Source of the DNA: Lysobacteraceae bacterium SCN 69-320
GTDB lineage: Bacteria; Pseudomonadota; Gammaproteobacteria; Xanthomonadales; Rhodanobacteraceae
Assembly: GCA_001725155.1 (NCBI GenBank)
Contig: MEFP01000017.1
Span: 2,338 to 66,337, forward strand
DNA: 64,000 nucleotides
Reading direction: 5' to 3'
Positions 1 to 64,000 of this stretch are shown here, piece after piece. Both the position numbers and the translations under genes were made by a program. Numbering within the stretch: the first letter of the stretch is position 1; each line of letters starts with the position of its first letter. Below the pieces are notes generated by a model, which worked only from the letters and a program-made list of their open reading frames with translations, did no database searches and was not told the origin of the DNA.

Positions 1-155
1 TCGCTTCGGCAGCCGGCCGCCGCTCCGGAGGTCATGCTGTAGCGCGATGGTCGTGTGTGCGGCGCAATGACGGCGCAGCTCAGTAGCGACGGCGACGCGG
101 CGGAGGGCGGCGCAGCAACCTTCTCGCTGTCGGCGAGTTCGGCTATCGTCGCCGG

Positions 156-878
156 ATGGCCGCAACTCTGTTCATCTCCGACCTGCATCTGGACGAAGAC
201 CGGCCGCAGATCACCGATCTGTTCCTGAGCTTCCTGCGCGGCGAGGCGCGCTCGGCGTCCGCGCTGTACATACTCGGCGACCTGTTCGAAAGCTGGATCG
301 GCGACGACGACGACGCGCCGCTGGGCCTGCGCGTGCAGGATGCGCTGGCCGAACTCGCCGGACACGCCGTCGCCGTGCATTTCATGGCCGGCAATCGCGA
401 TTTCCTCGTCGGCCCGCGCTTCGCCGCCCGCAGCGGCCTGACCCTGCTGAGCGACCCGACGCGCATCGAACTGGGCGGCGTGCCGACCCTGCTGATGCAC
501 GGCGACACCTTGTGCACCGACGACACGGACTATCAGAAATTCCGCAGCCTCGTACGCGACCCGGCCTGGCAGCAGACCTTCCTGTCGCAGCCGCTGCCGG
601 CGCGCCGGGCATTCGCCGCCCAGGCGCGAGCGCAGAGCCGCGAACACACCGGCACGGCTCGCGCCGAGATCATGGACGTGACCGACGTCGCCGTGCGCGC
701 GGCGTTGCAGACCCACGACGTCGTCCGCCTGATCCACGGGCATACGCACCGGCCGGCGCGCCACCGCATCGAACTCGGCGACCGTGTCGCCGAACGCATC
801 GTGCTGGGCGACTGGTACGAGCAGGGCAGCGTACTGCGCGTCGACGGCGAGCGGATCGAGCTCGCCGGACTGAGCTGA
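156..878 (+). CDS. lpxH: UDP-2,3-diacylglucosamine diphosphatase
   Basis: Calcineurin-like metallophosphoesterase motifs FISDLHL, ILGDLFESWIGDD, MAGNRDFL, LMHGD, IHGHTHRP, VLGDW. Confidence 0.95.
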   Translation: MAATLFISDLHLDEDRPQITDLFLSFLRGEARSASALYILGDLFESWIGDDDDAPLGLRVQDALAELAGHAVAVHFMAGNRDFLVGPRFAARSGLTLLSDPTRIELGGVPTLLMHGDTLCTDDTDYQKFRSLVRDPAWQQTFLSQPLPARRAFAAQARAQSREHTGTARAEIMDVTDVAVRAALQTHDVVRLIHGHTHRPARHRIELGDRVAERIVLGDWYEQGSVLRVDGERIELAGLS

Positions 879-948
879 CAGCCGCTGCGTCACTCCCCTG
901 ATCGCCTCTGCTCAGGCGGTTTCCCGCCGCGAGCGACACGCTGCTGCA

Positions 949-1022
949 GTCGCCTTCGGCTCACCACAACCTACGGCATCGCCGTCGCCCCGTAGGTTGC
1001 AGTGAGCGCAGCGAACCGCAAC
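949..1022. repeat. Inverted pair of GTAG-type REP-like elements (REPIN-like doublet)
   Basis: The reverse complement of 949-976 (ccgtaggttgtggtgagccgaaggcgac) faces 990-1022 (ccgtaggttgcagtgagcgcagcgaaccgcaac). It lies between convergent genes; a third copy is at 8635-8669. Confidence 0.7.
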
Positions 1023-1111
1023 ACCGAGGCGTTCCCGCACGGCGAACGTCGAACGAAGCGAACCGCAGCGTCGCGGTCCCTACGCACCGACCGGCCCGCT
1101 CCCCGCCGCGC

Positions 1112-1513
1112 TCAGCGCACCGGAAACGTCTGCGCTTCCTCGCCCTTGCCCCGCGCGGGCGCGGGCTGCGCCGCCGCGCGGGCGGCCCGCGCCGGGCGCG
1201 TGTTGCCGCAGTGATAGGCGGCGAAGGACTGTTCGCCGTTGCGCGGTTCGCCGAGGGCGACCAGGGTGTCGGCCGGCAGGCTCGCGGCCTGGTTGCGCGC
1301 CAGGGTCTCGAGCTCGTCCTTGACCTTGAGGTTGCTGCGGTCGTACGGGCCTATGCGGTCCTTCACCGATACGCCGACCTCGCCCACCTTGTCGCAGCCG
1401 TCGACGCGGCCGTCGTAGGCCACCCGCACGTGTGCGCCGGCATCCTCGAGCTTGACCCAGGTACAGCCGGCCAGGGTGGCCAGTACGGCGCAGAGCAGCA
1501 GCGGTTTTTTCAT
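1112..1513 (-). CDS. DUF4156-like lipoprotein
   Basis: Lipobox LAGC, followed by TWVKL...V..C...G.V.V...L...ARNQAA.L.ADT, typical of DUF4156. Confidence 0.8.
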   Translation of the reverse strand: MKKPLLLCAVLATLAGCTWVKLEDAGAHVRVAYDGRVDGCDKVGEVGVSVKDRIGPYDRSNLKVKDELETLARNQAASLPADTLVALGEPRNGEQSFAAYHCGNTRPARAARAAAQPAPARGKGEEAQTFPVR

Positions 1514-1529
1514 GGGCGTCGGGTTCTCG

Positions 1530-3590
1530 TCAGTTGCCGTTGCAGGCGACGCCGGCCGGCGCCGTCAGCCGTTGCAGGTTCAGCGCGACCGGCGCGCCGC
1601 CGGCCGGCGTCAATGTCGCCGTGCCGCTGCTGCAGCCTAGCCGGATCTGCAGGCTCAGTGCGCCCGGATGATTGACTACCGCGGCCGGATCGAAACCCTC
1701 GCCGAACACCGGGCCGGTCACGGTGGCCAGGTCCACGGTCGCGCCGGCGGCGAGATTGCCGTTGGCCACGCCGCTGGCCCAGCCGACGAAATCGCTGCTG
1801 CCGGGCGCGCCGTAATACATGACCAGGAAACGGTTGCCGTCGAACTGTTCGACATGGAAGCCCGAACCGCCGCGGCTGGGATCGAACCACGAGCCGCTGG
1901 CCTGGGCCGGCGCCCGGCCGCTGCCGTCGCAGCCCAGTCCGGTCAGCGCAGTCAGGCGCGTCAGCGGCACGGTCTTGCTGCCCCAGCCTTGCGGACCTTC
2001 CCAGCGCAGCTCGCCGGTATTGCAGTCGGAGAAGCCGATGAACAGGTGGCCCCAGTCGGTCGGGTCGGGCGAGACCGCGCCGCCGTCGGGCCGGCTGGGC
2101 CGGTGATATGTCGTGTCGAATGCGATGCCGCCGGGCACCACCTTGCCGTCGCCGACGAGCCAGGCCTGGGGCGGCTGCGTGCCGGACGGCGAGAAAGTAA
2201 AGAAATATACAATGGCTCGTCCGCCGTCCAGCACTTCCAGCGCGATGCCTTCGCCGCTGCGCGCCGGATCGAACCAGCTGCCGTTGAAGCGTGCATCGAC
2301 TGCCACCGGTTCGGCGCGCGGCGGCACGCGCGCATCCAGCGAGGTCGGCACGTAGCTGTCGTCGAAGCGGCAGTCGCCGGGGCCGGCGATGCCGAGACAG
2401 CCTTGCTGCATCTGCGCCGCGGTCGGCTTGGCGCCGCCGTCCTTCCACTGGCGGAACGCTTCCCAGGCGACCTTGCCTTCGGCGTCGGAAAACCCGCAGT
2501 GGCTCGGCGTAGCCTCGCGCACGACGGCGCTGACCAGCTGCGCGTCGGGCGTCTTCTGGCGCAGCACGTACTGATGCTGCGGAATCACGAGCTCGTCGCC
2601 GCTGGTGTGCAGCGACAGCACCTTGGCAGCGCCGATGTCGCCGCGATAGTCCGAGCGCCAGTCGAACTCGACCGCGGCGGCCGGCTGCGCGGCGACGCGG
2701 CGGATGCGGCTGTCCAGATCGGCGTCGTTGTACATCGCGCCGAGGTTGCCGAACGGATTGCGCCCGCCCATCTTGTCCGGCGCGCGCAGCACGTCGCTGA
2801 GCACGAAGGTGGAATAGGCGATGTTGGTCAGCAGGAATTTCTCGTCCTGGATGCCGCTGATGCGCTGCAGCCGTGCGAGGCGGTCGCGCATGCCGTTGGT
2901 ACGGATGCTCTGCGGCAACGTGATGCCGGTGCAGACCGTGACGCTGAGCAGCGCACTGCGTACGTCCGGGTCCAGCTCGAGGTTGTCCAGATCGTCGGGA
3001 ATGTCGTTGAGGTTGTAGGCCCAGGGATAGGGCTCGGCGCCGGTCTTCAGGCGGCCGTTGTTGACGTCGGCGCAGACCACGTCATACGCCAGGCGCAGAT
3101 CCAGCCCGCTGTCCCAGGCGCGCGAGCCGGCTACGGGCGGACACAGCGCGAGCACGCCTTTGATCTGCGGGTTGAGCTCGCGGTCCTCGGCCAGCTTCAG
3201 TGCGATCAGTCCGCCCATGGAGCCGCCGAACGGCACGAGTTCGCCGGGGTTGCCGACGTCGCGGCGGAAGATATCGAGCAGTTCCTTGTTCTCGTCGACG
3301 GCCTGCAGCAGCGCCCAGCCGCGCGTGCTGAAGCCCGAGCCCGCTATCGCATAGCCTTCCTGCAGCGCGGTGTCGCGCAGCGGGCCCAGGCCGGGATCGG
3401 TGTCGAGCGAGAAATTCAGGCCATGCTGATACAGCACGAGGCCGTCGCCGGGCTGCCAGCCGTCGGGTACGGCGATGGTGTAGCGGGCGCCCGACGGAGC
3501 CTGCCCCTGGAGCTGGCGGACGGCGGCCGCCGGCGCGCTGAGTCCGACGGCCAGCAGGCCGGCCGCGATGAATCGAGTCCCGAGGTTCAT
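1530..3590 (-). CDS. Secreted alpha/beta-hydrolase with two C-terminal beta-rich 'GSWFDP..G.G' modules
   Basis: Signal peptide MNLGTRF...AAA; nucleophile elbow GGSMGG; candidate acid (TSGDELV) and His (PSHCGF); repeats FNGSWFDPARSGEG and ASGSWFDPSRGGSG. Start moved to ATG 3590 (GGGAG upstream). Confidence 0.8.
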   Translation of the reverse strand: MNLGTRFIAAGLLAVGLSAPAAAVRQLQGQAPSGARYTIAVPDGWQPGDGLVLYQHGLNFSLDTDPGLGPLRDTALQEGYAIAGSGFSTRGWALLQAVDENKELLDIFRRDVGNPGELVPFGGSMGGLIALKLAEDRELNPQIKGVLALCPPVAGSRAWDSGLDLRLAYDVVCADVNNGRLKTGAEPYPWAYNLNDIPDDLDNLELDPDVRSALLSVTVCTGITLPQSIRTNGMRDRLARLQRISGIQDEKFLLTNIAYSTFVLSDVLRAPDKMGGRNPFGNLGAMYNDADLDSRIRRVAAQPAAAVEFDWRSDYRGDIGAAKVLSLHTSGDELVIPQHQYVLRQKTPDAQLVSAVVREATPSHCGFSDAEGKVAWEAFRQWKDGGAKPTAAQMQQGCLGIAGPGDCRFDDSYVPTSLDARVPPRAEPVAVDARFNGSWFDPARSGEGIALEVLDGGRAIVYFFTFSPSGTQPPQAWLVGDGKVVPGGIAFDTTYHRPSRPDGGAVSPDPTDWGHLFIGFSDCNTGELRWEGPQGWGSKTVPLTRLTALTGLGCDGSGRAPAQASGSWFDPSRGGSGFHVEQFDGNRFLVMYYGAPGSSDFVGWASGVANGNLAAGATVDLATVTGPVFGEGFDPAAVVNHPGALSLQIRLGCSSGTATLTPAGGAPVALNLQRLTAPAGVACNGN

Positions 3591-3967
3591 GGCTCCCTCC
3601 CTAGTGCGCAAACGACGTCGAACCATAGCCGGCGCTATCTGAATGCTCGCGTGGCGCCGGCGCCCGCCGACCTCCTCGCAGCCGGCGTGCCAGCCGCGCG
3701 CAGGTCGGGGCCGCAGAGCAACCCTTTGTGTCCGCGTGGTTTTTTGTGGGGGGCACCGCAGTCCGGCCGGCCGGCCGCCGGGCGCGGCGCCTGCCGTGTC
3801 ATGACCGCGTCATGCGTTCTGCAGGTCGGCAGGCGGCGGCGGCGCCGGGCGCGGCGGTACGGCCCGGACCCGGCCGCCGCGCCCGGCGCGGCCGCACCAT
3901 GCGGAGACTTGTTCAGACTCTGCGTAGGCTATAGCCTTCGCGGTCACCCTCCTGCGGCACCTCCCCC

Positions 3968-4984
3968 ATGCTCTTCAAGCACGTCGCCATCGCCAGCGTT
4001 GCTCATATCGACGCGCCCGTCCGCCTGACTTCGGCCGAACTCAACGAGCGCCTCAAGCCCACGATCCAGCGGCTGGGCATACGCGACAACGTGCTCGAAG
4101 ACATCGCCGGCATCCACGCGCGGCGCATCTGGGACAAGGAGACCCTGCCGTCGGAAGCCGCGACCGCCGCAGCGCAGAAGGCGCTGGCCGAATCCGGCGT
4201 GCCGCACGAGAAGATCGGCATCCTGATCAACACTTCGGTCTGCCGCGACTACCTTGAACCGTCGACCGCCAGCATCATCCATGGCAACCTCGGCCTGGCC
4301 GACACCTGCCAGAACTTCGATGTCGGCAACGCCTGCCTCGCGTTCCTCAACGGCATGGACATCGCCGCGCGCATGATCGAGCGCGGCGACATCGAGTACG
4401 CGCTGATCGTCGACGGCGAGACGTCCAACCTCATCACCGAGAAGACGATCGAGCGCATGCTCTCGCCGGACATCGAGGAAAAGGAGTTCCGCAGCGAATT
4501 CGCCTCGCTGACCCTGGGCTCGGGCGCCGCCGCGATGGTCATGGGCCGCGCCGAACTGCTGCCCGAAGGCCACCAGTTCCTCGGCTCGGTCACGCGTGCC
4601 GCGACCGAGTTCTCGCACCTGTGCCGCGGCAATCTCGACCGCATGATCACCGACACGCGCAGCCTGCTGATAGAAGGTCTGAAGCTGGCCGGCAAGACCT
4701 TCCAGGCCGCGCGCGCCGCGCTGGGCTGGGCCATCGACGAGCTCGACGAGTTCGTGATCCACCAGATCAGCCGCGTACACACCGAAGAGTTCTGCCGCCT
4801 GCTCGGCATCGACCCGAAGAAGGTGCACGCGATCTTCCCGGAGCACGGCAACATCGGTCCGGCCTCGGTGCCGATCGTGCTGTCCAAGCTCAAGGAAATG
4901 GGCCGTCTCGAAAAGGGCAAGCGTGTCGCCCTGCTCGGCATCGGCTCGGGCCTGAACTGCTCGATGGCCGAAGTCGTCTGGTAA
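3968..4984 (+). CDS. oleA: OleA, acyl-CoA condensing thiolase/KAS III-like enzyme of olefin biosynthesis
   Basis: RDYLEPSTA (Glu), NACLAF (catalytic Cys), VIHQ (His), HGNIGPAS (Asn), GIGSGLNC; next to oleB and oleC. Confidence 0.9.
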   Translation: MLFKHVAIASVAHIDAPVRLTSAELNERLKPTIQRLGIRDNVLEDIAGIHARRIWDKETLPSEAATAAAQKALAESGVPHEKIGILINTSVCRDYLEPSTASIIHGNLGLADTCQNFDVGNACLAFLNGMDIAARMIERGDIEYALIVDGETSNLITEKTIERMLSPDIEEKEFRSEFASLTLGSGAAAMVMGRAELLPEGHQFLGSVTRAATEFSHLCRGNLDRMITDTRSLLIEGLKLAGKTFQAARAALGWAIDELDEFVIHQISRVHTEEFCRLLGIDPKKVHAIFPEHGNIGPASVPIVLSKLKEMGRLEKGKRVALLGIGSGLNCSMAEVVW

Positions 4985-5067
4985 GCCCTGCGCCCGCGGC
5001 CGCCCGTGCGGGAAACCGTCACGGGCTCGGCTATCATGCCGCCGCCGCGGCCATCGCCGCCTGACGA

Positions 5068-5982
5068 GTGTCGACGCCGCGCATGCCTGTCCTACCCGAC
5101 TACCCGTTCCGCGGACTGCGTTTCACGCATGCCAGTGGCCTGAACCAGCACTACCTCGACGAAGGCGCGCGCAACGCGCCGCCGGTGCTGATGCTGCACG
5201 GCAATCCGTCCTGGTCGTACTACTGGCGCCGCCTCGTGCTGGGTCTGCGCGACACCCATCGCTGCATCGTGCCCGACCACATCGGCATGGGGCTGTCGGA
5301 CAAGCCCGACGACAGCCGCTACGCCTATACCCTGCAGTCGCGCGTCGACGATCTCGATGCGCTGGTGCAGCACCTGATCGACGAAGGCGCGCCCGAGCGC
5401 GGCTGGACCGTGGCCGTGCACGACTGGGGCGGCATGATCGGCCTGGCCTGGGCCTGCCGCCGCCCCGAGCGCGTCGCGCGGCTGATCGTCACGAACACCG
5501 CGGCATTCCCGAATCCCAAGGGCCAGCGCATTCCGGCGGCGCTGCGCCTGGGCCGCGACTCGCGCCTTGGCGAATGGCTGATCCTGCGGCACAACGCGTT
5601 TGCCCGCGGCGCCGCGCGCTGGGGCGTCATGCGGCCGCTCGCGCCGGACGTGCGCGATGCGTTCCTGTATCCCTACGACACGCCGGCCAACCGCATCTCC
5701 ACCCTGCGCTTCGTGCAGGACATTCCGCTCGGGCCCGGCGACCGCGCCTGGTCGCTGGTCGAACGCACCGGCAACGAGCTGGCCCAGTTCGGCGACCGGC
5801 CGATGCTGATCGCCTGGGGCCTGCGCGACTTCGTGTTCGACAAGGCCTTCCTGGCCGAATGGCGCCGCCGCTTCCCGGGCGCCGAGGCGCACGAATACGC
5901 CCAGGCCGGCCACTATCTCAACGAAGATGCGCACGAGCAGCTGATTCCCGCCGTGCGCGATTTCCTGCATCGCACGGCCTGA
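5068..5982 (+). CDS. oleB: OleB, beta-lactone decarboxylase (haloalkane dehalogenase-like alpha/beta hydrolase)
   Basis: HGNPSWS, PDHIGMGLSDKP, VHDWGG (Asp nucleophile), AGHY; follows oleA. The start may be ATG 5083. Confidence 0.85.
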   Translation: MSTPRMPVLPDYPFRGLRFTHASGLNQHYLDEGARNAPPVLMLHGNPSWSYYWRRLVLGLRDTHRCIVPDHIGMGLSDKPDDSRYAYTLQSRVDDLDALVQHLIDEGAPERGWTVAVHDWGGMIGLAWACRRPERVARLIVTNTAAFPNPKGQRIPAALRLGRDSRLGEWLILRHNAFARGAARWGVMRPLAPDVRDAFLYPYDTPANRISTLRFVQDIPLGPGDRAWSLVERTGNELAQFGDRPMLIAWGLRDFVFDKAFLAEWRRRFPGAEAHEYAQAGHYLNEDAHEQLIPAVRDFLHRTA

Positions 5983-6003
5983 CCACAACCGGGAGGCGCG
6001 CCC

Positions 6004-6735
6004 ATGAGCGGATTCTCCGACGGATGGCGCTGGGGCGAGCTGGCCGGCCTGGCCGCCCTGGCGTTGCTGCTGTTCGTGCTCTGGCAGATTCCCGGCGTCG
6101 GCTTCGTGGTCTATCCGTTCCGCCTGTTCGGCACCTTCGTGCACGAGATCAGCCACGGCCTCGCCGCGCTCGCGACCGGCGGCGACTTCCACCGCTTCAC
6201 GGTCAGCCCCGATCTGTCCGGCCTGGCCTGGTCAGCGGGCGGCTGGCGCTGGGTCATTTCCAGCGCAGGCTACATCGGCAGCGCCGTGTTCGGCGGCGTG
6301 CTGATCCTGCTGGCCGCGCGCGGCGCCGCCTCGCGCGTGCTGCTGATGATTCTCGGCATCGCGCTGGGCCTGCTCTGCCTGCTGTTCGTGCGCAATCTGT
6401 TCGGCATCGTCGGCGGACTCGCGCTGGCCGCGGCGACCTTCTTCGCCGGCTACCGGCTGCGGCCGCCCTGGAGCGACGCGATGCTGCTCGTGCTCGCACT
6501 GCAGCTCGTGCTCGACGGTTTCAACAGCCTGCTCACCCTGCTGCGCCTGTCCGCGGCGAGCACCGTGCAGACCGACGCGCTGAGCATGGCCCAGGCCACC
6601 GGCATTCCGGCGCTGATCTGGAGCCTGGTCTGGGCCGCGATCTCGGCGGCCGTGCTCGGGTTCACCCTGTATCTGGCGTATCGGCGGCGCGCCGCTCCGG
6701 CCGCCGCGAATGCGGGCCCGGGGCGGTTGTCGTGA
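6004..6735 (+). CDS. M50B-family intramembrane metallopeptidase-like protein
   Basis: HExxH (VHEISHG), SAGYIG, multiple TM segments, late TDA motif; GGAGG Shine-Dalgarno. Confidence 0.8.
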   Translation: MSGFSDGWRWGELAGLAALALLLFVLWQIPGVGFVVYPFRLFGTFVHEISHGLAALATGGDFHRFTVSPDLSGLAWSAGGWRWVISSAGYIGSAVFGGVLILLAARGAASRVLLMILGIALGLLCLLFVRNLFGIVGGLALAAATFFAGYRLRPPWSDAMLLVLALQLVLDGFNSLLTLLRLSAASTVQTDALSMAQATGIPALIWSLVWAAISAAVLGFTLYLAYRRRAAPAAANAGPGRLS

Positions 6736-6844
6736 GTTCGCCTCGTCGTAATCGCGCGTACTCGGCCCGCGTCGCAGCGGCGGCCGGTGCCGCGCCGTCT
6801 CCAGGCATTCCTCAAGCGCGTGATGACACAGCCCGGAGCGCCGC

Positions 6845-8509
6845 ATGACTGAGGCCGCGAATATCGCTGGCGCGCTCAGCGCGATGGCGCGGCAGCGGCC
6901 CGAGGCCGTCGCATTGCGCGTGCCGCGACGCGCGTCGCGCAGTTCGGTACTGCCCGAATATCTGGACATGAGCTATGCCGAGCTCGATGCGTCCAGCGAC
7001 CGCGATGCGGCGGCCCTGGCCGCAGCCGGCATCGTGCGCGGCATGAAGACGGCGCTGATGGTGCGCCCCGGACGCGAGCTGTTCTCGCTGATGTTCGCGC
7101 TGTTCAAGCTCGGTGCCGTGCCGGTGCTGATCGACCCGGGCATAGACCGGCGCGCGCTGCGCGAGTGTCTGGCCGAAGCCGCACCCAGCGCATTCGTCGG
7201 CATTCCGCTCGCGCAGATCGCGCGGCTCGTGCTGGGCTGGGCGCGCGCGTCGGTGCGCATCGTCGTGACCGTCGGCGGAGCGTTCGGCTGGGGCGGGCTG
7301 CGCCTGGCTCGCCTGCGCGAAGCCGTGCCGGCGCAAGGCTTCGTCGCTGCGCCGACGCGGCCCGACGAACTTGCGGCCGTGCTGTTCACGTCGGGCTCGA
7401 CCGGCGTGCCCAAGGGCGTGGAATACCTGCACCGGCATTTCCTGGCCCAGGTCGAACTGCTGCGCGAGGCGTTCGCGCTGTCGCCGGGCCACGTCAACAT
7501 GCCGACGTTTCCGCCGTTCGCGCTGTTCGATCCGGCGCTGGGCTCCACGTCTGTGATTCCGGACATGGACCCGACGCGGCCGGCGAGCGCCGATCCGCGC
7601 AAGCTCGTCGCCGCGATCGAGCGCTACGGCGTCGACATGCTGTTCGGATCGCCCGCGCTGCTCGACACCTTGTCGCGCCATTGCGAGCGCCATGGCGTGC
7701 GCCTGCCGACCCTGCGCCGCGTGATCTCCGCCGGCGCGCCGGTCGCACCGGCCATCCTCGCGCGACTCAAGCCCTGGCTGGATCCGGCCGCGGAAATCTA
7801 CACGCCCTACGGCGCGACCGAATGCCTGCCGCTGGCCGTCATCGAAAGCGCCGAGCTGCTCGGCGACACGCGCGCACAGACCGAACGCGGCGCCGGCACC
7901 TGCGTGGGCCGGCCGCTCGCGGCCAACTGCGTGCGCATCATCGCGATCACCGACGAGCCGATCGCCGACTGGAGCGGCGTGCGCGAGCTCGGCGTCGGCG
8001 AGGTCGGCGAGATCACCGTCGCCGGACCGACCACGACCGAGGCCTATCACGCGCGGCCGGCGGCGACGGCGCTGGCCAAGATCCGCGACGGCGCGCGCAT
8101 CGTGCACCGCATGGGCGATCTCGGTTATTTCGATGCGCTGGGCCGGCTCTGGTTCTGCGGACGCAAGTCGCAGCGCGTGCGTGCGGCCGGCGGCGACCTG
8201 TATACCGAGCAGGTCGAGCCGATCTTCAACGCGATCGCCGGCGTGCGCCGCAGCGCGCTGGTCGGCGTCGGCACGGCGGGTGCGCAGCGGCCGGTGCTGC
8301 TGCTGGAGCTCGAATCCGCAGCCGCCGACGCGGCCGAGCGCGTCGAAGCCGAGGCGCGCAACCGCGCCGCGGCGTTCGCGCATACACGCGGCATCGGCGA
8401 CGTGCTGTTCCACGCGCAGTTCCCGGTCGACATCCGCCACAACGCCAAGATCGGCCGCGAAGCGCTGGCGCGCTGGGCCGGGACCAGGCTGGCCAAAGCC
8501 GCGCGCTAG
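6845..8509 (+). CDS. oleC: OleC, olefin beta-lactone synthetase (ANL adenylate-forming family)
   Basis: FTSGSTGVPKGV, TFPPFALF, YGATECLP, HRMGDLG, GRKSQRV, PVDIRHNAKIGRE. Confidence 0.9.
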   Translation: MTEAANIAGALSAMARQRPEAVALRVPRRASRSSVLPEYLDMSYAELDASSDRDAAALAAAGIVRGMKTALMVRPGRELFSLMFALFKLGAVPVLIDPGIDRRALRECLAEAAPSAFVGIPLAQIARLVLGWARASVRIVVTVGGAFGWGGLRLARLREAVPAQGFVAAPTRPDELAAVLFTSGSTGVPKGVEYLHRHFLAQVELLREAFALSPGHVNMPTFPPFALFDPALGSTSVIPDMDPTRPASADPRKLVAAIERYGVDMLFGSPALLDTLSRHCERHGVRLPTLRRVISAGAPVAPAILARLKPWLDPAAEIYTPYGATECLPLAVIESAELLGDTRAQTERGAGTCVGRPLAANCVRIIAITDEPIADWSGVRELGVGEVGEITVAGPTTTEAYHARPAATALAKIRDGARIVHRMGDLGYFDALGRLWFCGRKSQRVRAAGGDLYTEQVEPIFNAIAGVRRSALVGVGTAGAQRPVLLLELESAAADAAERVEAEARNRAAAFAHTRGIGDVLFHAQFPVDIRHNAKIGREALARWAGTRLAKAAR

Positions 8510-8634
8510 CGGCGACTGCGGCCCGCTCGTCGCGGTGGACCGCGCGCCTAGCGCGCCACCGGCGACGGCGAGCAGATTGGCGCGCAGCCTCGCCGGCCGC
8601 TTCGGTTGCGGTTCTTCGCGGCAGGGGCTTCGAT

Positions 8635-8669
8635 GTTGCGGTTCGCCTGCGGCTCGCCGCAACGTACGG
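8635..8669 (-). repeat. REP-like element, same family as 949-1022
   Basis: The reverse complement ccgtacgttgcggcgagccgcaggcgaaccgcaac aligns with 990-1022. Confidence 0.6.
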
Positions 8670-8770
8670 CGCCGGCGGCGCGACCAAAGTCGCCGCCGCC
8701 GCGCTTGCAACGGCGTGGCTGTATGCGCTTTGCTTGCGGTCCCGTTTCCGTTCCCACGCATCGAATTCCT

Positions 8771-9640
8771 ATGCAAGCGATCCGCGCCGGCTTCGTCGGC
8801 CTCGGCGCCATGGGCTGGTCCATGGCTGCTCACCTCCACCGGCGCGGCCTGCTCGCCGCCGTCGCCAACCGCAGCCGCGACAAGGCCGAACGCTTCGCCG
8901 CGGAACACGCCGGCGTCGTCGCGGCCGATGTGGACACCATTGCGCAACACTGCAACGTCATCGCGCTGTGCGTCAGCGCCGATGCCGACGTGCTTGCGGT
9001 CAGCCGCGCGATCGCGGCGAACGCGGCGCCCGGCACCGTCGTCGTGGACCATTCGACCGTGTCGTCGACGACGGCGCACGAAGCCGCCGCGCTGCTGCGC
9101 GCGGCCGGTGGCGATTTCGTCGACGCGCCGGTGTCCGGCGGCGTCGAAGGTGCGCGCAACGGCAAGCTTTCCGTCATGGCCGGCGCCGAGCCGGCGGCCC
9201 TGGAGCGCGTGCGACCCGTGCTGGAGACCTACGCAGCGCGGGTCACCCACATGGGCCCGGTCGGCGCCGGCCAGAACACCAAGGCCGTGAACCAGGTGCT
9301 GATCGCCGGCATCGCCCAGGCGGTCACCGAGGGGCTCGCGCTCGGCGAGGCGCTGGGGCTGGACCCGGCCGCGCTGCTGCCGACCCTCGGCGCCGGCGCC
9401 GCCGGCAACTGGTTCCTGGAGAAGCGCGGCGCAACCATGCTGGCGAACCAGTTCACGGTCGGCTTCAAGCTGGGGCTGCTGCACAAGGATCTCGGCATCG
9501 TGCGCCAGCTCGCGCTGGCCGCGGGCACCGACCGCAGCGTCATCGACAAGTCGCTGGCCGACTACGCGAAGCTCATGGCCCTGGGCCATGCGGACGAAGA
9601 CATCTCCGCGCTGATCCGGCTGAAGCGGCCGCAAGGCTGA
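8771..9640 (+). CDS. NAD(P)-dependent beta-hydroxyacid dehydrogenase (3-hydroxyisobutyrate dehydrogenase/6PGDH-like family)
   Basis: GFVGLGAMG, DHSTV, DAPVSGG, catalytic Lys in GQNTKAVNQ, GFKLGLLHKDL. Start moved to ATG 8771. Confidence 0.88.
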   Translation: MQAIRAGFVGLGAMGWSMAAHLHRRGLLAAVANRSRDKAERFAAEHAGVVAADVDTIAQHCNVIALCVSADADVLAVSRAIAANAAPGTVVVDHSTVSSTTAHEAAALLRAAGGDFVDAPVSGGVEGARNGKLSVMAGAEPAALERVRPVLETYAARVTHMGPVGAGQNTKAVNQVLIAGIAQAVTEGLALGEALGLDPAALLPTLGAGAAGNWFLEKRGATMLANQFTVGFKLGLLHKDLGIVRQLALAAGTDRSVIDKSLADYAKLMALGHADEDISALIRLKRPQG

Positions 9641-9735
9641 GCCGGTGTGCGCGCCGTCACGCCGGCGCCATGTCGTGCTGGTTTCTGCACGGGTGGCGGC
9701 GTAAAACGGAACGCCTCTCGCGACGGAGCTTCACC

Positions 9736-11058
9736 ATGCGCCTCACTGCTGCACTCGCTGCGGCCGCCTTGCTGGCGGCCGCGGCCACGCCCAGCCCGGC
9801 GGCACCGCCGGCCGACCTGTCCCTGGTCCGCGTGCCGAACGCCTCGACCACGTTCTCCACCCCGGTAGCCCTGCGCGCGCCGAACGACGGCAGCGGCCGC
9901 CTGTTCGTCGTCGAAAAGGGCGGCTCCATCAAGATCATCAAGAACGGCGCGTTGCTGGCCACGCCGTTCCTGACGCGCACGGTCACCTCCTCCAGCGAAA
10001 GCGGACTGCTCGGCCTGGCCTTCCATCCGAACTTCGGCAAGGCCGGCCTGCCGCACAACAACGAGTTCTACGTCTTCTACACGCGGCCGTCCGCCGATCC
10101 CAGGCTCGGCACGACGCCGGACCAGGTCGTCGCACGCTATACGGTGCCGTCGCTGGATTCCGACGTGGCCGATACCAACGGCACCATCGTGCTGCGTATT
10201 CCGGATCTGGCCGGCAACCACAACGGCGGCGACATCCATTTCGGCCGCGACGGCTACCTGTACATCTCCTCGGGCGACAGCGGCGACCAGAACAACCCGC
10301 ACGGCTTCGCCGAATGCCTGTGGAAGAAGCCGGCCGACAGCAACCGCAACACCTGCGGCACGAATCCCAGCGGCATCCAGTACTACCTGCTCGGCAAGAT
10401 GCTGCGCATCGACGTGGACAATCGCGGCGGCACGGTCACGGCCGACATGTGCGGCTCCAACGGCATCGCGCCGGCCGAATACTCGATTCCGGCCGGCAAC
10501 CCGCATGTGGCCACGAGCAACACCTGCGACGAGATCTGGGCGCACGGCTTCCGCAATCCCTGGCGCTTCAGCTTCGACCGTGCCGACGGCCGCATGGTGA
10601 TCGGCGACGTCGGTCAGGGCAGCTACGAGGAAATCACGGTCAACCCCGACGCCACCGGCGGTCTCGACCACGGCTGGAGCCGCTGCGAAGGCCGTCATTA
10701 CTTCACGACCTCGGGCACCGGAACGACTTGCCCGTCGGTGACCTCGACCGTCGCACCGGTGCTGGAATACAGCCATTCGGCCGGCTGCGCCGTGACCGGC
10801 GGCTACGTCTACCGCGGACCGTATGCGCCGATGCGCGGCACGTATTTCTATGCCGACTCCTGCAGCAGCGATCTGTGGTGGTCCGAATCCAGCGGCGCCA
10901 CCTGGGATTCCGGCGGCATCAACCGACTGACCGGACTGGCCACGGGCTCGGTCTACGGCTTCGGCGAGGACGTCGACGGCAACATCTACATCACGCGCTC
11001 CAACGGCCAGATCCACCGCATCATGACCGACGGCATCTTCGCCGACGGATTCCAGTAA
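9736..11058 (+). CDS. Secreted PQQ-dependent sugar dehydrogenase (GSDH/sGDH family) with C-terminal DGIFADGFQ tag
   Basis: Signal peptide; RLFVVEKGG, ESGLLGLAFHP, NHNGG.IHFG.DGYLYIS.GD, GKMLRIDVD, EIWAHGFRNPWRFSFD, DVGQ..YEE, GGYVYRG. The real start is ATG 9736, not the 1297-aa track ORF. Confidence 0.88.
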   Translation: MRLTAALAAAALLAAAATPSPAAPPADLSLVRVPNASTTFSTPVALRAPNDGSGRLFVVEKGGSIKIIKNGALLATPFLTRTVTSSSESGLLGLAFHPNFGKAGLPHNNEFYVFYTRPSADPRLGTTPDQVVARYTVPSLDSDVADTNGTIVLRIPDLAGNHNGGDIHFGRDGYLYISSGDSGDQNNPHGFAECLWKKPADSNRNTCGTNPSGIQYYLLGKMLRIDVDNRGGTVTADMCGSNGIAPAEYSIPAGNPHVATSNTCDEIWAHGFRNPWRFSFDRADGRMVIGDVGQGSYEEITVNPDATGGLDHGWSRCEGRHYFTTSGTGTTCPSVTSTVAPVLEYSHSAGCAVTGGYVYRGPYAPMRGTYFYADSCSSDLWWSESSGATWDSGGINRLTGLATGSVYGFGEDVDGNIYITRSNGQIHRIMTDGIFADGFQ

Positions 11059-11078
11059 GCGACTGCCGTCGGCGGCTC

Positions 11079-11104
11079 ATGGGAGGGCGCATGCGCCCTC
11101 CCAT
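11079..11104. terminator. Perfect 26-bp palindrome between convergent genes; likely bidirectional terminator hairpin
   Basis: atgggagggcgcatgcgccctcccat is its own reverse complement; there is no strong U-tract. Confidence 0.55.
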
Positions 11105-11135
11105 TCTCATTTCGGCCAGATCTGTCCCGACCCGC

Positions 11136-11744
11136 TCAGCTGCCGTATTTGACCGAGCAGCCATAGGGCTGCGACACCGGCACGCTGACCGGCTTGCCGC
11201 CGGCCAGCTCGGCCAGCGCCTGCTTCACGTACTGCGTGGCCTTCGGAATGTCGGCCGTGTCGGCGCTCTGGATCGAGTCGATGCCGCCCATGTAGCGCAG
11301 CACGCCCTGGCCGTCGATGACGTACATGTGCGGTGTGGTCCGGGCGCCGTAGGCCTTGCCGACGGTGCCGTCGGGATCGAGCAGATACGCCGACTGCGCG
11401 CTGTGGTTGGTCTGCATCAGCGCGTTTGCGCCGGCGCCGTCGAGCTGGCCCTGCTTGCCGGGCGCACCGGAGTTGATCGACAGCCAGACCACGCCGGCCG
11501 CCGTGGCTTCCTTCTGCTGCGCCTGCATGTTGCCGCTGCCGTAGTGCTTCTTCACGAACGGGCATTCGGCATTGGTCCATTCGAGCACGACGGTCTTGCC
11601 CTTGAACTCCTCGAGGCTGCGCGTCTTGCCGTTGCTGTCGGCGAGGCTGAAAGCCGGCGCCGGTTGGCCGACCTCGACCTTGGCCAGTACCGGCAGGCCG
11701 GCGCAGGCCAGCGCGGCGGCGAGCATCGCGGGAATCAGTTTCAT
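11136..11744 (-). CDS. Exported thioredoxin-fold/peroxiredoxin-like redoxin (AhpC-TSA family)
   Basis: Signal peptide; GQPAPAFSL, WTNAECPFV, YGARTTPHMYVID, YMGGID, terminal YGCSVKY. Start ATG 11744 overlaps the dsbD stop. Confidence 0.85.
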   Translation of the reverse strand: MKLIPAMLAAALACAGLPVLAKVEVGQPAPAFSLADSNGKTRSLEEFKGKTVVLEWTNAECPFVKKHYGSGNMQAQQKEATAAGVVWLSINSGAPGKQGQLDGAGANALMQTNHSAQSAYLLDPDGTVGKAYGARTTPHMYVIDGQGVLRYMGGIDSIQSADTADIPKATQYVKQALAELAGGKPVSVPVSQPYGCSVKYGS

Positions 11745-13963
11745 GGTGGACTCCGGGTGACGGGTGGGGAGGAAGCGCCGGCCGCCGCGCGCGTCAGCGC
11801 CGCGTCGACCAGGCCGGGGGTGAGCAGCTGCGGCAACACCTCGGGCGTGCCGCCGCCGCGCGGATAGACCACGTAGAGCGGCACGCCGCTGCGCGCGAAT
11901 TCGGCCAGATAGCGCGTGATCGCGGCGTCCTGGCTGGTCCAGTCGCCCTTGAGGTAGTGGATGCCGCCGCCCCGCAGCCGCTCGGCGAACGCGTCGGACG
12001 ACAGCGCGACCTTTTCGTTGGCCAGGCAGCTGATGCACCAGGCCGCCGTCATGTTGACGAAGACCGGTTCGCCGTCGCGCCGCAATGCATCCAGGCGCTG
12101 CGGCGTCCAGGCCTGCCAGAGCTCGCCGGCGGCCTGCGCGTCGGCGGCGGCCGGTTTCGCGGCGAGCTGCGGCAGCACGATCAGCGGCGCCAACGCCAGC
12201 AGCAGCAGCGCCGCACCGGCGGGCCGGCGCCACGCCGCGGCGCCGGCCTGCCACTGGCCGCGGCCATGGAACAGCAGCGCGGCGATCAGCACGACCAGGC
12301 CGATCAGGACGAATGCCGTCGCATCCGCGCCGATCTGGCGCATGAGCACCCAGATCAGCCAGACCGCGGTCAGGTACAGCGGCCAGGCCATGAGCTGCTT
12401 GAACGCGTCCATCCAGGCGCCCGGCCGCGGCAGCCAGCGCGCAAGCACCGGCACGAAGCTCAGCACGACGATGGGCAAGGCCAGGCCCGCGCCGAGCGCC
12501 GCGAACACGAGCAGCGCCGCTGCGGCCGGCTGGGTCAGCGCGAAGCCGAGCGCGGTTCCCATGAACGGCGCCGAGCACGGACTGGCGACCACACAGGCCA
12601 GCAGTCCCGTGAAGAAGGCCGAGCGCGCGCCGCCGCCGTCGGTCAGCGACTGGCCGACGCCGCCGAGCCGCGCGCCGATGACGAAGGCGCCCGACAGGCT
12701 CAGTCCCATTGCGACCATCAGATAGGCGAGCACGGCGACCAGGGTCGGCGACTGCAGCTGGAAGCCCCAGCCGAGCTGGCTGCCGGCGCCGCGTAATGCG
12801 AGCAGCACCGCGGCGAGCGACAGAAAGCCCGTCACCGCGCCGGCCAGATAGGCCAAGCCTTCGCGGCGTGCCGCGGCCGGCGCATGCGCCGTCTCCGCCA
12901 ACGTCAGTGCCTTCAGCGACAGCACCGGAAACACGCAGGGCATGAGGTTCAGCACGAGGCCGCCGGCCAGGGCCAGCAGCACGGCGGCGAGCAGGCCGAC
13001 GGCGTCTTCGCCGGTCGAGGCTGGCGGTGCAGCTGCGGCACCGGCGGAGAGTGCGGTTGTGCGTGTCCCGGAATTGCCGGAACCGCTGCCCCCGTCACCC
13101 GGCTGGATGGATGTCCCCGGCGCGCCGGAAGCGCCGGGCCAGGCCACGCTCACCTGCCAGGCACGCACGTCGCCGGCCTTGCGCCGCACGAGCACGAGAT
13201 CGAACGGCGCGGTCGGCGGCGCGAAGTAATCGCTGCGCGCGGCCGTGACGCTCAGCGCGCCGTCGGCCGCGGCGATACGCACCGGTGTATTGGCGAGGAT
13301 CTGCGGCTGCACGGCGAAGGCATCGAGCGCGTCGGGTGCCGGCAGGCCGTCGCCGCGCAGGCGGATCCCGATCTGTTCGCCCGTAGCGACGACCTCGGTT
13401 GCCCACGACACGGGCTGCGGCCGCTGCGCGAGTGCGGCGTTCACGAGGACAGCCGCGGCGCTGTCGGCGGGCTCGCTGCCGGTTGCGACGACCGGCAGCT
13501 GCAGATCGAGACGCGCCTGCCCCGGAATGCACTCTTCGCGACAGACCAGCCAGTGCGCCTGCACGGTCACCGTCGCATTGCTGCCGGGTCTGGCATCGGC
13601 CGGCACATTGATCGCGACCGGCAGCAGCGCCTCGCCCGAGTAGCCGAAATTGAACAGTTCGCCGAGCTGCAGCCGCTCGGGCGCCGGCCAGGCGATGGGC
13701 CCGGCCTGCCAGCCCGGCGGCAGGGTCCATTCCAGTCGCGTGGCCAGGCCGCTGTCGCCGGCATTCGTCCAGTAGGTATGCCAATGCGTCTCGTGGTTCA
13801 GGCGCAGGCCCAGCCAGTTGTCGCGGCCGGCGACCAGCGCCTGCTTCTGTGCGACCAGTTCGACGGTCAGGTGTTCACTGCGCAGCGGCGTGGCCAGTGC
13901 CGGGCCGGCGGCCGTCGTGACGAGGCCGCAGAGGGTCAGCAGTACGCGCAGACAGGACCGCAT
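11741..13963 (-). CDS. dsbD: DsbD/ScsB-family thiol:disulfide interchange membrane protein
   Basis: N-domain VCREECIPG; TM domain LMPCVFPVL and ASPCSAPF; C-terminal thioredoxin AAWCISC. Start moved to ATG 13963. Confidence 0.85.
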   Translation of the reverse strand: MRSCLRVLLTLCGLVTTAAGPALATPLRSEHLTVELVAQKQALVAGRDNWLGLRLNHETHWHTYWTNAGDSGLATRLEWTLPPGWQAGPIAWPAPERLQLGELFNFGYSGEALLPVAINVPADARPGSNATVTVQAHWLVCREECIPGQARLDLQLPVVATGSEPADSAAAVLVNAALAQRPQPVSWATEVVATGEQIGIRLRGDGLPAPDALDAFAVQPQILANTPVRIAAADGALSVTAARSDYFAPPTAPFDLVLVRRKAGDVRAWQVSVAWPGASGAPGTSIQPGDGGSGSGNSGTRTTALSAGAAAAPPASTGEDAVGLLAAVLLALAGGLVLNLMPCVFPVLSLKALTLAETAHAPAAARREGLAYLAGAVTGFLSLAAVLLALRGAGSQLGWGFQLQSPTLVAVLAYLMVAMGLSLSGAFVIGARLGGVGQSLTDGGGARSAFFTGLLACVVASPCSAPFMGTALGFALTQPAAAALLVFAALGAGLALPIVVLSFVPVLARWLPRPGAWMDAFKQLMAWPLYLTAVWLIWVLMRQIGADATAFVLIGLVVLIAALLFHGRGQWQAGAAAWRRPAGAALLLLALAPLIVLPQLAAKPAAADAQAAGELWQAWTPQRLDALRRDGEPVFVNMTAAWCISCLANEKVALSSDAFAERLRGGGIHYLKGDWTSQDAAITRYLAEFARSGVPLYVVYPRGGGTPEVLPQLLTPGLVDAALTRAAAGASSPPVTRSPP

Positions 13964-14189
13964 GAAAACTCCGGGATGAGCGTCGCGTCCGGAACCTGTC
14001 CGGCGCACAGGGAATGGTGCGCACCTTAGCGCAGGCGTTGCCGGCGTCGGCGTATGGACTGCGCCCAGGCGACGCGTCGCCGCGCCGTGTCGTGCCGTCG
14101 CCATCGCTTCCCGGTCGGATCTGCAACATCTGACGAGCTTGTCGCGTGCGTTGCGTCCTCAGGCCTGACCAGAGCCAAGGAGGAATCGC

Positions 14190-15902
14190 ATGACCACCCT
14201 GTTGCGCGCACTGATCGCTTGCGTGGCCATCGGCCTGGCCCTGCCCGTTGCCGCCGCCGACCTGATCTTCCGCGACGGCTACGAATTTCCCGTGCGCCCG
14301 TCCAGCCGCGGCGAAGCCTCGCGCTTCCTGACCCAGGCCACATTCGGCCCGAGCGACGCCGACATCGACGCCTTGTCCGCAAGCAGCTACGCCGCCTGGA
14401 TAGCCGCACAGGTCGAGCTGCCGCCGAGCTATTTCCTGCCCTACATGCGCAGCCAGGCCGGCATCACCGATCCGCTGCAGCCGATTCCGTTCGCCGAGTT
14501 CCTGCAGGCCTGGTTCGTACGCGTGCTGTCCGCACCCGATCAGCTGCGCCAGCGCGTCGCGTTCGCGTTCAGCGAAATCCTCGTCGTGTCCGAGCGCGGC
14601 AACGGCCTGGGCAACGACGGCCTCGCGCTCGGCGCGTACTACGACATCCTGCTGCGCCATGCGCTCGGCAACTACCGCGACCTGCTCGAGGACGTGACCC
14701 TGAGCCCGGCCATGGGCCGCTATCTGAGCATGTACCGCAATCGCAAACCCGATGCGGCCAACAACATCCAGGCGGACGAGAACTACGCGCGCGAGGTCAT
14801 GCAGCTGTTCTCGATCGGCCTGGTCAAGCTCAACCGCGACGGCACGCCGGTGCTCGTGAACGGCCAGACCGTGCCGACCTACGACGGCGACGTGGTGCGC
14901 AATCTCGCGCGCGTGTTCACGGGCTGGGCCTGCCATTGCGGCGCCGGCCAGCAGTGCGTGCCCGATCCGTTCCCGGTCGAGCCGTTCACCTGCAGCACCG
15001 AGCACGAGATGGTGCCGTACGAGGCGTATCACGACCGCGACCCGAAGCGTCTGTTCGACGGCGTCGTGCTGCCGGCCGGCAGCGACGCACGGCCGGAGCT
15101 CGAACGCGCGCTCGACGCCCTGTTCCAGCATCCGAACGTCGCGCCGTTCGTCTCGCGCCAGCTGATCCAGCGACTCGTCACGAGCAACCCGTCGCCGGCT
15201 TACGTGGAGCGCGTCGCCGCGGTATTCGAGAACGACGGCCGCGGCGTACGCGGCAATCTGGCCGCGACGGTGTCGGCGATCCTGCGCGACCGCGAGGCGC
15301 GCGAGGGCCAGCGCAGTTCGATCAGCTTCGGCAAGGTGCGCGAGCCGCTGCTGCGACTGACCGCGCTGTGGCGCGCGTTCGACGTGGTCTGGGATCACGA
15401 CCCGCTGTTCCCCGACGACCGCGAGATCCACGAAAGCCACAACCAGTCGCCGCTGCTTTCGCCGTCGGTGTTCAACTTCTTCTCGCCGGGCTACAGCCCC
15501 GGCGGCGTACTGGCGGCTCCCGGGCTGGTCGCGCCGGAAATGCAGATCGTCACGGCGAACTTCGCGATACGCCTGGCCAACGACGTGTCCGGCCGCGTGT
15601 TCTGGAGCTATCGCGGCGGACCGATGGACGATCCGCAGTTCGTCGGCGTGCGCTTGGTCCAGCTCGCGCGCTGGGAGCAGTCGATACGGCCCGCGGCGGG
15701 CTCGTCCCAGGCGCCGGCCGGCGCGCTCGACCGCCTGCTCGATCGCAGTACCGAACTGCTGCTCGGCGGCCGGATCTCGCCGGCCCTGCGCAGCCGCATC
15801 CGCGCGCGCCTCGATGCCTTGCCGGCCGACGAGCCGCTGCGCCGCGTGCAGAACGCGATCTACCTGATCGCGACGTCCCCCGAATTCGCCGTGCAGCGCT
15901 AG
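14190..15902 (+). CDS. DUF1800 family protein, exported
   Basis: RFLTQATFG, DQLRQRVAFA.SEILVVS, VTLSPAMGRYL, DENYAREVMQLFSIGL, HPNVAPFVSRQLIQRLVTSNPSPAYV, GKVREP; SD aaggagg. Confidence 0.9.
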   Translation: MTTLLRALIACVAIGLALPVAAADLIFRDGYEFPVRPSSRGEASRFLTQATFGPSDADIDALSASSYAAWIAAQVELPPSYFLPYMRSQAGITDPLQPIPFAEFLQAWFVRVLSAPDQLRQRVAFAFSEILVVSERGNGLGNDGLALGAYYDILLRHALGNYRDLLEDVTLSPAMGRYLSMYRNRKPDAANNIQADENYAREVMQLFSIGLVKLNRDGTPVLVNGQTVPTYDGDVVRNLARVFTGWACHCGAGQQCVPDPFPVEPFTCSTEHEMVPYEAYHDRDPKRLFDGVVLPAGSDARPELERALDALFQHPNVAPFVSRQLIQRLVTSNPSPAYVERVAAVFENDGRGVRGNLAATVSAILRDREAREGQRSSISFGKVREPLLRLTALWRAFDVVWDHDPLFPDDREIHESHNQSPLLSPSVFNFFSPGYSPGGVLAAPGLVAPEMQIVTANFAIRLANDVSGRVFWSYRGGPMDDPQFVGVRLVQLARWEQSIRPAAGSSQAPAGALDRLLDRSTELLLGGRISPALRSRIRARLDALPADEPLRRVQNAIYLIATSPEFAVQR

Positions 15903-15912
15903 GAGCATCCCC

Positions 15913-17337
15913 ATGAGCAACGATTCCTTCGCCGCGTCGCGCCGCCGCTTCCTGCGCCGCAGCCTGGCCGCGATGGCCGGCGGCGCCGGCTTCTTCGCCG
16001 CGCCGCAAAGCCTGTCCCTGCTCAACGCGGCCTGGGCCGGCCAGGGCCAGTGCGGCGGCGACTACAAGGCGCTGGTCTGCGTGTTCCTGCTCGGCGGCAA
16101 CGACGGCCACAACCTCGTCGTGCCGCGCGGCGCGACCGAATACGCTCACTACGCCGACCGCCGCCGCGGCCTGGCCATTGCGCAGAACCAGTTGCTGCCG
16201 CTGCAGGCGCTGGACGCGCCGTTCGCGCTGGGCCTGCATCCGGCCATGCCGCAGACGGCGCAATTGTTCGAGAGTGGAAAGATGGCCATTCTCGGCAACG
16301 TCGGCGCTCTGCTCGAACCGGTCAGCAAGCAGGCCTACGACGCGCGCACGGCGCGCCTGCCGCCGCAACTGTTCTCGCACAACGACCAGCAGACCTTCTG
16401 GCAGTCGCTGCAGGTGCGTTCGGCCACCGACACGACGCCGGCCACCGGCTGGGGCGGCCGCCTGGCTGAGCTGGTCGCGGCCAGTCACAACAGCTGCGCC
16501 ACCCTGACCATGAACCTGTCGCTGGCCGGTGCGAATCCGTTCCAGGTCGGTCTGGCCGGCGAGGCGCTCAGCGTCGACACGGGCCAGATCCGCGCGATCG
16601 AAGCCGATCGCGAGCCCAGCGCGGTGGCCGAGCTCGAAGCGGTCTACGGCATCGCGCAGGACAATCTGCTCGTGGAGCAGTACCGCCGCGCCACGCGCCG
16701 CGCGATCGACGACTATGCCGTGCTGCGCACGGCGCTCGCCGGCGCGCCGAACCTCGACAGCGCGTTTCCGCCGCCGCCGGAACCCGGCGATCCGGCATCG
16801 GCACGCTTCGCGTTCGCGCTCGGCAGCCAGCTGCGCCGCGCCGCGCAGCTGATCGCCGTGCGCGCGGCACTGGGTCAGCGGCGGCAGATCTTCTTCTGCG
16901 CGCTCGGCGGCTTCGACACGCACGACGCGCAGAGCGCCGACCAGCCGCAGCTGCTGGCCGGACTGGATCAGGCCCTGGCCGCGTTCCAGCGCAGCGTGCA
17001 GGCCATGAACCTGCAGGACCAGGTCACCACCTTCACGGCCAGCGACTTCGGCCGCTCCATGACCAGCAACGGCGACGGTTCCGATCACGGCTGGGGCAAT
17101 CATCTGTTCGTGCTCGGCGGCGCGGTGAACGGCCGCCGCGTCTACGGCGCGATACCCGACATGGCCGCCGGCAGCGCGGATTTCGCCGGCGACGGCAATC
17201 TGATCCCGCGCATCGCCGTGGACCAGTACGGCGCGACCCTGGCGCGCTGGTTCGGCGTGACCGACGCGCAGGCGCTGAACACCTGCTTTCCGAATCTCGC
17301 GAATTTCGCGCAGCGCGATCTGGGTTTCCTGAGCTGA
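15913..17337 (+). CDS. DUF1501 family protein with Tat signal
   Basis: SRRRFLR; YKALVCVFL.GGNDG.N, QLFSHNDQQ, GGFDTH, ASDFGR, NGDGSDHGWG. Confidence 0.9.
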   Translation: MSNDSFAASRRRFLRRSLAAMAGGAGFFAAPQSLSLLNAAWAGQGQCGGDYKALVCVFLLGGNDGHNLVVPRGATEYAHYADRRRGLAIAQNQLLPLQALDAPFALGLHPAMPQTAQLFESGKMAILGNVGALLEPVSKQAYDARTARLPPQLFSHNDQQTFWQSLQVRSATDTTPATGWGGRLAELVAASHNSCATLTMNLSLAGANPFQVGLAGEALSVDTGQIRAIEADREPSAVAELEAVYGIAQDNLLVEQYRRATRRAIDDYAVLRTALAGAPNLDSAFPPPPEPGDPASARFAFALGSQLRRAAQLIAVRAALGQRRQIFFCALGGFDTHDAQSADQPQLLAGLDQALAAFQRSVQAMNLQDQVTTFTASDFGRSMTSNGDGSDHGWGNHLFVLGGAVNGRRVYGAIPDMAAGSADFAGDGNLIPRIAVDQYGATLARWFGVTDAQALNTCFPNLANFAQRDLGFLS

Positions 17338-17464
17338 GCCGCCTGGCGGGCGCGGCCGTATTGCCGGCATGCTGCCGCCGCGCGCGAAAAGCGCCGCGGC
17401 GACCGGCCGCGCACGCCGGCGCGCCTGCTAGACTGCGCGCCGCCGTAAATCCGCAGGAATCCCC

Positions 17465-18727
17465 GTGCACGCCCCCGCTTCTCCGCCGCCCGTGCGCAAG
17501 GCCGCGCTGGCCTTCATTTTCGTCACGGTGCTGCTCGACATTCTCGCGTTCGGCGTCGTCATTCCGGTGCTGCCGCGGCTGATCAAGGAGATGGCCGGCG
17601 GCGACATGGTTGCCGCGGCGCACTGGGTCGGCATCATCGCGACCGTGTTCGCGGCGGTGCAGTTCTTCTGCAATCCGATCCAGGGCGCGCTGTCGGACCG
17701 CTACGGCCGGCGGCCGGTGATCCTGCTGTCCAATCTCGGCCTGGGCCTGGACTTCATCCTGATGGCGCTGGTGCAGACCCTGCCCTGGCTCGTCATCGCG
17801 CGCGTGATCTCGGGCATGACCTCGGCCAGCTTCAGCACGGCCAATGCCTACATCGCCGACGTGACGCCGCCGGACAAGCGCGCGGCGGCCTTCGGCACGC
17901 TCGGCGCGGCGTTCGGCGTCGGCTTCGTGCTCGGCCCGGCGCTCGGCGGCACGCTCGGCGACATCGACCTGCGCCTGCCGTTCTGGATTGCCGCCTGCCT
18001 CGCGCTCGCGAACTTCTGCTACGGCTACTTCGTGCTGCCCGAATCGCTGCCGCGCGAGCGGCGCACCCTGCGGTTCGATGCGCGACGCGCCAATCCGGTG
18101 GGCGCGTTGCTGCTGCTGCGCCGCTACCCGCAGGTCTACGCGCTGGCCGCCGTGGTGTTCCTGTCGCAGCTCGCCCACTACGTGCTCAACACGACCTTCG
18201 TGCTGTATGCGGACTATCGCTACGGCTGGGGACCGCAGGCAGTCGGCTTCACCCTGGGCTTCGTCGGCGTCTGCAACGGCATCGTGCAGGCCCTGCTGGT
18301 CGGCCGCATCGTGCGCCACTTCGGCGAACGCCGCGCGATCTTCATCGGCCTGGCCTTCGGCGCGCTGGGCTTCGCCTGGCAGGGCCTCGCAACGACGGGC
18401 TGGCTGTCGCTCGCGGCCATTCCGCTGCTCGCGCTCTGGGGCTTCGCCGGTCCGGCGACCCAGGCCCTGGTCACGCGCCAGGTCGACCCCGGCGAACAGG
18501 GCCGGCTGCAGGGCGCGCTGGCCGGACTGACCAGCCTCGCCGGCATACTCGGTCCCACGCTGTACACGCAGATCTTCGGCTGGAGCATCGACAAGAACTC
18601 GCCGCTGCACCTGCCGGGCCTGGCCTTCCTGCTCGCCGCCGCGCTGCTGCTCGTCGCGCTGGCCGTGGCCTGGAAGGCGACTCAGCCGGCGGGTACATCT
18701 GCCACGACCGACGCCGCGCGCCCATGA
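17465..18727 (+). CDS. TCR/Tet (DHA1) family MFS efflux transporter
   Basis: [12 protein letters not shown] motif [24 protein letters not shown]; about 12 TM segments. Confidence 0.9.
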
Positions 18728-19068
18728 GAACGGCTGCCGCGGTGCTCGGCCTGCTGCTGACCGCCAGCGCGGCGGCGCAGTACGGCGAATCCACGCGGGA
18801 CTATCTGCGCGAGTTCGACCGCGACGGCGACGGCCGCGTCAGCCTGGCCGAGTATCAGGACAAGCTCAGCGAAATTTTCCAGCGCATGGACGTCAACGGC
18901 AACGGCGTCGTCGACCTCAACGAGTTCGACCCGGCGGTGGTCGGAGCGCATACGCGGCCGATCTCGCTGACCCAGCACCGCAAGCGCCTGGCCGAGGTGT
19001 TCCGCCGCCAGGACGTCAACCACGACGGCTATCTCGACGCGCGCGAGCTCGGCGCGCCGCCGCGCTGA
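18724..19068 (+). CDS. Exported EF-hand calcium-binding protein
   Basis: Signal peptide; loops DRDGDGRVSLAE, DVNGNGVVDLNE, DVNHDGYLDARE; ATGA overlap with the MFS gene. Confidence 0.85.
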   Translation: MRTAAAVLGLLLTASAAAQYGESTRDYLREFDRDGDGRVSLAEYQDKLSEIFQRMDVNGNGVVDLNEFDPAVVGAHTRPISLTQHRKRLAEVFRRQDVNHDGYLDARELGAPPR

Positions 19069-19147
19069 GCGGGATGTCGCGATGGCCAGCGCGAACGCGG
19101 GCGGTGAAAGCAGAAACGACGACAGGCCAAGGCAATAAGTTATTTCG

Positions 19148-19168
19148 TGGATAAAGATTCAATATCCA
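19148..19168. promoter_or_regulatory. Inverted repeat TGGATA-N9-TATCCA containing T-N11-A (LysR-type box candidate)
   Basis: Lies in an AT-rich patch (19130-19180) upstream of the small membrane-protein gene. Confidence 0.4.
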
Positions 19169-19337
19169 TATAGATACTCGACGTTGCGGCGCCGCGCCCG
19201 CCCGCCTGCGACCATTCCGCACACGACCGCAGGTCGCGCGGTTCCTGAACGCGCAGCAGCGTGCCCTACTTCCGGCACGTGAAGACGGCTGGGCACTGGC
19301 CGATGCTGTGGCGGACATGACGGAGGGCGCCGCGCAT

Positions 19338-19535
19338 ATGCTCAAGTTCCTGCTCTGGCTGCTGCTGTTCGTGCTGTGCTGGCCGCTGGCGCTGCTCGCG
19401 CTGGTGCTGTATCCGCTGATCTGGCTGCTGAGCCTGCCGTTCCGGCTCGTCGGCATCACGCTGTCGGCGGTGTTCGAGTTCCTGCGCGCGCTGCTGTTCC
19501 TGCCGGCGCGGCTGCTCGGCGCGAAGCCGGCCTGA
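19338..19535 (+). CDS. Small hydrophobic membrane protein (65 aa)
   Basis: MLKFLLWLLLFVLCWPLALLALVLYPLIWLLSLPFRL; high-GC codon pattern; GGAGG upstream. Confidence 0.7.
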   Translation: MLKFLLWLLLFVLCWPLALLALVLYPLIWLLSLPFRLVGITLSAVFEFLRALLFLPARLLGAKPA

Positions 19536-19608
19536 AGATCCCGCCGCACGCTGGTGACGGTGGGCCGATTGCGGCGAGAATGCGCGCCGCTTCCGGCTGC
19601 GCGCGTCC

Positions 19609-20004
19609 ATGAACGAACCTGTCGTCGACTGTCCCTGCGGTTCCGACCGCGCCTATGCCGTCTGCTGCGCGCCGCTGCACGCGGGCGAGCCGGCGCCGAC
19701 AGCCGAAGCGCTGATGCGCTCGCGCTATAGCGCCTATGCGCTGGGGCTGGAGGACTATCTGCTGCGCAGCTGGCACCGCTCGACGCGGCCGGCGGCGCTG
19801 AACCTGGCCCGCGAAAGGCCCGCGCCGCGCTGGCATGGCCTCAAGATCCTGCGCTATCAGCCGGTCGATGCCGACAACGCCTTCGTCGAGTTCGTCGCCA
19901 GGTACAAGGTCGGCGGCGGTCCCATGCAGCGTCTGCGCGAACTCAGCCGCTTCCGGCGCGAGGACGGGCACTGGTTCTACGTGTCGGGCGAGTGGAGCAG
20001 CTGA
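19609..20004 (+). CDS. ychJ: YchJ family (SEC-C motif) protein
   Basis: CPCGS...Y..CC.PLH, TAEALMRSRYSAY, VEFVARY, SRF.REDGHWFYV.G. Confidence 0.9.
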   Translation: MNEPVVDCPCGSDRAYAVCCAPLHAGEPAPTAEALMRSRYSAYALGLEDYLLRSWHRSTRPAALNLARERPAPRWHGLKILRYQPVDADNAFVEFVARYKVGGGPMQRLRELSRFRREDGHWFYVSGEWSS

Positions 20005-20124
20005 CACCGGCAGCAGCACGAACCGGCCGGATCTCCAGGTGCGCGACCGCCGCGCTGCGCTGTCGTGGTGGCCGCGGCGCAGACTGCGGACTAGCATGGC
20101 CGCAACGCGGCCGCGACCTGTCCG

Positions 20125-21636
20125 ATGACGATGCATGACCCCTCTCTTGGCGACTGCGACCTGCTCGTGGTCGGCGGCGGCATCAACGGCGCCGGCATCG
20201 CGCGCGATGCGGCCGGGCGCGGACTGCGCGTCGTATTGTGCGAACGGGACGACCTGGCCGCGCACACGTCCTCGGCCAGCACCAAGCTGATCCACGGCGG
20301 ACTGCGCTACCTCGAACGCTACGAGTTCGGTCTCGTACGCAAGTCGCTGCGCGAGCGCGAGGTGCTGATCGAGGCCGCGCCGCACCTGATCCGGCCGCTG
20401 CGCTTCGTGCTGCCGCAGGCGCCGCATCTGCGGCCGGCGTGGATGATGCGTATCGGACTCTGGCTCTACGATCATCTGGCGCGGCGCCGCCGTCTGCCGG
20501 CGTCCGCGGCGATCACGCTTGCCGGCGACGCCGTGCTGCAGCCGCAGTTCACGCGCGGCTTCGCCTATTCGGACGGCTGGTGCGACGACGCGCGCCTCGT
20601 CGTCGCGGCGGCCAGGGATGCCGCCGAGCGCGGCGCACGCGTGCTGACGCGCACACGTTGTGCGCAACTGCGGCGCAGCGCGACGGGCTGGACCGCCGAA
20701 CTGGAAACCGCCGACGGGCGTCGCCCGATCCTGCAGGCGCGCGCCGTCGCCAATGCGACCGGGCCCTGGGTCGCCGCATTCCTGCAGCAGATCGCGCAGC
20801 AGCCGTCACGACACGCGCTGCGGCTCGTGCGCGGCAGCCACATCGTGGTGCCTCGCCGGCCGGGGCAGGAAACGGCCTATGTGCTGCAGAGCGAGGACCG
20901 CCGCATCGTGTTCGTGCTGCCCTACGAAGATGCGTTCACCTTGATCGGCACGACCGACGTCGATGTCGCCGACGACCCGGCCGCCGCGCGGATCTCGCCG
21001 GCGGAAATCGACTACCTCTGCACGCTGGCCAATCGCTATCTGCGCCTGCCGGTGACGGCGGGCGACGTGGTCTGGAGCTTTGCCGGCGTCCGGCCGCTGC
21101 TGCAGGACGGCGCGGACGACCCCGCGGCGACATCGCGCGACTATCTGCTCGATCTCGATACGGATGCGGCGCCGCTGCTGTCGGTCTACGGCGGCAAGAT
21201 CACGACGTTCCGCCGTCTCGGCGAAGAAGCCGTCGACGAACTGTGCCGGGCGCTGCGGCACCCGGCGCCGGCCTGGACGCGCACGGCGCCGCTGCCGGGC
21301 GGCGACATTCCCGGCGCGGATTTCGCGCATTTCCTGCAGCAACTCGCCCAGCACCGTGCCTGGCTGCCGCCGGCCCTGCGCGAGCGCTATGCGCACGCCT
21401 ACGGTTCGCGCGCGCTGCGCCTGCTCGGCGACGCGCGGCGCCTGCAGGATCTCGGCGAGGAAGTGCTGCCGCAGCTGTTCGCCGCGGAGATCGACTATCT
21501 GCGCCGCGAGGAATGGGCGCAGACCGCCGACGACGTCCTCTGGCGGCGCAGCAAGCTCGGCCTCCATCTGCCCGCCGATGCGGCGACACGACTGGACGAC
21601 TGGCTGGCGCAGCATCCGCTGCCGGCGCACAGCTAG
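20125..21636 (+). CDS. glpD: FAD-dependent glycerol-3-phosphate dehydrogenase
   Basis: VVGGGINGAGIARDAAGRG, TSSASTKLIHGGLRYLE, GSHIVV, GVRPL, GGKITTFR, LWRRSKLG. Confidence 0.93.
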   Translation: MTMHDPSLGDCDLLVVGGGINGAGIARDAAGRGLRVVLCERDDLAAHTSSASTKLIHGGLRYLERYEFGLVRKSLREREVLIEAAPHLIRPLRFVLPQAPHLRPAWMMRIGLWLYDHLARRRRLPASAAITLAGDAVLQPQFTRGFAYSDGWCDDARLVVAAARDAAERGARVLTRTRCAQLRRSATGWTAELETADGRRPILQARAVANATGPWVAAFLQQIAQQPSRHALRLVRGSHIVVPRRPGQETAYVLQSEDRRIVFVLPYEDAFTLIGTTDVDVADDPAAARISPAEIDYLCTLANRYLRLPVTAGDVVWSFAGVRPLLQDGADDPAATSRDYLLDLDTDAAPLLSVYGGKITTFRRLGEEAVDELCRALRHPAPAWTRTAPLPGGDIPGADFAHFLQQLAQHRAWLPPALRERYAHAYGSRALRLLGDARRLQDLGEEVLPQLFAAEIDYLRREEWAQTADDVLWRRSKLGLHLPADAATRLDDWLAQHPLPAHS

Positions 21637-21816
21637 CCGGCGCAGCGGACGCGCATCGATCGGGAACGCCGGCCCGCTGCATCGGCGGTCGTGCGCCACG
21701 CCCGGCAGGATTGCCTTCCCGGTTTTCGGCCGCGGCAATCCGCCGATCCCGGCGCGCCGGTGCGCAGCCGCACCGGCGCGGCTACACTGCCGCGCCCCGC
21801 CGCTTCCGCTTTCCGC

Positions 21817-22548
21817 ATGGCCGCTTCGCGCCTGGTCCGACTGCTGCAGACCCTGCGTCCCGCCGAGCTCGCGCTTGCGCGCGGATCGTGCCCACTCTGC
21901 GGCTGCGGCTGGCTGCTGCGGCTCGCACGCAACGAACTCGGTGTGCGCTGCGTGCGCTGCGGCGCGAGCGCGGTGACCCAGTCGCTCGTGGCGGTGATTC
22001 GCGCCGAACTGCCGCAGCTCGCACGAGCCACTGCCTACGAGATGTCGGCACAGGGACCGCTCGTCGCTTTCCTGCGCGGCGCCTGCGCCGAGCTGACGAC
22101 CAGCGAACTGCTCGACGGCGTTACGCCCGGCGAATCGCGCGCCGGTGTGCTGTGCCAGAACGTCGAACGCCTGACCTTCGCCGCGGCGAGTTTCGATCTG
22201 TGCACGTCGAGCGAGGTGTTCGAGCATGTCGAGGACGATGCCGCCGGCTTTCGCGAAGTGCGCCGCGTGCTGCGGCCCGGCGGGCGCTTCGTGTTCACTG
22301 TGCCGCTGCACGACAGCGCGCAGACCGTGGAACGCCTGGCCTGGCAGGACGGCCGCCGCGTCGATCTGCTGCCCCCGGCCTATCACGCCGACCGCTACCG
22401 CGGCGCTACCGTGCTCGTGCAGCGCGACTACGGCCGCGACATTCTCGACCGGCTGCGCGCAGCCGGGTTCGCGGCAGCGCGCATCGTGCAACCCGCGCCG
22501 CCGCTGTTCGGCCACGCGCGGCCCGTGATCGTCGCGGCGGTGGACTGA
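21817..22548 (+). CDS. Class I SAM-dependent methyltransferase with N-terminal Cys4 motif
   Basis: CPLC...CVRC; SFDL..SSEVFEHV; EVRRVLRPGGRFVFTVP. Start moved to ATG 21817. Confidence 0.8.
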   Translation: MAASRLVRLLQTLRPAELALARGSCPLCGCGWLLRLARNELGVRCVRCGASAVTQSLVAVIRAELPQLARATAYEMSAQGPLVAFLRGACAELTTSELLDGVTPGESRAGVLCQNVERLTFAAASFDLCTSSEVFEHVEDDAAGFREVRRVLRPGGRFVFTVPLHDSAQTVERLAWQDGRRVDLLPPAYHADRYRGATVLVQRDYGRDILDRLRAAGFAAARIVQPAPPLFGHARPVIVAAVD

Positions 22549-22627
22549 GCGCGGCGCTGGCCGCTTCGTCGGCGCGGAAGCGGCGGCCCACTGCGTAGAA
22601 TGGCCCGACAGGGCAGAGGACGGCGAC

Positions 22628-23590
22628 GTGAACGGCACAACCGGTGCGGCCCAGGACAACGGTGGTCTGCGTGCAGTGCTGCAGGCGTTGCGGCCGTCGC
22701 CGCTGCCGCCGTGCGTGCTCGCCGTCGTCGTCGCGACCGAAGGTTCGACCTATCGCAAGGCCGGCGCGCTGATCGTGCTGCCCGCAGATGGCGCACGCGT
22801 CGGCTGGCTGTCGGGCGGCTGCCTGGAAGCCGAGCTCGAAACCACCGCTGCAGAGGCCCTGCGCGACAGCCGCGCGCGACATCTGCGCCTGGATACGCGC
22901 GGCGACGACGACCTGCTGTTCGGCTCGGCCTCGGGCTGTCGCGGCGTCGTCGAGCTGCTGTTGCTGCCGCTGGATGAGACCGCACCGCTGCTCGCGGCAC
23001 TGCGCAGTCTCGACACCTCCGCCGGCGTGGAACTCGAGCTGTGCGCCGACGGGGCCGGCCGCGCGACGAGTGCAGCCGGCGAGTGGCAGTGGCCGGCCGG
23101 CGCCGCGCCGGCACCGGGCCGCTGGTCGCTGCGTCTGCGCGCACCCGAACGCCTGCTGCTGCTCGGCGCCGGGCCGGAATCGGCGCCGCTGCTGCGCCTG
23201 GCTCATCTGCTCGGCTGGTCGGTCGATGTCGTCGAATCGCGCGCGCGCTGGCATGCCGCGCTGGCCGGCGCCGACGCACTGCATCGCGATGTGGCCGGGG
23301 TGCCGGCATTGCTCGCGAGCGGCCGCTACGCCGCGGCCGTGGTCATGAGTCATCACTATTCGCGCGATCTGGCCGCGTTGCAGCACGCGGCCGCCGCCGG
23401 CATCGGCTGGATAGGCCTGCTCGGACCGGTCGCGCGGCGCGACGCGCTGCTCGCCGAGCTCGATGCCGATCTGCGCGCGCGCCTGTTGCCGCGGCTGCAG
23501 GCGCCGGTAGGCCTGCGTCTGGGCGGCGAAGGCCCCGAAGCGATAGCCCTGTCCATCATGGCGGCGCTGCAGAGCCGCGACGGCGCATGA
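22628..23590 (+). CDS. XdhC/CoxI family molybdenum cofactor maturation protein
   Basis: GSTYRKAGA, GWLSGGCLE, GC.GVVELLL, LLLLGAG, IGLLGP..RR, APVGL.LGGEGPEAIALSI. Confidence 0.9.
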   Translation: MNGTTGAAQDNGGLRAVLQALRPSPLPPCVLAVVVATEGSTYRKAGALIVLPADGARVGWLSGGCLEAELETTAAEALRDSRARHLRLDTRGDDDLLFGSASGCRGVVELLLLPLDETAPLLAALRSLDTSAGVELELCADGAGRATSAAGEWQWPAGAAPAPGRWSLRLRAPERLLLLGAGPESAPLLRLAHLLGWSVDVVESRARWHAALAGADALHRDVAGVPALLASGRYAAAVVMSHHYSRDLAALQHAAAAGIGWIGLLGPVARRDALLAELDADLRARLLPRLQAPVGLRLGGEGPEAIALSIMAALQSRDGA

Positions 23591-24159
23591 AGGCCGCGCA
23601 CGGCGCGGTGATCCTGGCCGCCGGCGCCTCGCGCCGGCTCGGGTTTCCGAAGCAGCTCGTCGAGATCGACGGCGAACCGCTGCTGCGCCGCGCGGCGCGT
23701 GCAGTGCTGGCGACGCAGCCCTTGGACGGCGTCGTCGTGCTTGGGCACGAGGCCGCGCGCTGTGCCGCCGCGGTCGCCGATCTGCCGCTGCGCCGCCTGC
23801 TCGCGCCGGATTGGCAGCGCGGCATGGGGCCTTCGCTGCGCAGCGGCGTCGATGCGCTGGACGCGGCCTGCGCCGGCGTGCTCGTGGTGCTCTGCGATCA
23901 GCCCGCACTGGATGCGGCGCATCTGCAGTCCCTGTTGTCGGCCTGGAGCGCCGCGCCGCATCGCGCCGCCGCGAGCGGCTATGCCGGCACGGTCGGAGTG
24001 CCGGCTTTGCTGCCGCGCAGCTGGCTGCAGTCGGCCGCACTCGACGGCGACCGCGGCGCGCGCGCGTTGCTGCAGGCTCGCGCGGCGCTGGTGCAGGTCG
24101 TGGTCAACGAGGCGCTGGCCCGTGACGTGGACCTGCCGGGCGACCTGCGACTCCCCTGA
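23587..24159 (+). CDS. MocA-like nucleotidyltransferase (molybdenum cofactor cytidylyltransferase family)
   Basis: VILAAGASRRLG.PKQL, GMG.SL, LCDQP, GDRGAR, DVDLPGD; ATGA overlap with xdhC. Confidence 0.88.
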   Translation: MKAAHGAVILAAGASRRLGFPKQLVEIDGEPLLRRAARAVLATQPLDGVVVLGHEAARCAAAVADLPLRRLLAPDWQRGMGPSLRSGVDALDAACAGVLVVLCDQPALDAAHLQSLLSAWSAAPHRAAASGYAGTVGVPALLPRSWLQSAALDGDRGARALLQARAALVQVVVNEALARDVDLPGDLRLP

Positions 24160-24358
24160 TGTTGCAGAAACTGCTCGGCTGCGACCGTCTTCGCAGTCGC
24201 GTCGTCGGTTCCTTGCCCGCTGCCGGCAGCGGTGCGGAGCATTTGACGTTTCCCCCTGCTAACGCGGTGTTCCGATTCAAAATCCTGCACACCCCCTGTC
24301 CAAAGTCATACGACTTTTGTCCTATTCATCGAGGTGAAAGGCATCCGGATAATGCCCG

Positions 24359-24374
24359 CTAACCGATCGGTCAG
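24359..24374. promoter_or_regulatory. Palindromic TetR-type operator candidate
   Basis: ctaaccgatcggtcag (14/16 palindromic), just downstream of a -10-like gataat (24348-24353) and just upstream of the TetR gene. Confidence 0.55.
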
Positions 24375-24383
24375 TAAGCGCCT

Positions 24384-25016
24384 GTGGTCCCAACCCTGCT
24401 GGCATCCGCGTACGAGACTTCCGAGAAATCGGCGCTGTCGCGGATCCTGGCCGAAGCCGAAGTCCTGTTTGCGGAACGCGGCTTCGACGGAGTGTCGATC
24501 AACGAGGTCGCTCTGGCTGCCGGTGTTTGCAAGGCGAATGTGTTCCATCACTTCGCGACCAAGCAGGAACTGTACGAGCGGGTGCTCACCCAGGCCTGCG
24601 ATGCGTTCGGACGGTCGCTGGATGCGTTGGAACTCAAGGAGCCGGATCTCGCGGGACGCCTGTGGCGTCTGATGGAATGGCACAACGCCTTTCTCTATCA
24701 GCGGCCCCATGGCACGCGCCTGATCCTGCGCGAGCTGACGGGATCGCCGACCGTGCTCGAACGCAGTCCGGTGTTTCCGTTGATCCAGCGCAACTTCGAC
24801 CGGATCGTCGGACTGCTCAATGAGGTAGCGGACAAGTTGCGCGAAGGCATCAGTCCGGCCCTGGTGGCCAAAGTGGTGCTGTCGCTCAACCTGTTCGGTT
24901 TCCAGACCGAGCGTCTGAACGAGAAATTGATGGTGGCCGGTTCGCTGGCGACGCGGCCCGAACTGCAACGGCAATGGCTGGATCTGCTGCTGCACGGGAT
25001 CGAGGCGCCGAACTGA
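24384..25016 (+). CDS. TetR/AcrR family transcriptional regulator
   Basis: ILAEAEVLFAERGFDGVSINEVALAAGVCKANVFHHFATKQELY helix-turn-helix; start codon uncertain. Confidence 0.85.
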   Translation: MVPTLLASAYETSEKSALSRILAEAEVLFAERGFDGVSINEVALAAGVCKANVFHHFATKQELYERVLTQACDAFGRSLDALELKEPDLAGRLWRLMEWHNAFLYQRPHGTRLILRELTGSPTVLERSPVFPLIQRNFDRIVGLLNEVADKLREGISPALVAKVVLSLNLFGFQTERLNEKLMVAGSLATRPELQRQWLDLLLHGIEAPN

Positions 25017-25515
25017 CATCGCAGACAACGCGGCAATGGACGGCCGCCACAGGACTCCCTGGCCCGTCCGTCCGCGCTCCTCCCTGCCCTCCGTTGCCTG
25101 GTGGAAGGGCCAGGGAAATTGCTTCGACGCAAGTCGCGCAACGCTTGAAAACGTGGATCACGCTGCCACGTTGCACTACCCGGGTTCCCCGCCTGCCCGG
25201 TACCGGCTGACTCCCTCCTCCCCCCCCCGATCACCGGTACCGGGCCAGGCACCTACCCGCGCCGGCCGCGCGCGAGTTGCGGCTTTTCCGTTCTTCCCGG
25301 TCTTTCTTCCCCGGCTTCTTGCCGATCCGGCGCCGCGCTGCTTTGCGGCCGCCGCAGGCATATCGCGATCCGCCGCTGTCGTTCACCACGTCCCTGCACG
25401 GAATCGTGTCCCGCGTTGCGGCCATCGTCGCGCACTGCGCCGAGGCCGGCACCGACAGCGCTCATGTCGGCGTCGACGGCCTGCCACTCGGCCACACCAT
25501 CCGCTTTTCACAAAG

Positions 25516-25544
25516 AAAAAAAGAGCCCGGCACAGGCCGGGCTC
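25516..25544 (-). terminator. Rho-independent terminator of the Ax21-like porin gene
   Basis: 9-bp stem gagcccggc/gccgggctc with 4-nt loop, followed on the minus strand by a T7 run. Confidence 0.85.
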
Positions 25545-25581
25545 GGAGTGTTGCGACAGAACAGGTGTCGCCAGAAAGCGA

Positions 25582-26127
25582 TCAGAAGCTCAGGCGCGGG
25601 CCGATCAGGAACGACTTGTCGTTCTCCGCCACGCGCGCCTCGGCCGCCAGGCCGAAATTCTGCGTGAACTTGTACTGGCCCGAGACGCCGAGCGATGCAT
25701 TGCGGTCGACGTGGTCGAGCTTTTCGTAGCCGACCCAGGCCGCGCCTTCGAACTTCGGCGTCAGCGCCGAACGCAGGCCGACGCGTACACCGTAACCGTC
25801 GGTATCCAGCGTGGTGTTCTTGACGTAGGCGACGTCGGTGAACAGGTCGGTCTGGTCCGCGACCGGCGTGTGGTAGCCGGCGCCGAGGTACCAGGACTTC
25901 AGATCCTTGAACGGCGCGTCGTTGTTCAGGCGGCTCCAGCCGGCGATCACGTTGAAGTTGTCGTTCAGCGCGCCGGAACCGCGCAGGGCGACGCCGTCGG
26001 TATTGTCGAAGTTGTCGGGATTGACGTGCGCGTAGTCCGCTTCGAGCCAGGAGTAGCTCAGATCGGCAGCCTGCGAAGCAAACGGCAGGGCAAGCAGAGC
26101 AGCAAGGGCGAGGGCAGTGCGTTTCAT
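25582..26127 (-). CDS. Ax21/Omp1X-family outer-membrane beta-barrel protein
   Basis: Signal peptide ending SQA; LSYSWLEADY, G.G.RGS, YGVRVGLR; C-terminal GPRLSF beta-signal. Confidence 0.8.
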   Translation of the reverse strand: MKRTALALAALLALPFASQAADLSYSWLEADYAHVNPDNFDNTDGVALRGSGALNDNFNVIAGWSRLNNDAPFKDLKSWYLGAGYHTPVADQTDLFTDVAYVKNTTLDTDGYGVRVGLRSALTPKFEGAAWVGYEKLDHVDRNASLGVSGQYKFTQNFGLAAEARVAENDKSFLIGPRLSF

Positions 26128-26379
26128 CGTGTGTTCCTTGGTTTGCTATCCGGACGGCTCAACGCCGTGGCCAGCAAACTATGGCGCGGTGCGGCAAAAC
26201 CAAGTCGACCGCAGCGGCCGGGTTTACATCGGATTCATGACGCTGAACACGGCGTTGAAAAAACGGCGGAACTTTTAACGCGCTGCGACTCACGCCTTGC
26301 TGGCCTGCTCGAATGCGTCGCGTCGCCGTCAGCCGAACGCGGGAGCGGAACCGGCGGCGACCGCCGGCCGGAAGTTTCT

Positions 26380-26844
26380 CTAGAGCGAACCTTCGAAACT
26401 GAACTGGCGCCAGGCTTCGTAGACCACGACGGCGACGGCGTTGGACAGGTTCAGGCTGCGGTTGTCGGGCCGCATCGGCAGACGCAGGCACTGCGACGCG
26501 GGCAGCGCGGCCAGGAAATCCTGCGGCAGGCCGCGCGTCTCGGAACCGAACACGATGGCGTCGTCGCGCGCGAAGCGCACCGCGTAGGGACTGGTCGTGC
26601 CGCGCGTGGACAGGGCGAACACGCGGGCCGGCGCGGCCGCGGCGAGGAATGCGGCGAAATCGTCGTGTACCTGCAGCGCGGTGTACTCGTGATAGTCAAG
26701 GCCGGCGCGGCGCAGGCGCGCGTCGTCGATCGCGAAACCCAGCGGGCGGATCAGATGCAGCCGTGCGCCGCTGTTGGCGCAAAGCCTGATCACGTTGCCG
26801 GTGTTCGGCGGAATCTCGGGTTGGTGCAGGACGACATGCAGCAT
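26380..26844 (-). CDS. trmL: tRNA (cytidine/uridine-34 2'-O)-methyltransferase TrmL
   Basis: PEIPPNTGNVIRLCAN, LRRAGLDYHE, FGSETRGLP, RSLNLSNAVAVVVYEAWRQ. Start moved to ATG 26844. Confidence 0.93.
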   Translation of the reverse strand: MLHVVLHQPEIPPNTGNVIRLCANSGARLHLIRPLGFAIDDARLRRAGLDYHEYTALQVHDDFAAFLAAAAPARVFALSTRGTTSPYAVRFARDDAIVFGSETRGLPQDFLAALPASQCLRLPMRPDNRSLNLSNAVAVVVYEAWRQFSFEGSL

Positions 26845-26955
26845 CGGCGGATTATCGCTGCGCCAGGGCCGGCCGACCAAATGACAGGTTTTGCAATGCC
26901 ATGCCGTTTTCACGGGCATGCGGCTGTCGTCTCAGCCGGAACCCGGAAACCGTCC

Positions 26956-27450
26956 ATGCGCAACCATCTTGCTGTTCTCGCCCTTTTTCTCGCCGCAGCG
27001 CCGGCACTGCAGGCTGCCGACGCCGGCGCCGACGCGATGCAGCGTCGCGGCCGCGAGATCCTGCACCAGTCGGGCTGTCACGACTGCCACACGCCGGGCT
27101 TCGCCATGAATGGCGGCCAGGCGCCGGAATCGGTCTGGCTGACCGGCGATCAGCTCGGCTGGAACGGCCCCTGGGGCACGACGTACGCGAGCAATCTGCG
27201 TCTGCGCCTCAACGCGATGAGCCGCGACGAATGGCGCGCCTATGCCCGCATCATGAAGGCGCGTCCGCCGATGCCGTACTGGGCGCTCAACAGCATGAGC
27301 GACACGGATCTCGACGCGATCTGGCAGGTGGTCAAGTCGCTCGGCAAGGCCGGTACGCCGGCACCGGCCGCGCTGGCGCCCGGTGTGGAACCCGCCGGTC
27401 CGGCCGTGCGCTTCCCGGCGCCGCCGCCGAATTCGGCCAAGGCCGGCTGA
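26956..27450 (+). CDS. Exported monoheme c-type cytochrome
   Basis: Signal peptide, CHDCH heme motif, GPWGTTYASNLR, RPPMP (Met ligand candidate). Confidence 0.82.
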   Translation: MRNHLAVLALFLAAAPALQAADAGADAMQRRGREILHQSGCHDCHTPGFAMNGGQAPESVWLTGDQLGWNGPWGTTYASNLRLRLNAMSRDEWRAYARIMKARPPMPYWALNSMSDTDLDAIWQVVKSLGKAGTPAPAALAPGVEPAGPAVRFPAPPPNSAKAG

Positions 27451-27451
27451 T

Positions 27452-28150
27452 TCACCAGGGAATGTCGCGACCGTCCTCGCTCGCGATGAAGCGGCCCGCA
27501 TCGGCGGGCCGCAGCGCGAGCGCGCGGTCGATCAGCAGGGTCGCGGCCCGCTCCACCGCCAGCGGCGCGTTCGCACCGCCCATGTCGGTCTGCACCCAGC
27601 CCGGATGGAACGCCGCCACGCAAATGCCCTGCGGCGACAGCTCGGCGGCGAGCAGCCGCGTGACCATGTTCAGCGCCGCCTTGCTGATCGCATAGCTCGG
27701 CGTGCGGAACGTGTCGCTCGCGGCAATCGACGCCATGACCGTCGACACATTGGCGACGCGCGCGCCGCCGGCGACGCGCAACAGCCCGACGCAGGCCTGG
27801 GTCAGCAGCAGCGCACCGGCGGCATTCACCGCGAAGCTCTCCGTCAGCGACCTGGCAGTGACCTCGCCGAAGCGTTCGCCAGAAACCAGCACGCCCGCAT
27901 TGTTGATCAGCAGGTCGACGCGGTCGGTCACCAGCGTGGCTTGCCCCGCGAACGCGGCGATCGAACGCTCGCTGGTCACGTCCAGCGGCATCACGTGCAG
28001 ATGGCCCGGATGGCTGCCGGCCAGCTCGGTCAGGCGCTTCTCCCGCGTCTTGCGGCAGGCGGCGATCACGCGCCAGCCACGCTGCAGCAGCTGCTGCACG
28101 AGTTCCAGCCCCAGGCCGCGATTGGCTCCGCTGACGATGGCGACGGGCAT
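27452..28150 (-). CDS. SDR family oxidoreductase (CsgA/C-factor-like)
   Basis: VSGANRGLG, LINNAGV, YAISKAALN (YxxxK), FHPGWVQTDMGG. Confidence 0.88.
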   Translation of the reverse strand: MPVAIVSGANRGLGLELVQQLLQRGWRVIAACRKTREKRLTELAGSHPGHLHVMPLDVTSERSIAAFAGQATLVTDRVDLLINNAGVLVSGERFGEVTARSLTESFAVNAAGALLLTQACVGLLRVAGGARVANVSTVMASIAASDTFRTPSYAISKAALNMVTRLLAAELSPQGICVAAFHPGWVQTDMGGANAPLAVERAATLLIDRALALRPADAGRFIASEDGRDIPW

Positions 28151-28323
28151 GTCGGGCTCCTGCGGCGACGATGGCCGCATGCTGCGTCAGCCCGGAGCGC
28201 CGGCGCAACCTCGGCCGATCGCTGAACTTCACCCGCTGCCTGCGGTCTCGCGCCGATTGCACGCCACGACCGCCGTCGCTAGCCTCGGCCGGTCGCCACG
28301 GCGAATTTCCTCGGGAGCTTTTC

Positions 28324-31068
28324 ATGCGCAAGACGCCAGCACTGACCCTGGGCCTGCTGTTCGCCGCCGGCCGCTGTTTCGCGGCCCCGGCCGCGGCCGA
28401 TGCCATCGACATTCCGTTCGAGAAGTTCCAGCTGTCCAACGGCCTCACGGTCGTCGTGCATGAAGACCGCAAGGCGCCCGTCGTCGCGGTCGGCGTCTGG
28501 TATCACGTCGGCTCCAAGGACGAACGCCCGGGCAAGACCGGTTTCGCCCATCTGTTCGAGCATCTGATGTTCCAGGGTTCGGAAAATTTCCGCGACGAAT
28601 TCTTCCGTCCGCTGGAACAGGTCGGCGCGACCGACCGCAACGGCACCACCAACGCCGACCGCACGAACTATTTCGAGACCGTGCCGACGACCGCGCTGGA
28701 TATGACCCTGTGGCTCGAGTCCGACCGCATGGGCCATCTGCTCGGCGCGATCGACCAGAAGGTGCTCGACGAACAGCGCGGCGTGGTGCAGAACGAAAAG
28801 CGCCAGGGCGACAACCAGCCCTACGGCCTCGCCTACGAACGCATCCTGCAGGCCAGCTTTCCCGAAGGCCATCCGTACCGCTGGGAAACCATCGGTTCGA
28901 TGGACGACCTCAACGCGGCCAGCCTCGACGACGTGAAGCAGTGGTTCCGCGACTATTACGGCGCGGCCAATACCACGGTCGTGCTCGCCGGCGACATCGA
29001 CGTCGCGACGGCGAAGGAAAAGATGCAGAAGTATTTCGGCGCGATCGGCGCGGGTCCGCCGCTGGCGCGTCGCGCCGCCTGGATCGCGCCGCGCACCGAG
29101 TCGACGCGGGATGTAGCCCAGGACCGGGTCGCCCAGGTGCGCATCTACCGCAGCTGGAACGTGCCGCCGCGCAATACCGCCGACCTGACCCGTCTGCAGC
29201 TCGCCGCGGCCGTGCTCGGCGGCGGCAAGACCTCGCGCCTGTACGAGCGCCTGATCTATCGCGAACAGCTGGCCGATTCGGTCAGCGTCGACATCGAGCC
29301 GCAGGAGCTGGCCAGCCTGTTCGGCGTCGAGGTCGACGTGAAGGAAGGCGTCGACCCGCGGCGCGTCGAACAGATCATCGCCGAGGAATGGCAGCGCTTC
29401 CTCGACAAGGGACCTACCGAGGAAGAACTCCGGCGCGTGAAGACCTCGACCCTGGCCGGCCTCGTGCGCAGCATCGAGAAGGTCGGCGGCGGCGGCAAGG
29501 CACGCGCACTGGCCGAAGGCCAGGTGTTCGCCGGCGATCCGGGCGCCTACAAGAAGGCGCTCGCACGCATGGACGCGGCCACGGCCGCCGACGTGCAGGC
29601 CGCCGCGAAGACCTGGATCGGCCGCGGCGACTACACCCTCGTGGTCGAGCCGTTCCCCGACTACACGGCCACGCCCGAGACGGTCGACCGCAGCAAGGGC
29701 CTGCCGGCCGTCGACCGCTTCCCCGACTTGAGCTTTCCGGCACTGGAGCGCGGCAGGCTGCGCAACGGCATCGAAGTCGTGCTCGCGCGGCGCAGCGCCG
29801 TTCCGGTCGTGCAGCTGAGCCTGCAGTTCGACGGCGGCTATGCCTCGGACCAGCAGCGCAAGCTCGGCACGGCGTCCTTCACCATGTCGATGCTCGACGA
29901 AGGCACGCGCTCGCTGGATGCACTGCAGATCGCCAAGCGCCAGGAGGAACTCGGTGTCGGCATCAGCGCCGGTGCCGATCTCGACGTCAGCGCGGTCAGC
30001 ATGAACGCGCTGAAGGCGCAGCTCGCGCCGTCGCTCGCGCTGTTCGCCGACATCGTGCGCAATCCGGCATTCAAGTCCGAGGACGTGGAGCGCGTGCGCG
30101 GACTCTGGCTGTCGGGCATCGCGCAGGAGCGCACCCAGCCGATGTCGATCGCGCTGCGCCTGCTGCCGCCGCTGGTCTACGGCGCCGGCCATCCGTACGC
30201 GATTCCGTTCACCGGCTCGGGCAGCGTCGACTCGGTGCGCGCCCTGACCACGCAGGATCTCGCCGACTATCACCGCGATTTCATCCGGCCCGACAACGCC
30301 CGCATCATGGTCGCCGGCGACGTCACGCTGGCCGAGATCACGCGCGAACTCGACGCCGTGTTCGGCGACTGGAAGGCACCGGCCGCGCCGCTGCCCAAGT
30401 CCGCCGTCGCCGACGTCGCCCAGCCGGCCGGGCCCCGCGTATTCCTGATGGACCGCCCCGGCGCGCAGCAGTCGCTGATCCTCGCCGGCGAGACCGCGCC
30501 GTCGGCGCGCGCGACGAACTACCTCGAGGCCCGCACCATGAACGCGATCCTCGGCGGCAATTTCACCTCGCGCCTGAACATGAACCTGCGCGAGGACAAG
30601 CACTGGGCCTACGGCGTACGCAGCCTCATGCCGGCTGCCGAAGGGCCGGGGCTGTTCCTGCTCTACGCGCCGGTGCAGACCGACAAGACCGCCGAGTCGA
30701 TCTCCGAGCTGCTCAAGGAAGCACGCGACATCGTCGGCCCGCGACCGATCACGCGCGAGGAGATCGACAAGGTCCGCAACAACGACATCCGCGAACTGCC
30801 GGGCCGCTTCGAAACCACCGGCGCGGTGCTCGGCGCCGTCATCGACATCGTGCGCTACGGCCGCCCCGACAACTACGTGCAGACCTTCAAGCAGCGCGTG
30901 GAGAACCAGCAGGAAGCCGACATCCGCGCCGCCGCGAAGGAAATCGTGCGCCCGGATGCGCTGACCTGGGTCGTCGTCGGCGATCTGGCCAAGATCGAGG
31001 CCGGCGTGCGCGCGCTGAAACTCGGCGAGGTCAAGGTCGTGGATGCGGACGGCAAGGTCGTACGCTGA
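28324..31068 (+). CDS. Exported M16B zinc peptidase (fused two-half pitrilysin family)
   Basis: Signal peptide; LSNGL.VVVHED, GFAHLFEHLMFQGS (HxxEH), second inactive half, SRLN.NLREDK.WAYG. Confidence 0.92.
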   Translation: MRKTPALTLGLLFAAGRCFAAPAAADAIDIPFEKFQLSNGLTVVVHEDRKAPVVAVGVWYHVGSKDERPGKTGFAHLFEHLMFQGSENFRDEFFRPLEQVGATDRNGTTNADRTNYFETVPTTALDMTLWLESDRMGHLLGAIDQKVLDEQRGVVQNEKRQGDNQPYGLAYERILQASFPEGHPYRWETIGSMDDLNAASLDDVKQWFRDYYGAANTTVVLAGDIDVATAKEKMQKYFGAIGAGPPLARRAAWIAPRTESTRDVAQDRVAQVRIYRSWNVPPRNTADLTRLQLAAAVLGGGKTSRLYERLIYREQLADSVSVDIEPQELASLFGVEVDVKEGVDPRRVEQIIAEEWQRFLDKGPTEEELRRVKTSTLAGLVRSIEKVGGGGKARALAEGQVFAGDPGAYKKALARMDAATAADVQAAAKTWIGRGDYTLVVEPFPDYTATPETVDRSKGLPAVDRFPDLSFPALERGRLRNGIEVVLARRSAVPVVQLSLQFDGGYASDQQRKLGTASFTMSMLDEGTRSLDALQIAKRQEELGVGISAGADLDVSAVSMNALKAQLAPSLALFADIVRNPAFKSEDVERVRGLWLSGIAQERTQPMSIALRLLPPLVYGAGHPYAIPFTGSGSVDSVRALTTQDLADYHRDFIRPDNARIMVAGDVTLAEITRELDAVFGDWKAPAAPLPKSAVADVAQPAGPRVFLMDRPGAQQSLILAGETAPSARATNYLEARTMNAILGGNFTSRLNMNLREDKHWAYGVRSLMPAAEGPGLFLLYAPVQTDKTAESISELLKEARDIVGPRPITREEIDKVRNNDIRELPGRFETTGAVLGAVIDIVRYGRPDNYVQTFKQRVENQQEADIRAAAKEIVRPDALTWVVVGDLAKIEAGVRALKLGEVKVVDADGKVVR

Positions 31069-31124
31069 GCGGCAGTGGCATCGGCGGCGCGGCGCCGGAC
31101 ATCGAGCTCGATGCGGCGCTTGCG

Positions 31125-31340
31125 CAAGGGGGGAGGGGAGAAAACCCGTCCCCCCCGACTCTTCCCTTGAAAGAACCTCGAACAACCCTCGTTCCGACGG
31201 TTTCTCGAGTCGACGAGTCCGGCGCAGGTGCGGACTCGTCTGCGCTGATCAAGCGCTTGCGCGCTGGCTCGCGAGCGGCACGTCACCGTGCCGCGGGGAC
31301 CCCGACGTCTTTCGAGATGCCCTGGAAGGGGCGGGCCTCC
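31125..31340. repeat. Degenerate copy of the purine/pyrimidine-tract REP family seen at 51807-51963
   Basis: acccgtccccccccgactcttcccttgaaa resembles acccatccccacccaaccctccccttgaag; gccctggaaggggcggg resembles ccttgaaggggaggg. Confidence 0.45.
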
Positions 31341-31344
31341 AAAG

Positions 31345-32247
31345 CTAAGTCCTGCGCCGAGACAGCACGAACATGCCGATCAGTACGAGCGCCGAACCGG
31401 CCAGCTGCCAGGCCGTGATCGGTTCGCCGAGCAGCCAGGCGCCGAGGAACAAGGTCGACACGGGCCCGAGCATGCCGGCCTGGGCCGCCGCCGGCGCGCC
31501 GATGCGCGCGACCGCGATCATGGTCAGCAGCACCGGCGCCACCGTGCAGAACAGCGCATTGGACAGCGACAGCGCCTGCACCGGCCAGGGCTGCAGCAAC
31601 CGCGTCCACGGCCGCGTCAGGCCGAAATGCAGCAGCACGGCAACCGTGGACACACTCATTGCGTAGGCAACCAGGCGCGAGGGTCCGAGGCGTTTGACCA
31701 GTTCGCCGGAACCGATCAGGTACAGCGCATAGGACAGCGCCGCGCCGAACACCAGCAGCGCGCCGAGCACGACGCGGTCGCCGCCGAGACTCAGATCGTG
31801 TGCGAACACCAGCACGATGCCCGCGTAAGCCAGCGCCAGCGCAGCCCATTCGCGCAGGCCTATGCGCCGGCGCAGCACGACGGCGCTGATCAGCAGCACG
31901 AACGACGGCGACAGGAACAGGATCAGCCGCTCCAGCGCCGCGCTGACGTATTGCAGGCCGGCGAAATCCAGATAGCTCGACAGGTAGTAGCCGAGCAGGC
32001 CGAGCGCGAGCACGGCGAAACCATCGCGCCGGCTCAACGGCACGGCGCTGCGCCATTGCCATGCGGCGATCGCGACGAAGAACGGCGCCGAATACAGCAT
32101 GCGCAGCGCGAGCACGTCGAGCGCGTCGACCGGATGGCGGTAGAGCAGCTTGGCGACGATGGCCTTGGCCGAAAACAGCACGGCGCCGGTCGCGGCGATC
32201 AGCAGGCCGCGACGGTAGGCCGTGCGCGAGAACGACGAATCGTTCAT
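31345..32247 (-). CDS. DMT (EamA) family transporter
   Basis: Two EamA repeats, about 10 TM segments, SAALERLILFLSP, LGEPITAWQLAG. Confidence 0.88.
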   Translation of the reverse strand: MNDSSFSRTAYRRGLLIAATGAVLFSAKAIVAKLLYRHPVDALDVLALRMLYSAPFFVAIAAWQWRSAVPLSRRDGFAVLALGLLGYYLSSYLDFAGLQYVSAALERLILFLSPSFVLLISAVVLRRRIGLREWAALALAYAGIVLVFAHDLSLGGDRVVLGALLVFGAALSYALYLIGSGELVKRLGPSRLVAYAMSVSTVAVLLHFGLTRPWTRLLQPWPVQALSLSNALFCTVAPVLLTMIAVARIGAPAAAQAGMLGPVSTLFLGAWLLGEPITAWQLAGSALVLIGMFVLSRRRT

Positions 32248-32421
32248 CGGCGCGTGTCCCCGCCTGTGTGCATATCACTGTTCCTGTCTTCAGCGACACC
32301 GGTGTCGATGCCGGCCTCCGGGCTTGTCGCGATCGCTGCGTATTCCTGCGTCGGCGCCGGTAGCGCAGAGGCATCGACACGGCGACCGCGCGCCGATGTC
32401 GCGGCATCGCACACGAAAGAA

Positions 32422-32979
32422 CTAGCGGACGAATTCACGTGCGAGTAGGCCGTATAGCGCGGTGTCGGCGATCTCGCCGTTCACGTGCCAGCGTTCGCGC
32501 AGATAGCCTTCGCGCCGGAAACCGACACGCTCGACGAGGCGGCAGGACGCCTGGTTGCGCGGATCGATGTCGGCCTCGACGCGATGGAGTTCCAGCGCAT
32601 CGAAACCGTAGGTCAGCGCGGCACGCAGCGCTTCCTGCGCATAGCCGCGGCCCCAGTAGGTCGGGTGCAGCTGATAGCCGACTTCGGCACGCCGCTGCGC
32701 GCGGTTCACGGCGAACAGGGTGACGATGCCGATCAGTTCGTCGGCGTCGATCAGCGTCAGGCCCCAGGGCCAGCTTTCCTCGCGCTCGGCGAAGTGACGG
32801 CTCTGTTCGAACCAGTCCTGCGCCTGCTGCGGATCGGTCCAGGCCGAAAAGCTCCAGTAGCGCATCGCGCGCGGATCGGAATGCAGGCGATAGATCGCGT
32901 CGATGTCGCTGCGCACTATCGTGCGCATGCGCAGCCGCGGCGTCTGCAGCAGTGGCATGGCGTTCAGGCTGTCGCTCAT
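32422..32979 (-). CDS. GNAT acetyltransferase, RimJ/RimL family
   Basis: LQTPRLRMR, AEVGYQL....WGRGYAQEA, LHRVEADIDPRN.AS.RLVERVGF..EG.LRE. Confidence 0.88.
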   Translation of the reverse strand: MSDSLNAMPLLQTPRLRMRTIVRSDIDAIYRLHSDPRAMRYWSFSAWTDPQQAQDWFEQSRHFAEREESWPWGLTLIDADELIGIVTLFAVNRAQRRAEVGYQLHPTYWGRGYAQEALRAALTYGFDALELHRVEADIDPRNQASCRLVERVGFRREGYLRERWHVNGEIADTALYGLLAREFVR

Positions 32980-33248
32980 GGAGAACCTCTGGATACGTCG
33001 ACGTCGTCGCTGTCGCGGCCCTCGCGATCCGGCGGAGTGGTCGACAGTCGTCCGCGAGCATTCGGCGAGGCCGGAGACCGCGGCCGGGTGGAGTTGCCAC
33101 GATCCGGATACCGGGTCGGACCTGCTCTGCGCTGCGGACCGGACCCGCATGATGCCGCGCGAAGCGGCCATACCGCCAGCGCCGGCGCAGTGATCGTGAC
33201 GGCGGCCTGCTACAGTCGGCCCACGCGACGACCCGCAGGGAGGCCGAC

Positions 33249-34427
33249 ATGGCTACGGTTCTGATTCCGGGCATCAAGGGCAGCGAACTCGCCGACAGCT
33301 ATCCGTTGGACTGGCCGGTGCGCTGGAGTCTCGAGGACATGGTGTTCGGCGACGCGTTCGAGAATCCGCTGGATTTCGCCCTGCTCGACGGCCGCTACGA
33401 GGCCAACGACGGCCACCGCATGCTGCCGTCGCGGCCGATCCGCTACGCCTATGGCGAGATGGTCGGCAAGCTGCGCGCCTGGAAGCCGGCCGAACCCCTG
33501 CACGTGTTCACGTACGACTGGCGCCGGCCGATCGAGCATGCGGCGCAGAAGCTCGCCGAATTCTGCGCGGAACTGCAGGGACGCCAGGCGCGGCTCAAGC
33601 GCGCGACCGCGCTGAACTTCGTCACGCACAGCATGGGCAGCCTCGTGCTGCGCTCCATGCTCGCACTGCGCAGTCGCGCCGAACCGTTCGCCGACGTCGG
33701 GCGCGTCGTGTTCATCGCGCCCCCGTTCCGCGGCTCGCTCGCGGCGGCGCAGATGCTCGTCGCCGGCGAACGCGATGGCTGGTTCGGCACCGACGAGGAC
33801 TACCGCAAGATCGCGCGCAGCTTTCCGTCGGTCTACCAGATGACGCCGCATTACGCCGGCAGCTGCGTGGACGAGGACGGCCGCGCCGTCGACCTGTTCG
33901 ATCCGGCGAACTGGCAGGCCAACGTGCGCGACGGCAGCGGCGGTTTCGATGCGCGCTTCGTCGCCGACGCCGAGGCCTTCGCACTCGGCGCCTCGCGTCG
34001 CGGAGGCAGCAGCCCTGCGCCCATGCTCGACGACGCGGCACTCGCCGCGCATGGCGGGAACGTGCTGATCCTGCAGGGCAGCGGCATCGCCACCCCGCAC
34101 CAGCTGACCGTGCAGCGTTCAAACCCGAACAACCCGAACTGGTTCGACTTTGCCGGCGCGCAGAAGGATCTGCTCGGCGACGGCCGCGTGCATCTGCGCA
34201 GCTCGGCCGTCGCCGGCGTCACCCTGGCCGCCTTCGCCGGCGCACTGGATCACGGCCGCGTCTGCCGCGACACGCGCGTGATCAACACGGTCTCGCTGTG
34301 GCTGGAAGGCAAGCGCGCGCTGAAGATGCAGCCGCGCGGTCCCGAGCATGCGGCGGGACGCCGCGGCCGCAGCTATTTCGACGCCTGGGACGGCGACATC
34401 GGGAGCCTGGCGACGCACGTGGTCTGA
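33249..34427 (+). CDS. LCAT/PGAP1-like alpha/beta-hydrolase (lipase/acyltransferase)
   Basis: LIPGIKGSEL, FTYDWRR, THSMG nucleophile elbow, IAPPFRGS, GDGRV, late DHG His candidate. Confidence 0.78.
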   Translation: MATVLIPGIKGSELADSYPLDWPVRWSLEDMVFGDAFENPLDFALLDGRYEANDGHRMLPSRPIRYAYGEMVGKLRAWKPAEPLHVFTYDWRRPIEHAAQKLAEFCAELQGRQARLKRATALNFVTHSMGSLVLRSMLALRSRAEPFADVGRVVFIAPPFRGSLAAAQMLVAGERDGWFGTDEDYRKIARSFPSVYQMTPHYAGSCVDEDGRAVDLFDPANWQANVRDGSGGFDARFVADAEAFALGASRRGGSSPAPMLDDAALAAHGGNVLILQGSGIATPHQLTVQRSNPNNPNWFDFAGAQKDLLGDGRVHLRSSAVAGVTLAAFAGALDHGRVCRDTRVINTVSLWLEGKRALKMQPRGPEHAAGRRGRSYFDAWDGDIGSLATHVV

Positions 34428-34473
34428 GCGCGCGACGCGGCGTCCGCTCGCCGCACACCGGCGACCGGCGCCA

Positions 34474-34908
34474 TCACAACTCGCGCGCGTAACGCCGCCC
34501 GGTCAGCGCATAGCCCAGGCGTTCGTAGAACGCATGCGCGCCGGCGCGGTGCGCGGCCGTCGTCAGAACCAGGCGATCGGCGCCGCGGCGCCGCGCCCAG
34601 TCCTCGGCCGCAGCGACGAGTTCGCGGCCCAGTCCACTGCCGCGCAGACCATCGGCGACGACGAGCAGGGTCAACTGCACGGACGGTGCGTCGCGGTTCA
34701 GTGCGACGTGCGACTGCACCGTCGCGAATCCGCAGACGCCGCCGCCATGGCAGGCGACCAGCACGGCTGCGGCGGGATCGGCGAGCAGCCGCGCCAGTCG
34801 CGCCGCCACGGACGCCGCATCGGTGGGATAGCCGAGCTGGTCCAGCAGCTCGGCGAGCCGGGGCGCATCGGCCGCGGCGGTCCTGCGTATCGACGACGTT
34901 CCGCCCAT
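34474..34908 (-). CDS. GNAT acetyltransferase
   Basis: LLDQLGYP, LVV....RGSGLGRELV, AHAFYERLGY. Confidence 0.85.
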   Translation of the reverse strand: MGGTSSIRRTAAADAPRLAELLDQLGYPTDAASVAARLARLLADPAAAVLVACHGGGVCGFATVQSHVALNRDAPSVQLTLLVVADGLRGSGLGRELVAAAEDWARRRGADRLVLTTAAHRAGAHAFYERLGYALTGRRYAREL

Positions 34909-35048
34909 GTTCCCGCCGGGAAATCGCGAACCGGATCATCATGCCGCAAACCGAAGCGCCCAGACGACCACCGTTCATCTGCATTTGCCTAGTCTGCGCC
35001 GCCGGCCGTCTCTGCGCCGGCATTCTCCAATCTTTCTCAAGGCCACAC

Positions 35049-36041
35049 ATGCGCATGCTATTGCTGGGCTGTCTGCTGCTGTCCGTCGCCGCGGTACGCG
35101 CCGAGGCGCCCGTGCCGGATGCGCCCGCGGCCCTGCTCGAAACCGTCGTCGTCAGCGGCGCACAGCCCGGTCCCGGCCTGTGGAAGGTCAGCAAGGGCGA
35201 TCACGTGCTCTGGGTGCTCGGCACCTTGTCGCCACTGCCCAAGCGCATGAGCTGGGAGTCGCGCGAAGTCGAAGGCGTGATCGCGCAGGCGCAGCGCGTG
35301 CTGCTGACGCCTCGCGTGGACCTCGACGTCGCCGGCGGCGCGCTGGCCGGCGTGTTCCTTTTGCCCAGTCTGCTGAAGGCACGCAACAACCCCGACAAGC
35401 AGACCCTGGCCGACGTGCTGCCGGCCGATCTCTATGCACGCTGGCAGCCGCTCAAGCGCAAGTACATCGGTCGCAGCGACAGCGTGGAAAAGCGCCGGCC
35501 GATCTTCGCCGCGCAGGAGCTCTACGAAGAGGCCACCGACGACGCCGGCCTGCGCATCGACGGCAAGGTCAGCGAGACGGTGGAAAAACTCGCGAAGAAG
35601 CATGACGTCGCGCTGGACCATCCGCGCATCAAGGTCCGCCTCGCCGAACCGCGCGACGCGCTGCGCCAGTTCGCGAAATCCTCGCTCGACGACATCGACT
35701 GCCTGCGCAAGACCGTCGAACGCCTGGAGACCGACCTGCCGGCCATGCAGTTGCGCGCGAACGCCTGGGCCATCGGCGACATCGAAGCGCTGCGCAATCT
35801 GCCGTTCGTCGACCAGAACCAGGCCTGCCGCGATGCGATGCTGCGCAACAGCATCGTGCAGGAACGCGGCATGGGCGATCTGCGCGAGCGCCTCGCTGCC
35901 ACCTGGCTCAGCGCCGCCGAAACCACCTTGCGCGACAACGCCGTCTCGTTCGCCGTGCTGCCGATGAGCCAGGTGCTCGACGGCGATGGCTATCTCGCGG
36001 CCCTGCAGGCCCGCGGCTATGCCGTGGAAGCGCCGCAGTAA
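35049..36041 (+). CDS. TraB/GumN family protein, exported
   Basis: Signal peptide; PGLWKVSKGDHVLWVLGT, AWAIGD, YLAALQARGYAVE. Start moved to ATG 35049. Confidence 0.85.
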   Translation: MRMLLLGCLLLSVAAVRAEAPVPDAPAALLETVVVSGAQPGPGLWKVSKGDHVLWVLGTLSPLPKRMSWESREVEGVIAQAQRVLLTPRVDLDVAGGALAGVFLLPSLLKARNNPDKQTLADVLPADLYARWQPLKRKYIGRSDSVEKRRPIFAAQELYEEATDDAGLRIDGKVSETVEKLAKKHDVALDHPRIKVRLAEPRDALRQFAKSSLDDIDCLRKTVERLETDLPAMQLRANAWAIGDIEALRNLPFVDQNQACRDAMLRNSIVQERGMGDLRERLAATWLSAAETTLRDNAVSFAVLPMSQVLDGDGYLAALQARGYAVEAPQ

Positions 36042-36138
36042 GCCGAGGCGCATCGGCGCTTCCCGTCGCGGCGTCCTGGCTTGACCGCCGTCGCCGGCGC
36101 CGGGAAGTATTCGCCGGACTTCGCCGGGCAACAGACGC

Positions 36139-36804
36139 ATGCGCATACTGATCGTCGAGGATTCCGCCACCCTGGCCGAGGCCCTGGACCGCAGCCTGCG
36201 CCAGCAGGGCTATGCCTGCGATCTGGCCGCCGACGGCCTCGCCGCGCTGCAGTTCGTGCGCAGCTATCGCTACGACGCGATCGTCCTCGACCTGATGCTG
36301 CCGAAGCTCGACGGCTTCGGCGTACTGCGTGAACTGAGCCGCGAGGCCGGCACGGCGCCCGTGCTGGTGCTGTCGGCGCGCGAGCAGGTCGACGACCGCG
36401 TGAAAGCGCTGGACGCCGGCGCCGACGACTATCTGGTCAAGCCGTTCGAACTCAGCGAGCTGTTCGCGCGCCTGCGCGCGCTGGTGCGCCGCCCGGCCCT
36501 GCGCGACACGCCGGTGCTGCGCCACGGCGATCTGGAAGTGGATCCGCGCTCGCGCACCGCGCGCCTGCGCGGCGTCGAGCTGCCGCTGACGCCGAAGGAA
36601 TACCGGCTGCTGGAGCTGCTGCTGCGCCGGCAGGGCAATACCCTGGCGCGCGAGCAGATCTTCGAACATCTGTACGACAGCCGCAGCGACGCCTCGGACA
36701 AGGTAGTGGAAGTCATCGTCAGCACGCTGCGCACCAAGCTCGCGCAGCAGGGCATGGACGATCTCATCGTGACCCGGCGCGGCTTCGGCTATGTTGTGCC
36801 CTGA
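36139..36804 (+). CDS. OmpR/PhoB-family response regulator
   Basis: LIVED, VLDLMLP (phospho-Asp), GADDYLVKPF, winged helix LTPKEY.LLELL, TRRGFGY. Confidence 0.93.
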   Translation: MRILIVEDSATLAEALDRSLRQQGYACDLAADGLAALQFVRSYRYDAIVLDLMLPKLDGFGVLRELSREAGTAPVLVLSAREQVDDRVKALDAGADDYLVKPFELSELFARLRALVRRPALRDTPVLRHGDLEVDPRSRTARLRGVELPLTPKEYRLLELLLRRQGNTLAREQIFEHLYDSRSDASDKVVEVIVSTLRTKLAQQGMDDLIVTRRGFGYVVP

Positions 36805-38220
36805 ATGACGCAGCTTCCCGCCAGCGTGAACGCCCCCCGGCCTGCCTGGTCGCTGCATCGGCGGCTGGCCCTGGGCCTGGCGCTGAGTATCGGCGGCAGC
36901 TTCGCGCTGCTGTTTCCGCTGCTGGACCGCTGGATAGACCGGGAGATCTACCAGCGCATGGACCTCACCCTGCTGCAGCGCGCGACCGCGGTCGGCCGCG
37001 TGCTGCAGGAAAGCGATCCGCGTCAGCTGCAGCGGCTGATGCCCGAGTACGAGCCCGACGGACATACCGAGTTCTTCACCCTGTTCGACGAAACCGGCGG
37101 CCGGCCGCTGCTGCGCTCGCCGAGCAGCGCCGGCACGGCGCTGCCGCTGGGACCGGCCGGCCAGGGCACGCCGCGCTACTACGATCTCGTGCTGCCCGAC
37201 GGCCATGCAGGCCGTGCGCTGGCCGTGCGCGTGCCTGCGCACGATGACGCCGCCAACGCCAATCTGCTCGTCGTGGCCACCGAGCGCGAAAGCTGGGACC
37301 GCACCGAACGCCACGTGCATCTGGCCCTGCTCGGCGGCATCGCGCTGGCCACGCTGATCGCGACGGGCCTGGCGCTGCTGCTGGTGCAGCGCGTGATCGT
37401 GGCGCTGCGCCGTGCCGGCGCCAAGGCTGCCTCCCTGCATGCGGATACGCCGAGCCAACGCATCGAAGGCGACTTTCCGCGTGAGCTGCAGCCGTTCGCC
37501 GATGCGTTCAACCTCGGCCTGCACCACCTGTACACCGCCATCGAGCGCGAACGGCGCTTTGCGCGCGATGTCGCGCACGAGCTGCGCACGCCGCTGGCGG
37601 AAATCCGCACCAGCGCCGAAAGCGCGCTGGCCGACGCCGACGCCGACGCCGGGCACGCGCAGCGCAGCCTCGCCGCCGCGGTCGCCGCGTGTTCGCGCAT
37701 GCAGCGCAGCGTGGACACCTTGCTGCTGCTGGCACGGCTGGAATCGGGCCAGCACACGCCGGCGCCGGATCCGCTGGACCTGGCCGCGCTGCTGCGCGAG
37801 CTGATTGCAGCGCTGCACGGCCTGCAGACGCAGTACGCCGTGCAGCTGCGCGCCGAGCTGCCGCCGGCGGCCTGGATCCAGAGCGATCTGGGCATCGTCG
37901 AGCGCATTGTTTCCAATCTGCTGCGCAACGCCCTGGAGTATTCGCCGCCGGGCGAAACTGTGGACTGCCGCCTCGATCGCGACGAATCCGGCTGGCTGCT
38001 GTGCATCGTCAACGCGGCGCCGGAACTCGAAGCGGCGGACCTCGAGCATTTCGGACACCGCTTCTGGCGCAAGCACTCCGAGGGCGGCACTGCACATCAT
38101 GCCGGGCTCGGACTGGCGCTGGCCTTCGCGCTGGCCCGCGCCGTGCAGCTGCCGATGCACTTCAGTCTGGACGCAGGTCGCCTGACGGCGCGGCTGGGCC
38201 CCTGGCCCGCGTTGCTGTAG
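36805..38220 (+). CDS. Sensor histidine kinase (QseC/CusS-like)
   Basis: Two TM segments, HAMP, H-box FARDVAHELRTPL, N-box SNLLRNA, GLGLAL; abuts the regulator stop codon. Confidence 0.9.
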   Translation: MTQLPASVNAPRPAWSLHRRLALGLALSIGGSFALLFPLLDRWIDREIYQRMDLTLLQRATAVGRVLQESDPRQLQRLMPEYEPDGHTEFFTLFDETGGRPLLRSPSSAGTALPLGPAGQGTPRYYDLVLPDGHAGRALAVRVPAHDDAANANLLVVATERESWDRTERHVHLALLGGIALATLIATGLALLLVQRVIVALRRAGAKAASLHADTPSQRIEGDFPRELQPFADAFNLGLHHLYTAIERERRFARDVAHELRTPLAEIRTSAESALADADADAGHAQRSLAAAVAACSRMQRSVDTLLLLARLESGQHTPAPDPLDLAALLRELIAALHGLQTQYAVQLRAELPPAAWIQSDLGIVERIVSNLLRNALEYSPPGETVDCRLDRDESGWLLCIVNAAPELEAADLEHFGHRFWRKHSEGGTAHHAGLGLALAFALARAVQLPMHFSLDAGRLTARLGPWPALL

Positions 38221-38364
38221 GACCGATCGCCGCGGACGCGGAGCCGCAGCCGTCATCGGCCGTCGTCCGTCCGCGTCCGCCGCAAATCTGAAACGCAACC
38301 ATCGCCGCATCGCACGGCGGTGCACGGCCCGCAGGCCGGCGACGCGACCGATGCGCCGGCAGCG

Positions 38365-38382
38365 CCAAAGCATTCCCAAAGC
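38365..38382 (+). promoter_or_regulatory. 7-bp direct repeat with 11-bp period (OmpR/PhoB-type box candidate)
   Basis: ccaaagc at 38365 and 38376, in the gap between the kinase and the RND operon. Confidence 0.5.
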
Positions 38383-38510
38383 TTGGCGCGCCAGCATGGC
38401 CATCGGTATTTCCAGCGATCAATGCCCATGCCTGGCTCAATCCTTTCGCGGCGCTGCGCCGCCGCCGGCTTTCCGACTGCCTGCACTCCGCGACCGCGGG
38501 CGCTGCGCGC

Positions 38511-39713
38511 ATGAATGCAGCAGCAGGACGATTCCCGACAGATTCCGCCACGAAAAAGCGCCTCGCCGTCGCTGCGGTCGCCGCGGCGCTGGCCGCCGCG
38601 GGCGCGGGCTGGTGGCTGTACTGGCCGCGCCCGGCGGAGCCCGAGCGGGCCGCCGACGCGATCGCCGTGGACGCAGACGGCAGTCTCTTGCTGACCCGGG
38701 CGCAGCTGCAGGCGCAGGGGCTGGCGACGGCCCCGGCGACGGCGGCCACGACGCTGCCGGTGCCGGGACTGCCGGCGCAGGCGGCGGCGCCGCTGGAGGC
38801 CAGCGTGCAGGTCGCCGCGCCGTATGCCGGCGTGGTCACGCGCATCCTCGTCGACGAAGGCGCGACGGTGCGCAGCGGCCAGCCGCTCGCACGCATCCAG
38901 AGCCGCGAGGTGCTGGCCGCGCAGAGCGAACAGGCACGCGCCCGCGCCGAGGCCGCCGCCGCTGCGCAGCAGGCGCGGCGTGACGCCGCCCTGCTGGCCG
39001 AAGGCATCATCGCCGCCGCGCGCCTGGAGCAGTCGCAGGCGCGTCATGCCGCCGCGCAGAGTGCCCTGCAGCAGGCCACCGGTGCGCTGGCGCCGCTGCG
39101 CGCGGCAGCCGGCGGCCTGGCCGGCGAATACGAGTTGCTGGCACCGATGGCGGGCCAGGTGCTGCGCCGCAACCTGGCGCCCGGCCAGGCGGTCGCCGCA
39201 CTCGACGCCGCCTTCCTGATCGCCGAACCGGGACCGATGGATCTGAATTTCTCCGCGCCGCTGCGCCTGCGTGCGGCGATAGCGCCGGGCGCGCCGGTGC
39301 GGCTGCCGGACGGTGCGACCGCGCGCGTCGTCGCCGTGGGCGCGGACGCCGATCCGTCCAGCCAGAGCCTGCGCGTGCGCGCACGCATCGACGCAGCGGC
39401 GAACGCGCACGGCGCATTGACTGCCGGCCAGCAGTTCAGCGTGAGCCTGCTGCTGCCGGCGCCCGACGGCGCGGTGGCCGTGCCGTCGACAGCGCTGCTG
39501 CCCGCCGGTGACGGCCACGTGCTGTTCGTGGCCGTCGACGAAGCCCGCGGCCTGCGCGTGCGTGCGGTCGCCGTGCAGGTGCTCGGCGGCGACGAAACCG
39601 CCAGCGTGGTCAGCGTCGCCGCAGCACCGCACGGCGCGAGCGTGCTGCAGGACGGCTCGACCGTGGTCACGCGCGGCACCGCGCTGCTCAAGTCCCTGCT
39701 GCCGCTGCGATGA
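38511..39713 (+). CDS. RND efflux periplasmic adaptor (CzcB/CusB-like)
   Basis: N-terminal TM, lipoyl-like halves APYAGVV.RILV.EG..V..GQPL and APMAGQV, alpha hairpin, VAVP..AL. Confidence 0.88.
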   Translation: MNAAAGRFPTDSATKKRLAVAAVAAALAAAGAGWWLYWPRPAEPERAADAIAVDADGSLLLTRAQLQAQGLATAPATAATTLPVPGLPAQAAAPLEASVQVAAPYAGVVTRILVDEGATVRSGQPLARIQSREVLAAQSEQARARAEAAAAAQQARRDAALLAEGIIAAARLEQSQARHAAAQSALQQATGALAPLRAAAGGLAGEYELLAPMAGQVLRRNLAPGQAVAALDAAFLIAEPGPMDLNFSAPLRLRAAIAPGAPVRLPDGATARVVAVGADADPSSQSLRVRARIDAAANAHGALTAGQQFSVSLLLPAPDGAVAVPSTALLPAGDGHVLFVAVDEARGLRVRAVAVQVLGGDETASVVSVAAAPHGASVLQDGSTVVTRGTALLKSLLPLR

Positions 39714-39724
39714 GGTGACGGATC

Positions 39725-42700
39725 ATGCTTTCGCGCCTCGTCGAGTTCTCCCTGCGCCAGCGCGTGCTGGTGCTGCTGTGCGCGCTGGCGCTGGCCGCTG
39801 CGGGCATCGCCGCGTTCCTGCGCCTGCCCATCGACGCTTATCCCGACATCTCGCCGACCCAGGTCAAGCTGATCCTGAAAGCACCAGGCATGACGCCCGA
39901 GGAAGTGGAATCGCGCGTCATCACGCCGCTGGAAATGGAACTGCTCGGCGTACCGCAGGGCGTCATGCTGCGCTCCGTCGCCAAGTACGCGATCGCCGAC
40001 ATCACGCTCGACTTCGCCGAAGGCAGCGACATCTACTGGGCGCGCCAGCAGGTGGCCGAGCGCTACGCCGCCGTCGCCGGCAACCTGCCGCAAGGCGTCG
40101 ACGGCGGACTTGCGCCGATCTCCACGCCGCTGTCGGACGTGTTCATGTTCACGATCGAAGGCGGCGGCCTGAGCCTGGCCGAGCGCCGCAGCCTGCTCGA
40201 CTGGACCCTGCGCCCGGCGCTGCGCACCCTGCCCGGCGTGGCCGACATCAACGTGCTCGGCGGCCAGGCCAGGAGCTTCGCCGTGGTGCCCGACCGCGCG
40301 CGACTGGCGGCCGCCGGCCTGCAGTTCAGCGACGTCGTCGACGCGATCACCCGCAACAACCGCAACGACGGCGCGGGCCGGCTGGAAACCGGCGAGAACA
40401 CGTTGATCGTGCGCACCGAAGGTGCGATCCGCGGCATCGACGATCTGCGCAGCGTGATACTGCGCGGCGCATCGCCGCCGGTGCGCCTCGGCGACGTGGC
40501 GGAGGTGCGTATCGAAGGGCTGACGCGCTACGGCGCCGTGAGCCGCGACGGCCAGGGCGAAGCGGTGCAGGGCATCGTCGTCGCGCTGCGCGGAGCCGAC
40601 GCCTCCACCCTGGTCGAGGCGATCCGCAAGCGCCTGGCCGAACTCGCGCCCAGCCTGCCGCCCGGCGTGCAGGTCGTGCCGTTCTACGACCGCAGCACCC
40701 TGATCGCGCGCGCGGTCGGCACGGTGGAAAGCGCGCTGGTCGAGGCGACGGTGCTCGTCATCGTGCTGTTGCTGCTGTTTCTCGGCGGGCTGCGTGCGGC
40801 GCTGGTCGTCGCGCTGATGGTGCCGCTGGCCGCGCTGGGCACCTTCCTGCTGATGCGCCTGGCCGGCATGAGCGCCAACCTCATGAGCCTCGGCGGCCTG
40901 GCCATCGCGATCGGCATGCTCGTGGACGCCGCCGTAGTCGTGGTGGAAAACGCCGTCAGCCGGCTCGATCCGCACGCACCCGGCGCACACCTGCCGCGCC
41001 TGCACCGCGTGTTCGCCGCGGCGCGCGAAGTGGCCATGCCGGTAGCCTCGGGCATTCTGATCATCTGCCTGACCTTCATGCCGCTGCTGACCCTGCAGGG
41101 TCTGGAAGGCAAGCTGTTCGCGCCGGTGGCGCTGACCATCGTGTTCGCGCTCGGCGTGTCGCTGCTGCTGTCGCTGACCCTCGTGCCGGTGCTGTCCTCG
41201 CTGCTGCTGCAGGAACACGCCCATGCCGAGCCCTGGGTCATGCGCCACGCGCAGCGCCTGTATCGGCCGCTGCTGGAGCGCGCGCTGGAGCGCCCGCGGC
41301 AGGCTGCGGCGGTGGCCGTCGCGGCGCTGCTCGTCGGCGTGGTCGCCTATCTCGGCACCGGCAAGGCGTTCCTGCCGACGATGGATGAAGGCGACATCCT
41401 GCTGCAACTGCAGAAGCCGGCCTCGATCGGCCTGCAACGCTCGCTGGAAATCGACCTGGCCGTGCAGCAGGCCGTGGCCGCGGCGGTGCCGGAAGTGCAG
41501 CACAGCATCGCGCGCGTGGGCTCCGACGAACTGGGCCTGGATCCCATGGGCCTGAACGAGACCGACATGTTCATGCAGCTCGCGCCGCGCGCGCACTGGC
41601 GCAGGCCCGACAAGGAATGGCTCAGCGGCGAGATCCGCAGCGCCATGGCCGCGTTTCCGGGCGTGGAGTTCGGCTTTACCCAGCCCATCGAGATGCGCGT
41701 CGCCGAGATGCTGACCGGCAGCCGCGGCGACGTCGCGCTGAAGCTGTTCGGGCCCGATCTGCACACGCTGGGCGAACTGGCCCAGCGCATTGCCGCGCGC
41801 ATCGAGAAAGTGCCCGGCGCGCGCGACGTGCTGACCCAGGCCAGCGACAGTGTCGAATATCTGCAGGTCGCCGTGGACGCGAAGGCCGCCGGCCGCGCCG
41901 GTCTGGCCGTGACCGACGTGCAGGACGAACTGCGCGCCCAGCTCGAAGGCGTGCAGGCCGGTCTGGTGATCGAGCCGGACCGGCGCACGCCGATACTCGT
42001 GCGCGGTGACGCGCAGGTGCGCGGCTCGGCGGCGCGCTTCGCCGACCTGCACCTGGCCCGCGGCGACGAAGGCCAGATACCGCTGAGCGCCGTGGCGCAG
42101 GTCAGCAGCACCGAAGGGCCGGTGCTCGTGCGCCGGGAAAACGGATCGCGCTTCGCGCTGATCCAGTCCGGCGTCAGCGGACGCGATCTGGTCGGTTTCG
42201 TCGATGAGGCACGCGCCGCCGTAACCCGCGACGTGCCGTTGCCGCCGGGCTACCGGCTGGAGTGGGGCGGCCAGTTCGAGAACCAGCAGCGCGCCGCCGC
42301 ACGCCTGGGCCTGGTCGTGCCGGTCGCGCTCGGGCTGATCTTCTTCGTGCTGTTCATGACCTTCGGCTCGCTGCGCCAGGCCCTGCTGATTCTCGGCAAC
42401 GTGCCGTTCGCTCTGGTCGGCGGCATTGCCGCACTGTGGTTGTCGGGGCAGTACCTGTCGGTGCCGGCGTCGGTCGGCTTCATCGCCCTGCTCGGCATCG
42501 CAGTGCTCAACGGCCTGGTGCTGGTGACCTATTTCAATCAGCTGCACGCGCTGGGCCTGCCGATGGAGCAGGTCGTGCGCGAAGGTGCCTGGCGGCGGCT
42601 GCGCCCGGTGCTGATGACCGCGACGATCACTGCCTTCGGCCTGGTGCCGCTGCTGCTGGCCAGCGGCCCGGGCTCGGAAATCCAGCGACCGCTGGCCATC

Positions 42701-42817
42701 GTCGTGATCGGCGGACTGGCCAGCTCCACCGCGCTGACCTTGCTGCTGCTGCCGCTGCTGTACCGGCGCTTCGGCCAGCCCGCGTCGGCCACGCCTGCGC
42801 CGAGGAGCGCCGCATGA
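39725..42817 (+). CDS. CusA/CzcA family heavy-metal efflux RND permease
   Basis: LPIDAYPDIS, ANLMSLGGLAIAIGMLVDAAVVVVEN, LEGKLFAP, RLRPVLMTA, GSEIQRPLAIVVIGGL. Confidence 0.92.
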   Translation: MLSRLVEFSLRQRVLVLLCALALAAAGIAAFLRLPIDAYPDISPTQVKLILKAPGMTPEEVESRVITPLEMELLGVPQGVMLRSVAKYAIADITLDFAEGSDIYWARQQVAERYAAVAGNLPQGVDGGLAPISTPLSDVFMFTIEGGGLSLAERRSLLDWTLRPALRTLPGVADINVLGGQARSFAVVPDRARLAAAGLQFSDVVDAITRNNRNDGAGRLETGENTLIVRTEGAIRGIDDLRSVILRGASPPVRLGDVAEVRIEGLTRYGAVSRDGQGEAVQGIVVALRGADASTLVEAIRKRLAELAPSLPPGVQVVPFYDRSTLIARAVGTVESALVEATVLVIVLLLLFLGGLRAALVVALMVPLAALGTFLLMRLAGMSANLMSLGGLAIAIGMLVDAAVVVVENAVSRLDPHAPGAHLPRLHRVFAAAREVAMPVASGILIICLTFMPLLTLQGLEGKLFAPVALTIVFALGVSLLLSLTLVPVLSSLLLQEHAHAEPWVMRHAQRLYRPLLERALERPRQAAAVAVAALLVGVVAYLGTGKAFLPTMDEGDILLQLQKPASIGLQRSLEIDLAVQQAVAAAVPEVQHSIARVGSDELGLDPMGLNETDMFMQLAPRAHWRRPDKEWLSGEIRSAMAAFPGVEFGFTQPIEMRVAEMLTGSRGDVALKLFGPDLHTLGELAQRIAARIEKVPGARDVLTQASDSVEYLQVAVDAKAAGRAGLAVTDVQDELRAQLEGVQAGLVIEPDRRTPILVRGDAQVRGSAARFADLHLARGDEGQIPLSAVAQVSSTEGPVLVRRENGSRFALIQSGVSGRDLVGFVDEARAAVTRDVPLPPGYRLEWGGQFENQQRAAARLGLVVPVALGLIFFVLFMTFGSLRQALLILGNVPFALVGGIAALWLSGQYLSVPASVGFIALLGIAVLNGLVLVTYFNQLHALGLPMEQVVREGAWRRLRPVLMTATITAFGLVPLLLASGPGSEIQRPLAIVVIGGLASSTALTLLLLPLLYRRFGQPASATPAPRSAA

Positions 42818-43146
42818 CTGCCTGGCCCGAAACGCATGCGCCTGACCGGCAGGTACGCCTGAATCTGGTGTTTCCGCCGAATCTCGAAGACGCCGTGACC
42901 GAAGCCCTGCTCGAAGACCCCGCCCTGCCGGGCTTCACCCTGCTGCACGCCGAAGGCCACAGCAGCGATTTCGCCAAGGCCTCGGCGCGCGAACAGGTGC
43001 GCGGCCGCGTGGACCGGCGCGTGTTGTGGATCGTGATCCATCACGAGCGCCTGGACAGCGTGCTCGGCGCATTGCGGCGGCGTATCGCCGGCGGCGATCT
43101 GCGCTGGTGGGTCGAGCCGGTACTGGCCGTCGGGAGGTTCGCATGA
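42814..43146 (+). CDS. DUF3240 family protein (P-II-like small protein)
   Basis: LNLVFPP.LEDAV.EALL, GFTL....GH, REQVRGR, WWVEPV; ATGA overlaps on both sides. Confidence 0.82.
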   Translation: MTAWPETHAPDRQVRLNLVFPPNLEDAVTEALLEDPALPGFTLLHAEGHSSDFAKASAREQVRGRVDRRVLWIVIHHERLDSVLGALRRRIAGGDLRWWVEPVLAVGRFA

Positions 43147-44435
43147 ACCCTGTTCTTCGCCCATTGCGCCATGCGGCACGGATCGCGCTGGCTGCCGTGA
43201 CGATGCTGCCGGCGGCCGCGGTCGGACAGGCCTTCCTGCCGGCCGACGCAGACGTCGCCGCGGCGATTCGCGACCAGGCCGAAGTGCGCGCGGCCGCGGC
43301 GCGTGTCGATGCCGCCGGCGCCTCGCGGCGCGCGCTCGCCGTCGGCGGCCACGAATTCGAGGCCAGCGTCGGCACGCAGCGCCGCCGCGCGATCGAAGAA
43401 GGCCGCGACTTCGCCGAATGGGATCTGCAGATCAGCCGCGCCGTGCGCCTGCCCGGCAAGGCCGCGCTGGACCGGCAGATCGGCGACAGCCTGCTCGGCG
43501 TGGCCGACCTGCGCCGCACCGACGCCGAGCACCAGGCCGCGCGGCGTCTGCTCGACCTGTGGATGGGCTGGCTGCGCAGCGCGGCCACGGCCGGGGAAAC
43601 CGCCGCGCAGGCCGCCCTGCTGCAGCGGGAAAGAGATGCGCTCGCGCGCCGCGTGGCTGCCGGCGACGCGGCGCAGCGCGAACTGGATCTGCTCGATGCC
43701 GAACAGGCGCTGCTGGCCGTGCAGGTCGTCGCCACGCGCGATGCGGCCGCGGCGGCGCGGCAGACGCTGGCCATCGAGTTCCCGCGCATCGTCGTACCCA
43801 TGCAGCCGCCGGCGCTGCCCGACCCGCAGCCGCTGCCCGGCGGATCGCCGGCCTGGCGCGAACGCATCATCCGCGAGAGCGCCGAGATCGAACTCGCCAC
43901 GGGCGAATCGCAGCGTCTGTCGCTGCAGGCCGCCCGCGCGCGTGCCGAGCGCAGGCCCGACCCCAGCGTCGGCCTGCGTCTGCTGTCCGAACGCGGCGGC
44001 GCCGAGCGCACGGTCGGCCTCGTCCTGTCCGTGCCGCTGGGCGGCGGCTACCGCAGCGCGCGCGCCGACGCCGAGACCGCGAACGCCGCGGCCGCGGAAG
44101 CCGAGGCCGCCGGCGTGCGCCGCCTCGTGGAACAGGCCGCCTGGCTGACCGTGCAGGCCGCCGACAGCCGGCGCGAACAATGGCTGTCGCAACAGCGTTC
44201 GCTCGCCGCGCAGGAGACGGCCGGCAGGCGTTTGCGCCGCGCGTGGGAGCTCGGCGAAACGCCGCTCGGCGACTATCTGCTGGCTCAGCGCAACCTGCGC
44301 CAGGCCCGCCTGGCCGAGGCGCTGGCGCGCGTGGATGCACTGCAGGCGGCACTGCTCGTGCGCGTGGACGCGCATGAGCTCTGGCACGCAGACACCCACG
44401 GCGCCGACGGCGGCCCTGCGACGCCGGCGCCCTGA
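43143..44435 (+). CDS. TolC/CzcC family outer-membrane efflux protein
   Basis: Signal peptide, long amphipathic helices, RLPGK, LSVPLGG, AWELGE..L.DYL; terminal gene of the RND operon. Confidence 0.85.
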   Translation: MNPVLRPLRHAARIALAAVTMLPAAAVGQAFLPADADVAAAIRDQAEVRAAAARVDAAGASRRALAVGGHEFEASVGTQRRRAIEEGRDFAEWDLQISRAVRLPGKAALDRQIGDSLLGVADLRRTDAEHQAARRLLDLWMGWLRSAATAGETAAQAALLQRERDALARRVAAGDAAQRELDLLDAEQALLAVQVVATRDAAAAARQTLAIEFPRIVVPMQPPALPDPQPLPGGSPAWRERIIRESAEIELATGESQRLSLQAARARAERRPDPSVGLRLLSERGGAERTVGLVLSVPLGGGYRSARADAETANAAAAEAEAAGVRRLVEQAAWLTVQAADSRREQWLSQQRSLAAQETAGRRLRRAWELGETPLGDYLLAQRNLRQARLAEALARVDALQAALLVRVDAHELWHADTHGADGGPATPAP

Positions 44436-44507
44436 GCGGCGTGCGCCCACGCGGCAGTCCGTGATTCACGACCGGCCGGCGTCAGGCCCGGCGTCCGGCC
44501 GTCCGGC

Positions 44508-45299
44508 TCAGGCAAACACGACCATGCTCTGCCGGCTCAATGCGACCGGCCGGCCGTCGGGCGCGACGATCCAGGTCGACTGGCTGGTATAGCCGTCGCG
44601 CGCGGCGACGAGGTCGGCATCGACGCGCCAGCCGGCGGCCGGCTGGCTCCGGTAGTCGTCGTCGAGGATTTCCAGCATCCAGGTCAGCGAGCTGCCGGGC
44701 ACCACCGTGTCCATCCACGACAGCGCGACCGGCGGCACGAAGTCGGCCATCGCGAGCAGATGCCATTCGCTGGTCGCCGCCGGTTCGCGCAGGCCGACCT
44801 CGAAACGATTCGCGAGCACCGGCCTGCCGGTGAACGGCAGCGCGCCGTCGTGCAGGCTCACGCGGAAATGCTGCATGAAATTCGGTGTCACGCCGGGCAG
44901 GAACGGCAGCGGCGTCGCGGCGGCTGCGGTCTCGGCGGCGGCCAGCACCGGCTCGCGCGACACGCGCGATTCGCGTCCGCTGCCGAACACGCCGATCGCG
45001 AGCGCGAGCAGTTCGCCGTGCTCGTCTTCGAGCCGCGCCTGCACGTGTACGGCGCTCTTGCCGCTGCGCAGCAGCTGCGCGACCGCCCGGACTTCGCCGG
45101 CCGGCACCGGCGCGATGAAGGTCATCTGCAGGGTGCGCAGCGGCAGTCCGGCCGGCACCTGACTGCGCATCGCGGCGACGGCGACCGCGGCCTGCAGTCC
45201 GCCGAACAGACTGCGCCCCTGCAGCCAGTCGTCGCCGACGGTCAGCTGCAGACGCGGGCCGTCGTGCATCGCGGAACGGATCAGTTCGGACAGGACCAT
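44508..45299 (-). CDS. TesB-like double hot-dog acyl-CoA thioesterase family protein
   Basis: WLQGRSLFGG, RTLQMTFIAP, LLRSGKS, LAMAD, SSLTWML, G..VALSRQ. Confidence 0.82.
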   Translation of the reverse strand: MVLSELIRSAMHDGPRLQLTVGDDWLQGRSLFGGLQAAVAVAAMRSQVPAGLPLRTLQMTFIAPVPAGEVRAVAQLLRSGKSAVHVQARLEDEHGELLALAIGVFGSGRESRVSREPVLAAAETAAAATPLPFLPGVTPNFMQHFRVSLHDGALPFTGRPVLANRFEVGLREPAATSEWHLLAMADFVPPVALSWMDTVVPGSSLTWMLEILDDDYRSQPAAGWRVDADLVAARDGYTSQSTWIVAPDGRPVALSRQSMVVFA

Positions 45300-45505
45300 G
45301 GGCGTTTTCCGCGACGAATGACCGGCTAGCCTACTGCATGCGCCACGCCGCCACCGGTGCAGGATTCGCCAAGGCCCCGGCCGTCCGGCGCATCCGACCA
45401 TTGGCGCCGTTCGCTTCGCGCTTCGCCACCGGTTTCACGGTATGCGGCGTTGCGGCCGATGCAGCCTGCGCCGCCTGCCGACTGCCCGATACCGCGGAGC
45501 CTTCC

Positions 45506-46846
45506 ATGTCACGCACTTTCCTGCTGCCGCTCATGCTGCTGGCCGCTACAGCCAACGCCGCGACCTATCAGGTCGGACCCACGCGCACCTATGCCAGCCT
45601 GAACCAGCTGTTCGCCGCGCAGGATCTCGGCGGCGGCGATGTCGTCGAAGTCGACGGCAACGTGACCTATGCCGGCGGCGTCGTGGTGCCGTCCGGCGAC
45701 GGCGGCAGTCCCGGCAACCCGGTCGTGATCCGCGGCATCCGCGTCAACGGCCAGCGCCCGCACATCGCCGGCGGCACGAACACGGTGGAGTTCCGCCAGT
45801 CCAATTACCTCGTGTTCGAGGGCTTCGAGGTCAGCGGCGGCAGCGCGCGCTGCATCCTGCAGGGCGCCCACGAAGTGACCGTGCGCGACAGCGTGATCCA
45901 CGCCTGCCCGGCTCACGGCATCCTCAGCACCGATCAGCTGTCGGGTTCGTTCACCCTGGAATATTCCGAGATCTACGACGCCGGCGCCGGCACCTCGCAG
46001 CATCCCCTGTACATCCAGAGCGACGAGATCGCCTGGCCCGGCTCGGTGTTCCGCATGCGCTACAACTACGTGCACGACGGCACCGGCGGCAACCTGCTGA
46101 AGTGCCGCCACGAACGCGCCGAGATCCACTACAACTGGTTCCAGGGCGCGGCCTATCACGAGCTGGAACTCATAGGCCCGGACGAGAACACGCAGCAGGC
46201 CGGCTGGAGCCGCGACCTCGTGCGCGAGGACCAGGACGTCGTCGGCAACGTCATCGTGCACAGCAATCCGGCTTTCGGCGCCGTCATCCGCATCGGCGGC
46301 GACGGCACCGGCGTCAGCAAGGGCCGCGCGCGTTTCGTCAACAACACCTTCCTGCTGACCTCGGGCACGGACACGACGGTGTTCCGCATCTTCCAGGAAA
46401 TGCAGTCGGTGGAGATGCACAACAATGTCATCGACGCGACTGCCGGCGGCGTGCCGCGCATCATCCGTGCGGTCGCCGGCGAGCTGGCCTGGACCGACGG
46501 CCGCCAGATCCGCGGCAGCAACAACTGGATAGAAAGCACGGCGACGTTCGTGCCGGATGCGAGCGAGTGGAGCGCTACCCTGAGCGGCACGAATCCCGGT
46601 TTCGTCGACGCCGCCGGCTACGACCTGCGCCCGGCCGCCGCCAGCGTGCTGCGCGATGCCGGCAACGGCGCTCCGGCCGGTGCGCCGGGCTTCGGTTTCC
46701 CGACTCCGCTGTTTCCGCCGGCTGTCCAGCCGCAGCGCGCGGCGACCGCGCCCGGCGCCGCGCTCGCACGTCCCGTCGACGCCGCGATCGACATCGGTGC
46801 GTTCGAGCGCGCCGGCGATGTCATTTTCGCGAACGGGTTTCAGTGA
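45506..46846 (+). CDS. Secreted right-handed parallel beta-helix protein with choice-of-anchor-Q-like end and C-terminal DVIFANGFQ tag
   Basis: Signal peptide ANA|ATYQVGP; Asn-ladder repeats (RYNYVHDG, HYNWF, VGNVI, VNNTF, HNNVI); PGFVD...YDLRP...S.L.DAG and IDIGAFE. Start moved to ATG 45506. Confidence 0.82.
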   Translation: MSRTFLLPLMLLAATANAATYQVGPTRTYASLNQLFAAQDLGGGDVVEVDGNVTYAGGVVVPSGDGGSPGNPVVIRGIRVNGQRPHIAGGTNTVEFRQSNYLVFEGFEVSGGSARCILQGAHEVTVRDSVIHACPAHGILSTDQLSGSFTLEYSEIYDAGAGTSQHPLYIQSDEIAWPGSVFRMRYNYVHDGTGGNLLKCRHERAEIHYNWFQGAAYHELELIGPDENTQQAGWSRDLVREDQDVVGNVIVHSNPAFGAVIRIGGDGTGVSKGRARFVNNTFLLTSGTDTTVFRIFQEMQSVEMHNNVIDATAGGVPRIIRAVAGELAWTDGRQIRGSNNWIESTATFVPDASEWSATLSGTNPGFVDAAGYDLRPAAASVLRDAGNGAPAGAPGFGFPTPLFPPAVQPQRAATAPGAALARPVDAAIDIGAFERAGDVIFANGFQ

Positions 46847-46917
46847 GGGCGTGATCGGACACTTCCGATCCCGGGGCGACGGGCGCGCCGGAGGGCGCGT
46901 CGCAACGTCCGGAATGC

Positions 46918-46990
46918 CGTGCCTCATCCGGCACCGGGTTGGGCCTGGCGAGCCGTCTCCCCCGGCCCTCCCGCAAGGGGGAGAGGGGAA
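46918..46990. repeat. Degenerate REP-like element (cctcatccggc...ctcccgcaagggggagaggg type)
   Basis: Hairpin-forming cctcccgcaagggggagagg tract downstream of the beta-helix gene; similar in style to Xanthomonadales REPs. Confidence 0.45.
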
Positions 46991-47265
46991 TTCGATCGGC
47001 AGCAGGCGATATTGCCGCGAAGACGTGCACGGTCGTGCGTCCCGAAAATTCATCGCCGTGCGCGTCGAAAGAATCCGAAGCGCCGCCCTGCCGCTTTGAA
47101 TGCCGACGGCGAGGCGATGACGAAATCGTCCGCATCGCGGAACTCGCCATCCCTGTCGCAAGTCACTGGATCGCGCGCATCGCGGCATGAATTTTCCATT
47201 CTCAGAGACCGTTCCGGCGAGCGTTTCCTGTTGCCGGCGACGGCGTGCGTGCGCAGGAAGCTGCC

Positions 47266-47835
47266 ATGTCATCAATGGTCCGTATCGCCGCATGGCTGGC
47301 CTGGCCGGTCTTCGCGATCGCCGTGCTGTTCCTGCTGCTGCTGGTTTTCCTTGCCGCGAGCCTCAGTTGCACTTGCGTCGACTGCAGTAGTTACAACGCG
47401 AGCAGGGCGGGCATCTGGAAGCTCGCGATGTGCGTCGAGGCGTTTCAGCTGGACTGCGGCCGTCTGCCGGATCAGCTCGACGAGCTGATCAGCGAAGTGC
47501 GCCCTGAAGGTTGTGCAGGGCCCTGGGCGCGGGCGTCGGATCTTCGCGATCCGTATGGCAGCCGCTTCGTCTATCGGCGTTCCGCAGACGGCAGCAGCTT
47601 CGAAGTGCGCGGCATCGGACGCGACCGGGTCTATGGCAGCGCCGACGACGTGACGACGAGCGACCGGCCCTGGCCCTGGCTCGAGACGTTCTGGCGCAGG
47701 CCGCTGTGGGACTGCGTGATCGTGACCCTGCCGTGGTTCTCGATCCCGCTGGGGCCGCCGTTGTGGCTCATGGCTGCGATCGTCCGCCGCATACACCGGA
47801 CAGCGCGCCGGTGCGAGGCGACGGCCACAGAGTGA
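47266..47835 (+). CDS. GspG C-terminal (T2SSG)-like domain protein, paralog 1, hydrophobic segments at both ends
   Basis: L...VEAF.LDCGRLP..LDEL, DPYGSRFVY, GIGRDRVYGSADD match the GspG head pattern; no G/F-x3-E prepilin site. Confidence 0.72.
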   Translation: MSSMVRIAAWLAWPVFAIAVLFLLLLVFLAASLSCTCVDCSSYNASRAGIWKLAMCVEAFQLDCGRLPDQLDELISEVRPEGCAGPWARASDLRDPYGSRFVYRRSADGSSFEVRGIGRDRVYGSADDVTTSDRPWPWLETFWRRPLWDCVIVTLPWFSIPLGPPLWLMAAIVRRIHRTARRCEATATE

Positions 47836-48084
47836 ATGCGAGGGAATCTGCCGCGCAGCGTGAATACGGCCGAACTCACCGGGCCGTGTGAATGCGGCGG
47901 AATTTGCCGCGCGGTGCAACTGTGGAGGAATGCGCCACGCGGTGAGAAGGAAGCGGAACTTGCCAGTCTGCTCGCCGGTCGATTGAACGCCGCTTCACGG
48001 CAACCCCCGGCCCCTTTTCATGCATGCCCGACGGTCGCTCTCTCGCGGCGGCTGCGCCGGTGCGTGCGCGTGCAGGAGTCGCTC

Positions 48085-48678
48085 ATGTCGTCATGGATCC
48101 GTTACTTGGGTGCCGGCCTCGAGGTTTGTGCCGGGCTGCTGTTGCTCGCCGCGCTGGTCTCCTGGCTCAGCCTTATGGGCGGCTGCGATCTCGAACACGG
48201 CCGCTACCGCGCCGCGCAGGTCCAGGCGGAGCGGCTTGCGCTGGTAGTCGAGGGATTTCGCAACGACTGCGGCCGTTTGCCGGATCAGCTCGACGAGTTG
48301 TTCGGCGTCGTGCGCGACCGTAACTGTTTCACGACGCCGCCGCGCTTCTCGCAGCTCGTCGATCCCTGGGGCAGTCGCTTCGTCTACTGGCGCGCCGACG
48401 ACAGCAGGACGTTCGAGGTGCGCTCGGTCGGCCGTGACCGTACCTACGGCAGCTTCGATGATGCGACCAGCGGCGGCTGGACCTGGCCTTGGCCGCAGCC
48501 GCCATGGTCCTGGGCGGAGCGCGGCCGGCGCGTCGCTCCGATAGTGATGCTCGTGCTCGCGTTGCTGCTGCTGGGGGCTCTGACGCTGCGGCTGCTCGAG
48601 TTCGCGATCCGCCTCGTCCGTGCGGTCTGGCGCTGGCTCGGGCCGGCCGGAGCCGGCGCGTCGCAGCCCGGGGAATGA
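48085..48678 (+). CDS. GspG C-terminal (T2SSG)-like domain protein, paralog 2, hydrophobic segments at both ends
   Basis: L...VEGFRNDCGRLP..LDEL, DPWGSRFVY, SVGRDRTYGSFDD; C-terminal TM IVMLVLALLLLGALTL. Start moved to ATG 48085. Confidence 0.75.
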   Translation: MSSWIRYLGAGLEVCAGLLLLAALVSWLSLMGGCDLEHGRYRAAQVQAERLALVVEGFRNDCGRLPDQLDELFGVVRDRNCFTTPPRFSQLVDPWGSRFVYWRADDSRTFEVRSVGRDRTYGSFDDATSGGWTWPWPQPPWSWAERGRRVAPIVMLVLALLLLGALTLRLLEFAIRLVRAVWRWLGPAGAGASQPGE

Positions 48679-48867
48679 GAAACTGCAGGCGGGCGCCGAC
48701 GGTCCGGGCATAGGCATCGGAACGGCCGAAAAGCTATCCGGACAGCGACCGACACCATCGCGCAAACCGCGCCACGCCTCGCTTTCCGGCCTGCGCCGAC
48801 CGCCCCGGTGCGCCATTCGGCATCCGCTAACAACTCACAGCCGATTGTGTTGACCCTGCGCTGTCAA

Positions 48868-48883
48868 CCTCTATATCTTGTGT
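48868..48883 (+). promoter_or_regulatory. NrdR box candidate overlapping the nrdAB promoter
   Basis: cctCTATATCTTGTGT fits the consensus acaCwAtATaTwGtgt; weak second box at 48835-48850; ttgacc (48850-48855) is a -35 candidate. Confidence 0.65.
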
Positions 48884-48884
48884 T

Positions 48885-49070
48885 TCGTCGGTTCCCGGTC
48901 ACGGCCGGGATTAAACGGGAATCCGGTGCAATTCCGGAGCTGCCCCGCAGCGGTAAGCGGAAACGAACGCCGTCAACAGCACTGGCCACACCGGCTGGGA
49001 AGCGACGGCTACTAGGAGGTTGCGGCGTCCCGCAACCGCGTCCGCAAGCCCGAATACCTGCCGACGGCCG
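48885..49070 (+). ncRNA. Cobalamin (B12) riboswitch
   Basis: ggttc...ttaaacgggaatccggtgcaattccggagctgccccgcagcggtaa...cactgg...ctgggaagcg...agcccgaatacctgcc (B12 box); in the 5' leader of nrdA. Confidence 0.92.
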
Positions 49071-49297
49071 CGCGTTGCACACCGCGCGGTAACGGCCAGG
49101 AGTCTCCGCGGGGAGACGGGTCGCGTTGCGCTGTCGGCCGTTTGGCCGGCCCGGCGCCTGACCCGACTTTTCGCCACTCCGCACGCCCGAGGGGGTGTGG
49201 CCTCGCCTGCGGCCTGGACCGCGGCGTTGCCGTCCCCTCGTTTTGCCGTCCCCGGGATCGGACGGCAGCCGTGCGCCACTCGCACCGGAGGGAGTTC

Positions 49298-51760
49298 ATG
49301 AGCACCACCGAACACGAAATCGCCGCCGCCGCTCGCACGGCCGCTGCCCAGGCCGAAACGCGCGCGCCGCAGTTCGCGCTGACGCCGCCGCATTCCAGCG
49401 GCGTGATGGCCGTGACCAAGCGCAACGGCAAGCGCGAACCGGTCGATCTGAACAAGATCGTGCGCGCCGTGACGCGCGCGGCCGAGGGCCTGTATTCCAC
49501 CGATCCGATGCGTGTGGCCACGCGCACGATCTCCGGCCTCTACGATGGCGCGACCACGCGCGAGCTCGACGAACTGTCGATCCGCACCGCTGCGATGCTG
49601 ACCGCCGAGGAACCCGAATACGGCCGCCTCGCTGCGCGCCTGCTCAGCGAATACATCGCCAAGGAAGTCGCCGGCCAGGAAATCCACGCGTTCTCGCAGT
49701 CGGTCGCGCGCGGTCACGAGCTCGGCCTGATCAACGAGCGCCTGCTGAACTTCGTCCAGGCCAATGCGCGCAAGCTCAATGCGGCGCTGGATGTGGAGCT
49801 CGATCGCCGCTTCGACTACTTCGGCCTGCGCACGGTGTACGACCGCTACCTGCTGCGCCATCCCAAGACGCGCAAGGTCGTGGAGACGCCGCAGCAGTTC
49901 TTCCTGCGCATCGCCTGTGCGCTGTGCGAGGACGTGGGTGAGGCGCTGGAGCTGTATCGCCTGATGGGCAGCCTCGACTATCTGCCGAGTTCGCCGACCC
50001 TGTTCAATTCCGGCACCACGCACGAGCAGCTGTCGTCGTGCTTCCTGCTCGATTCGCCGGACGATTCGCTGGAGTCGATCTACAAGCGCTACGCTGACGT
50101 GGCGATGCTGTCCAAGTTCTCCGGCGGCATCGGCCTGGCCTATACGCGCGTTCGCGCCCGCGGCTCGCTGATCAAGTCGACCAACGGCCTGTCCAACGGC
50201 ATCGTGCCGTGGCTCAAGACCCTGGATGCGTCGGTCTCGGCCGTGAACCAGGGCGGCAAGCGCAAGGGCGCGGCCTGCGTCTATCTGGAGCCGTGGCACG
50301 CCGACATCGAGGAATTCCTCGAGCTGCGCGACAACACCGGCGACGAGGCGCGCCGCACGCACAACCTCAATCTCGCGAACTGGATTCCGGATCTCTTCAT
50401 GCGCCGCGTCGAGGCCGACGCGCACTGGTCGCTGTTCGATCCGAAGGTCGTGCCGCATCTGGTCGACCGCTGGGGCAGCGCGTTCGAAACCGCGTACGAG
50501 CAGGCCGAAGCGGCCGGGCTCGCGGCCAAGCAGGTCAAGGCGCGCGATCTTTACGCGCGCATGATGCGCAGCCTGGCGCAGACCGGCAACGGCTGGATGA
50601 CGTTCAAGGACAAGTCCAACCGCGCCTGCAACCAGACCGCGAAGGACGGCAACGTCGTGCACCTGTCGAACCTGTGCACGGAAATCATCGAGGTCAGCTC
50701 GCAGGGCGAGACCGCGGTCTGCAATCTCGGCTCGATCAACCTCGGCCAGCACATGAACGCCGACGGCTTTGACTTCGTCAAGCTGGCCGAGACCGTGCGC
50801 GTGGCCGTGCGCCAGCTCGACCGCGTCATCGATCTGAACTACTACCCGATCGAATCCACGCGCAGCTCCAACCTGAAGTGGCGTCCGGTCGGTCTCGGCG
50901 TCATGGGCCTGCAGGACGTGTTCTTCAAACTGCGCCTGGCCTTCGATTCGGCCGAAGCGCGCGAGCTGTCCACGCGCATCGCCGAGGAAATCTACTACCA
51001 GGCGCTGCTGGCCTCGCACGAGATCGCGCTGGAGCGCGGTGCGCATCCGTCGTTTGCCGACACGCGTGCGGCCCAGGGTGAGCTGCAGTTCGACGCCTGG
51101 GGCGTGACGCCGGGCGACACGGCGCGCTGGGATGCGCTGCGCGAAAACATCAAGCGCGGCGGCCTGCGCAATTCGCTGCTGGTCGCGATCGCACCGACCG
51201 CGACGATCGCCTCGATCGCCGGCTGCTACGAGTGCATCGAGCCGATGGTGTCGAACCTGTTCAAGCGCGAGACCCTGTCGGGCGACTTCCTGCAGGTCAA
51301 CAAGTACCTCGTCGAGGAGCTCAAGCAGCTCGGCCAGTGGACGCCGGAAATGCGCGACCGCATCAAGCTGGCCGAAGGCTCGGTGCAGGGCATCGCCGAG
51401 ATCCCCGAGCGCCTGCGCCACATCTATCGAACGGCCTGGGAAATTCCGATGCGTTCGCTGATCAACATGATGGCCGCGCGCGGCGCGTACATCGACCAGT
51501 CGGCCTCGCTCAACCTGTTCATGGAAAGCCCGAACATCGGCCAGCTCTCGTCGATGTACATGTACGCCTGGAAGGCCGGCCTGAAGACGACCTACTACCT
51601 GCGCTCGCGTCCGGCGACCAAGATCGCCAAGACCACGGTCGCGGCGACGGCCGCCGCACCGGCGCCGGCACCGGCTGCTCCGGCAATCACGCAGCAGCAG
51701 GCCGAGGCGGCCGTGTTCTGCTCGCTGGAGAATCCGGAGTATTGCGAGGCGTGTCAGTAA
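49298..51760 (+). CDS. nrdA: Class Ia ribonucleotide reductase alpha subunit with N-terminal ATP-cone
   Basis: VTKRNGKRE ATP-cone, SSPTLFNSG, LSSCF, GGKRKGA, SNLCTEI, AIAPTATIA, LKTTYYLRS, C-terminal CEAC. Start moved to ATG 49298. Confidence 0.95.
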   Translation: MSTTEHEIAAAARTAAAQAETRAPQFALTPPHSSGVMAVTKRNGKREPVDLNKIVRAVTRAAEGLYSTDPMRVATRTISGLYDGATTRELDELSIRTAAMLTAEEPEYGRLAARLLSEYIAKEVAGQEIHAFSQSVARGHELGLINERLLNFVQANARKLNAALDVELDRRFDYFGLRTVYDRYLLRHPKTRKVVETPQQFFLRIACALCEDVGEALELYRLMGSLDYLPSSPTLFNSGTTHEQLSSCFLLDSPDDSLESIYKRYADVAMLSKFSGGIGLAYTRVRARGSLIKSTNGLSNGIVPWLKTLDASVSAVNQGGKRKGAACVYLEPWHADIEEFLELRDNTGDEARRTHNLNLANWIPDLFMRRVEADAHWSLFDPKVVPHLVDRWGSAFETAYEQAEAAGLAAKQVKARDLYARMMRSLAQTGNGWMTFKDKSNRACNQTAKDGNVVHLSNLCTEIIEVSSQGETAVCNLGSINLGQHMNADGFDFVKLAETVRVAVRQLDRVIDLNYYPIESTRSSNLKWRPVGLGVMGLQDVFFKLRLAFDSAEARELSTRIAEEIYYQALLASHEIALERGAHPSFADTRAAQGELQFDAWGVTPGDTARWDALRENIKRGGLRNSLLVAIAPTATIASIAGCYECIEPMVSNLFKRETLSGDFLQVNKYLVEELKQLGQWTPEMRDRIKLAEGSVQGIAEIPERLRHIYRTAWEIPMRSLINMMAARGAYIDQSASLNLFMESPNIGQLSSMYMYAWKAGLKTTYYLRSRPATKIAKTTVAATAAAPAPAPAAPAITQQQAEAAVFCSLENPEYCEACQ

Positions 51761-51806
51761 CACGAAACCCGCGACGTGACGCGCTACGCCGAGCCTTCGC
51801 TTAAAA

Positions 51807-51963
51807 CCCTCCCCTTCAAGGGGAGGGTTGGGTGGGGATGGGGTTCCGCGACGAGAACGTCATCTCGCTGTTGTCGACGACGAACAAAAGAACAGCCTTG
51901 CTTCAATGCGGGCAGGCTGAGAGGACACCCATCCCCACCCAACCCTCCCCTTGAAGGGGAGGG
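51807..51963. repeat. REPIN/MITE-like element: perfect 36-bp terminal inverted repeats around an 85-bp spacer
   Basis: 51807-51842 ccctccccttcaaggggagggttgggtggggatggg is the exact reverse complement of 51928-51963; each arm has an internal 10-bp hairpin. Confidence 0.85.
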
Positions 51964-52008
51964 CTTGAGCGGACGGCCAGAAGCGCAGCCCATCACCGGT
52001 AAACCATC

Positions 52009-53049
52009 ATGAACACAGCTCCTCCCGACAGCGACTCCAACGCCGCGCCGCGCCTGCTCGACCCCGGGTTCAACCTGACCCTGCGTCCGATGCGCTATCC
52101 GCGCTTCTACGACATGTACCGCGATGCGATCCGCAATACCTGGACCGTCGAGGAAGTCGACTTCTCGCTGGACGTCAACGACCTGCGGCACAAGTTCGGT
52201 CCGGCCGAGCGGCACCTGATCGAGCGCCTGGTCGCGTTCTTCGCGACCGGCGACTCCATCGTCGCGAACAACCTCGTGCTGAACCTGTACAGGCACATCA
52301 ACGCGCCCGAGGCGCGCATGTACCTGTCGCGCCAGCTCTACGAGGAAGCGCTGCACGTGCAGTTCTACCTGACCCTGCTCGATACCTATCTGCCCGAACC
52401 CGAGGCGCGCGCGAAGGCGTTCGCCGCGGTCGAGAACATTCCGGCCATCCGTCACAAGGCCGAGTTCTGTTTCAAATGGATGGATTCGGTGCAGCAGCTC
52501 GACCGCATCGAGACGCGCGCGCAGCGGCGTCAGTTCCTGCTGAACCTGATCTGCTTCGCCGCGTGCATCGAAGGCCTGTTCTTCTTCGCCGCGTTCGCCT
52601 ACGTCTACTACCTGCGCTCGCGCGGCCTGCTGCACGGCCTCGCCGCCGGAACGAACTGGGTGTTCCGCGACGAGTCGGGCCACATGGCGTTCGCGTTCGA
52701 GGTGATCCGCGTCGCGCGCGAGGAAGAGCCGGAGCTGTTCGACGAGGCGCTGCAGGCCGACATCGCGCAGATGCTGGACGAGGCCATCGCCTGCGAGCAG
52801 CAGTTCGCCGAGGACGTGCTGTCGGGCGGCGTGGCCGGCCTGTCGCTCAAGGACATGCGCCAGTACCTCGAATACGTGGCCGACCAGCGCCTCGTGCAGC
52901 TCGGCCTCGGCAAGCGCTACCACGCGCGCAACCCGTTCGCGTTCATGGATCTGCAGGACGTGCAGGAACTGACCAATTTCTTCGAGCGGCGCGTGTCGGC
53001 CTATCAGGTCGCCGTCGAAGGCGAAGTCACGTTCGATGCGGCGTTCTGA
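52009..53049 (+). CDS. nrdB: Class Ia ribonucleotide reductase beta subunit
   Basis: FFATGDSIV (Asp ligand), EEALHVQFY (Glu, His, radical Tyr), IEGLFF, RDESGH, TNFFERRVSAY. Confidence 0.95.
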   Translation: MNTAPPDSDSNAAPRLLDPGFNLTLRPMRYPRFYDMYRDAIRNTWTVEEVDFSLDVNDLRHKFGPAERHLIERLVAFFATGDSIVANNLVLNLYRHINAPEARMYLSRQLYEEALHVQFYLTLLDTYLPEPEARAKAFAAVENIPAIRHKAEFCFKWMDSVQQLDRIETRAQRRQFLLNLICFAACIEGLFFFAAFAYVYYLRSRGLLHGLAAGTNWVFRDESGHMAFAFEVIRVAREEEPELFDEALQADIAQMLDEAIACEQQFAEDVLSGGVAGLSLKDMRQYLEYVADQRLVQLGLGKRYHARNPFAFMDLQDVQELTNFFERRVSAYQVAVEGEVTFDAAF

Positions 53050-53059
53050 GGACGCGGGC

Positions 53060-53461
53060 ATGGCGGCGGTTTCCGCCACCGCCGGCACGGCGACCGAGGC
53101 GCGCCTGATCGAGATCGTGTTTCCCGATCACACCAATCACCTCGGTACCCTGTTCGGCGGCCAGGCCCTGGCCTGGATGGACAAGGCCGCGTTCGTCGTC
53201 GCGACGCGCTATGCGCGGCGCACCGTGGTGACGGCGCGCTCCGAGCAGGTGGATTTCCGCCAGCCGGTACGCCAGGGCCAGCTCGTGGAGCTGATCGCGC
53301 GCATCGTCGCGACCGGTCGCAGCTCGATGCAGGTCGAGGTCGACCTGGTCGCCGAAGATCCGCTCAGCGGCGATGCACGCCTGTGCACGCGCGGCCGCTT
53401 CACGATGATCGCGCTCGACGCCCACGGCACGCCGACTGCGGTGACGCCGCTGGTTCCGTAG
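53060..53461 (+). CDS. Hot-dog acyl-CoA thioesterase (YciA-like)
   Basis: [31 protein letters not shown]. Confidence 0.88.
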
Positions 53462-53510
53462 CCGTCGCGGCGCCGCGCGGACCGCGCCGCGAAGCCGCTA
53501 CACTGCGCGC

Positions 53511-54338
53511 ATGACTTCCGCCGAACATTCCCTGTTGGGAAAATCCGTCGCCTATCGCGACGAATACGATGCGTCGCTGCTGTTTCCGATTCCGCGCGCG
53601 GGCAAGCGTGCCGAGCTCGGCCTGAGCGGCGCGCTGCCGTTCCACGGCGTCGACATCTGGAACGCCTACGAGCTGTCCTGGCTCGATCCGCGCGGCAAGC
53701 CCGTCGTCGCCCTGGCCGAGTTCCGCGTGCCGGCGGCCTCGCCGAACATCATCGAGTCCAAGTCGTTCAAGCTCTATCTGAATACCTTTGCGCAGACGCG
53801 GCTCGACGGCGCTGACGCCGTCGCGCAGCGGCTGCGCACGGACCTGTCCGCCGCCGCCGGCGCGGCCGTCGAGGTGCGTCTGCAGACTGCAGCGGGCTTC
53901 GCGCAGGAAACGCTGCACGAACTGGACGGCGACTGCATAGACGGAGTCGAGGTGGACATCGACGACTACGACGCGCCGCGACCCGACTACCTGCACGGCG
54001 ACGCGGCCGGCATCGTCGAGGAAACCCTGGTTTCGCACCTGCTCAAGTCCAACTGCCCGGTCACCGGCCAGCCTGACTGGGCCAGCCTGCAGATCCGCTA
54101 CCGCGGCCCGCGCATCGACCGCGCCGGTCTGCTGCGCTACCTCGTGTCGTTCCGCCGTCACAGCGATTTCCACGAGCAGTGCGTCGAACGCATCTGGTGC
54201 GACCTGCATGCGCGCTGCGCGCCGCACTATCTCGCCGTCTATGCGCGCTACACGCGCCGCGGCGGCCTGGACATCAATCCGTTCCGCAGCAGCGAGGCCG
54301 GCGAGGCACCGGGCAATCCGCGCGGAGCGAGGCAATAG
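53511..54338 (+). CDS. queF: NADPH-dependent 7-cyano-7-deazaguanine reductase (type II QueF)
   Basis: [50 protein letters not shown]. Confidence 0.95.
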
Positions 54339-54502
54339 ACTGCCATCGCGGCTGAAACCGCTGCCGTCGAAACGCCTTCGCGGACCGGCCGGCACGCGCG
54401 ATGCCCGGTTGCCGGCTTCCGCGGCGACGCAACAGGACCTCGCTTCCCAGCGCCAGCCACTGTCGCTATCGTTGGGACTCCGCCGCCCGCAGCGAACCCG
54501 CC

Positions 54503-54898
54503 ATGCAGATCAAGCTCAGCAGCATCTTCGTCGAGGATCAGAACAAGGCGCTGGATTTCTATACGCGCGTGCTCGGCTTCAGGGCGCATGCGGACGTTCC
54601 GATGGGCGAGTACCGCTGGCTGACCGTGGTGTCGCCGGAAGGCGCGGACGGCGTCGAGCTCGTGCTGGAACCGATGGCGTTCGGACCGGCCCGGGTCTAT
54701 CAGAAGGCGCTGTTCGACGCGGGCATTCCGGCGACGGCGTTCATCACGCGCGACATCGCCGCCGAATACGCCACGCTCAAGGCGCGCGGCGTCGTGTTCC
54801 GCGGCGAGCCGGAGAACATGGGGCCGGTCATCGTCGTGAAGTTCGAGGACACCTGCGGCAACCTGATCAATCTCGCGCAGCCCTTGATGCAGCCCTGA
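54503..54898 (+). CDS. VOC/glyoxalase family protein
   Basis: IFVEDQ.KAL.FYT.VLGF, RWLTVVSP, FEDTCGNLI.L.Q. Start moved to ATG 54503. Confidence 0.88.
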   Translation: MQIKLSSIFVEDQNKALDFYTRVLGFRAHADVPMGEYRWLTVVSPEGADGVELVLEPMAFGPARVYQKALFDAGIPATAFITRDIAAEYATLKARGVVFRGEPENMGPVIVVKFEDTCGNLINLAQPLMQP

Positions 54899-54900
54899 AC

Positions 54901-55440
54901 ATGACGATCGCTACCGACGCCCTGCGAACATCCGCCGGCGCCGTATTGCGCGAAGGCGGCTGCGACTGCGGCCGCATCCGCTACCGGCTGACGGATGCAC
55001 CGCTGATCGTGCATTGCTGTCATTGCCGCTGGTGCCAGCGCGAAAGCGGTGCATCGTTCGCGCTGAACGCGATGATCGAGTCGGATCGGGTCGAGATTGT
55101 CGGCGACGAACCGGAGATCGTGCTGACACCATCGGCCAGCGGCCGAGGTCAGCGCATCGCGCGCTGTCCCGATTGCCGGGTCGCGCTCTGGAGCCATTAC
55201 GCCGGCAACGGTCCCCTCATGCGCTTCGTGCGCGTGGGCACTCTGGACGATCCCGATGCGCTGCCGCCGGATGTACACATCTTCACGGCGTCGAAGCAGC
55301 CCTGGGTAGTGCTGTCGCCGGATACGCCCGCGTTCGCCGAATACTACGAACGCGAACGCGTCTGGCGGCCCGAAAGCCTCGCGCGCCGCGCTGCGCTGTT
55401 GCCGCAGATCGAGGCCTATCAGGCGCAGCAGCAGGCTTGA
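54901..55440 (+). CDS. GFA/CENP-V family zinc protein
   Basis: GGCDCG.IRY, HCCHCRWCQRESG, RCPDC, VRVGTLD, HIFTASKQPW. Confidence 0.88.
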   Translation: MTIATDALRTSAGAVLREGGCDCGRIRYRLTDAPLIVHCCHCRWCQRESGASFALNAMIESDRVEIVGDEPEIVLTPSASGRGQRIARCPDCRVALWSHYAGNGPLMRFVRVGTLDDPDALPPDVHIFTASKQPWVVLSPDTPAFAEYYERERVWRPESLARRAALLPQIEAYQAQQQA

Positions 55441-55794
55441 GTCCGTCGGCGACACGCCGCCGGTGCCGCAAGCGGCGTCCCGGCGGGGTGCGATCACGGC
55501 GACTGCCGGTCATGCCGTCGCTGTCGTGACGCCCGGCCCGGGCGAGCCGGCGATCGGATGCGGCGGCCCGAGCGCCGCCCGCTTGTCGCGGCCCGCGGTG
55601 ACCGCGCCGTACGCCGGTGTGGGCCGCTCCGATGAGTGATCCGTGCGGCCCCGGCCACGGGATACGCCGCGGTCCGGCGCATCGCTAGGCCGCGAGTTCT
55701 CGTGCTAGGTTCCGCTCCGACGTTCCGCCACGGCGCTTCGGGTCGCCGCGCCGTGGATTCCGCGCCATCGTCGTCGACGGAGTACGGAGGGGAA

Positions 55795-57198
55795 ATGGCT
55801 GCGCCGGTTCGATTGCGGCAAGGTCGCCGGGCTGCATGCCTGGGCTGGCTCGTCGTTGCGGCGGCGGTCGGCCCGGCCGCGGCCGCCGCGCAGGAGCCGG
55901 CGGCGACGGCGCTGGATTTCGGCGCGGCGCGGCAGCGCCTGCTGCAGGTTTCCGACGCACTGTCGGCGGCCGAAGCCAACGCCGGCGCCAAGCAGCAGCT
56001 GGCCGAAGCCACGCGCGCGCTGCGGCTGCCGGAAATTTCCGGCGAACTGCAGCGGCTGGAACTCAGAAAGACGCTGGAACTGCCGCTGGGCTCGCTCGCG
56101 CCGGTTGCCGAGGAATACGGCATTCAATCGCCGCTGGTCTTCATCGACCAGAAATGGCACACCCGGCCGCTGGTCAAGGCCACGTTGCCGCTTTATACCG
56201 GCGGGCAGATTCCGGCAGCGCAGAGCGCTGCCAGGGCCGCCGTCGCGCAGGCCGACGCCGAACGCGCCTTGCAGGCGCAGACGCTGGTGCCGCAATTGGT
56301 ACAGGTGTATTTCGGCGCGCAGCTCGCCGAACAGGCGCTGGCCGTGCGCCGCGATACGCGCGAAGGTCTGGAGCGTCATCTGCACAATGCCGAGCGCCTG
56401 GAGCAGGAAGGTTTCGCGACCAAGGCGCAGCGCCTGCAGGCCGTGGTCGCGCGCGACCAGGCCGAACGCGAATACCAGAAGGCGGTCAACGATCTTGCCT
56501 CCATGCGTGCGGCGCTCGCGCTGCTGTTGCGCTCCGATACTGCGATCGCGCCGATCACGCCGCTGTTCGTTAACCGCGCACCGCTGCAGCCGCTGCAGAC
56601 GTTCCGCGACACGGCGCTGGACGGCCATCCGCAGCTCACACGGCTGGACGCGCTGGTCGAGCAGGCCGGGCAGGGCGTGCGCGTGCAGCAGGCCAGACTC
56701 AAGCCGCAGATCTATGCCTTCGGCCAATACGACCTGCGCCGCCGCGACGCCTTGCTGACCGAGCCCGACTGGGTGTTCGGCGTGGGCCTGCGCTACACCT
56801 TCCTGTCCGGCAGCGGTCGCGATCATCAGATCGCCGCCGCGCGCGAACAGCAGCTGCAGGCCGAGGCCGGCCTGCGCGAAGCGCGCAACCGCATCGAGAT
56901 CGGTGTGACCCAGGCCTACAACGCCGCCGACACGGCGCGGCAGCAGTACCTGCTGCTGGAAAGCTCGATCGTCCGCGCCGAGGAAAACCTGCGTCTGCAG
57001 GAACTCGCGTTCCGCGAAGGCCAGGCGACCTCGCTCGACCTCATCGACGCGCGGCTTGCGCTCGGCGGCGCACGCATCGAGCGCGCCCAGGCGGCCTATC
57101 AGTTCGACTTCGCATTGGCCCAGCTGCTCGAAGCCAGCGGCCAGGCCGAACGCTACGAGGACTATCTGCGCACGGCAGAAGAGGTGCTGATCCCATGA
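55795..57198 (+). CDS. TolC family outer-membrane protein
   Basis: Signal peptide, LPLYTGG, QVYFG, W.FGVGL, F.EG..TSLDLIDA. Start moved to ATG 55795 (GGAGG upstream). Confidence 0.88.
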   Translation: MAAPVRLRQGRRAACLGWLVVAAAVGPAAAAAQEPAATALDFGAARQRLLQVSDALSAAEANAGAKQQLAEATRALRLPEISGELQRLELRKTLELPLGSLAPVAEEYGIQSPLVFIDQKWHTRPLVKATLPLYTGGQIPAAQSAARAAVAQADAERALQAQTLVPQLVQVYFGAQLAEQALAVRRDTREGLERHLHNAERLEQEGFATKAQRLQAVVARDQAEREYQKAVNDLASMRAALALLLRSDTAIAPITPLFVNRAPLQPLQTFRDTALDGHPQLTRLDALVEQAGQGVRVQQARLKPQIYAFGQYDLRRRDALLTEPDWVFGVGLRYTFLSGSGRDHQIAAAREQQLQAEAGLREARNRIEIGVTQAYNAADTARQQYLLLESSIVRAEENLRLQELAFREGQATSLDLIDARLALGGARIERAQAAYQFDFALAQLLEASGQAERYEDYLRTAEEVLIP

Positions 57199-58229
57199 AT
57201 TCGCCATCGCCGTCCGAGCCGGCGTTCCGGGCCGACCGCGATCCGCCGCCGCGTCGGCGCGGTCTCGCACTGGCGCTGCTCGTACTCGTTCTGCTGCTGG
57301 TCGCCGGCGGCATCTGGCTCGCGTTCCGCGGCGGCGGCGATCTCGTGCAGGGCATGGCCGATGCCGACAGCGTCAACGTCGCGGCGAAGATCAGTGCGCG
57401 CGTCGCGCAATTGCATGTGCGCGAAGGCGACCGCGTCGAAGCGGGCCAGCTGCTGTTCGAGCTCGACAGTCCCGAAGTCGCGGCCAAGCACAGCCAGGTA
57501 TCGGCCGTGCTCGAAGCCGCGCAGGCGCAGTCGGACAAGGCCAACGAAGGCGCGCGCAGCGAGGAGATCCGTGCGGCCGAAGCGAACTGGCGACGCGCAC
57601 TCGCCGCGAACGAGCTGGCCCAGTCGACCTGGCGCCGGCTCGACACCTTGTATGGCGAAGGCGTCGTCAGCCGCCAGCGCCGCGACGAAGCCCAGGCCCA
57701 GGCACGCAGCAGCGCCGAGCTGCAGGCCGCCGCGCGCGCGCAGTATGACCAGGCGCTGGCCGGCGCGCGCCGGCAGGATCGCGAGGCGGCTTCGGCGCAG
57801 GTGCGTCAGGCCGAAGGCGCCGTCGCCGAAGTGCGCGCGGCGCAGGACGAAGTCGCGGCGCATGCGCCGCTGGCCGGAGAGATCGGCAAGCGTCTGGCCG
57901 ACGTCGGCGAGCTCGTGCCGGCCGGCTATCCGGTATTCACGGTCGTGGACGTCGACCACCTCTGGGTGTCGCTGAATCTGCGCGAGGACCAGTTCGCCGG
58001 CACGCGCCCGGGGCGCAGCCTGCGCGGCGACATTCCGGCGCTCGGTCTCAAGGGGGTTGAGTTTCGCGTCTACTACATCAGCCCGGCCGGCGACTACGCG
58101 ACCTGGCGCGCGACGCGCCAGTCCAGCGGCTACGACGTGAAGAGCTTCGAGATCCGCGCACGGCCGGCGCAGCCGGTCAAGGATTTCCGGCCCGGCATGA
58201 GCGTGCTGTTTCCGTGGCCGCAGCAGTGA
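57195..58229 (+). CDS. HlyD family membrane fusion protein (YbhG/YhiI-like)
   Basis: N-terminal TM, AAKISARV..L.V.EGD.V..GQLL, GDYATWRATRQ..GYD..SFEIRARP, RPGMSV. Confidence 0.9.
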   Translation: MNSPSPSEPAFRADRDPPPRRRGLALALLVLVLLLVAGGIWLAFRGGGDLVQGMADADSVNVAAKISARVAQLHVREGDRVEAGQLLFELDSPEVAAKHSQVSAVLEAAQAQSDKANEGARSEEIRAAEANWRRALAANELAQSTWRRLDTLYGEGVVSRQRRDEAQAQARSSAELQAAARAQYDQALAGARRQDREAASAQVRQAEGAVAEVRAAQDEVAAHAPLAGEIGKRLADVGELVPAGYPVFTVVDVDHLWVSLNLREDQFAGTRPGRSLRGDIPALGLKGVEFRVYYISPAGDYATWRATRQSSGYDVKSFEIRARPAQPVKDFRPGMSVLFPWPQQ

Positions 58230-59395
58230 ATGCGGAAGGCCGCGCCGGGGCGCTGCTCGCTTCGGCGCGGCGCGAGCTGCGCTTCCTGCGCCGCAATCCG
58301 GCCGACCTGCTGCTGGTCACGGTATTTCCGCTCGCGATGCTCGCGGCGCTGGCCTGGCTGCTGTCGGCCGCGGTGATCCGCGAGCTGCCGATCGCCTACG
58401 TCGACCAGGACGGCGGCAGCCTCGGCCGCGCGCTCGCGCGCAAGCTCGACGCGAGCCCGGGCCTGCGCGTTGCCGCGCAGCCGCGCGATCTGGCCGAGGC
58501 CTGGTCGCTGGTGCGCAGCCTGCAGGTCTATGCCGTGGTCTACCTGCCGCCGAACGCCGCACGCGATCTGCAGCGGCAGGGCAGCGGCACGGTGTTCTCC
58601 TACTACAACGCGAGCTATCTGACCGCCGGCCAGGGCGCCTCGCGCGACATCGCCGCAGCGATCGGCGCGCTCAACCTCGACGTGCTGCAGGAACAGGTCG
58701 CGCTGCGCAGCGGCCCGGCTTCGTTGCGCCCGCCGCCGGTGACGGTGCAGAGCGCGATCCTGTTCAATTCGGCACGCAGCTTCGAATATTTCCTGCTCGG
58801 CCTGCTGTTTCCCGCCGTGCTGCATCTGGTCGCCTGCCTGGCCATGGCCGGCGCGCTCGGCCGGGAAATCCGCGACGGCAGCCATGCCGGCTGGCTCGCA
58901 TCGTCGCCGGCGCCGGTTTTCGCCGTCGTCGGCAAGCTGTTGCCCTACTTCGTGCTGTTCGTCGGCTACGGCGCGCTGGGCACGGGTTATCTGATCGCGC
59001 TGCACGGCGGCGTCGGCGCCGCGCAGCTTGCGATGCTGCTGCTGGCCCAGCTCGCGCTCTATGCCGCGTGCGCGGCGATCACGCTGCTGCTCGTGGGCCT
59101 GACGCGCGACATGGGCAAGGCGCTGTCCTTCGTCGGTCTCTACGTCGGTACGGCCATGGCATTCTCGGGCGCGACGTTTCCGGTCGTCGACGCACCGCTG
59201 TTCACGCGCGTCTGGAACACGCTGCTGCCGCTGACCGCCTACGTGAAACTGCAGGCACAGCAGCTGACCATGGGCGCGCCGGCGACGGCGTCGCTGCCGG
59301 CGCTGGGTACCCTGCTGCTGTTCGTGCTGGTGCCGGCACTCATCGGCCTGCGCACCTATCTGGCTGCCGCGGACGCCGCCGGGCGCGCACCATGA
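58214..59395 (+). CDS. ABC-2 type permease (YbhS-like)
   Basis: N-terminal TM, LPIAYVDQD, periplasmic domain, FSGATFP, five C-terminal TMs; the start may be GTG 58226. Confidence 0.85.
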   Translation: MAAAVNAEGRAGALLASARRELRFLRRNPADLLLVTVFPLAMLAALAWLLSAAVIRELPIAYVDQDGGSLGRALARKLDASPGLRVAAQPRDLAEAWSLVRSLQVYAVVYLPPNAARDLQRQGSGTVFSYYNASYLTAGQGASRDIAAAIGALNLDVLQEQVALRSGPASLRPPPVTVQSAILFNSARSFEYFLLGLLFPAVLHLVACLAMAGALGREIRDGSHAGWLASSPAPVFAVVGKLLPYFVLFVGYGALGTGYLIALHGGVGAAQLAMLLLAQLALYAACAAITLLLVGLTRDMGKALSFVGLYVGTAMAFSGATFPVVDAPLFTRVWNTLLPLTAYVKLQAQQLTMGAPATASLPALGTLLLFVLVPALIGLRTYLAAADAAGRAP

Positions 59396-60519
59396 AAGCG
59401 TTCGTGGCCGAGCTGCTGGCGACCTGGCGCGACGTGTTCGGCGACAGCTATGCCGTCGTCACGATGATCGGCGCGATCGTGCTGTATTCGCTGTTCTATC
59501 CGGCGGCCTACCGGCACGAAGTGGCCAGCAATCTGCCCGTCGTCGTCGTCGACGAGGACCACAGTGCGCTTGGCCGCGACCTGCTGCGGCGCGTGGAGAC
59601 CTTGCGCGTCGTGCGCGTCAGCGGTTTCGCCGTGTCGATGGAAGAGGCGCGCCGTGGCGTGGAGCGCGGCGAGTACGAAGGCATACTCGCGATCCCGGCC
59701 GGTTTCGAGCGCGACAGCCGCACGGGCGGCGGTCATCTCGTGATACTCGGCAACGGCGCGTTTCTCGGCCGCGCGAGTTCGGTGCTGGCCGGCCTCGGCG
59801 ACGCGATCGGCGGCTGGGCCGTGGACTTCGCCGTCGACCAGGCTAAGGTCAGGGGCGCACCGACGCGGCCGCCGTTCCGCGTCGTGCAGCGGCCGCTGTT
59901 CAATACGCGCGAAGGCTACGGCAGCGGCGTCGTGCCGGGTGTGGCCGAGCTCATCGTGCACCAGACCCTGCTGATCGGCATCGGCGTCGTGCTCGGCGGA
60001 CGCCGCCAGCGCAACGCCGGCTCGCGCCTGAGCCTGAGCGCGACGCGCCTGACCGGCATGCTGGCCGCGTTCGCCGCCATCGGCCTGCCGGGGCTGCTGT
60101 ACTTCACCGGGCTGACGTTCTGGGTGCAGGACTATCCGCGCGGCGGCAATCTGTCGGGCCTGCTCGTCGGCGGGCCGTTGTTCATCGCGGCGACCGGCCT
60201 GTTCGCGATGTTCCTCGGCAGCTTCTTCGCCACGCGCGAGCGCGCGTTCCAGTACGTCACGGCCAGCTCGCTGCTGCTGTTCTTCCTGGCCAACCTCAGC
60301 TGGCCGGCGACATCGACGCCGCTGCCGTTGCTGCTGGTCGCGAAACTGCTGCCGACCACCGCCGGCATCACCGCGATGGTCAAGTTCAACCAGATGGGCG
60401 CAAGCCTGCAGGAGGCCGCGCCGCAGCTGCTCAACCTGTTCCTGCTGGTCGTGCTCTACGGGCTGCTCGTACTGTGGCGTTTCCGTCGTGTGCCGCGCAG
60501 TGCGCGCGGCGCGGACTGA
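59392..60519 (+). CDS. ABC-2 type permease (YbhR-like)
   Basis: FYPAAY, LPVVVVDEDHS, LFN..EGYGS.VVPGV, LSWP, LLPTT.GI; ATGA overlap. Confidence 0.85.
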   Translation: MKAFVAELLATWRDVFGDSYAVVTMIGAIVLYSLFYPAAYRHEVASNLPVVVVDEDHSALGRDLLRRVETLRVVRVSGFAVSMEEARRGVERGEYEGILAIPAGFERDSRTGGGHLVILGNGAFLGRASSVLAGLGDAIGGWAVDFAVDQAKVRGAPTRPPFRVVQRPLFNTREGYGSGVVPGVAELIVHQTLLIGIGVVLGGRRQRNAGSRLSLSATRLTGMLAAFAAIGLPGLLYFTGLTFWVQDYPRGGNLSGLLVGGPLFIAATGLFAMFLGSFFATRERAFQYVTASSLLLFFLANLSWPATSTPLPLLLVAKLLPTTAGITAMVKFNQMGASLQEAAPQLLNLFLLVVLYGLLVLWRFRRVPRSARGAD

Positions 60520-60679
60520 CGGCCGCCGGCAGATCGCTTCGGCCTCGGCCCGAGGCGCTTGGCGTCCGCCGACGATTGCGCCCCCGCTCCCTGCGGAAGC
60601 GGGGAAGATGCAGGACAGTGCGTCGATTCGACTCGTGCCGCGAACGCCGGCCGATCAGCCGGCGCCCGCCGATTTCCGC

Positions 60680-62425
60680 TCAGTACTTCTGCAGCAGCAC
60701 GCTGCGGTTCACGCCGTCGACGTTGTAGGTGAAGTTGGCCTGTGCGCCCGACGTGAAATTCAGGGTGAAGGTGCCGACCTGGGTCAGCGCGCGCGCGTCC
60801 GGGTTGTAGGTCGGTCCCCACGGCGAGCCCGTGAACTTCACGACGCGGCCGCCGGCGACGTCGGTCGCGCTCCACTGCGGATCGAGCTGATACCAGGACG
60901 GACGGCCCTGACTGTCGTAGACGAACCAGACCGCGAACAGCGTGTTGCCGAACTGGAACATGCTGATGCCGCGGCCGCCTTCGGTGCGCACGTCCCACTG
61001 GCCGGTGTAGTCGCGCGACGGGCCCGGGCCGGTCGAGGCCGGCACGAGGTATTGCTCGATCGACGGGAAGATCAGGTCGAGGCGCGAATAGACGTCCACA
61101 TTGCCCGAGGATTCGCCCTGTCCCGAGTTGCTGCACGACGCGCTGCCGCCGAACAGTCCGCCGCGCAGTTGGTAGCCGCCGTTGGTCGCTATCGTGAACA
61201 GGCCCGAGCCGCTGCTGCCGCCTTCGGTCGTGCCCTGGCTCCACGACGACTTCCAGGTGCTGGTGGCGGTCTGGCCGTCGAACGTGACGTTCTCGCGCGT
61301 GCCGCTGTTGTTGCCGATGCTGACCTTCTTGATGTCGCCCGAAGGATGGTGGATGCCGGTGACTGCGACCGGCGGCGTCAGCGGATTGGCGTTCCAGCCG
61401 GCGAAGACCGCGCCGGCCGGCGGCGTCGAATTGAGTTTGAGCAGGGCGCCGTCGGTACTGCCCTGCGAATACAGCAGCTGCGCGCCGCCGGTCAGCTGGG
61501 TGTTCGGGCCGGACTGGTCGACGCCGCAGGTCGGCGTCTCGTAGTTCCAGAACGTCGCCAGCGACGAGGCTTCGCTCTGGTCGCCGATGCAGTGATGCGC
61601 GGTGAAGAACCACGGTATCTGGCTGCTGTCGTCGGTGTCGTTGAGCAAGGTGCCGGTGCAGGTATAGCTGCCGCCGCCGGACTGGAACACCATGCGCGCG
61701 ACCGCGTTCTTGGCGTTGACGAAGGACTGGCCGAGGCTGCCGGTGCGGCAGACCACGTCGATGTTGCAGGAGCCCGAATCGCCGAGCGCCTTGCTGTGCG
61801 CGGCGGTCAGCGGCGACACGAGCAGGTGCGACAGCGAGTCCACGCGCAGCGCGACGCCGGCGGGGTCGATGCCGGCCGGCACGAACAGTTCGAGCTGCTG
61901 GCGTTCGCCCTCGGTCACCGCGGTCCAGAACACGCCGTCGCCATCGGCCTGATTGCGCGCGGCGGCCGCGTCGGTCGCATGGATCACGCCGTCGGCGCCG
62001 GCCACGCGCAGCTCCACGCCGTCGGGCCAGTTCTTGCCGCGCAGGCCGACGCGCAGCGCCACGGCGCCCGGCGAGGCCACGTCCAGGCGCAGTACGGCGC
62101 CGCCGTCGACGTACTGCAGCTGCGGCTGCGGCAGATCATCGACGGCTTCGCTCGCGATGCCGCGGCTGATGCCGATCTGCAGGCGGCGATTGCCGTTGCT
62201 TTCGTTGCGCCGCTTGACGGCCGCGGCGCGCTCGTCGGCCAGCGCCGGCAGCTGCAGCAGCGGGGCGACCGCGGCGGCCTTGGCGCCGCTGCGCCAGTGC
62301 TCGGATTTCGGCGCAGCGGCCGCATCGACGCGAAGTGCTTCGCTGGAGGTTTCCAGGATGACGGCCGCCTGGGCGCCGCCGGTCAGCAGCAGGGACAGGA
62401 CCAGGCTCAAAGAGCGCACTTTCAT
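60680..62425 (-). CDS. Secreted trypsin-like (S1) serine protease, lysyl-endopeptidase/protease IV-like, with propeptide and C-terminal beta-rich module
   Basis: Signal peptide; CNIDVVC, CTGTLLN, TAHHC (His), TDGALL (Asp), GTTEGGSSGSGL (Ser); C-terminal DYTGQW...GGRG module. Start moved to ATG 62425. Confidence 0.85.
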   Translation of the reverse strand: MKVRSLSLVLSLLLTGGAQAAVILETSSEALRVDAAAAPKSEHWRSGAKAAAVAPLLQLPALADERAAAVKRRNESNGNRRLQIGISRGIASEAVDDLPQPQLQYVDGGAVLRLDVASPGAVALRVGLRGKNWPDGVELRVAGADGVIHATDAAAARNQADGDGVFWTAVTEGERQQLELFVPAGIDPAGVALRVDSLSHLLVSPLTAAHSKALGDSGSCNIDVVCRTGSLGQSFVNAKNAVARMVFQSGGGSYTCTGTLLNDTDDSSQIPWFFTAHHCIGDQSEASSLATFWNYETPTCGVDQSGPNTQLTGGAQLLYSQGSTDGALLKLNSTPPAGAVFAGWNANPLTPPVAVTGIHHPSGDIKKVSIGNNSGTRENVTFDGQTATSTWKSSWSQGTTEGGSSGSGLFTIATNGGYQLRGGLFGGSASCSNSGQGESSGNVDVYSRLDLIFPSIEQYLVPASTGPGPSRDYTGQWDVRTEGGRGISMFQFGNTLFAVWFVYDSQGRPSWYQLDPQWSATDVAGGRVVKFTGSPWGPTYNPDARALTQVGTFTLNFTSGAQANFTYNVDGVNRSVLLQKY

Positions 62426-62635
62426 GATCGACTCCAGCAATGAATCCAAGGGCCTGTGCCGGCCCGGCTTCGGATAATACGCCGAGGGGCAAAGAATCCT
62501 GTCAGATGGCGCAGGCCGTTGATCGGCGGGCTGCAGCGCCGGTTCCGTCGTCGTTTCGCCACGAAACGATGACGGCGCATTAACCTGTCCACGCGTATAC
62601 CGGCTACCCCAGCCACCGCGATTCCCGAGGACGCC

Positions 62636-62845
62636 ATGAACGAGCGTCGCACCGTTGTTTCGCCGTTGCGCATGCCGGCGCAGAGCACCGATCGCATCGA
62701 CCTGTCCTCGCATTGGGAACTGACCTACTGGGCAACGCAGTGGGGCGTGTCACCCGAACAGATCGTCAGGGCCGTCGCCTCCGTCGGCACGAACCTGCGC
62801 CTCGTGCGGCGCGAATGCGCAGCCGTGCGCAGCTTGCGGGTCTGA
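62636..62845 (+). CDS. DUF3606 family small protein
   Basis: DRIDLS..WEL.YWA..WGVS.EQI..AV..VG....V. Confidence 0.8.
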   Translation: MNERRTVVSPLRMPAQSTDRIDLSSHWELTYWATQWGVSPEQIVRAVASVGTNLRLVRRECAAVRSLRV

Positions 62846-63309
62846 TCCGTCCCGGCTCGACAGCGAGCGGACAGGTTCCGGGGTCGCCGGCTGCTGCCGG
62901 CGATGGTGAAGCGACTTTCTGCCGTTTCGACTGACCTGCGCGCAGGCGTGGCCGCGTGTGCCGGCTACCGCCGTTTCCCCCTGCGATCGTTCGTGGTCAT
63001 GCCGTGATGTCCGCCGTCGGCGGCCGCGCGGCGGTCCGGCACTTCCCGGCCGCTCCGTCTGGCGGCCGAGTGCGGCGACGCGAACGCGGCGGGTCTGTCC
63101 CGTGCGGCCGGTCCTGCCGCGGCGGCGTGAACCGCTCACATCGGCGGCGACGGCTGGCCGGGCAAGGCTTCGGCAGCGGCGCGCACTTGTCGTTCGCGAC
63201 CTTCCGCGCCCGCGGCGCAGGCCAGAGTCCGTGCCGCCGTCACGGCTGCGCTGCCCCCGGCACTGCCGGTCCTCCGAAAATAAGCGCTGCGAATCAAGCA
63301 ATTGGCCGC

Positions 63310-63330
63310 AAAGATAAAATAAAGATCTTT
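63310..63330 (+). promoter_or_regulatory. AT-rich element with aaagat direct repeat (11-bp period) and aaagatcttt palindrome
   Basis: Only AT-rich patch in the ~640-bp gap upstream of the last gene. Confidence 0.35.
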
Positions 63331-63491
63331 TCGGCGTTGTGCGGGCAGTGGCTCGCGTTCCAGGTTCGTGGAGCGCCAGCTTCTGTCCGGACAACCGGCA
63401 CCGACCGCTACCCGCGGTCGGTGCCCCCCTGAGCTCCGGATGCGTCGTTGCCGCTCCATCGTCACGAACATCCTGTGGAGGGAGAGGGTTC

Positions 63492-64000
63492 ATGATTCGT
63501 ACTGTTCTGCCTGAAAGCCGCAAGGCCCTGGGCGTGCTGCCGTCCTTGCTGATCGGTCTGCTCGCCGCGTCCTCGGCCTATGCCATCCAGCCCAATGTCG
63601 ATACCGGCATCAAGCCCAAGCTGTCGCGTCCGTTCCTTGCGCCCGAGCTGCACGTCACGCCGAGCCAGGAGGCCAGCGTCACCCTGGGCTCCGAACCGTC
63701 GCGCGCCTACGGCGCCGCGGCGACATTCCAGCAACGCTACGGCGGCAGCTGGGAAATGCGCTGGGACCGCCGCGCCGACCGGCCCAACCTGATCCAGGGC
63801 TCCGGCGTGCCGCTGATTCCGGGCCGCGGCAATGCGCTGACTCTGCAGGCCATGGGCCTGCGCGCGAGCGAGACCGTCGACCTGGCCGTCGTCGAGGCGC
63901 GCCTGCTCGACTTCGTCGCGGCGAACGCCGACCTGCTCAAGACCAACGGTCTCGAGTTCACGCTGGATACCGACAGCAGCGTCGCCTACGGCAAGGACAA
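63492..64000 (+). CDS. 5' part of a secreted protein, possibly an M36/M4-type metallopeptidase propeptide (truncated by window end)
   Basis: SD ggagaggg, signal peptide ending SAYA, F..RYGGSW..RWD....P..I.GSG.PL; frame open to the window end; no catalytic motif visible. Confidence 0.55.
   Translation, partial: MIRTVLPESRKALGVLPSLLIGLLAASSAYAIQPNVDTGIKPKLSRPFLAPELHVTPSQEASVTLGSEPSRAYGAAATFQQRYGGSWEMRWDRRADRPNLIQGSGVPLIPGRGNALTLQAMGLRASETVDLAVVEARLLDFVAANADLLKTNGLEFTLDTDSSVAYGKD

Follow-up and report, generated by a model that had tools for sequence, protein, structure and literature searches.

By what means folded proteins of the periplasm are selected for transport across the outer membrane, or for display on it, is a long-standing open question. 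In the accepted view of type II secretion systems (T2SS), the signals are structural and specific to each cargo (PMC7949064, PMC12369372). The T2SS signal of Pel3 is a composite loop (PMC7949064); in Vibrio cholerae, EpsC's PDZ domain is required for one cargo only, VesB, and a C-terminal module of that cargo carries transferable, PDZ-dependent secretion information (PMC12369372).

The locus described here offers a different kind of candidate determinant. In the window, a stretch of 64,000 nucleotides of a Tahibacter genome analysed at its full length, three proteins carry the same nine-residue motif at one end of the chain. With a probability of about 0.65–0.7, we regard the motif as a genuine terminal address tag that is read by a shared partner; its most likely role is to serve a T2SS-type secretome as an exposed peptide for docking or targeting. 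At nine residues, the tag is small enough to be synthesised, fused, and mutated, which makes the targeting question directly testable.

Three tagged proteins in the window

The three carriers, all encoded on the + strand, belong to mutually unrelated Pfam families (GSDH, Beta_helix, and DUF1800). Cargo protein 1 (9733..11058) is a GSDH-like beta-propeller, resembling glucose/sorbosone dehydrogenases, of 441 residues with a signal peptide (PF07995 GSDH, E 1.8e-27), and its C-terminal end reads HRIMTDGIFADGFQ-stop, the tag DGIFADGFQ occupying 11029..11055 and the stop codon 11056-11058. Cargo protein 2 (45506..46846) is a right-handed beta-helix of 446 residues (PF13229 Beta_helix, E 7.2e-5, just under the gathering score) with the signal peptide MSRTFLLPLMLLAATANA. 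It ends ERAGDVIFANGFQ-stop, with the tag DVIFANGFQ at 46817..46843 and the stop codon at 46844-46846. Directly before this tag stands ..IDIGAFERAG, and a D[IVLF]GA.E motif just ahead of the tail is common to six tagged proteins; against the choice-of-anchor Q model (NF041518), the isolated C-terminus scores 16.6 bits and the full protein 11.6, the cut-off being 25. Cargo protein 3 (14190..15902) is a DUF1800 protein of 570 residues (PF08811, E 1.7e-84, residues 45-567) that bears the tag at its mature N-terminus. It begins MTTLLRALIACVAIGLALPVAAA-DLIFRDGYE..., so that the tag (14259..14285; matrix score 23.6 bits) directly follows the signal peptide as residues 24-32, outside the PF08811 domain. 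The initial annotation had reported these three instances, and all are present at the coordinates given here. A chance match, MVFGDAFE, occurs at position 33343, close to the start of a protein that looks cytoplasmic.

The AlphaFold model of the GSDH-like protein shows the tag as a flexible, exposed appendage: the last propeller strand spans residues 427–431, and residues 432–441 are predicted as coil, the pLDDT dropping from 65 to 44. Among 55 orthologous loci, the tail is terminal in every one from Lysobacterales, and one orthologue has acquired an additional 87-residue domain with the tag still at its end. Orthologues from other phyla stop before the tag or carry other domains of T9SS or dockerin-like type in its place; in Nitrospirota, Acidiferrobacterales, and Chloroflexi the chain stops right after the last propeller strand, and in Rhodothermales and Eisenbacteria a T9SS-type domain sits where the tag would be. 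The tag thus lies outside the catalytic folds, which agrees with the initial annotation. Its suggestion of a reach across Proteobacteria and Acidobacteria may hold in part, in that orthologues from Thermoanaerobaculia end IFDDDFETGDTTEWSSTEP, a longer sister form of the tag.

No known sorting domain was recognised in these tails. When the three full-length proteins and four tails taken by themselves were run through hmmscan against NCBIfam (E<=10), no sorting-domain model was reported, and none for the ultrashort C-terminal sorting motifs of the YLP-box type; no Pfam model matches the tail either. Hydrophobic helices and basic clusters are absent from the tails, which stop 0–4 residues after G-F-[EQD]. 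The proposal that the tag is not a tripartite signal is thereby upheld. Literature searches on the motif and on sorting signals in these taxa brought up nothing relevant.

Conservation, distribution, and dialects

With the regular expression of the initial annotation, a scan of all six frames of the 5.71-Mb genome gives 27 matches, 25 of them 0–4 residues from a stop codon. Scanning the 4,306 called proteins with a position-weight matrix (cut-off >=14 bits) yields 110 sites. Of these, 87 lie no more than 8 residues from the C-terminus and 6 at a distance of 9–30 residues; 3 closely follow a signal peptide, and 14 are internal. The residue-shuffled proteome contains 2 matrix sites, neither of them C-terminal. 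The consensus is D-x-[ILV]-F-x-[ND]-G-F-[EQD] followed by 0–4 residues, often ending in Pro, with high information content at six positions of the matrix, and about 2% of the proteome bears the tag. Since its Gly is written with four codons (GGC 38, GGG 18, GGT 12, GGA 5), conservation acts on the peptide and not on a DNA repeat.

The 87 proteins tagged near the C-terminus form 44 BLAST clusters and represent at least 44 unrelated families; Pfam families found among the tagged proteins are GSDH, Beta_helix, DUF1800, Reprolysin, Endonuclease_1, DUF11/CARDB, Sortilin/BNR, DUF5122, and DUF1554. A signal-peptide-like start is available in 64 of 68 tagged frames by a heuristic that chooses the best in-frame start, and one frame has a twin-arginine signal (SRREFLR). 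With automatic start calls, the heuristic finds a signal peptide in 54 of the 87 tagged proteins, compared with 30% of all proteins. Together, the C-terminal placement of most sites and the frequency of signal-peptide-like starts bear out an enrichment of the tag at the ends of exported chains.

The tag is proteome-wide in Tahibacter and occurs in most families of the order, in keeping with the lineage-wide character first proposed for it. Its phyletic pattern is all-or-nothing, with dozens of copies in some genomes and 0–4 in others, and a reversed-pattern control stays near 0. Across orthologues at 30–55% identity the tag is kept, and in nine orthologue pairs between two families both members carry it; in three orthologues it is exchanged for a tripartite tail of hydrophobic helix plus basic residues. 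The N-terminal copy behaves in the same manner. It stands between signal peptide and core in DUF1800 homologues of tag-bearing genomes (g1501 of Tahibacter genome G000, h1603 of G028, L240 and L246 of G158), and all three DUF1800 copies of G024, a tag-free congener, are without it. Because the N-terminal copy comes and goes with the tag system, it and the C-terminal one are the same tag, which the initial annotation had assumed.

The tag is also written in lineage-specific dialects. In Tahibacter the last position is E, Q, or D; in genus g16, Arg replaces Gly (..F-x-D-R-F-E) in dozens of unrelated proteins. Matches to [h]F.D.FE number 85, 33, and 50 in three of the nine g16 genomes and 0–7 in true tag-free genomes. 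Among the 93 g16 matches listed (85 from G079 and 8 from G030), D-R is found in 81, the Arg codon being CGN or AGA, and in a sample of 20 matches, 16 stand within 8 residues of a stop. No DUF1800 protein was found in g16, so the Arg dialect has no DUF1800 counterpart for comparison, and orthologues of the cargo proteins g1965 and g1448 are absent from nine genomes that are tag-free or belong to g16. That the same position has changed together in dozens of unrelated proteins argues for one shared trans-acting partner that reads all tags, the single reader envisaged at the outset.

A proposed shared reader and the rival explanations

The second of two complete T2SS clusters in the Tahibacter genome, T2SS#2, is strongly co-distributed with the tag. 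It is a classical system, with a GspC (g0620) composed of T2SSC plus PDZ. Tags are present in 105 of 105 sampled genomes with an orthologue of its secretin, and 38–41 of the 46 sampled genomes without T2SS#2 are tag-free, an association that is phylogenetically structured and may reflect perhaps 3–5 independent events. T2SS#2 is found in every tag-bearing genome outside family f8 and is absent from the tag-free f1 and f2 genomes, where a weaker secretin homologue in six f2 genomes (39–47% identity, E 1e-80 to 1e-95) is treated as a different T2SS and would be discordant if orthologous. The pattern includes a contrast within one genus (G109 vs G024) and the single tagged genome of Xanthomonadaceae type (G158). 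Joint loss of a whole secretome could also produce it.

The tagged set itself resembles a type II secretome, with a metalloprotease, an endonuclease I, a protein with a Tat signal, propellers, and beta-helices. It has the features of T2SS cargo, namely Sec or Tat signals in a genome with T2SS clusters, which by sequence would be compatible with T2SS-dependent export. This composition and the co-occurrence with T2SS#2 suggest that the tag acts from the periplasm outward. In family f8, however, five to eight genomes carry genuine C-terminal tags and lack T2SS#2, so that machine is not required. The PDZ of its GspC shows no change specific to g16, and its core hardly differs between g16, with the Arg dialect, and g40, with the Gly dialect. 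Fixed differences peculiar to g16 are confined to two GspC columns: one is a Phe outside the PDZ (position 72), the other an Ile beyond the PDZ core, in a ragged column at the C-terminal end of the alignment. Despite the strong co-distribution, these two observations set T2SS#2 aside as the reader and leave it, at most, as the likely export route. The earlier idea of cargo recruitment to a T2SS thus gains correlative support from the co-distribution, but the reader itself was not found.

Other candidates fared no better, and no shared reader emerged among those examined. Next to the 60 tagged genes inspected, nothing recurs except pairs of an ECF sigma factor and a Ser/Thr-kinase/TPR protein, which are regulators. 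A conserved chaperone-usher-like operon contains a tagged gene (G000 C18:58209-65595, matching h1941-h1946 of G028), and since usher and chaperone are limited to Tahibacter and G028, it is not a general reader. Further candidates were picked blind among the genes that are reciprocal best hits of G000 and tag-bearing G028 (1,457 in all); none of g0735/g0734 (an Oar-like TonB-dependent receptor pair), g1837, g1434, and g3333 follows the tag through four within-taxon contrasts.

In Sec- or Tat-exported proteins the tag mostly lies at the very C-terminus and in some cases stands right behind the signal peptide. We propose that in every case it would be read by one shared trans-acting partner. Because it works at either chain end and tolerates a varying number of following residues, non-covalent docking of the free peptide is the simplest mode, probably as a short strand or as a hairpin built on the N-G turn; a partner that recognises the terminal carboxylate, or a cut beside a membrane anchor, agrees less well with this behaviour. 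In a step from the periplasm outward, the tag may recruit cargo for T2SS-dependent export, or it may keep cargo at the cell surface after export, by retention or docking; both assignments are tentative, the first being slightly the more likely.

An anchor that acts by itself would dispense with a protein reader. An amphipathic acidic peptide could bind a non-protein component of the envelope, such as the phosphates of LPS core or lipid A (through Ca2+ or Mg2+) or an exopolysaccharide, and so retain secreted enzymes at the cell or its vesicles; in that case the Gly-to-Arg change of g16 would follow a change in glycolipid. The occurrence of the tag at either terminus, its length of only about 7–9 residues, its acidic ends and two Phe, and its lineage-wide dialect are in line with such an anchor, as is the fact that no protein candidate matched the phyletic pattern. 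Yet an all-or-nothing distribution and information spread over six positions are more typical of recognition of a peptide by a protein, and we think this explanation improbable.

Covalent processing is a little harder still to credit. Here a periplasmic or surface endopeptidase or transpeptidase would cut inside the tag, for example after Asn/Asp, and ligate the protein to an envelope amine, with G-F-E plus the following 0–4 residues as the part released. PorU of the T9SS and asparaginyl endopeptidases (N|GL) cleave and then ligate in this way. The conserved [ND]-G-[FY] with a short variable leaving group resembles the motifs of asparaginyl ligases, and the tag stands where orthologues bear cleaved sorting signals. 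Against this, N-terminal and internal copies are hard to reconcile with a leaving group at the C-terminus, g16 has Arg and not Gly after the Asp, and the frequent terminal Pro suggests a tail that is protected and kept. Peptidase_C13 (PF01650), tried as an Asn/Asp-specific transpeptidase, does not correlate with the tag: it occurs in tag-free f1 genera and is absent from tag-bearing G028, G026, G037, and G033.

That the GspC PDZ of T2SS#2 reads the tag, by strand addition in its groove, is very unlikely. The PDZ of g0620, the presence of T2SS#2 in tag-bearing genomes outside f8, and the transferable PDZ-dependent information in a Vibrio cholerae cargo (PMC12369372) speak for it; the tagged f8 genomes without a T2SS#2 secretin, the nearly invariant PDZ core across the two dialects, and the variable distance from tag to carboxyl end speak against it. 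Finally, the tag might be strand 1 split off from a MAM/LamG-like jelly roll and might complete a receptor domain missing that strand, given that strand 1 of the MAM-like C-terminal domains of this genome reads [VL]F[ST]D[DN][IVM]EG...GW, with the same h-F-x-[DN]-x-h-E pattern, and that the Thermoanaerobaculia ending extends the match; but the resemblance covers about five positions, five of eight MAM-like domains are complete and yet followed by a tag (in g0269 with 11 further residues after it), and no jelly-roll domain without strand 1 was found in the Tahibacter genome, so that this explanation is barely plausible.

The address tag read by a shared partner is therefore the account that we retain. 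It is conceivable, if rather doubtful, that T2SS-linked export or surface display in Gram-negatives has in this tag its first targeting signal that is both linear and transferable, a peptide of 7–9 residues that works at either end and has a dedicated adaptor, with the sister form in the same role in Acidobacteriota. Were there such an adaptor, the Gly/Arg and Glu/Gln dialects would let it be found by covariation. For annotation, thousands of Lysobacterales proteins now called "hypothetical" could be marked as exoproteins, and for biotechnology the tag could provide a compact means of secretion or display.

Comparison with known targeting systems

The tripartite signals (PEP-CTERM/exosortase, GlyGly-CTERM/rhombosortase, LPXTG/sortase, MYXO-CTERM/myxosortase, and IPTL-CTERM) likewise place one short terminal signature on many unrelated exported proteins. 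They share with the tag a patchy, all-or-nothing distribution, the same position in orthologues and, perhaps, a place after domains of choice-of-anchor type. Unlike them, the tag also occurs directly after the signal peptide and implies no intramembrane or membrane-bound sorting enzyme.

The C-terminal domain (CTD) of T9SS cargo (type A/B, PorU/PorV) is comparable in marking Sec-exported proteins for a step beyond the periplasm. It is a folded domain of 70–100 residues from the FCB group, in contrast to a nine-residue unstructured peptide from Gammaproteobacteria. With only 9–10 residues after the last propeller strand, modelled as coil, and no Pfam or NCBIfam match to the CTD (PF18962/TIGR04183), the tag is not a T9SS domain, as the initial annotation had maintained. 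Nor is it the beta-signal of outer-membrane proteins: it closes with E, Q, D, or P, not with an aromatic residue, and its carriers are soluble propellers, beta-helices, and hydrolases.

T2SS cargo such as VesB and Pel3 resembles the tagged set in consisting of folded enzymes exported by Sec or Tat, and genomes with the tag tend to have a classical T2SS with a PDZ-containing GspC. The known determinants of such cargo are structural or composite, whereas the tag is a shared linear motif with a correlative link to the T2SS.

A more distant parallel exists in another domain of life and another compartment, where the PTS1 signal -SKL is read by Pex5 and KDEL by its own receptor. Both need a free carboxyl end in fixed register, a need that the tag does not share. 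By analogy, the tag would be, as they are, a very short, soluble terminal peptide that occurs on many unrelated proteins, varies by lineage, and is bound non-covalently by one receptor.

The tag in the window and in its source genome

The source genome (G000) belongs to Tahibacter (Rhodanobacteraceae, Lysobacterales), and the nearest public locus, from Tahibacter sp. UC22_41, shares 93% identity. The initial annotation had pointed to three instances of a nine-residue peptide in unrelated proteins (the tag; genome-wide form D-x-[ILV]-F-x-[ND]-G-F-[EQD]), and all three are borne out by the sequence: a GSDH-like propeller protein (9733-11058) ends in ...HRIMTDGIFADGFQ-stop, a beta-helix protein (45506-46846) ends in ...ERAGDVIFANGFQ-stop, and a DUF1800 protein (14190-15902) carries DLIFRDGYE immediately behind its signal peptide. 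The proteins fall into unrelated Pfam families, the motif of the DUF1800 protein lies outside its Pfam domain match, and no NCBIfam or Pfam model spans the tail. Just ahead of its tail, the beta-helix protein matches choice-of-anchor Q below threshold. The tagged beta-helix gene is followed directly, at 47245-48678, by two tandem GspG-like proteins (g2905, g2906), which jackhmmer recovers from the GspG of a type II secretion system (T2SS; E 5.6e-46 and 8.1e-50); they are hydrophobic near either end and lack a clear prepilin site.

Across the whole genome (5.71 Mb, 68.6% GC), the expression first proposed for the motif, D.IF.[DN]G[FY][EDQ], gives 27 six-frame matches, 25 of them at 0-4 residues from a stop codon, in keeping with the terminal position then claimed. 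A looser pattern finds 68 frames with the motif at their end, and a position-weight matrix built from pattern matches (cut-off at least 14 bits) retrieves 110 sites among the 4,306 called proteins: 87 lie no more than 8 residues from the C-terminus, 6 are 9-30 residues away from it, 3 come just after a signal peptide, and 14 are internal. The shuffled proteome yields 2 matrix sites, none of them C-terminal. The logo reads D(49/58)-x-[I38 L17 V3]-F(58)-[A/R]-[N29 D18 S7]-G(58)-[F55 Y3]-[E23 Q23 D10], followed by no residue (21 cases), one (15), two (10), or up to six, often with Pro last. Use of four codons for the tag Gly indicates selection on the peptide.

The 87 carriers form 44 clusters by any local BLAST match and 70 full-length clusters, and their Pfam families include GSDH, beta-helix, DUF1800, reprolysin-like metalloprotease, endonuclease I with Big_5, DUF11/CARDB, Sortilin/BNR, DUF5122, and DUF1554. 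When the start is chosen among in-frame starts, 64 of the 68 tagged frames have a signal-peptide-like N-terminus (one twin-arginine); with automatic start calls, such an N-terminus is seen in 54 of the 87 carriers, compared with 30% of all proteins. Five pairs of an ECF sigma factor and a Ser/Thr-kinase/TPR protein adjoin tagged beta-helix-type genes outside the window (C2:222089-224989, C15:56935-60229, and three more) and probably serve to regulate portions of the tagged secretome specifically.

A flexible tail at either end of the chain

In an AlphaFold2 model computed for the GSDH protein from 35 orthologues (pLDDT 87, pTM 0.89), the last propeller strand occupies residues 427-431, and 432-441 form a coil in which pLDDT falls from 65 to 44. 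Membership of the motif in the catalytic fold, which would have undercut the original proposal, is contradicted by this low-pLDDT coil and by the variation among orthologues at the same point; the tail is thus a flexible appendage outside the folds. Among 55 orthologous loci, all those from Lysobacterales are tailed, even where identity is as low as 39-42% (Marinicella and an Alcanivoracaceae MAG), while those from Nitrospirota, Acidiferrobacterales, and Chloroflexi end immediately after the last strand. The tail position is occupied by T9SS-type domains in Rhodothermales and Eisenbacteria, by a dockerin-like end in one Phycisphaerales, and in two Thermoanaerobaculia by a longer sister form, IF[DE]DDFE[TA]GDT..WSS.EP; one orthologue (L035) has an additional 87-residue domain, yet ends in ..DVIFRDGFDAP. 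Two Chloroflexota orthologues (L045, L049) have a common short tail right behind the propeller, ..GKLVYVPIAVR and ..GRSVYAPIALR, so that this phylum may have a short terminal tag of another kind.

Compared with G028, a second tag-bearing genome from another family (complete, 2.4 Mb), nine reciprocal-best-hit pairs at 30-55% identity are tagged on both sides; for three tagged G000 proteins, the G028 orthologue instead ends in a hydrophobic helix with basic residues. Behind the signal peptide, a second DUF1800 paralogue of G000 has DAIWRHGFE and its G028 orthologue has RTIFESGFD. Tag-bearing G158 shows AIFASGFE and TLLADGFE at this place in two DUF1800 proteins, while in the three copies of tag-free G024 it is filled by Pro-rich linkers of unrelated sequence. 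The motif therefore tracks the tag system and not the DUF1800 fold, and the N-terminal copy is the same tag as the C-terminal one.

Distribution across the order and an arginine dialect

When I-F-x-[DN]-G-F-[EQ] is searched for as a degenerate DNA pattern, 14 of 16 Tahibacter genomes have 17-70 matches and nine other genera of the family have none; the reversed-pattern control gives 0 everywhere. With a slightly wider pattern, a survey of 151 genomes of the order places tags in families f3, f4, f5, f6, f9, f10, and f12, in parts of f1, f7, and f8, and in one f2 genome, so that the lineage-wide occurrence inferred at the outset extends to many families. Sampled matches are C-terminal in 14/20 (G031), 8/9 (G153), 4/6 (G062), and, over five sampled regions, 6/6 (G029) cases, one of the last being 13 residues from the stop because its protein (L214, G029:C124:5143-5342) bears two tags in tandem and ends in ..VFQDGFEGARTGVVFADGFE-stop. 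Several sampled copies stand directly behind signal peptides.

One genus of f7 (g16) is apparently tag-free by the Gly pattern, yet its GSDH orthologue ends in ..GDPIFQDRFEDGAP. With the Gly position open, three g16 genomes give 85, 33, and 50 matches, and tag-free genomes 0-7. Among the 93 listed matches (85 from G079, 8 from G030), 81 encode D-R, with GAY before CGN or AGA as the Arg codon, and 16 of 20 sampled Arg-dialect sites in G079 lie within 8 residues of the stop. Dozens of unrelated g16 proteins have thus swapped Gly for Arg together, as expected if a single reader (a shared trans-acting partner of the tag) had changed specificity and its clients had followed. Gln instead of Glu, frequent in Tahibacter, is a milder dialect.

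Candidate readers, a probable export route, and known sorting signals

The tag is a flexible peptide, usable at either end of the chain, that marks exported proteins from many families; selection acts at the peptide level, and the tag ranges across the order with dialects in particular lineages. We infer that one shared reader serves all tags, that the exposed peptide would dock to it non-covalently, and that the tag would act either when cargo is exported out of the periplasm or in holding it at the surface. Usability at either end argues against free-carboxylate recognition in a fixed register and against a membrane-anchored cleavage signal. Less likely rivals are covalent processing, attachment to LPS or to some other component that is not a protein, the GspC PDZ domain as the reader, and complementation of a split jelly-roll.

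Gene neighbourhoods of tagged genes revealed ECF-sigma/kinase regulators only, and no reader. A conserved chaperone-usher-like operon outside the window (G000 C18:58209-65595; G028 h1941-h1946, L172-L173) encodes a pair of small secreted subunits, one chaperone-like and one usher-like protein (the latter of 788 aa), a protein of 648 aa with NGSFETGDLTGW first after its signal peptide, and a tagged 279-aa protein, but it is confined to all 16 Tahibacter genomes and G028, and is not in other tag-bearing families. Neither Peptidase_C13, as a candidate processing enzyme, nor five envelope proteins picked blind, an Oar-like receptor pair among them, correlate with the tag.

The tag is co-distributed with the second of two T2SSs in G000. 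The first is an Xps-type cluster (C1:137-149 kb); the second (T2SS#2) is a classical system, with GspC (bearing a PDZ domain), GspD, and GspE at C3:167.8-172.4 kb, GspF nearby, and GspG-N at C5:8.6-13.5 kb. Its secretin has orthologues in 105 of the 151 genomes, all 105 tag-bearing (g16 counted by the Arg dialect, with three of nine g16 genomes tested), and 38-41 of the 46 genomes without it are tag-free. Within one genus, G109 has both tags and T2SS#2 and G024 has neither; G158 is the sole f2 genome with either; and in f1 the two occur together in 6 of 18 genomes, the other 12 having neither. Six tag-free f2 genomes (G047, G057, G085, G150, G126, G142) carry a weaker secretin homologue (39-47% identity, E 1e-80 to 1e-95), probably of a different, Xcs-like second T2SS. 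In a search of nine genomes that are either tag-free or g16, two conserved cargo proteins were missing altogether. The correlation comprises few independent events, and joint loss of a lifestyle module could be its source.

The initial annotation had raised T2SS recruitment, and co-distribution lends that idea correlative support; recognition of the tag by the GspC PDZ domain fares less well. Family f8 retains genuine tags without T2SS#2, and, across nine g16 and thirteen Gly-dialect genomes, the PDZ core of GspC is nearly identical, the only two fixed g16-specific columns being Phe at 72 (outside the PDZ) and Ile in a ragged C-terminal alignment column. Both observations argue against T2SS#2 as the reader; it is probably the chief export route for tagged proteins and not the tag receptor. 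In the literature searched, T2SS signals are described as structural or composite, and the GspC PDZ as required for single cargoes only (PMC7949064, PMC12369372). Split jelly-roll complementation draws on a real but short resemblance of the tail to strand 1 of the ~185-residue C-terminal MAM/InhA-like jelly-rolls of eight large G000 proteins encoded outside the window (g3778, g3373, g4066, g2854, g2848, g0269, g3770, g3237), yet five of the eight domains are complete and still followed by a tag, with 11 more residues after it in g0269; in g3778, a tag stands 25 residues ahead of the domain, between two modules.

No published description of the tag was found in the searchable literature; the Arg dialect, the N-terminal copy tracking the tag system, and the co-distribution with T2SS#2 are new. 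The tag is classed here with terminal sorting signals: although it has none of the defining features of tripartite sorting signals or of the T9SS domain, as the initial annotation had maintained, it shares with them a many-to-one logic and its position.

Follow-up and report, generated by a model that had tools for sequence, protein, structure and literature searches.

Can a short peptide that marks the C-terminus of many exported proteins be used equally well at the start of a chain? About 76 otherwise unrelated exported proteins of Lysobacteraceae bacterium SCN 69-320, a Tahibacter, end in such a tag, and an earlier note on the window (the whole 64,000-nucleotide stretch that was analysed, contig MEFP01000017.1, positions 2,338 to 66,337) pointed out what appeared to be the same tag at the mature N-terminus of a DUF1800 protein. 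The note inferred that the tag works at either end of a chain, that this argues against a transpeptidase-cleaved C-terminal signal and for a free-terminus docking peptide, and that this copy is therefore a key discriminator of mechanism. Here we address whether the N-terminal copy is genuine, whether it is part of the DUF1800 fold, and what its distribution across related genomes indicates about how it is read.

Results

The N-terminal copy of the tag

The open reading frame at 14190..15902 (+) encodes a protein of 570 residues that starts MTTLLRALIACVAIGLALPVAAADLIFRDGYEFPVRPSSRGEASRFLTQATFG, and is predicted to be processed as MTTLLRALIACVAIGLALPVAAA|DLIFRDGYEFPVRPSSRGEASRFLTQATFG. The features of the locus, together with two C-terminal tags of the same window used for comparison, are as follows.

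14177..14183 (+): Shine-Dalgarno sequence AAGGAGG, 6 nt before the ATG, which supports the start codon and hence the position of the tag.
14190..14258 (+): Sec-type signal peptide, residues 1-23 (MTTLLRALIACVAIGLALPVAAA), with predicted cleavage after AAA.
14259..14285 (+): N-terminal copy of the tag, DLIFRDGYE, residues 24-32.
14286..14321 (+): Pro-rich linker FPVRPSSRGEAS, residues 33-44, between the tag and the DUF1800 core.
14322..15902 (+): DUF1800 core (PF08811) to the stop codon, with a fixed C-terminus (...SPEFAVQR-stop) that leaves no room for a C-terminal appendage.
15913..17337 (+): partner gene encoding a DUF1501 protein (PF07394) with a twin-arginine-type leader (SRRRFLRR) and no tag at either end (best tag score -0.1).
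11029..11055 (+): C-terminal tag DGIFADGFQ-stop of a 1401-aa ORF.
46817..46843 (+): C-terminal tag DVIFANGFQ-stop of a 575-aa ORF.

The observation made in the earlier note is confirmed, with the small correction that the signal-peptidase site reads PVAAA|D and not PVAAA|A. This site was judged by the -3/-1 rule only, and signal-peptide calls throughout are heuristic; however, orthologues have equivalent leaders, and the tag starts 0-4 aa after the nearest AxA-type site in 62 of 64 tagged homologues. The closest relatives of the protein are from Tahibacter caeni (90% identity) and T. harae (80%).

In order to see whether the segment matches the C-terminal tags better than chance allows, we first scanned the whole 5.7-Mb genome in six frames, which found about 60 ORFs ending in D-x-[IL]-F-x-[NDS]-G-F-[EQD], 0-6 residues before the stop. 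A 9-column matrix was then built from 56 of these C-terminal tags only, so that the DUF1800 copy was excluded from it. The segment scores 23.1 bits, inside the range of the seed tags, which corresponds to an exact P of 1.0e-8 per position and an E of 0.018 over the 1.76 million residues of likely coding ORFs, and no reversed-sequence decoy reaches 16 bits against 85 real hits. Chance is thus excluded. The earlier note had stated in advance that an N-terminal frequency no higher than chance would count against it; we found 2 N-terminal copies at 18 bits or more where about 0.03 were expected. A repeat at the level of DNA was also considered and rejected, as the variable positions differ in amino acid and the conserved positions use synonymous codons in other genomes.

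With a threshold of 14 bits in the last 22 residues there are 76 C-tagged ORFs in this genome, of which 62 have a signal-peptide-like start, compared to 29% genome-wide. Their domains are typical of exoproteins: endonuclease I, M12B, M14 and S8 peptidases, BNR/sortilin, PKD, Calx-beta and beta-helix. These tags end 0-13 aa before the stop and are followed by no hydrophobic stretch. A search of the 60-aa termini against NCBIfam gave no hit at E up to 1, apart from a sub-threshold choice_anch_Q hit (NF041518, 15.6 against 25 bits) upstream of one tag. Full-text literature searches for the motif letters, for DUF1800/DUF1501 and for C-terminal sorting signals in Xanthomonadales found nothing on this tag.

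The segment is not part of the DUF1800 fold

The other refuting condition named by the earlier note was that the segment might be a universal structural part of DUF1800, and this is not the case. The protein matches the DUF1800 profile above the gathering score (284.8 bits, E 1.7e-84), but the match covers residues 45-567 and so leaves the segment outside the family core. In an AlphaFold2 model built from 111 homologues (mean pLDDT 92.7), residues 21-30 form the lowest-confidence block (56) and do not pack on the core. A search with this model found no match in the PDB (best E 0.96), which leaves the host protein without an assigned function.

All of the top 53 full-length homologues, down to about 55% identity (Tahibacter, Dokdonella, Rhodanobacteraceae, Chiayiivirga), have a signal peptide followed by the motif, some with perfect consensus such as DTIFANGFE and DVIFRNGFE at 30 bits. 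Most of the more distant homologues (about 50% identity or less) instead have a lipoprotein lipobox and a Gly/Ser/Pro linker in the same slot, and the rest form a second tagged clade of the DHVFDSGFD type. The window protein itself reads LPVAAA|D, with no Cys, and so does not fit the lipobox pattern [LVI][ASTVI][GAS]C. A tree of 111 homologues built on the core columns alone shows two tagged clades, one of them nested among lipobox clades, and at least two tag/lipobox changes are needed to explain it.

Distribution of the tag

A degenerate DNA pattern for the motif gives 40-175 sites in many genomes of the order, compared to 0-6 for the reversed-pattern control, whereas in 149 other gammaproteobacterial families the pattern stays at background; the tag is restricted to this order. 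We obtained the N-terminal regions of 67 DUF1800 genes, of which 59 could be scored, and added the three paralogues of this genome. In tag-rich genomes 35 of 49 score 8 bits or more (chance about 0.002 per protein), and the remaining fourteen carry visibly related degenerate forms (for example DHVFDATFS and GPMFHDGME) that may no longer be read. In tag-poor genomes 0 of 13 reach 8 bits, and these have a lipobox (VVACGGGGG, LAACGGGSG) or a plain linker instead; they include a genome of the same family (G070) with three DUF1800 genes. The difference is significant by Fisher's test (P 2.4e-6), although neither this nor the other associations reported here are corrected for shared ancestry.

Other N-terminal and internal copies

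All three type I DUF1800 paralogues of this genome carry the motif, as DLIFRDGYE, DAIWRHGFE and RTFFKSGFE. An esterase or PHB-depolymerase-like family of ~310 aa, restricted to this order, has a signal peptide, then ATTVRLPxWVCxxP, then D-A-I-F-x-x-G-F-E in about 110 of 120 homologues, and there the tag starts 4-5 residues after a conserved Cys, about 10-15 residues into the mature chain. Both families have fixed C-termini: 104 of 120 DUF1800 homologues end exactly 4 residues after SPE[FY], and 115 of 120 esterases end 6 residues after the last Cys. We infer that this is why the tag went to the other end in these families. About ten internal copies of 18 bits or more also exist in the genome, for which we have no explanation.

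One tag per DUF1800/DUF1501 pair

A Pfam scan of the C-tagged proteins turned up a DUF1501 that ends in DRIFANGFQ-stop (31.9 bits) and sits next to a fourth, divergent DUF1800 (PF08811, E 1e-99) with a Tat-like leader and no tag. The genome therefore has four DUF1800/DUF1501 pairs and exactly one tag in each, three on the DUF1800 N-terminus and one on the DUF1501 C-terminus. Of the 120 nearest homologues of that DUF1501, 119 end in the tag, and in an AlphaFold2 model the tag is again the least confident end (pLDDT 61, then 40). As for the twin-arginine signal (S/T-R-R-x-F-L-K plus a hydrophobic region), the SRRRFLRR leader of the window's DUF1501 scores 16.3 bits on TIGR01409 (TAT_signal_seq), just under the 16.7 cut-off, and the type II DUF1501 homologues read (D/N)RRDFLK, which does not settle the assignment either way.

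We then examined 40 whole pairs from other genomes, and in none of them is the tag on both partners. In type I pairs from tag-rich genomes (16 of 16) the tag or a degenerate form is on DUF1800 and nothing is on DUF1501, while in type II pairs from tag-rich genomes with the usual Gly form (14 of 14) nothing is on DUF1800 and the tag is on DUF1501. In a tag-less genome (G053) neither partner is tagged. In one genus (g16; 5 of 5) the orthologous type II pair has the tag near the N-terminus of a signal-less DUF1800, and its DUF1501 stops right before the place where the other lineages add linker plus tag. The g16 case is an evolutionary swap of both position and carrier.

These pairs also bear on the idea that the N-terminal motif is an intrinsic element of this DUF1800 lineage, for example a contact tail for DUF1501, which resembles the C-terminal tags only by chance or convergence. 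The motif is inherited vertically within two DUF1800 clades, and one motif per pair could also describe a tail that binds the partner subunit. However, the score of 23-30 bits comes from a matrix built from unrelated proteins, an unrelated esterase family carries the motif near its N-terminus, the motif is missing from DUF1800 in tag-poor genomes, the modelled segment has low confidence and does not pack onto the core, and the N-terminal copy follows the genus-wide change described below. We consider this explanation largely refuted and very unlikely.

Co-variation of N- and C-terminal copies

The g16 N-terminal copies read D[RP]IF[SN][DS]RFE (for example DRIFSDRFE), with Arg where the tag otherwise has its near-invariant Gly. 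Running the DNA pattern again with Arg or Ser codons at that position gave 24-110 F-x-D-R-F-E sites in the nine g16 genomes compared to 1-10 in the six other genomes searched in the same way, and 18 of 20 sampled sites lie 0-13 residues before a stop codon. Order-wide, only g16 is rich in the Arg (CGN) form, while some families have a minor Ser form. A whole genus thus re-coded its tag and the N-terminal copy followed, which is the strongest evidence that N- and C-terminal copies are read by the same co-evolving partner. A second test of co-variation could not be made with the esterase family, as it is absent from family f7 of our genome set.

Candidate readers

We asked which machinery tracks the tag. 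The Xps-type type II secretion system was rejected as a partner, as its marker T2SSM_b is in 119 of 121 genomes regardless of tags. DUF1800/DUF1501 was likewise rejected as the reader, since one genome (G087) has 41 sites and no DUF1800, whereas G070 has three DUF1800 genes and G053 a DUF1800-II/DUF1501 pair without tags. G087 and G070 belong to the same genus. A second, Gsp-type type II secretion system, which lies at G000 C5:7.8-13.8 kb and C3:159-172 kb (genome and contig handles of our set), does track the tag: T2SSL (PF05134) is in 72 of 75 tag-rich and 17 of 46 tag-poor genomes, or in 81 of 84 compared to 8 of 37 once g16 is counted as tag-rich. The system is near-necessary but not sufficient, being present without tags in 8 genomes and absent from 3 tag-rich ones, and since type II substrates have no sequence criterion and are defined by dependence on the system, the co-occurrence leaves the tagged proteins neither assigned to it nor excluded from it. 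Its GspC has a C-terminal PDZ domain, a plausible peptide reader. A comparison of this domain between 9 Arg-type and 16 Gly-type genomes showed no charge-compensating substitution, the only differences being a g16-specific C-terminal tail and one Pro-to-Val column, and so speaks neither clearly for nor against GspC.

Discussion

Our data indicate that DLIFRDGYE is a genuine N-terminal copy of a short address label with the consensus D-x-[IL]-F-x-[ND]-G-F-[EQD]. In the explanation that we favor, with moderate confidence, the label is a flexible linear peptide rather than part of any fold, and it acts after transport across the inner membrane, because it sits on Sec cargo (this DUF1800), on Tat cargo (a DUF1501 paralogue) and on a signal-less DUF1800 that presumably rides out with its Tat partner. 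One label would serve a whole complex and could be placed on whichever chain end is free, and a single shared reader would recognize it and co-evolve with it, which explains why one genus changed Gly to Arg in all its copies at once, the N-terminal one included. In DUF1800 the label occupies the slot that relatives in other bacteria fill with a lipobox, so it probably decides where in the envelope the DUF1800/DUF1501 complex ends up. We regard the steps up to this point as established by comparison, and think it highly likely that this is the same tag, functional, position-tolerant and read by one co-evolving reader, although no experiment exists and function, reader and destination are in that sense all inferred. 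What we infer beyond the comparisons is that reading is non-covalent, probably by beta-strand addition, and, more tentatively, that the most likely reader belongs to the Gsp-type system, which would hand tagged cargo across the outer membrane or keep it at the cell surface.

The interpretation offered by the earlier note is partly supported. The N-terminal segment is the same tag as the C-terminal ones and evidently works from either end, as indicated by the one-tag-per-pair rule, the swap between orthologous pairs and the Gly-to-Arg co-variation, and this argues against a sortase- or exosortase-type cleaved C-terminal signal. A strictly free terminus, however, is not required, given the position of the tag in the esterase family, the 0-13 residues that trail C-terminal tags and the internal copies. 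A position-tolerant linear label in a flexible segment, with a strong preference for chain ends, fits better. The finding does serve as a discriminator of mechanism, as the note proposed, for what is apparently an undescribed addressing system of Xanthomonadales.

There are two further potential roles for the tag: first, it could be a non-covalent surface or outer-membrane retention anchor, a docking peptide for an envelope receptor or for lipopolysaccharide that is independent of the type II secretion system and that replaces, in DUF1800, the lipid anchor of lipoprotein homologues; and second, it could be a recognition site for a processing, modification or quality-control enzyme that acts on the peptide itself, such as a protease, a glycosyl- or acyl-transferase, or covalent attachment to the cell wall. 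The alternation of lipobox and tag in the same slot of DUF1800 suits the anchor, as does one tag per complex, and the choice_anch_Q hit was only weak. No receptor has been identified, though, many cargo types such as nucleases and peptidases are classic freely secreted enzymes, and this reading does not exclude passage through the type II system; we consider it doubtful. The nearly invariant [ND]-G-F-[EQD] core and co-evolution with a single reader fit an enzyme as well as a receptor, and ends of chains are typical substrates of such enzymes. Against this, the tag lacks the transmembrane helix and basic tail of known transpeptidase signals, it works at either end and inside a loop, and no conserved neighboring enzyme gene was seen, although neighborhoods were not searched systematically. 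We consider an enzyme recognition site unlikely.

Short sorting signals are the handles by which exported proteins are placed in or outside the bacterial envelope, and every known bacterial one is tied to a single chain end and to a membrane-embedded processing step. The present label is carried by 40-175 sites per genome across much of an order, yet no database or paper searched here describes it. The N-terminal copies narrow the possible mechanisms, as they argue against C-terminal transpeptidation and indicate that the label acts after both Sec and Tat export, that one label addresses a whole complex and, with the Arg lineage, that a single co-evolving reader exists. The label could also yield a small portable tag for directing proteins out of the periplasm. 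A more far-reaching reading, which we hold to be unlikely, is that Xanthomonadales possess an undescribed protein-addressing system with four unusual properties: its signal is a 9-residue peptide that works from either chain end, one copy per oligomeric cargo suffices, it serves Sec, Tat and hitch-hiking cargo alike, and its specificity has been re-coded (Gly to Arg) in one genus together with all of that genus's cargo. If the reader is part of the Gsp-type system, this would be the first linear, transplantable secretion signal for a type II system, and the question of how type II secretion recognizes its substrates, open for decades, would become testable.

Comparison with known systems

The tag shares with the tripartite C-terminal sorting signals read by dedicated enzymes (LPXTG/sortase, PEP-CTERM/exosortase, GlyGly-CTERM/rhombosortase, MYXO-CTERM/myxosortase; PMC3237569, PMC11980579) a short signature found on dozens of unrelated exported proteins per genome, which is lineage-restricted, many-to-one with a presumed reader and swappable between protein families. 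It differs in that no hydrophobic helix and no basic cluster follow it and in that it also occurs at N-termini and in loops, which argues against cleavage and transfer at a membrane-embedded C-terminal anchor; genes for exosortase, rhombosortase or myxosortase were not searched for. The T9SS C-terminal domain (TIGR04183 / PF18962) is a folded domain of about 70-100 aa, whereas the tag is 9 aa, and neither NCBIfam nor Pfam reported such a domain on the tagged proteins scanned.

The lipoprotein lipobox (Lgt/LspA/Lnt pathway) occupies the same slot in DUF1800 homologues, directly after the signal peptide and before a flexible linker, and likewise decides envelope location. The tag, however, has no Cys, is not part of the signal peptide and is mostly C-terminal in other proteins.

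Peptide ligands bound by beta-strand addition, such as the PDZ-domain ligands of GspC, DegS or Tsp and the TonB box of TonB-dependent receptors, are also short extended peptides in a flexible segment that are read non-covalently, and the TonB box is an N-terminal example. Classic PDZ ligands need the free carboxylate of the last residue, whereas here the tails vary, with no binding shown so far, and N-terminal and near-terminal copies exist, so that the tag is not a canonical PDZ ligand.

Finally, the peroxisomal targeting signals PTS1 (C-terminal) and PTS2 (N-terminal nonapeptide), with piggy-back import of complexes, are short labels at either end of cargo in which one labelled subunit carries an unlabelled partner. 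That system is eukaryotic and unrelated, and PTS1 and PTS2 are different sequences with different receptors, whereas here one sequence serves both ends.

Using the Arg form of the tag, [ILM]-F-x-D-R-F-E near the stop, we found that a whole genus (g16 of family f7; genomes G006, G038, G047, G056, G065, G082, G090, G098 and G106, with sites L142-L161 as examples) uses this form, with 24-110 sites per genome compared to 1-10 in the six other genomes covered by the same search. This amounts to a lineage-wide re-coding of a sorting signal. The type II DUF1800 of this genus, examined at loci L117-L121 (from G056, G082, G006, G047 and G090), has no signal peptide at all and begins M-x8-25-DRIFSDRFE, while its DUF1501 neighbour has a twin-arginine leader, suggesting that the DUF1800 is exported as a Tat hitch-hiker. 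Furthermore, the GspC of the Arg-type genus (L175-L184) ends in an extra tail of 8-11 residues, for example IMGSLQSR, after its PDZ domain, and this tail is absent from all 16 Gly-type GspC sequences. A change at the same tag position is also seen in the order sample in families f4 and f9 (e.g. genomes G026, G003, G105 and G113), which beside their Gly tags hold 20-50 sites of a Ser form, F-x-[ND]-S-F-E, written with AGY codons.

In the genome that contains the window (G000), copies of the tag also occur away from the C-terminus. A ~310-aa esterase/PHB-depolymerase-like family that is confined to this order, represented by L069 at contig C30:446318-447346 and by its homologues P0121-P0240, carries the tag 4-5 residues behind a conserved Cys near the N-terminus and ends in a conserved xLCPNAVTP tail with a second Cys. 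A 626-aa protein with no Pfam domain (L068, contig C23:6245-8122) has a weak N-terminal copy right after its signal peptide (SRAQTPGDRIFHSGVEP, 14.8 bits). About ten internal copies of the tag score 18 bits or more, among them those of L072 and L077 (S8 subtilases), L073 (DUF11/fn3) and L074-L076, L078 (DUF6689). Some of these lie 145-207 aa before the stop and one lies inside a peptidase S8 region, and they could be either fusion relics or working internal sites.

Two species of one genus (g6, in the same family as the window's genome) differ in everything relevant to the tag. Genome G087 has 41 tag sites and the Gsp-type T2SSL, whereas genome G070 has 3 sites, which is background, no T2SSL and three untagged DUF1800 genes, making the two an ideal pair for whole-proteome subtraction.

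Elsewhere in the genome of the window, at contig C5:39-1910, five head-to-tail ORF-like units of 124 codons, with a period of 375 nt, are nearly identical (LAxTPTVHGLALAVFVNVSC...) and are probably the wrong frame or strand of a highly repetitive gene. Within the window itself, the divergent upstream neighbour at 11741-14104 on the minus strand encodes a 787-aa membrane protein. Although this protein was not run against any library, it has a central Cys-containing transmembrane block (NLMPCVFPVLSLK) and a C-terminal thioredoxin-like CxxC (WCISC), and by eye it is DsbD-like.

Follow-up and report, generated by a model that had tools for sequence, protein, structure and literature searches.

The choice-of-anchor Q domain (NCBIfam NF041518) is followed by different sorting signals in different lineages. 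Known sorting signals include the tripartite C-terminal signals, several of which have dedicated enzymes (MYXO-CTERM/myxosortase, PEP-CTERM/exosortase, GlyGly-CTERM/rhombosortase, IPTL-CTERM and LPXTG/sortase). In Bacteroidota, the type A C-terminal domain (CTD; TIGR04183) is a signal without a transmembrane (TM) helix that is read after Sec export by the type IX secretion system (T9SS). For type II secretion (T2SS), by contrast, no general linear signal is known, and how Gram-negative bacteria choose which folded periplasmic proteins to place on the surface or outside is still largely open.

We analyzed a stretch of 64,000 nucleotides (hereafter, the window) from contig MEFP01000017.1 of Lysobacteraceae bacterium SCN 69-320 (GCA_001725155.1), in which a gene for an exported protein ends in a nine-residue peptide. 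The relevant features, in window coordinates, are as follows.

45506..46846 (+), gene for a 446-aa exported protein (P0001), a predicted right-handed beta-helix and probably a polysaccharide lyase or glycosidase-like enzyme
45506..45559 (+), Sec signal peptide (MSRTFLLPLMLLAATANA | A), read from the sequence by its basic residue, hydrophobic core and A-N-A site
46619..46807 (+), DIGAFE-type cap related to the choice-of-anchor Q domain
46808..46816 (+), three-residue linker (RAG) between cap and tag
46817..46843 (+), nine-residue C-terminal tag DVIFANGFQ (consensus D-x-[IL]-F-x-[ND]-G-F-[EQD])
11029..11058 (+), second copy of the tag, at the C-terminus (..MTDGIFADGFQ) of another exported protein (ORF 7165..11058)
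14259..14285 (+), rare N-terminal copy of the tag (AA|DLIFRDGYE), directly after the signal peptide of a 570-aa protein

The ORF of P0001 (45338/45506..46846, + strand) ends ...NPGFVDAAGYDLRPAAASVLRDAGNG...ARPVDAAIDIGAFERAGDVIFANGFQ*. DIGAFE occupies aa 429-434 (nt 46790-46807), the linker aa 435-437 and the tag aa 438-446, and the stop codon is at 46844-46846. An AlphaFold 2 (AF2) model is a confident all-beta helix (pLDDT 94.1, pTM 0.92), although the N-terminal block has low confidence. Foldseek matches GH136, PL9 and PL6 beta-helix enzymes at E-values of 5e-7 to 1e-4, but with TM-scores of only 0.4-0.5. The Pfam Beta_helix model (PF13229) scores 22.9 bits, which is below the gathering score of 25.9, but many orthologues carry a precomputed hit to it. 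The protein has 1376 homologues at E<=1e-5.

An earlier note, made from the sequence alone, had proposed that the tag sits where a sorting signal is expected, after a choice-of-anchor-Q-like domain. The observation is confirmed, but "choice-of-anchor-Q-like" is fair only as "like". NF041518 scores 11.6 bits (E 0.26) in a direct search and 14.4 bits in a six-frame search of the genome, against a cut-off of 25, and covers only model positions 42-57 of 58. No other NCBIfam model was hit at E<=10. The N-terminal DPLLxPLxxNGGxT segment of the domain was not aligned, and P0001 has NPGFVDAAG at that place. However, a profile-profile comparison (hhalign) of the family cap against 86 true Q domains gives 96.6% and E 5.9e-10 over Q columns 19-62, with an 18-residue insertion. 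In this comparison, the Y-D-L-R-P...S-V-L-R-D-A-G part upstream of DIGAFE aligns to the middle of true Q domains, which have a central P..SPaxDaG motif. Both alignments were anchored on the terminal DxGAxE motif, so the last six columns are not independent evidence. In addition, a family member from another lineage (P0355) scores 24.1 bits on NF041518 over model positions 10-57.

The tag is far beyond chance in this genome. Of 85 occurrences of F-x-[ND]-G-F in all six-frame ORFs of at least 100 aa, 48 lie within 5 residues of a stop codon, and 100 of 131 hits of a relaxed position matrix lie within 12 residues of a stop. A reversed-pattern DNA control gives 0-1 hits per genome. The tag ends 49 (strict) to about 100 (relaxed) exported proteins, or about 2% of the proteome, and nearly all 49 strict carriers have Sec, Tat or lipoprotein signal peptides. 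Forty carriers hit 44 Pfam families, including endonuclease I, reprolysin-like proteases, a Tat-type phospholipase C, GH44 and M14. The tag is not as common at mature N-termini as at C-termini. Against the roughly 100 C-terminal copies, we found one clear N-terminal case (24.9 bits; the copy at 14259..14285), one probable case about 15 residues after a signal peptide, and about 10 copies between domains.

The tag is conserved at the peptide level. It is kept in 117 of 121 close orthologues of P0001, down to about 51% identity, while the linker varies and is 3-5 residues long in 89 of them. The codons differ between copies, so we rejected an origin as a DNA repeat or 3′ cassette. AF2 confidence falls to a mean pLDDT of 80 over residues 431-440 and 47 over residues 441-446, which is consistent with a flexible tail. 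Literature searches for the peptide and for a conserved C-terminal motif in Xanthomonadales found nothing relevant, and papers that mention choice-of-anchor use the term only as an annotation label, judging from titles and abstracts.

We next asked what occupies the position of the tag in other proteins. Of the 14 Q domains above the cut-off in this genome, 12 are C-terminal. Ten of these are followed within 11-23 residues by the tag, and two by a degenerate D-x-I-F remnant. In homologues of P0001 itself, the position directly after DIGAFE holds MYXO-CTERM (TIGR03901, 20.2-28.4 bits, cut-off 20), T9SS type A domains (TIGR04183, 36.9 bits in homologue P0277 and 41.4 bits in P0332, cut-off 23), dockerin-like repeats (P0270, P0294 and P0319), other domains or nothing. 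True Q-domain proteins carry the tag, an IPTL-CTERM-like tail (TIGR04174, 18.8 bits, below the cut-off of 20.5), an LPVTG+TM+RRR tail (read from the sequence, with no NCBIfam sorting-signal hit) or dockerin-like repeats (P0190, P0208, P0211 and P0230). Among 387 homologues, 174 carry the tag and 27 carry a C-terminal TM-plus-basic anchor, but none carries both. Moreover, the roughly 12 IPTL-CTERM-like proteins of this genome have no tag. Thus, both tests suggested in the earlier note, namely a choice-of-anchor relationship and mutual exclusivity with known anchors, came out in its favor, and its inference that the tag occupies the anchor slot is supported. However, P0001 is not formally a member of NF041518, and in many homologues the slot holds ordinary domains or nothing (16 of 150 representatives end within 6 residues of DIGAFE). 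Slot occupancy is therefore circumstantial evidence of sorting and not proof. Choice-of-anchor domains can be used more generally as bait to discover sorting signals that no model yet describes. A second short candidate, the Chloroflexota-like ...[FY]LPL[IV]xR tail, turned up in the same way.

Within Gammaproteobacteria, the tag is restricted to one order. Counts run up to 71 per genome in many families of this order, and are at background (at most 4) in 199 other gammaproteobacterial families. The tag occurs almost only in genomes with a canonical T2SS whose GspC has a PDZ domain. Full-length PDZ-bearing GspC is present in 83 of 86 tag-rich genomes and 21 of 65 tag-poor ones (counted by hand), and canonical GspL (PF05134) in 81 of 86 and 27 of 65, respectively, or, by genus, 30/32 against 10/32. 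The GspL protein of this genome was too divergent to serve as a probe, and PF03934 (T2SSK) was uninformative as a counter of T2SS copies, since this 63-position model also hits ComEA/ComEC-like helix-hairpin-helix regions and gives hits in Bacillus and Lactococcus controls. Local contrasts agree with the association. In one genus (g10), one genome has 4 tags with GspC and GspL and the other has none of the three, and in one family (f2), only genus g68 is tag-rich and only it has PDZ-GspC. However, the association is necessary-but-not-sufficient at best, as another family (f7) has full-length PDZ-GspC and GspL but only 0-7 tags. Three tag-rich genomes (G031, G032 and G153) lack a detectable GspC, and the association is not corrected for phylogeny or genome size.

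This bacterium has two T2SS gene sets. The canonical system is encoded by gspC(PDZ)-D-E and gspF on contig 3 and gspG-N on contig 5. The non-canonical system on contig 1 has a GspE with an MshEN domain, a PilMN-like L, T2SSM_b and its own secretin. We rejected it as the machine that travels with the tag because its L protein is present in 40 of 41 relatives, including all tag-free ones.

Given these data, the tag is most likely an address label that acts after Sec or Tat export on folded proteins in the periplasm. As it has no membrane helix, we infer that it is read non-covalently as an exposed peptide and is not cut by an intramembrane sortase, and that it routes its cargo to the cell surface or the medium through the canonical T2SS. 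Tat cargo appears to be typical of type II secretion, as is lipoprotein cargo (PMC12802150). We consider this explanation somewhat more likely than not, in the absence of any experimental data on localization, cleavage or binding of the tag. The PDZ domain of GspC is the most concrete candidate reader, but this step is speculation. Classical PDZ ligands end in a hydrophobic residue at the free carboxylate, while the tag ends in E/Q/D, is followed by 0-12 further residues, and occurs rarely at an N-terminus or between domains. If the nonapeptide were a linear, transferable targeting signal read by this PDZ domain or by another periplasmic part of the machine, which the data leave possible but do not make likely, it would be the first simple sequence signal for T2SS cargo selection. 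It would then predict about 100 substrates per genome across a whole bacterial order and could be usable as a very small secretion or display tag.

Other explanations are less likely. The tag could be a retention label that, like a very short dockerin, docks proteins non-covalently by strand addition on a shared outer-membrane or surface partner, such as a lectin-like protein, an LPS-binding protein or a beta-barrel, after they have left the periplasm by whatever route. The dockerin-like repeats found in the same slot, the occurrence of the tag at either chain end and between domains, and the lipoproteins among its carriers fit this possibility, and MYXO-CTERM and T9SS type A signals also end in surface attachment (PMC11980579 for MYXO-CTERM). 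However, many carriers are classical soluble exoenzymes such as nucleases, proteases and phospholipase C. No candidate receptor was found, and the phyletic link is to a secretion machine and not to a surface protein, although surface partners were not searched for.

It is also conceivable, but unlikely, that the conserved Asx-Gly is a site of cleavage or transpeptidation by a soluble periplasmic or surface enzyme, resembling asparaginyl-endopeptidase-type ligases, which recognize Asx followed by a short tail, and that the protein is thereby matured or attached covalently to a cell-envelope acceptor. [ND]-G is nearly invariant (in the orthologues, position 2 is D or N in 91 of 117 and G follows in 111 of 117), only 0-5 residues usually follow G-F, and known sorting signals in the same slot are all cleaved (PMC11980579; 10.1101/2023.06.07.544157). 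On the other hand, S, H and Y occur at the Asx position in orthologues, variants with D-D-F or G-D-F are common, and cleavage at copies at an N-terminus or between domains would destroy them or split the protein; no candidate enzyme was identified or tested. We doubt still more that the tail has no sorting role and is a lineage-specific structural or stability element, for example a protease-protection cap or a folding aid for terminal beta-strands, that follows the cap only because the protein ends there. The tail does often follow directly on a beta-strand-like segment, and many homologues manage with nothing after DIGAFE. However, it is attached to at least 44 unrelated folds, is predicted to be floppy, is found almost only on exported proteins, is mutually exclusive with known sorting signals and tracks a secretion system phyletically.

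In comparison with described systems, the true Q domains of this genome and of related metagenome proteins are followed by the tag, and those elsewhere by an IPTL-CTERM-like tail or an LPVTG-type anchor, but the tag is not among the signals that NCBIfam models. [quoted passage not shown] The canonical T2SS that travels with the tag likewise has a GspC with a C-terminal PDZ domain, although here the link is inferred from co-occurrence only, and the VesB signal lies in a folded Ig-like domain and not in a linear peptide.

Like the tripartite signals, the tag sits at the extreme C-terminus of many unrelated exported proteins of one lineage, with dozens per genome, and one of these signals, MYXO-CTERM, occupies the same slot in homologues of P0001. 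MYXO-CTERM cargo also reaches the surface by T2SS (PMC11980579). By contrast, the tag has only 9 residues, with no transmembrane helix and no basic cytoplasmic tail, and so cannot be presented to an intramembrane enzyme. It also tolerates trailing residues and occasionally an N-terminal or internal position. The T9SS type A CTD resembles the tag in lacking a TM helix, in being used by dozens to hundreds of cargo proteins and in filling the same slot in Bacteroidota homologues of P0001. However, the T9SS CTD is a folded beta-sandwich of 70-100 residues, while the tag is a floppy nonapeptide in a gammaproteobacterial order where the associated machine is a T2SS.

The + strand ORF ending at window position 46846 encodes, from its ATG, a 446-aa protein (hereafter P0001) with a typical Sec signal peptide, MSRTFLLPLMLLAATANA|A, a long beta-rich body and the C-terminus ...NPGFVDAAGYDLRPAAASVLRDAGNG...ARPVDAAIDIGAFE-RAG-DVIFANGFQ-stop. 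The earlier note, which had read this protein end as a choice-of-anchor-Q-like segment followed by a short tag, therefore quoted the sequence correctly. The features of this locus are as follows.

45506-46846 (+), the gene for P0001
46790-46807 (+), the DIGAFE motif, residues 429-434
46817-46843 (+), the tag DVIFANGFQ, residues 438-446
47245-47835 and 47836-48678 (+), two tandem genes directly downstream of the tagged gene, encoding proteins with a T2SS pseudopilin G core (PF08334, 34.8 and 29.1 bits) that lack the usual G-F-T-L-x-E prepilin motif at the start

Pfam gives only a sub-threshold Beta_helix hit for P0001, 22.9 bits against a gathering score of 25.9. However, an AlphaFold2 model built on 60 homologues is a confident right-handed beta-helix, with mean pLDDT 94.1 and pTM 0.92. 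The best matches of the model among solved structures are beta-helix carbohydrate-active enzymes, namely GH136 lacto-N-biosidases, pectate lyase Pel9A and PL6 alginate/chondroitin lyases. Although the E-values run from 5e-7 to 1e-4, the TM-scores are only 0.4-0.5, so only the fold class is assigned. Model confidence drops to 80 over residues 431-440 and to 47 over residues 441-446, and the tag is predicted to be a floppy tail beyond the cap. The family is large, with 1376 proteins at E<=1e-5 in a word-indexed search and 1079 cluster representatives at E<=1e-3 in an exhaustive search. The best named relatives are Tahibacter, Dokdonella and unnamed Rhodanobacteraceae or Xanthomonadales.

Formally, P0001 has no choice-of-anchor Q domain. 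The NCBIfam model for this domain, NF041518, scores 11.6 bits (E 0.26) in hmmscan and 14.4 bits in a genome-wide search, against a curated cut-off of 25, and only the last 16 of its 58 positions align. The cap is nevertheless related to the domain. A profile of the cap from 205 family members aligns to a profile of 86 true Q domains with 96.6% probability (E 5.9e-10), covering Q columns 19-62, i.e., the P..SP..DAG part, the Arg and DxGAxE. Both alignments were anchored on the terminal motif, so that part of the score is circular. The P0001 family has an 18-residue insertion and no counterpart of the N-terminal DPLLxPLxxNGG part. A family member of myxobacterial type, P0355, scores 24.1 bits on NF041518 over positions 10-57. 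“Q-like” is a fair description of P0001, but “member” is not.

The tag is real and modular. In six-frame ORFs of at least 100 aa, F-x-[ND]-G-F occurs 85 times, and 48 of these occurrences lie within five residues of the stop, where chance would give about two. Forty-nine ORFs end in the strict motif, and nearly all of them have a Sec signal peptide, a twin-arginine signal (for example MFDRRDFLK... or MAGTSRREFLR...) or a lipobox. With a relaxed position matrix, 100 of 131 hits at 17 bits or more lie within 12 residues of a stop, including variants such as IFxDGL[EQ], IFxGDF[EQ] and IFxDDFE. Forty carriers match 44 different Pfam families, among them beta-helix, endonuclease I, reprolysin-like metalloproteases, lamin-tail-domain proteins, a Tat-type phospholipase C, GH44, M14 carboxypeptidase, Calx-beta, glucose/sorbosone dehydrogenase and DUF1501.

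Within the orthologues of P0001, the tag is kept in 117 of 121 proteins, down to about 51% identity. F0 is present in 112, G+3 in 111, F+4 in 117, D-3 in 89 and I/L-1 in 106, whereas the 3-5-residue linker varies. The DNA encoding different copies uses different codons, so it is the peptide that is conserved, not a DNA repeat.

Copies elsewhere in a chain are rare. One clear copy (AA|DLIFRDGYE, window 14259-14285) lies directly after the signal peptide of a 570-aa protein, another lies about 15 residues after a signal peptide, and about ten lie at domain boundaries. Two large paralogues, a 1669-aa ORF on genome contig C6 (+) and a 1672-aa ORF on contig C15 (-), carry the tag (DIVVIFKNGFES) internally, followed by a shared domain of about 146 aa of unknown kind (...LELARF...RSAW...). 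Here the tag marks a domain boundary and not the chain end. A giant protein on contig C9 (+, 5860-aa ORF) carries two tag copies in tandem within its last 50 residues (DLLFRSGFD-D-DALFCDDFE), followed by about 33 more residues. The 570-aa protein with the tag at its mature N-terminus may belong to DUF1800, a family that usually occurs as a pair with DUF1501. A Tat-signal protein that looks like a DUF1501 (C19:605205-606569) carries the tag at its C-terminus, and one of the 40 scanned carriers hit PF07394, although the tally does not say which. The two genes are not adjacent.

We next asked what follows true Q domains in this genome. Of 14 Q domains over the cut-off, two are internal, and the other 12 are followed by the stop codon within 11-23 residues. 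Ten of these tails are the tag or a recognisable variant: SPEDVIFRNGF, DDRIFSDGLQAP, ADRVFADGLDVMVRP, HSYVDVIFRSGFQAG, HDDVIFAGDFQ, GAVVDRIFGNGFQ, REASLFADGMESLLLR, PYDDRIFVDDFEALTARM, APGGTIFRNGFD and RADTIFHGDFE.... The remaining two, LGEDTIFYWDGEDH and TPGDRIFYADLGG, are degenerate remnants that keep D-x-I-F. In addition, a sub-threshold Q-like cap (C12:60817-60933, - strand, 19.5 bits) is followed by DAIFAGDFEP, but the frame then runs on for about 125 Arg/Ala-rich residues instead of stopping, which may reflect a lost stop codon or a decaying gene.

The genome also has about 12 proteins, on contigs C4, C8, C10, C18, C19 and C30, with an IPTL-CTERM-like tail ([VI]P.L[SDNG], a membrane helix, then RRR). 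None of these has a tag in its last 200 residues, and none of the C-terminal Q domains is followed by such a tail. Therefore, at least two kinds of C-terminal signal coexist in this genome and do not mix. About 17 of the roughly 100 tags follow a Q-type or DxGAxE cap, and the tag is not tied to that domain.

Across lineages, we first searched for true Q-domain proteins with the Q domain of a paralogue, although this word-indexed search is biased towards relatives. Of the 117 hits other than the query's own sequence (P0123-P0239), 60 end in the tag, typically DxGAVERQ-xPEDVIFRNGFDSS. Another hit, P0159, has an IPTL-CTERM-like tail (TIGR04174 18.8 bits, just under the 20.5 cut-off) next to a Q domain of 84 bits, and P0186 has LPVTG, a membrane helix and RRR, which gave no NCBIfam sorting-signal hit and was read from the sequence. 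Dockerin-like repeats occur in P0190, P0208, P0211 and P0230. The others have short tails such as ...LFLPLVQL or ...WIYLPLVIR, larger domains, or nothing.

We then examined the protein's own family as 150 representatives of 50%-identity clusters. Directly after DIGAFE, five have the tag. Twenty-five, by our hydropathy rule, have a Cys-containing motif, membrane helix and Arg tail, and the MYXO-CTERM model TIGR03901 is over its cut-off in P0274 (28.4 bits), P0295 (20.2 bits) and P0355 (25.2 bits). T9SS type A domains (TIGR04183) occur in P0277 (36.9 bits) and P0332 (41.4 bits), dockerin-like repeats in P0270, P0294 and P0319, and a short ...VYIPIIKR tail in P0318. Other representatives have what appear by eye, from the tail sequences alone, to be Calx-beta-like, FG-GAP-like or Ig-like modules, and 16 have nothing. 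The short tails without a membrane helix that fill this slot after DxGAxE in other lineages (P0156, P0164, P0238, P0213, P0214 and P0318; ...LFLPLVQL, ...LFLPLVRRFP, ...WIYLPLVIR, ...KLYFPLILNK, ...RIPIVLR and ...VYIPIIKR) may be another uncatalogued C-terminal signal.

Pooling 387 homologues gives 174 with the tag, 27 with a membrane helix and basic tail, and none with both. Thus, the tag was not found to co-occur with such anchors instead of replacing them, and the tabulation supports the proposal of the earlier note that the tag occupies the anchor slot.

To determine where the tag occurs, we scanned genomes for F-x-[ND]-G-F-[EQDH]-stop as a DNA pattern, for which a reversed-pattern control gives 0-2 hits per genome. 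All 16 genomes of the same genus have 7-52 hits, whereas most other genera of the same family have 0-1. Many other families of the order have up to 71 per genome. By contrast, one genome from each of 199 other families of the class has at most 4, which is background. Within the class, the tag is thus an invention of one order, with a patchy distribution inside it.

The genome has two T2SS gene sets. One is a non-canonical cluster (C1:137650-148703) with a GspE with an MshEN domain, a PilM/PilN-like L protein, T2SSM_b, four GFSLLE-type pseudopilins, its own secretin and a small lipoprotein. Its L protein is present in 40 of 41 relatives, including every tag-free genome, so this is the core system of the order and does not discriminate. 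The other is a canonical Gsp system (C3:159038-172357 and C5:7821-13600) that is split into at least three pieces: gspC-D-E, then gspF about 7.5 kb away with an amino-acid permease gene between them, and gspG-N on another contig. Its GspC carries a C-terminal PDZ domain (PF13180, 30 bits, cut-off 27).

In 151 genomes of the order, canonical GspL (PF05134, E<=1e-7) is present in 81 of 86 genomes with at least 5 pattern hits and in 27 of 65 with fewer, or, by genus, in 30/32 against 10/32. Full-length PDZ-GspC is present in 83 of 86 against 21 of 65, as counted by hand. These counts are not corrected for phylogeny or for genome size. Local contrasts agree with them. In one genus (g10), one genome has 4 hits together with GspC and GspL, and the other has none of the three. 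In one family (f2), only a single genus (g68) is tag-rich and only it has PDZ-GspC; the weak GspC-query hits in the other genera of this family cover only the PDZ region and lie in ORFs of about 285-690 aa that lack the GspC N-terminal part. Another family (f7) is a clear exception, as it has full-length PDZ-GspC and GspL but only 0-7 hits. The canonical system thus looks necessary but not sufficient.

The tag is a conserved, portable nonapeptide, predicted to be floppy, whose position is used by other lineages for surface-sorting signals, with which it is mutually exclusive, and it is phyletically tied to a PDZ-GspC type II system. We infer that it most likely acts after Sec or Tat export, on folded proteins in the periplasm. 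Tat cargo, lipoproteins and classical exoenzymes among the carriers fit type II secretion. Given that it has no membrane helix, it cannot be presented to an intramembrane sortase, so it is probably read non-covalently. The PDZ domain of GspC is a concrete, though speculative, candidate reader. In V. cholerae, the EpsC PDZ domain is needed for one substrate only, VesB, which carries a transferable PDZ-dependent signal (PMC12369372), and the signals that fill the same slot in Myxococcota deliver cargo to the surface through the T2SS (PMC11980579). Against the PDZ idea, the tag ends in an acidic or amide residue, tolerates trailing residues and occasionally sits at an N-terminus. Alternatively, the tag could be a surface-retention (docking) peptide, an Asx-Gly processing or ligation site, or a purely structural tail.

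No NCBIfam model other than that of the Q domain touches the tail at E<=10, and we found no description of the tag in text searches. The particular contribution of our analysis is the slot argument, which we consider established, while the function of the tag remains inferred. C-terminal sorting signals of exported bacterial proteins are already known. However, the T9SS CTD is a domain and the tripartite signals have a membrane helix and a basic tail, whereas the tag is a nonapeptide without a membrane helix.

Follow-up and report, generated by a model that had tools for sequence, protein, structure and literature searches.

Genes A and B, two adjacent genes of a Tahibacter genome, encode proteins whose head is a true GspG homolog, as judged by sequence profile and predicted fold, and in whose family the class III (prepilin) signal is either missing or degenerate. 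The reading preferred here, with a probability of about 45%, is that a GspG head has left the pilin pathway, is exported by the Sec route, is anchored through its C-terminus, stands under RpoE-type stress control and cannot polymerise. A fixed periplasmic reuse of a filament subunit seems likely, since a head without a processing signal is combined with a C-terminal anchor and predicted stress promoters. The proteins belong to a small, patchy and accessory family with 0-3 copies per locus. The preliminary description of this DNA missed the wider family, the fixed locus with its variable copy number and the sigma-E-type promoters. The window is the whole stretch of 64,000 nucleotides that was analysed, and all coordinates refer to it.

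Genes A and B

47266-47835, + strand: ORF A, 189 aa, with a hydrophobic N-terminus, a GspG-type head, a Trp/Pro linker, a Pro-rich C-terminal hydrophobic segment and an Arg-rich tail
48085-48678, + strand: ORF B, 197 aa, with the same layout as A, plus a clear C-terminal TM helix

Each gene is preceded by a Shine-Dalgarno sequence, AGGAAG located 8 nt upstream of A and AGGAG located 7 nt upstream of B. The paralogy proposed in the preliminary description is exact in its numbers: the best ungapped 76-aa window contains 46 identities, and the DNA of positions 47452-47487 differs from that of 48265-48300 at exactly 2 of 36 nt. In a BLASTP comparison, 52 of 102 residues are identical (E 2e-29). 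The third-position GC content (GC3) is 0.82 for A and 0.82-0.84 for A and B, compared with 0.67 in the flanking non-coding DNA. The A-B pair is syntenic across three Tahibacter species, and the orthologs of A, P0014 and P0015, share 74% and 63% identity with it, respectively.

The GspG-type head

47383-47646, + strand: T2SSG head domain of A (Pfam PF08334), residues 40-127, with Cys64/Cys83 and D120/D127/D128
48193-48459, + strand: T2SSG head domain of B (Pfam PF08334), residues 37-125, with Cys62/Cys81 and D118/D125/D126

The assignment of both heads to GspG, proposed earlier from short hallmark motifs, is borne out by the PF08334 profile, which scores 34.8 bits for A and 30.1 bits for B at a gathering score of 21. 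The PDB matches of the family profile are GspG chains only, with XcpT (2KEP) at 1.5e-9. The AlphaFold2 model of B, built from a 37-sequence alignment, has a mean pLDDT of 78.9, rising to 86-91 over most of the head, and includes a helix of residues 3-31, an interruption at GGCD and a second helix of residues 36-62. In a Foldseek search of the PDB with this model, ranks 1-16 are all GspG, EpsG, PulG or XcpT, with probabilities of 0.92-1.00 and target-normalised TM scores of 0.48-0.66. The structural match to GspG, on which the earlier proposal depended, is thus present for the B model; a separate model of A, built from a shallow 13-sequence alignment, reached a pLDDT of only 61 and was left out of use.

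The third line of evidence is the calcium loop. The calcium ligands of PulG/OutG are D117, D124 and D125 (PMC13081927). The spacing of D118, D125 and D126 in B and of D120, D127 and D128 in A matches that of the PulG/OutG ligands; the A triad is invariant in the family alignments, as are G116 and the triad of B. Among 243 aligned domains, the Asp triad is complete in 197. Such conserved ligands predict a calcium loop in both proteins. The profile match, the structural match and the invariant Asp triad together identify the head as a genuine GspG-type one.

The conserved Cys pair noticed in the preliminary description (C64/C83 in A, C62/C81 in B) is invariant in the close family. One Cys ends helix alpha-1 (DCGRLP) and the other lies within the alpha-beta loop. 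Both are present in 54 of the aligned domains, neither in 169 and one only in 20; the pair is a family-specific feature.

Genomic context, distribution and rates of evolution

The genes for T2SS G, the E-ATPase and the prepilin peptidase are absent from the contig of the window, in agreement with the earlier statement that no T2SS genes lie near A and B. Their neighbours are a gene for a beta-helix protein and a B12 riboswitch with nrdAB. The two true GspG genes of the genome, with the leaders GFTLIE and GFSLLE, are located on other contigs; one lies ahead of gspH, the other between gspF and gspH. No neighbouring gene ties the family to T2SS.

The family layout consists of a Sec-type signal or anchor, a GspG head with the Cys pair, a Trp/Pro linker, a C-terminal TM segment and an Arg-rich tail. 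Tahibacter-like carriers have 1-3 diverged copies at a single locus, which directly precedes the B12 riboswitch and nrdAB. The count of paralogs across species, suggested by the preliminary description, gives 0-3 copies at a fixed locus. The family was found in 8 of the 16 Tahibacter species genomes sampled, the other half being without it, and in 2 of 151 genomes of the order. Any role of the family is dispensable, since it is absent from half of the Tahibacter species sampled. A search for related loci with a narrow alignment returned only 3 loci, all from Tahibacter or Lysobacterales; homolog searches added few distant members, so the genomic context outside Tahibacter is thin. A clade that reaches beyond Tahibacter has the C-terminal anchor and the Cys pair in common as derived features; its C-anchored members outside Tahibacter include P0031, P0033, P0042, P0044, P0144 and P0156. 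A literature search on GspG-like or pseudopilin-like orphan proteins and on the Tahibacter T2SS found nothing relevant. The picture of an orphan, repurposed and membrane-tethered family without a working prepilin site, as first drawn from the sequence of A and B, is upheld.

The rates of evolution differ along the proteins. The comparison of core and flanks proposed earlier gives an omega of 0.18-0.39 for the head core and about 0.5-1.7 for the flanks, with overall values of 0.3-0.7. Purifying selection acts on the head core, and the flank values look like relaxed constraint on the anchors. The dN of the A/B proteins is 0.15-0.39, compared with 0.008-0.010 for the adjacent nrdA, and the protein divergence of the family is ~20-40 times that of NrdA. 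The family had been called diversifying; the term fits the fast amino-acid change and the copy number of 0-3, and does not extend to demonstrated positive selection.

Such divergence is what would be expected if the array encoded fast-diversifying immunity, decoy or exclusion proteins directed against a toxin or phage component that is aimed at pilin-like heads. Such a conflict would account for the divergence and the varying copy number, and the 1-3 deeply diverged paralogs per locus and the patchy presence in the genus and the order agree with it. Immunity genes typically encode small membrane-tethered periplasmic proteins, which A and B resemble. However, no toxin, T6SS, phage or mobile-element gene adjoins the array at any locus, and the search for a defence, phage or plasmid link gave no PADLOC, PHROG or plasmid match. 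Constraint is strongest in the head, where interactions would probably take place, while the anchors drift, and the sigma-E-type promoter suggests housekeeping stress control. An arms race of this kind is therefore considered unlikely.

Membrane segments, linker and tail

47284-47367, + strand: N-terminal hydrophobic segment of A, residues 7-34, Kyte-Doolittle up to 3.08, with the lipobox-like LLVFLAASLSC
48103-48183, + strand: N-terminal hydrophobic segment of B, residues 7-33, with the relic G9-A-G-L-E13 and the lipobox-like LMGG-C34-D
47704-47784, + strand: Pro-rich C-terminal hydrophobic segment of A, residues 147-173, LWDCVIVTLPWFSIPLGPPLWLMAAIV, then RRIHRTARR
48475-48531, + strand: Trp/Pro-rich juxtamembrane linker of B, residues 131-149, GWTWPWPQPPWSWAERGRR, read from the sequence
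48532-48588, + strand: C-terminal TM helix of B, residues 150-168, followed by an Arg-rich amphipathic tail

The preliminary description placed an anchor at both ends of the proteins. The C-terminal half of this claim stands: as many relatives have cleavable signal peptides of the ordinary AXA type, what the whole family shares is the C-terminal anchor. The N-terminal anchor is doubtful, since the hydrophobic segment of A and B may act as a signal-anchor or may be removed as a signal peptide. Cys35 of A fits a loose PROSITE-type lipobox rule, [LVI][ASTVI][GAS]C ending an N-terminal signal peptide, as does B. Ser or Thr occupies the lipobox position -3 in A and its orthologs. The orthologs of B mostly read [LIVM]-G-[GS]-C-D; P0008 and P0010 are without the Cys.

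The second hydrophobic segment, described earlier for both proteins, is clear in B, where the helix reaches a Kyte-Doolittle value of 2.74 in 19-residue windows and the model contains a helix of residues 142-185 with a pLDDT of 87-91. In A it is weaker and Pro-rich (maximum over 17 residues 1.48, compared with 2.88 in B), but strongly conserved, being near-identical in three species with an omega of 0.27 relative to UC22_41. The Trp/Pro-rich linker is present as described, in B as GGWTWPWPQPPWSW, and a WPWP-type motif is kept throughout the close family.

Many relatives combine a motif, a hydrophobic helix and a basic cluster at the extreme C-terminus, examples of which are P0156 (ending in LIRRRQRRR), P0042, P0033 and P0044. 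This arrangement, together with ordinary cleavable signal peptides as found in sorted proteins, could point to a cleavable PEP-CTERM/LPXTG-type sorting tag, from which the mature head would be released or attached to the surface. Against such a tag, the NCBIfam C-terminal sorting domains have no match at E<=1, no sortase-like gene is adjacent, the tail of B extends ~29 residues beyond the helix, and the conserved PW/WPWP motif is separated from the start of the helix by 10-25 residues instead of abutting it. A cleavable tag is very unlikely. Sorting by an exosortase was rejected, as the genome is without one (no PF09721 match).

Loss of the prepilin leader

PF07963 and TIGR02532 have no match in A or B even at E<=1, and a regular expression for the class III motif (Gly at -1, hydrophobic residue at +1, Glu at +5) does not match either protein. 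An NCBIfam search at E<=1 returns nothing except TIGR01710, whose equivalog scores of 22.6 and 27.0 bits are below the cut-off of 88.85. An upstream in-frame prepilin leader, which would have changed the interpretation, was found for neither A nor B. The earlier claim that the prepilin site is missing thus holds for a working site and has to be amended for B, which keeps a degenerate leader relic, R-x-x-G-A-x-x-E. In B and most of its orthologs the Glu of this relic is at +4, the canonical position being +5.

The loss of the leader goes together with the C-terminal anchor. Among 182 sampled proteins, 43 have a C-terminal TM segment and no prepilin leader, and 0 have both, an exclusivity that applies to the proteins in the sample. 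In the tree, a single well-supported branch (98/93) parts the C-anchored group from the prepilin group. Entry into the pseudopilus would not be expected, because a processed, extractable N-terminal helix is missing and the protein is pinned at its C-terminus.

The relic raises the question of whether A and B are atypical genuine pseudopilins, with R-Y-L-G|A-G-L-E of B being cleaved to give a minor or capping subunit of a T2SS/T4P filament. The genome has one prepilin peptidase and two T2SS clusters (contigs C1 and C5), and, counted by eye, Gly9 is kept in 7 of 9 and Glu13 in 8 of 9 B orthologs, after a short basic leader. Such processing is nevertheless hardly credible: beyond the displaced Glu and the lack of an N_methyl match, the Gly at -1 is replaced by Val and by Arg in one ortholog each, T. 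caeni has Arg at +1, and the relic is missing from A and most other subfamilies. With its Arg tail in the cytoplasm, the C-terminal TM segment would keep the protein from being pulled into a filament, and this segment never occurs with a canonical leader in the sample.

Predicted sigma-E-type promoters

47139-47167, + strand: predicted ECF/sigma-E-type promoter of A, GGAACT-N17-GTCACT, 127 nt upstream of the ATG
47955-47983, + strand: predicted ECF/sigma-E-type promoter of B, GGAACT-N17-GTCGAT, 130 nt upstream of the ATG

The 64-kb window contains exactly two matches of this motif, upstream of A and B, with 0.09 expected. Two other Tahibacter species keep the motif of A ahead of their A orthologs, at -123 to -127, and that of B is kept in the UC22_41 ortholog, with a variant carrying ATCGAA as the -10 element in T. 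caeni. At the loci examined, 8 of 12 family genes have the motif. The E. coli sigma-E consensus is GGAACTT / GGTCAAA, and FkpA is a core member of the regulon (PMC1312014). The genome's own rpoE is preceded by GGAACTT-N16-GTCTTG, and the same motif is found upstream of genes for two periplasmic prolyl isomerases, one an FkpA-type FKBP and the other a PPIC rotamase, and for an M23 peptidase. The promoters of A and B fit the sigma-E-type pattern of a GGAACT(T) -35 element, a GTC-type -10 element and a spacing of 16-17 nt, which suggests membership of A and B in the sigma-E regulon. The motif is not enriched genome-wide (24 matches, compared with a mean of 30 for permuted motifs), so the promoter call draws solely on position and conservation. 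Since ~20 ECF-type sigma factors are encoded in the genome, its assignment to RpoE itself is tentative.

That A and B might be decaying gspG duplicates without a function of their own, as the high overall omega, a frameshifted A copy in one close strain (P0013), in-frame stops interrupting two matches within the genus and the absence from half of the species could suggest, is most improbable in view of full-length ORFs in several species, whose starts, Shine-Dalgarno sequences and promoters are conserved, purifying selection on the core, the conserved C-terminal segment of A, coding-like GC3 and the derived features shared beyond Tahibacter. The conserved ORFs, core selection and GC3 equally contradict untranslated pseudogenes, a possibility noted in the preliminary description.

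Proposed mechanism and comparison with known systems

In the preferred reading of a detached, stress-controlled head, Sec would export A and B, and the periplasmic head would be stabilised by calcium and a disulfide. The C-terminal helix would tether the head to the inner membrane, and an uncleaved or lipidated N-terminus may add a second tether in both proteins. Transcription of the genes in envelope stress would depend on RpoE (sigma-E) or on an ECF sigma factor much like it. On the role, the best guess, a speculative one, is a binding or decoy module that is induced by stress and does not polymerise. Such a module would occupy a partner of pseudopilin or pilin heads, which could be the T2SS/T4P platform, other pilins or secretion substrates, and filament assembly would be damped or re-routed during envelope damage.

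A more specific version, in which the head has become a stress-controlled regulator of type IV filament machines and the pinned heads dock on the T2SS/T4P platform upon sigma-E activation, is quite unlikely. In the B lineage, which still carries the Gly/Glu relic in its first helix, the heads would then be non-extractable dead-end subunits that switch off secretion for as long as the envelope is damaged. If true, this version would establish a previously unknown direct link between envelope stress and type II secretion.

The head is shared with GspG/PulG/XcpT/EpsG, including the predicted long alpha-1 helix, the alpha-beta loop and a small antiparallel sheet. As in GspG, the hydrophobic N-terminal helix runs into the head helix, and the Gly-x-Asp...Asp-Asp calcium loop has identical spacing. 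Unlike GspG, A and B have no class III signal peptide, and hence no processing by prepilin peptidase or N-methylation would take place. They lie outside gsp operons, fall far below the TIGR01710 equivalog cut-off and carry an extra Cys pair, the Trp/Pro linker, the C-terminal TM helix and the Arg-rich tail; by prediction they cannot polymerise. A processing signal and polymerisation are what define pilins and pseudopilins. Public records label the A/B orthologs 'type II secretion system protein GspG', so that proteins of this type are currently misannotated in the databases. The clade would represent a case of domain reuse: the GspG head and its calcium site are retained, Sec export replaces the pilin route, and a predicted disulfide and a C-terminal anchor are gained. 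The small head, with its predicted calcium and disulfide stability and its tolerance of varied flanks, may serve as a periplasmic display or binding scaffold.

With the members of the sigma-E (RpoE/AlgU) regulon, an example of which is FkpA, A and B share the GGAACT(T)-N16/17-GTC promoter and a product that faces the periplasm, as is predicted for A and B. They differ from the known members in having no sequence or fold kinship with them and in being accessory, not part of the core regulon. If the sigma-E promoters are real, a pilin-derived protein is tied to the envelope-stress response. To our knowledge, no stress-signalling link of such a kind to secretion or pilus machines has been described.

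The profile search also found soluble multi-head proteins with GspG domains, among them P0022, P0026, P0030 and P0178. Like A and B, they have the same head, no prepilin leader, export by an ordinary signal peptide and no adjoining T2SS genes; unlike A and B, they carry 2-4 tandem heads, have no C-terminal TM segment and are mostly without the Cys pair. The two-head, unanchored relatives sit in unrelated genomic contexts.

Genes and locus

The reuse of a GspG-type domain in ORFs A and B, together with its link to a stress promoter, is unexpected and directly testable. The two paralogous genes are arranged as follows:

47266-47835, same strand as ORF B: ORF A, 189 aa, MSS start, Shine-Dalgarno sequence upstream
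48085-48678, same strand as ORF A: ORF B, 197 aa, MSS start, Shine-Dalgarno sequence upstream

The third-position G+C content (GC3) is 0.82-0.84 in the ORFs versus 0.67-0.69 in the flanking spacers, within a window of about 70% G+C, and the close homologs belong to genomes of Tahibacter (Lysobacterales). In BLASTP the two proteins are identical at 52/102 positions (E 2e-29). The best ungapped A/B alignment gives the 46 identities in a 76-residue core counted in the preliminary description, and the two 36-nt stretches compared there differ by 2 bases, as claimed. A and B are conserved coding genes of accessory status.

The array is located between the gene of an M20 peptidase and a cobalamin riboswitch followed by nrdAB, and the number of copies varies. 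Tahibacter sp. UC22_41 and T. caeni carry the A-B pair, T. harae two copies and the rhizosphere lineage one, whereas three strongly divergent paralogs occur in metagenomic relatives (L043-L046). The family is small and patchily distributed: of 16 species genomes sampled across the genus, 8 carry 1-3 copies and 8 carry none, and a C-anchored member is present in only 2/151 genomes of the order sample, including the source genome. PADLOC, PHROG and plasmid searches revealed no defence, phage or plasmid link for A and B, and their interpretation as immunity or decoy proteins of an arms race is unlikely.

The surroundings of the array include:

45338-46846 (+): secreted right-handed beta-helix-like protein; further upstream come a thioesterase gene and a TolC-like gene
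48872-49080 (+): cobalamin riboswitch (RF00174, 119 bits), immediately before nrdAB, the class Ia RNR genes
49298-51760: nrdA

The riboswitch-nrdAB arrangement is kept in every Tahibacter locus seen and suggests a B12-dependent repression of the aerobic RNR. In the window, the beta-helix protein replaces the M20 peptidase as the upstream neighbour, while other Tahibacter loci have the M20 peptidase and an AFG1 ATPase beside the array. Since the upstream neighbours differ across loci, the array's left edge marks a rearrangement point. In the T. harae locus (L047, 8650-9500), short repeats, dispersed or in tandem, fill about 850 bp between the array and the riboswitch, in the place of the third paralog of related genomes. 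All six frames give repeated GNFGTPT, EFRDTH or ISGHPQ peptides, and the region resembles an expanded repeat or a REP-like element where a gene was lost.

A GspG-derived head with a new anchor

The head of A and B is derived from GspG, in line with what had been proposed from the sequence. Both proteins pass Pfam T2SSG, and the family profile matches only GspG-type PDB chains (best XcpT 2KEP, 1.5e-9). For B, AlphaFold2 run on 37 sequences gave a model with a mean pLDDT of 78.9 (86-91 across most of the head), whose 16 best PDB matches in Foldseek are all major pseudopilins, namely EHEC GspG, EpsG, PulG and XcpT. Gly116, Asp118, Asp125 and Asp126 (B numbering) are invariant in 25 diverse family members, the three Asp being spaced as D117, D124 and D125 of PulG/OutG, which coordinate calcium (PMC13081927; the calcium-ligand Asp motif also in PMC3396595).

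An exhaustive profile search retrieved 3038 proteins at E<=1e-3, the bulk of them ordinary pseudopilins; at E<=1e-30 just 9 remain. A layout that recurs among the best matches begins with a signal peptide or hydrophobic stretch at the N-terminus; then come the GspG head, which contains DCG-x-LP and another Cys some 19 residues on, an aromatic linker of the PW/WPWP type, a single hydrophobic helix and an Arg-rich C-terminus. Among 182 censused proteins, 43 have a C-terminal TM without a prepilin motif, and none combines the two. The C-terminal anchor and the Cys pair were gained. Both Cys occur in 54 aligned domains, while 169 have neither and 20 a single one, a pattern that agrees with a predicted disulfide that would staple helix alpha-1 and the alpha-beta loop together. 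In the maximum-likelihood tree a single branch separates C-anchored from prepilin-type sequences with a support of 98/93, to which the shared C-terminal region contributes. No description of prepilin-less, C-terminally anchored GspG-head proteins was found in the literature.

Other relatives are soluble, carrying 2-4 heads but lacking an anchor. Five of the multi-head proteins (P0034, P0045, P0064, P0080, P0112) end in Gly-Cys-rich tails (GCGCSF, GGCSFRAY, WWGCSFTRY), which recall MYXO-CTERM-type sorting signals and may be an alternative way of anchoring heads. For A and B themselves, a C-terminus acting as a cleavable sorting tag is improbable, as the genome has no exosortase. Another natural variant, P0018 (348 aa, metagenomic), fuses two complete units, each with head, WPW linker, TM and Arg tail. 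This suggests that tandem paralogs are able to fuse, and neighbouring copies may cooperate.

A and B would be exported by Sec, with the head in the periplasm and held at the inner membrane. The preliminary description had them anchored at both ends. The C-terminal anchor is the family-wide one, because several distant members (P0156, P0144, P0047, P0032) have textbook AXA signal peptides; in A and B the N-terminus may be anchored as well, through an uncleaved helix or a lipidated Cys that would make the tether double. Most B orthologs carry [LIVM]-G-[GS]-C-D, and Asp at +2 is an inner-membrane retention signal in E. coli. Speculatively, the head would act by titrating a binding partner of pseudopilin or pilin heads.

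Loss of the pilin signal

The pilin signal is lost in A and B: neither PF07963 (N_methyl) nor TIGR02532 matches them even at E<=1, so the reported absence of a prepilin site holds. B and most of its orthologs retain a leader relic, R-x-x-G-A-x-x-E, with the Glu one residue early; this relic is decaying, as its Gly is replaced by Val or Arg in some orthologs and +1 is Arg in another. Two canonical GspG genes, with the leaders GFTLIE and GFSLLE, lie on contigs C5 and C1 of the genome, one followed by gspH and the other flanked by gspF and gspH. The window's contig encodes no T2SS/T4P ATPase or prepilin peptidase, which bears out the noted lack of T2SS genes near A and B. TIGR01710 gives 22.6 and 27 for the two proteins against a cut-off of 88.85; public records call their orthologs 'type II secretion system protein GspG', a name without support from the membership test. 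A and B are predicted to be incapable of polymerising, and it is very improbable that they are atypical true pseudopilins.

Evolutionary rate

Evolutionary rates between species
A and B, whole protein: amino-acid identity 52-74%, dN 0.15-0.39, omega 0.3-0.7
A and B, head core: dN 0.08-0.23, omega 0.18-0.39
A and B, flanks: dN 0.13-0.56, omega about 0.3-1.75
Adjacent nrdA: amino-acid identity 98%, dN 0.008-0.010, omega 0.04-0.05

The anchors evolve fast, largely under relaxed constraint, around a constrained head. Among the flanks, the C-terminal segment of A is exceptional in being nearly identical in three species. Of the 'diversifying' character proposed earlier, the fast amino-acid change (whole-protein dN 0.15-0.39) stands, short of demonstrated positive selection; the core omega is 0.18-0.39. 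That A and B are merely decaying duplicates is given hardly any weight. The A protein of a close strain (P0013, 207 aa) is identical as far as ...DRPWP and continues in another frame, which corresponds to the window ORF 47511-47891. Either the frameshift is real and the C-terminal anchor is lost, or the assembly is in error there.

Putative sigma-E-type promoters

The regions upstream of the genes have diverged for the most part, but aligning them brings out a conserved GGAACT-N17-GTC(A/G)xT, an apparent ECF-type promoter:

47139-47167: motif before A, 127 nt before the start codon
47955-47983: motif before B, 130 nt before the start codon

The window has exactly these two matches versus 0.09 expected by chance, and 8/12 family genes examined have the motif at a similar distance. 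Across the whole genome the motif occurs 24 times, no more often than permuted controls do. In E. coli, sigma-E has the consensus GGAACTT / (T/C)GGTCAAAA, and its core regulon includes FkpA (PMC1312014). The rpoE ortholog of the genome (322 bits to TIGR02939) has GGAACTT-N16-GTCTTG upstream, and other genes behind the same motif encode an FkpA-type FKBP, a PPIC rotamase and an M23 peptidase. The designation 'RpoE-type ECF promoter' is read from sequence, as the genome encodes about 20 ECF-type sigma factors. A and B would be induced under envelope stress on this reading.

Right after the -10 element, the 5' leaders contain a short conserved GC hairpin (47168-47190 in A, CGCG-CGCAT-CGCG; 47984-48006 in B, GCCG-CTTCA-CGGC), whose stem is preserved via different base pairs and which could act as a 5'-end stabiliser or an operator. 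Elsewhere in the source genome (contig C7, 34741, minus strand), GGAACT-N16-GTC precedes the gene of a 351-aa signal-peptide protein without a Pfam match, which may be a further uncharacterised envelope-stress gene.
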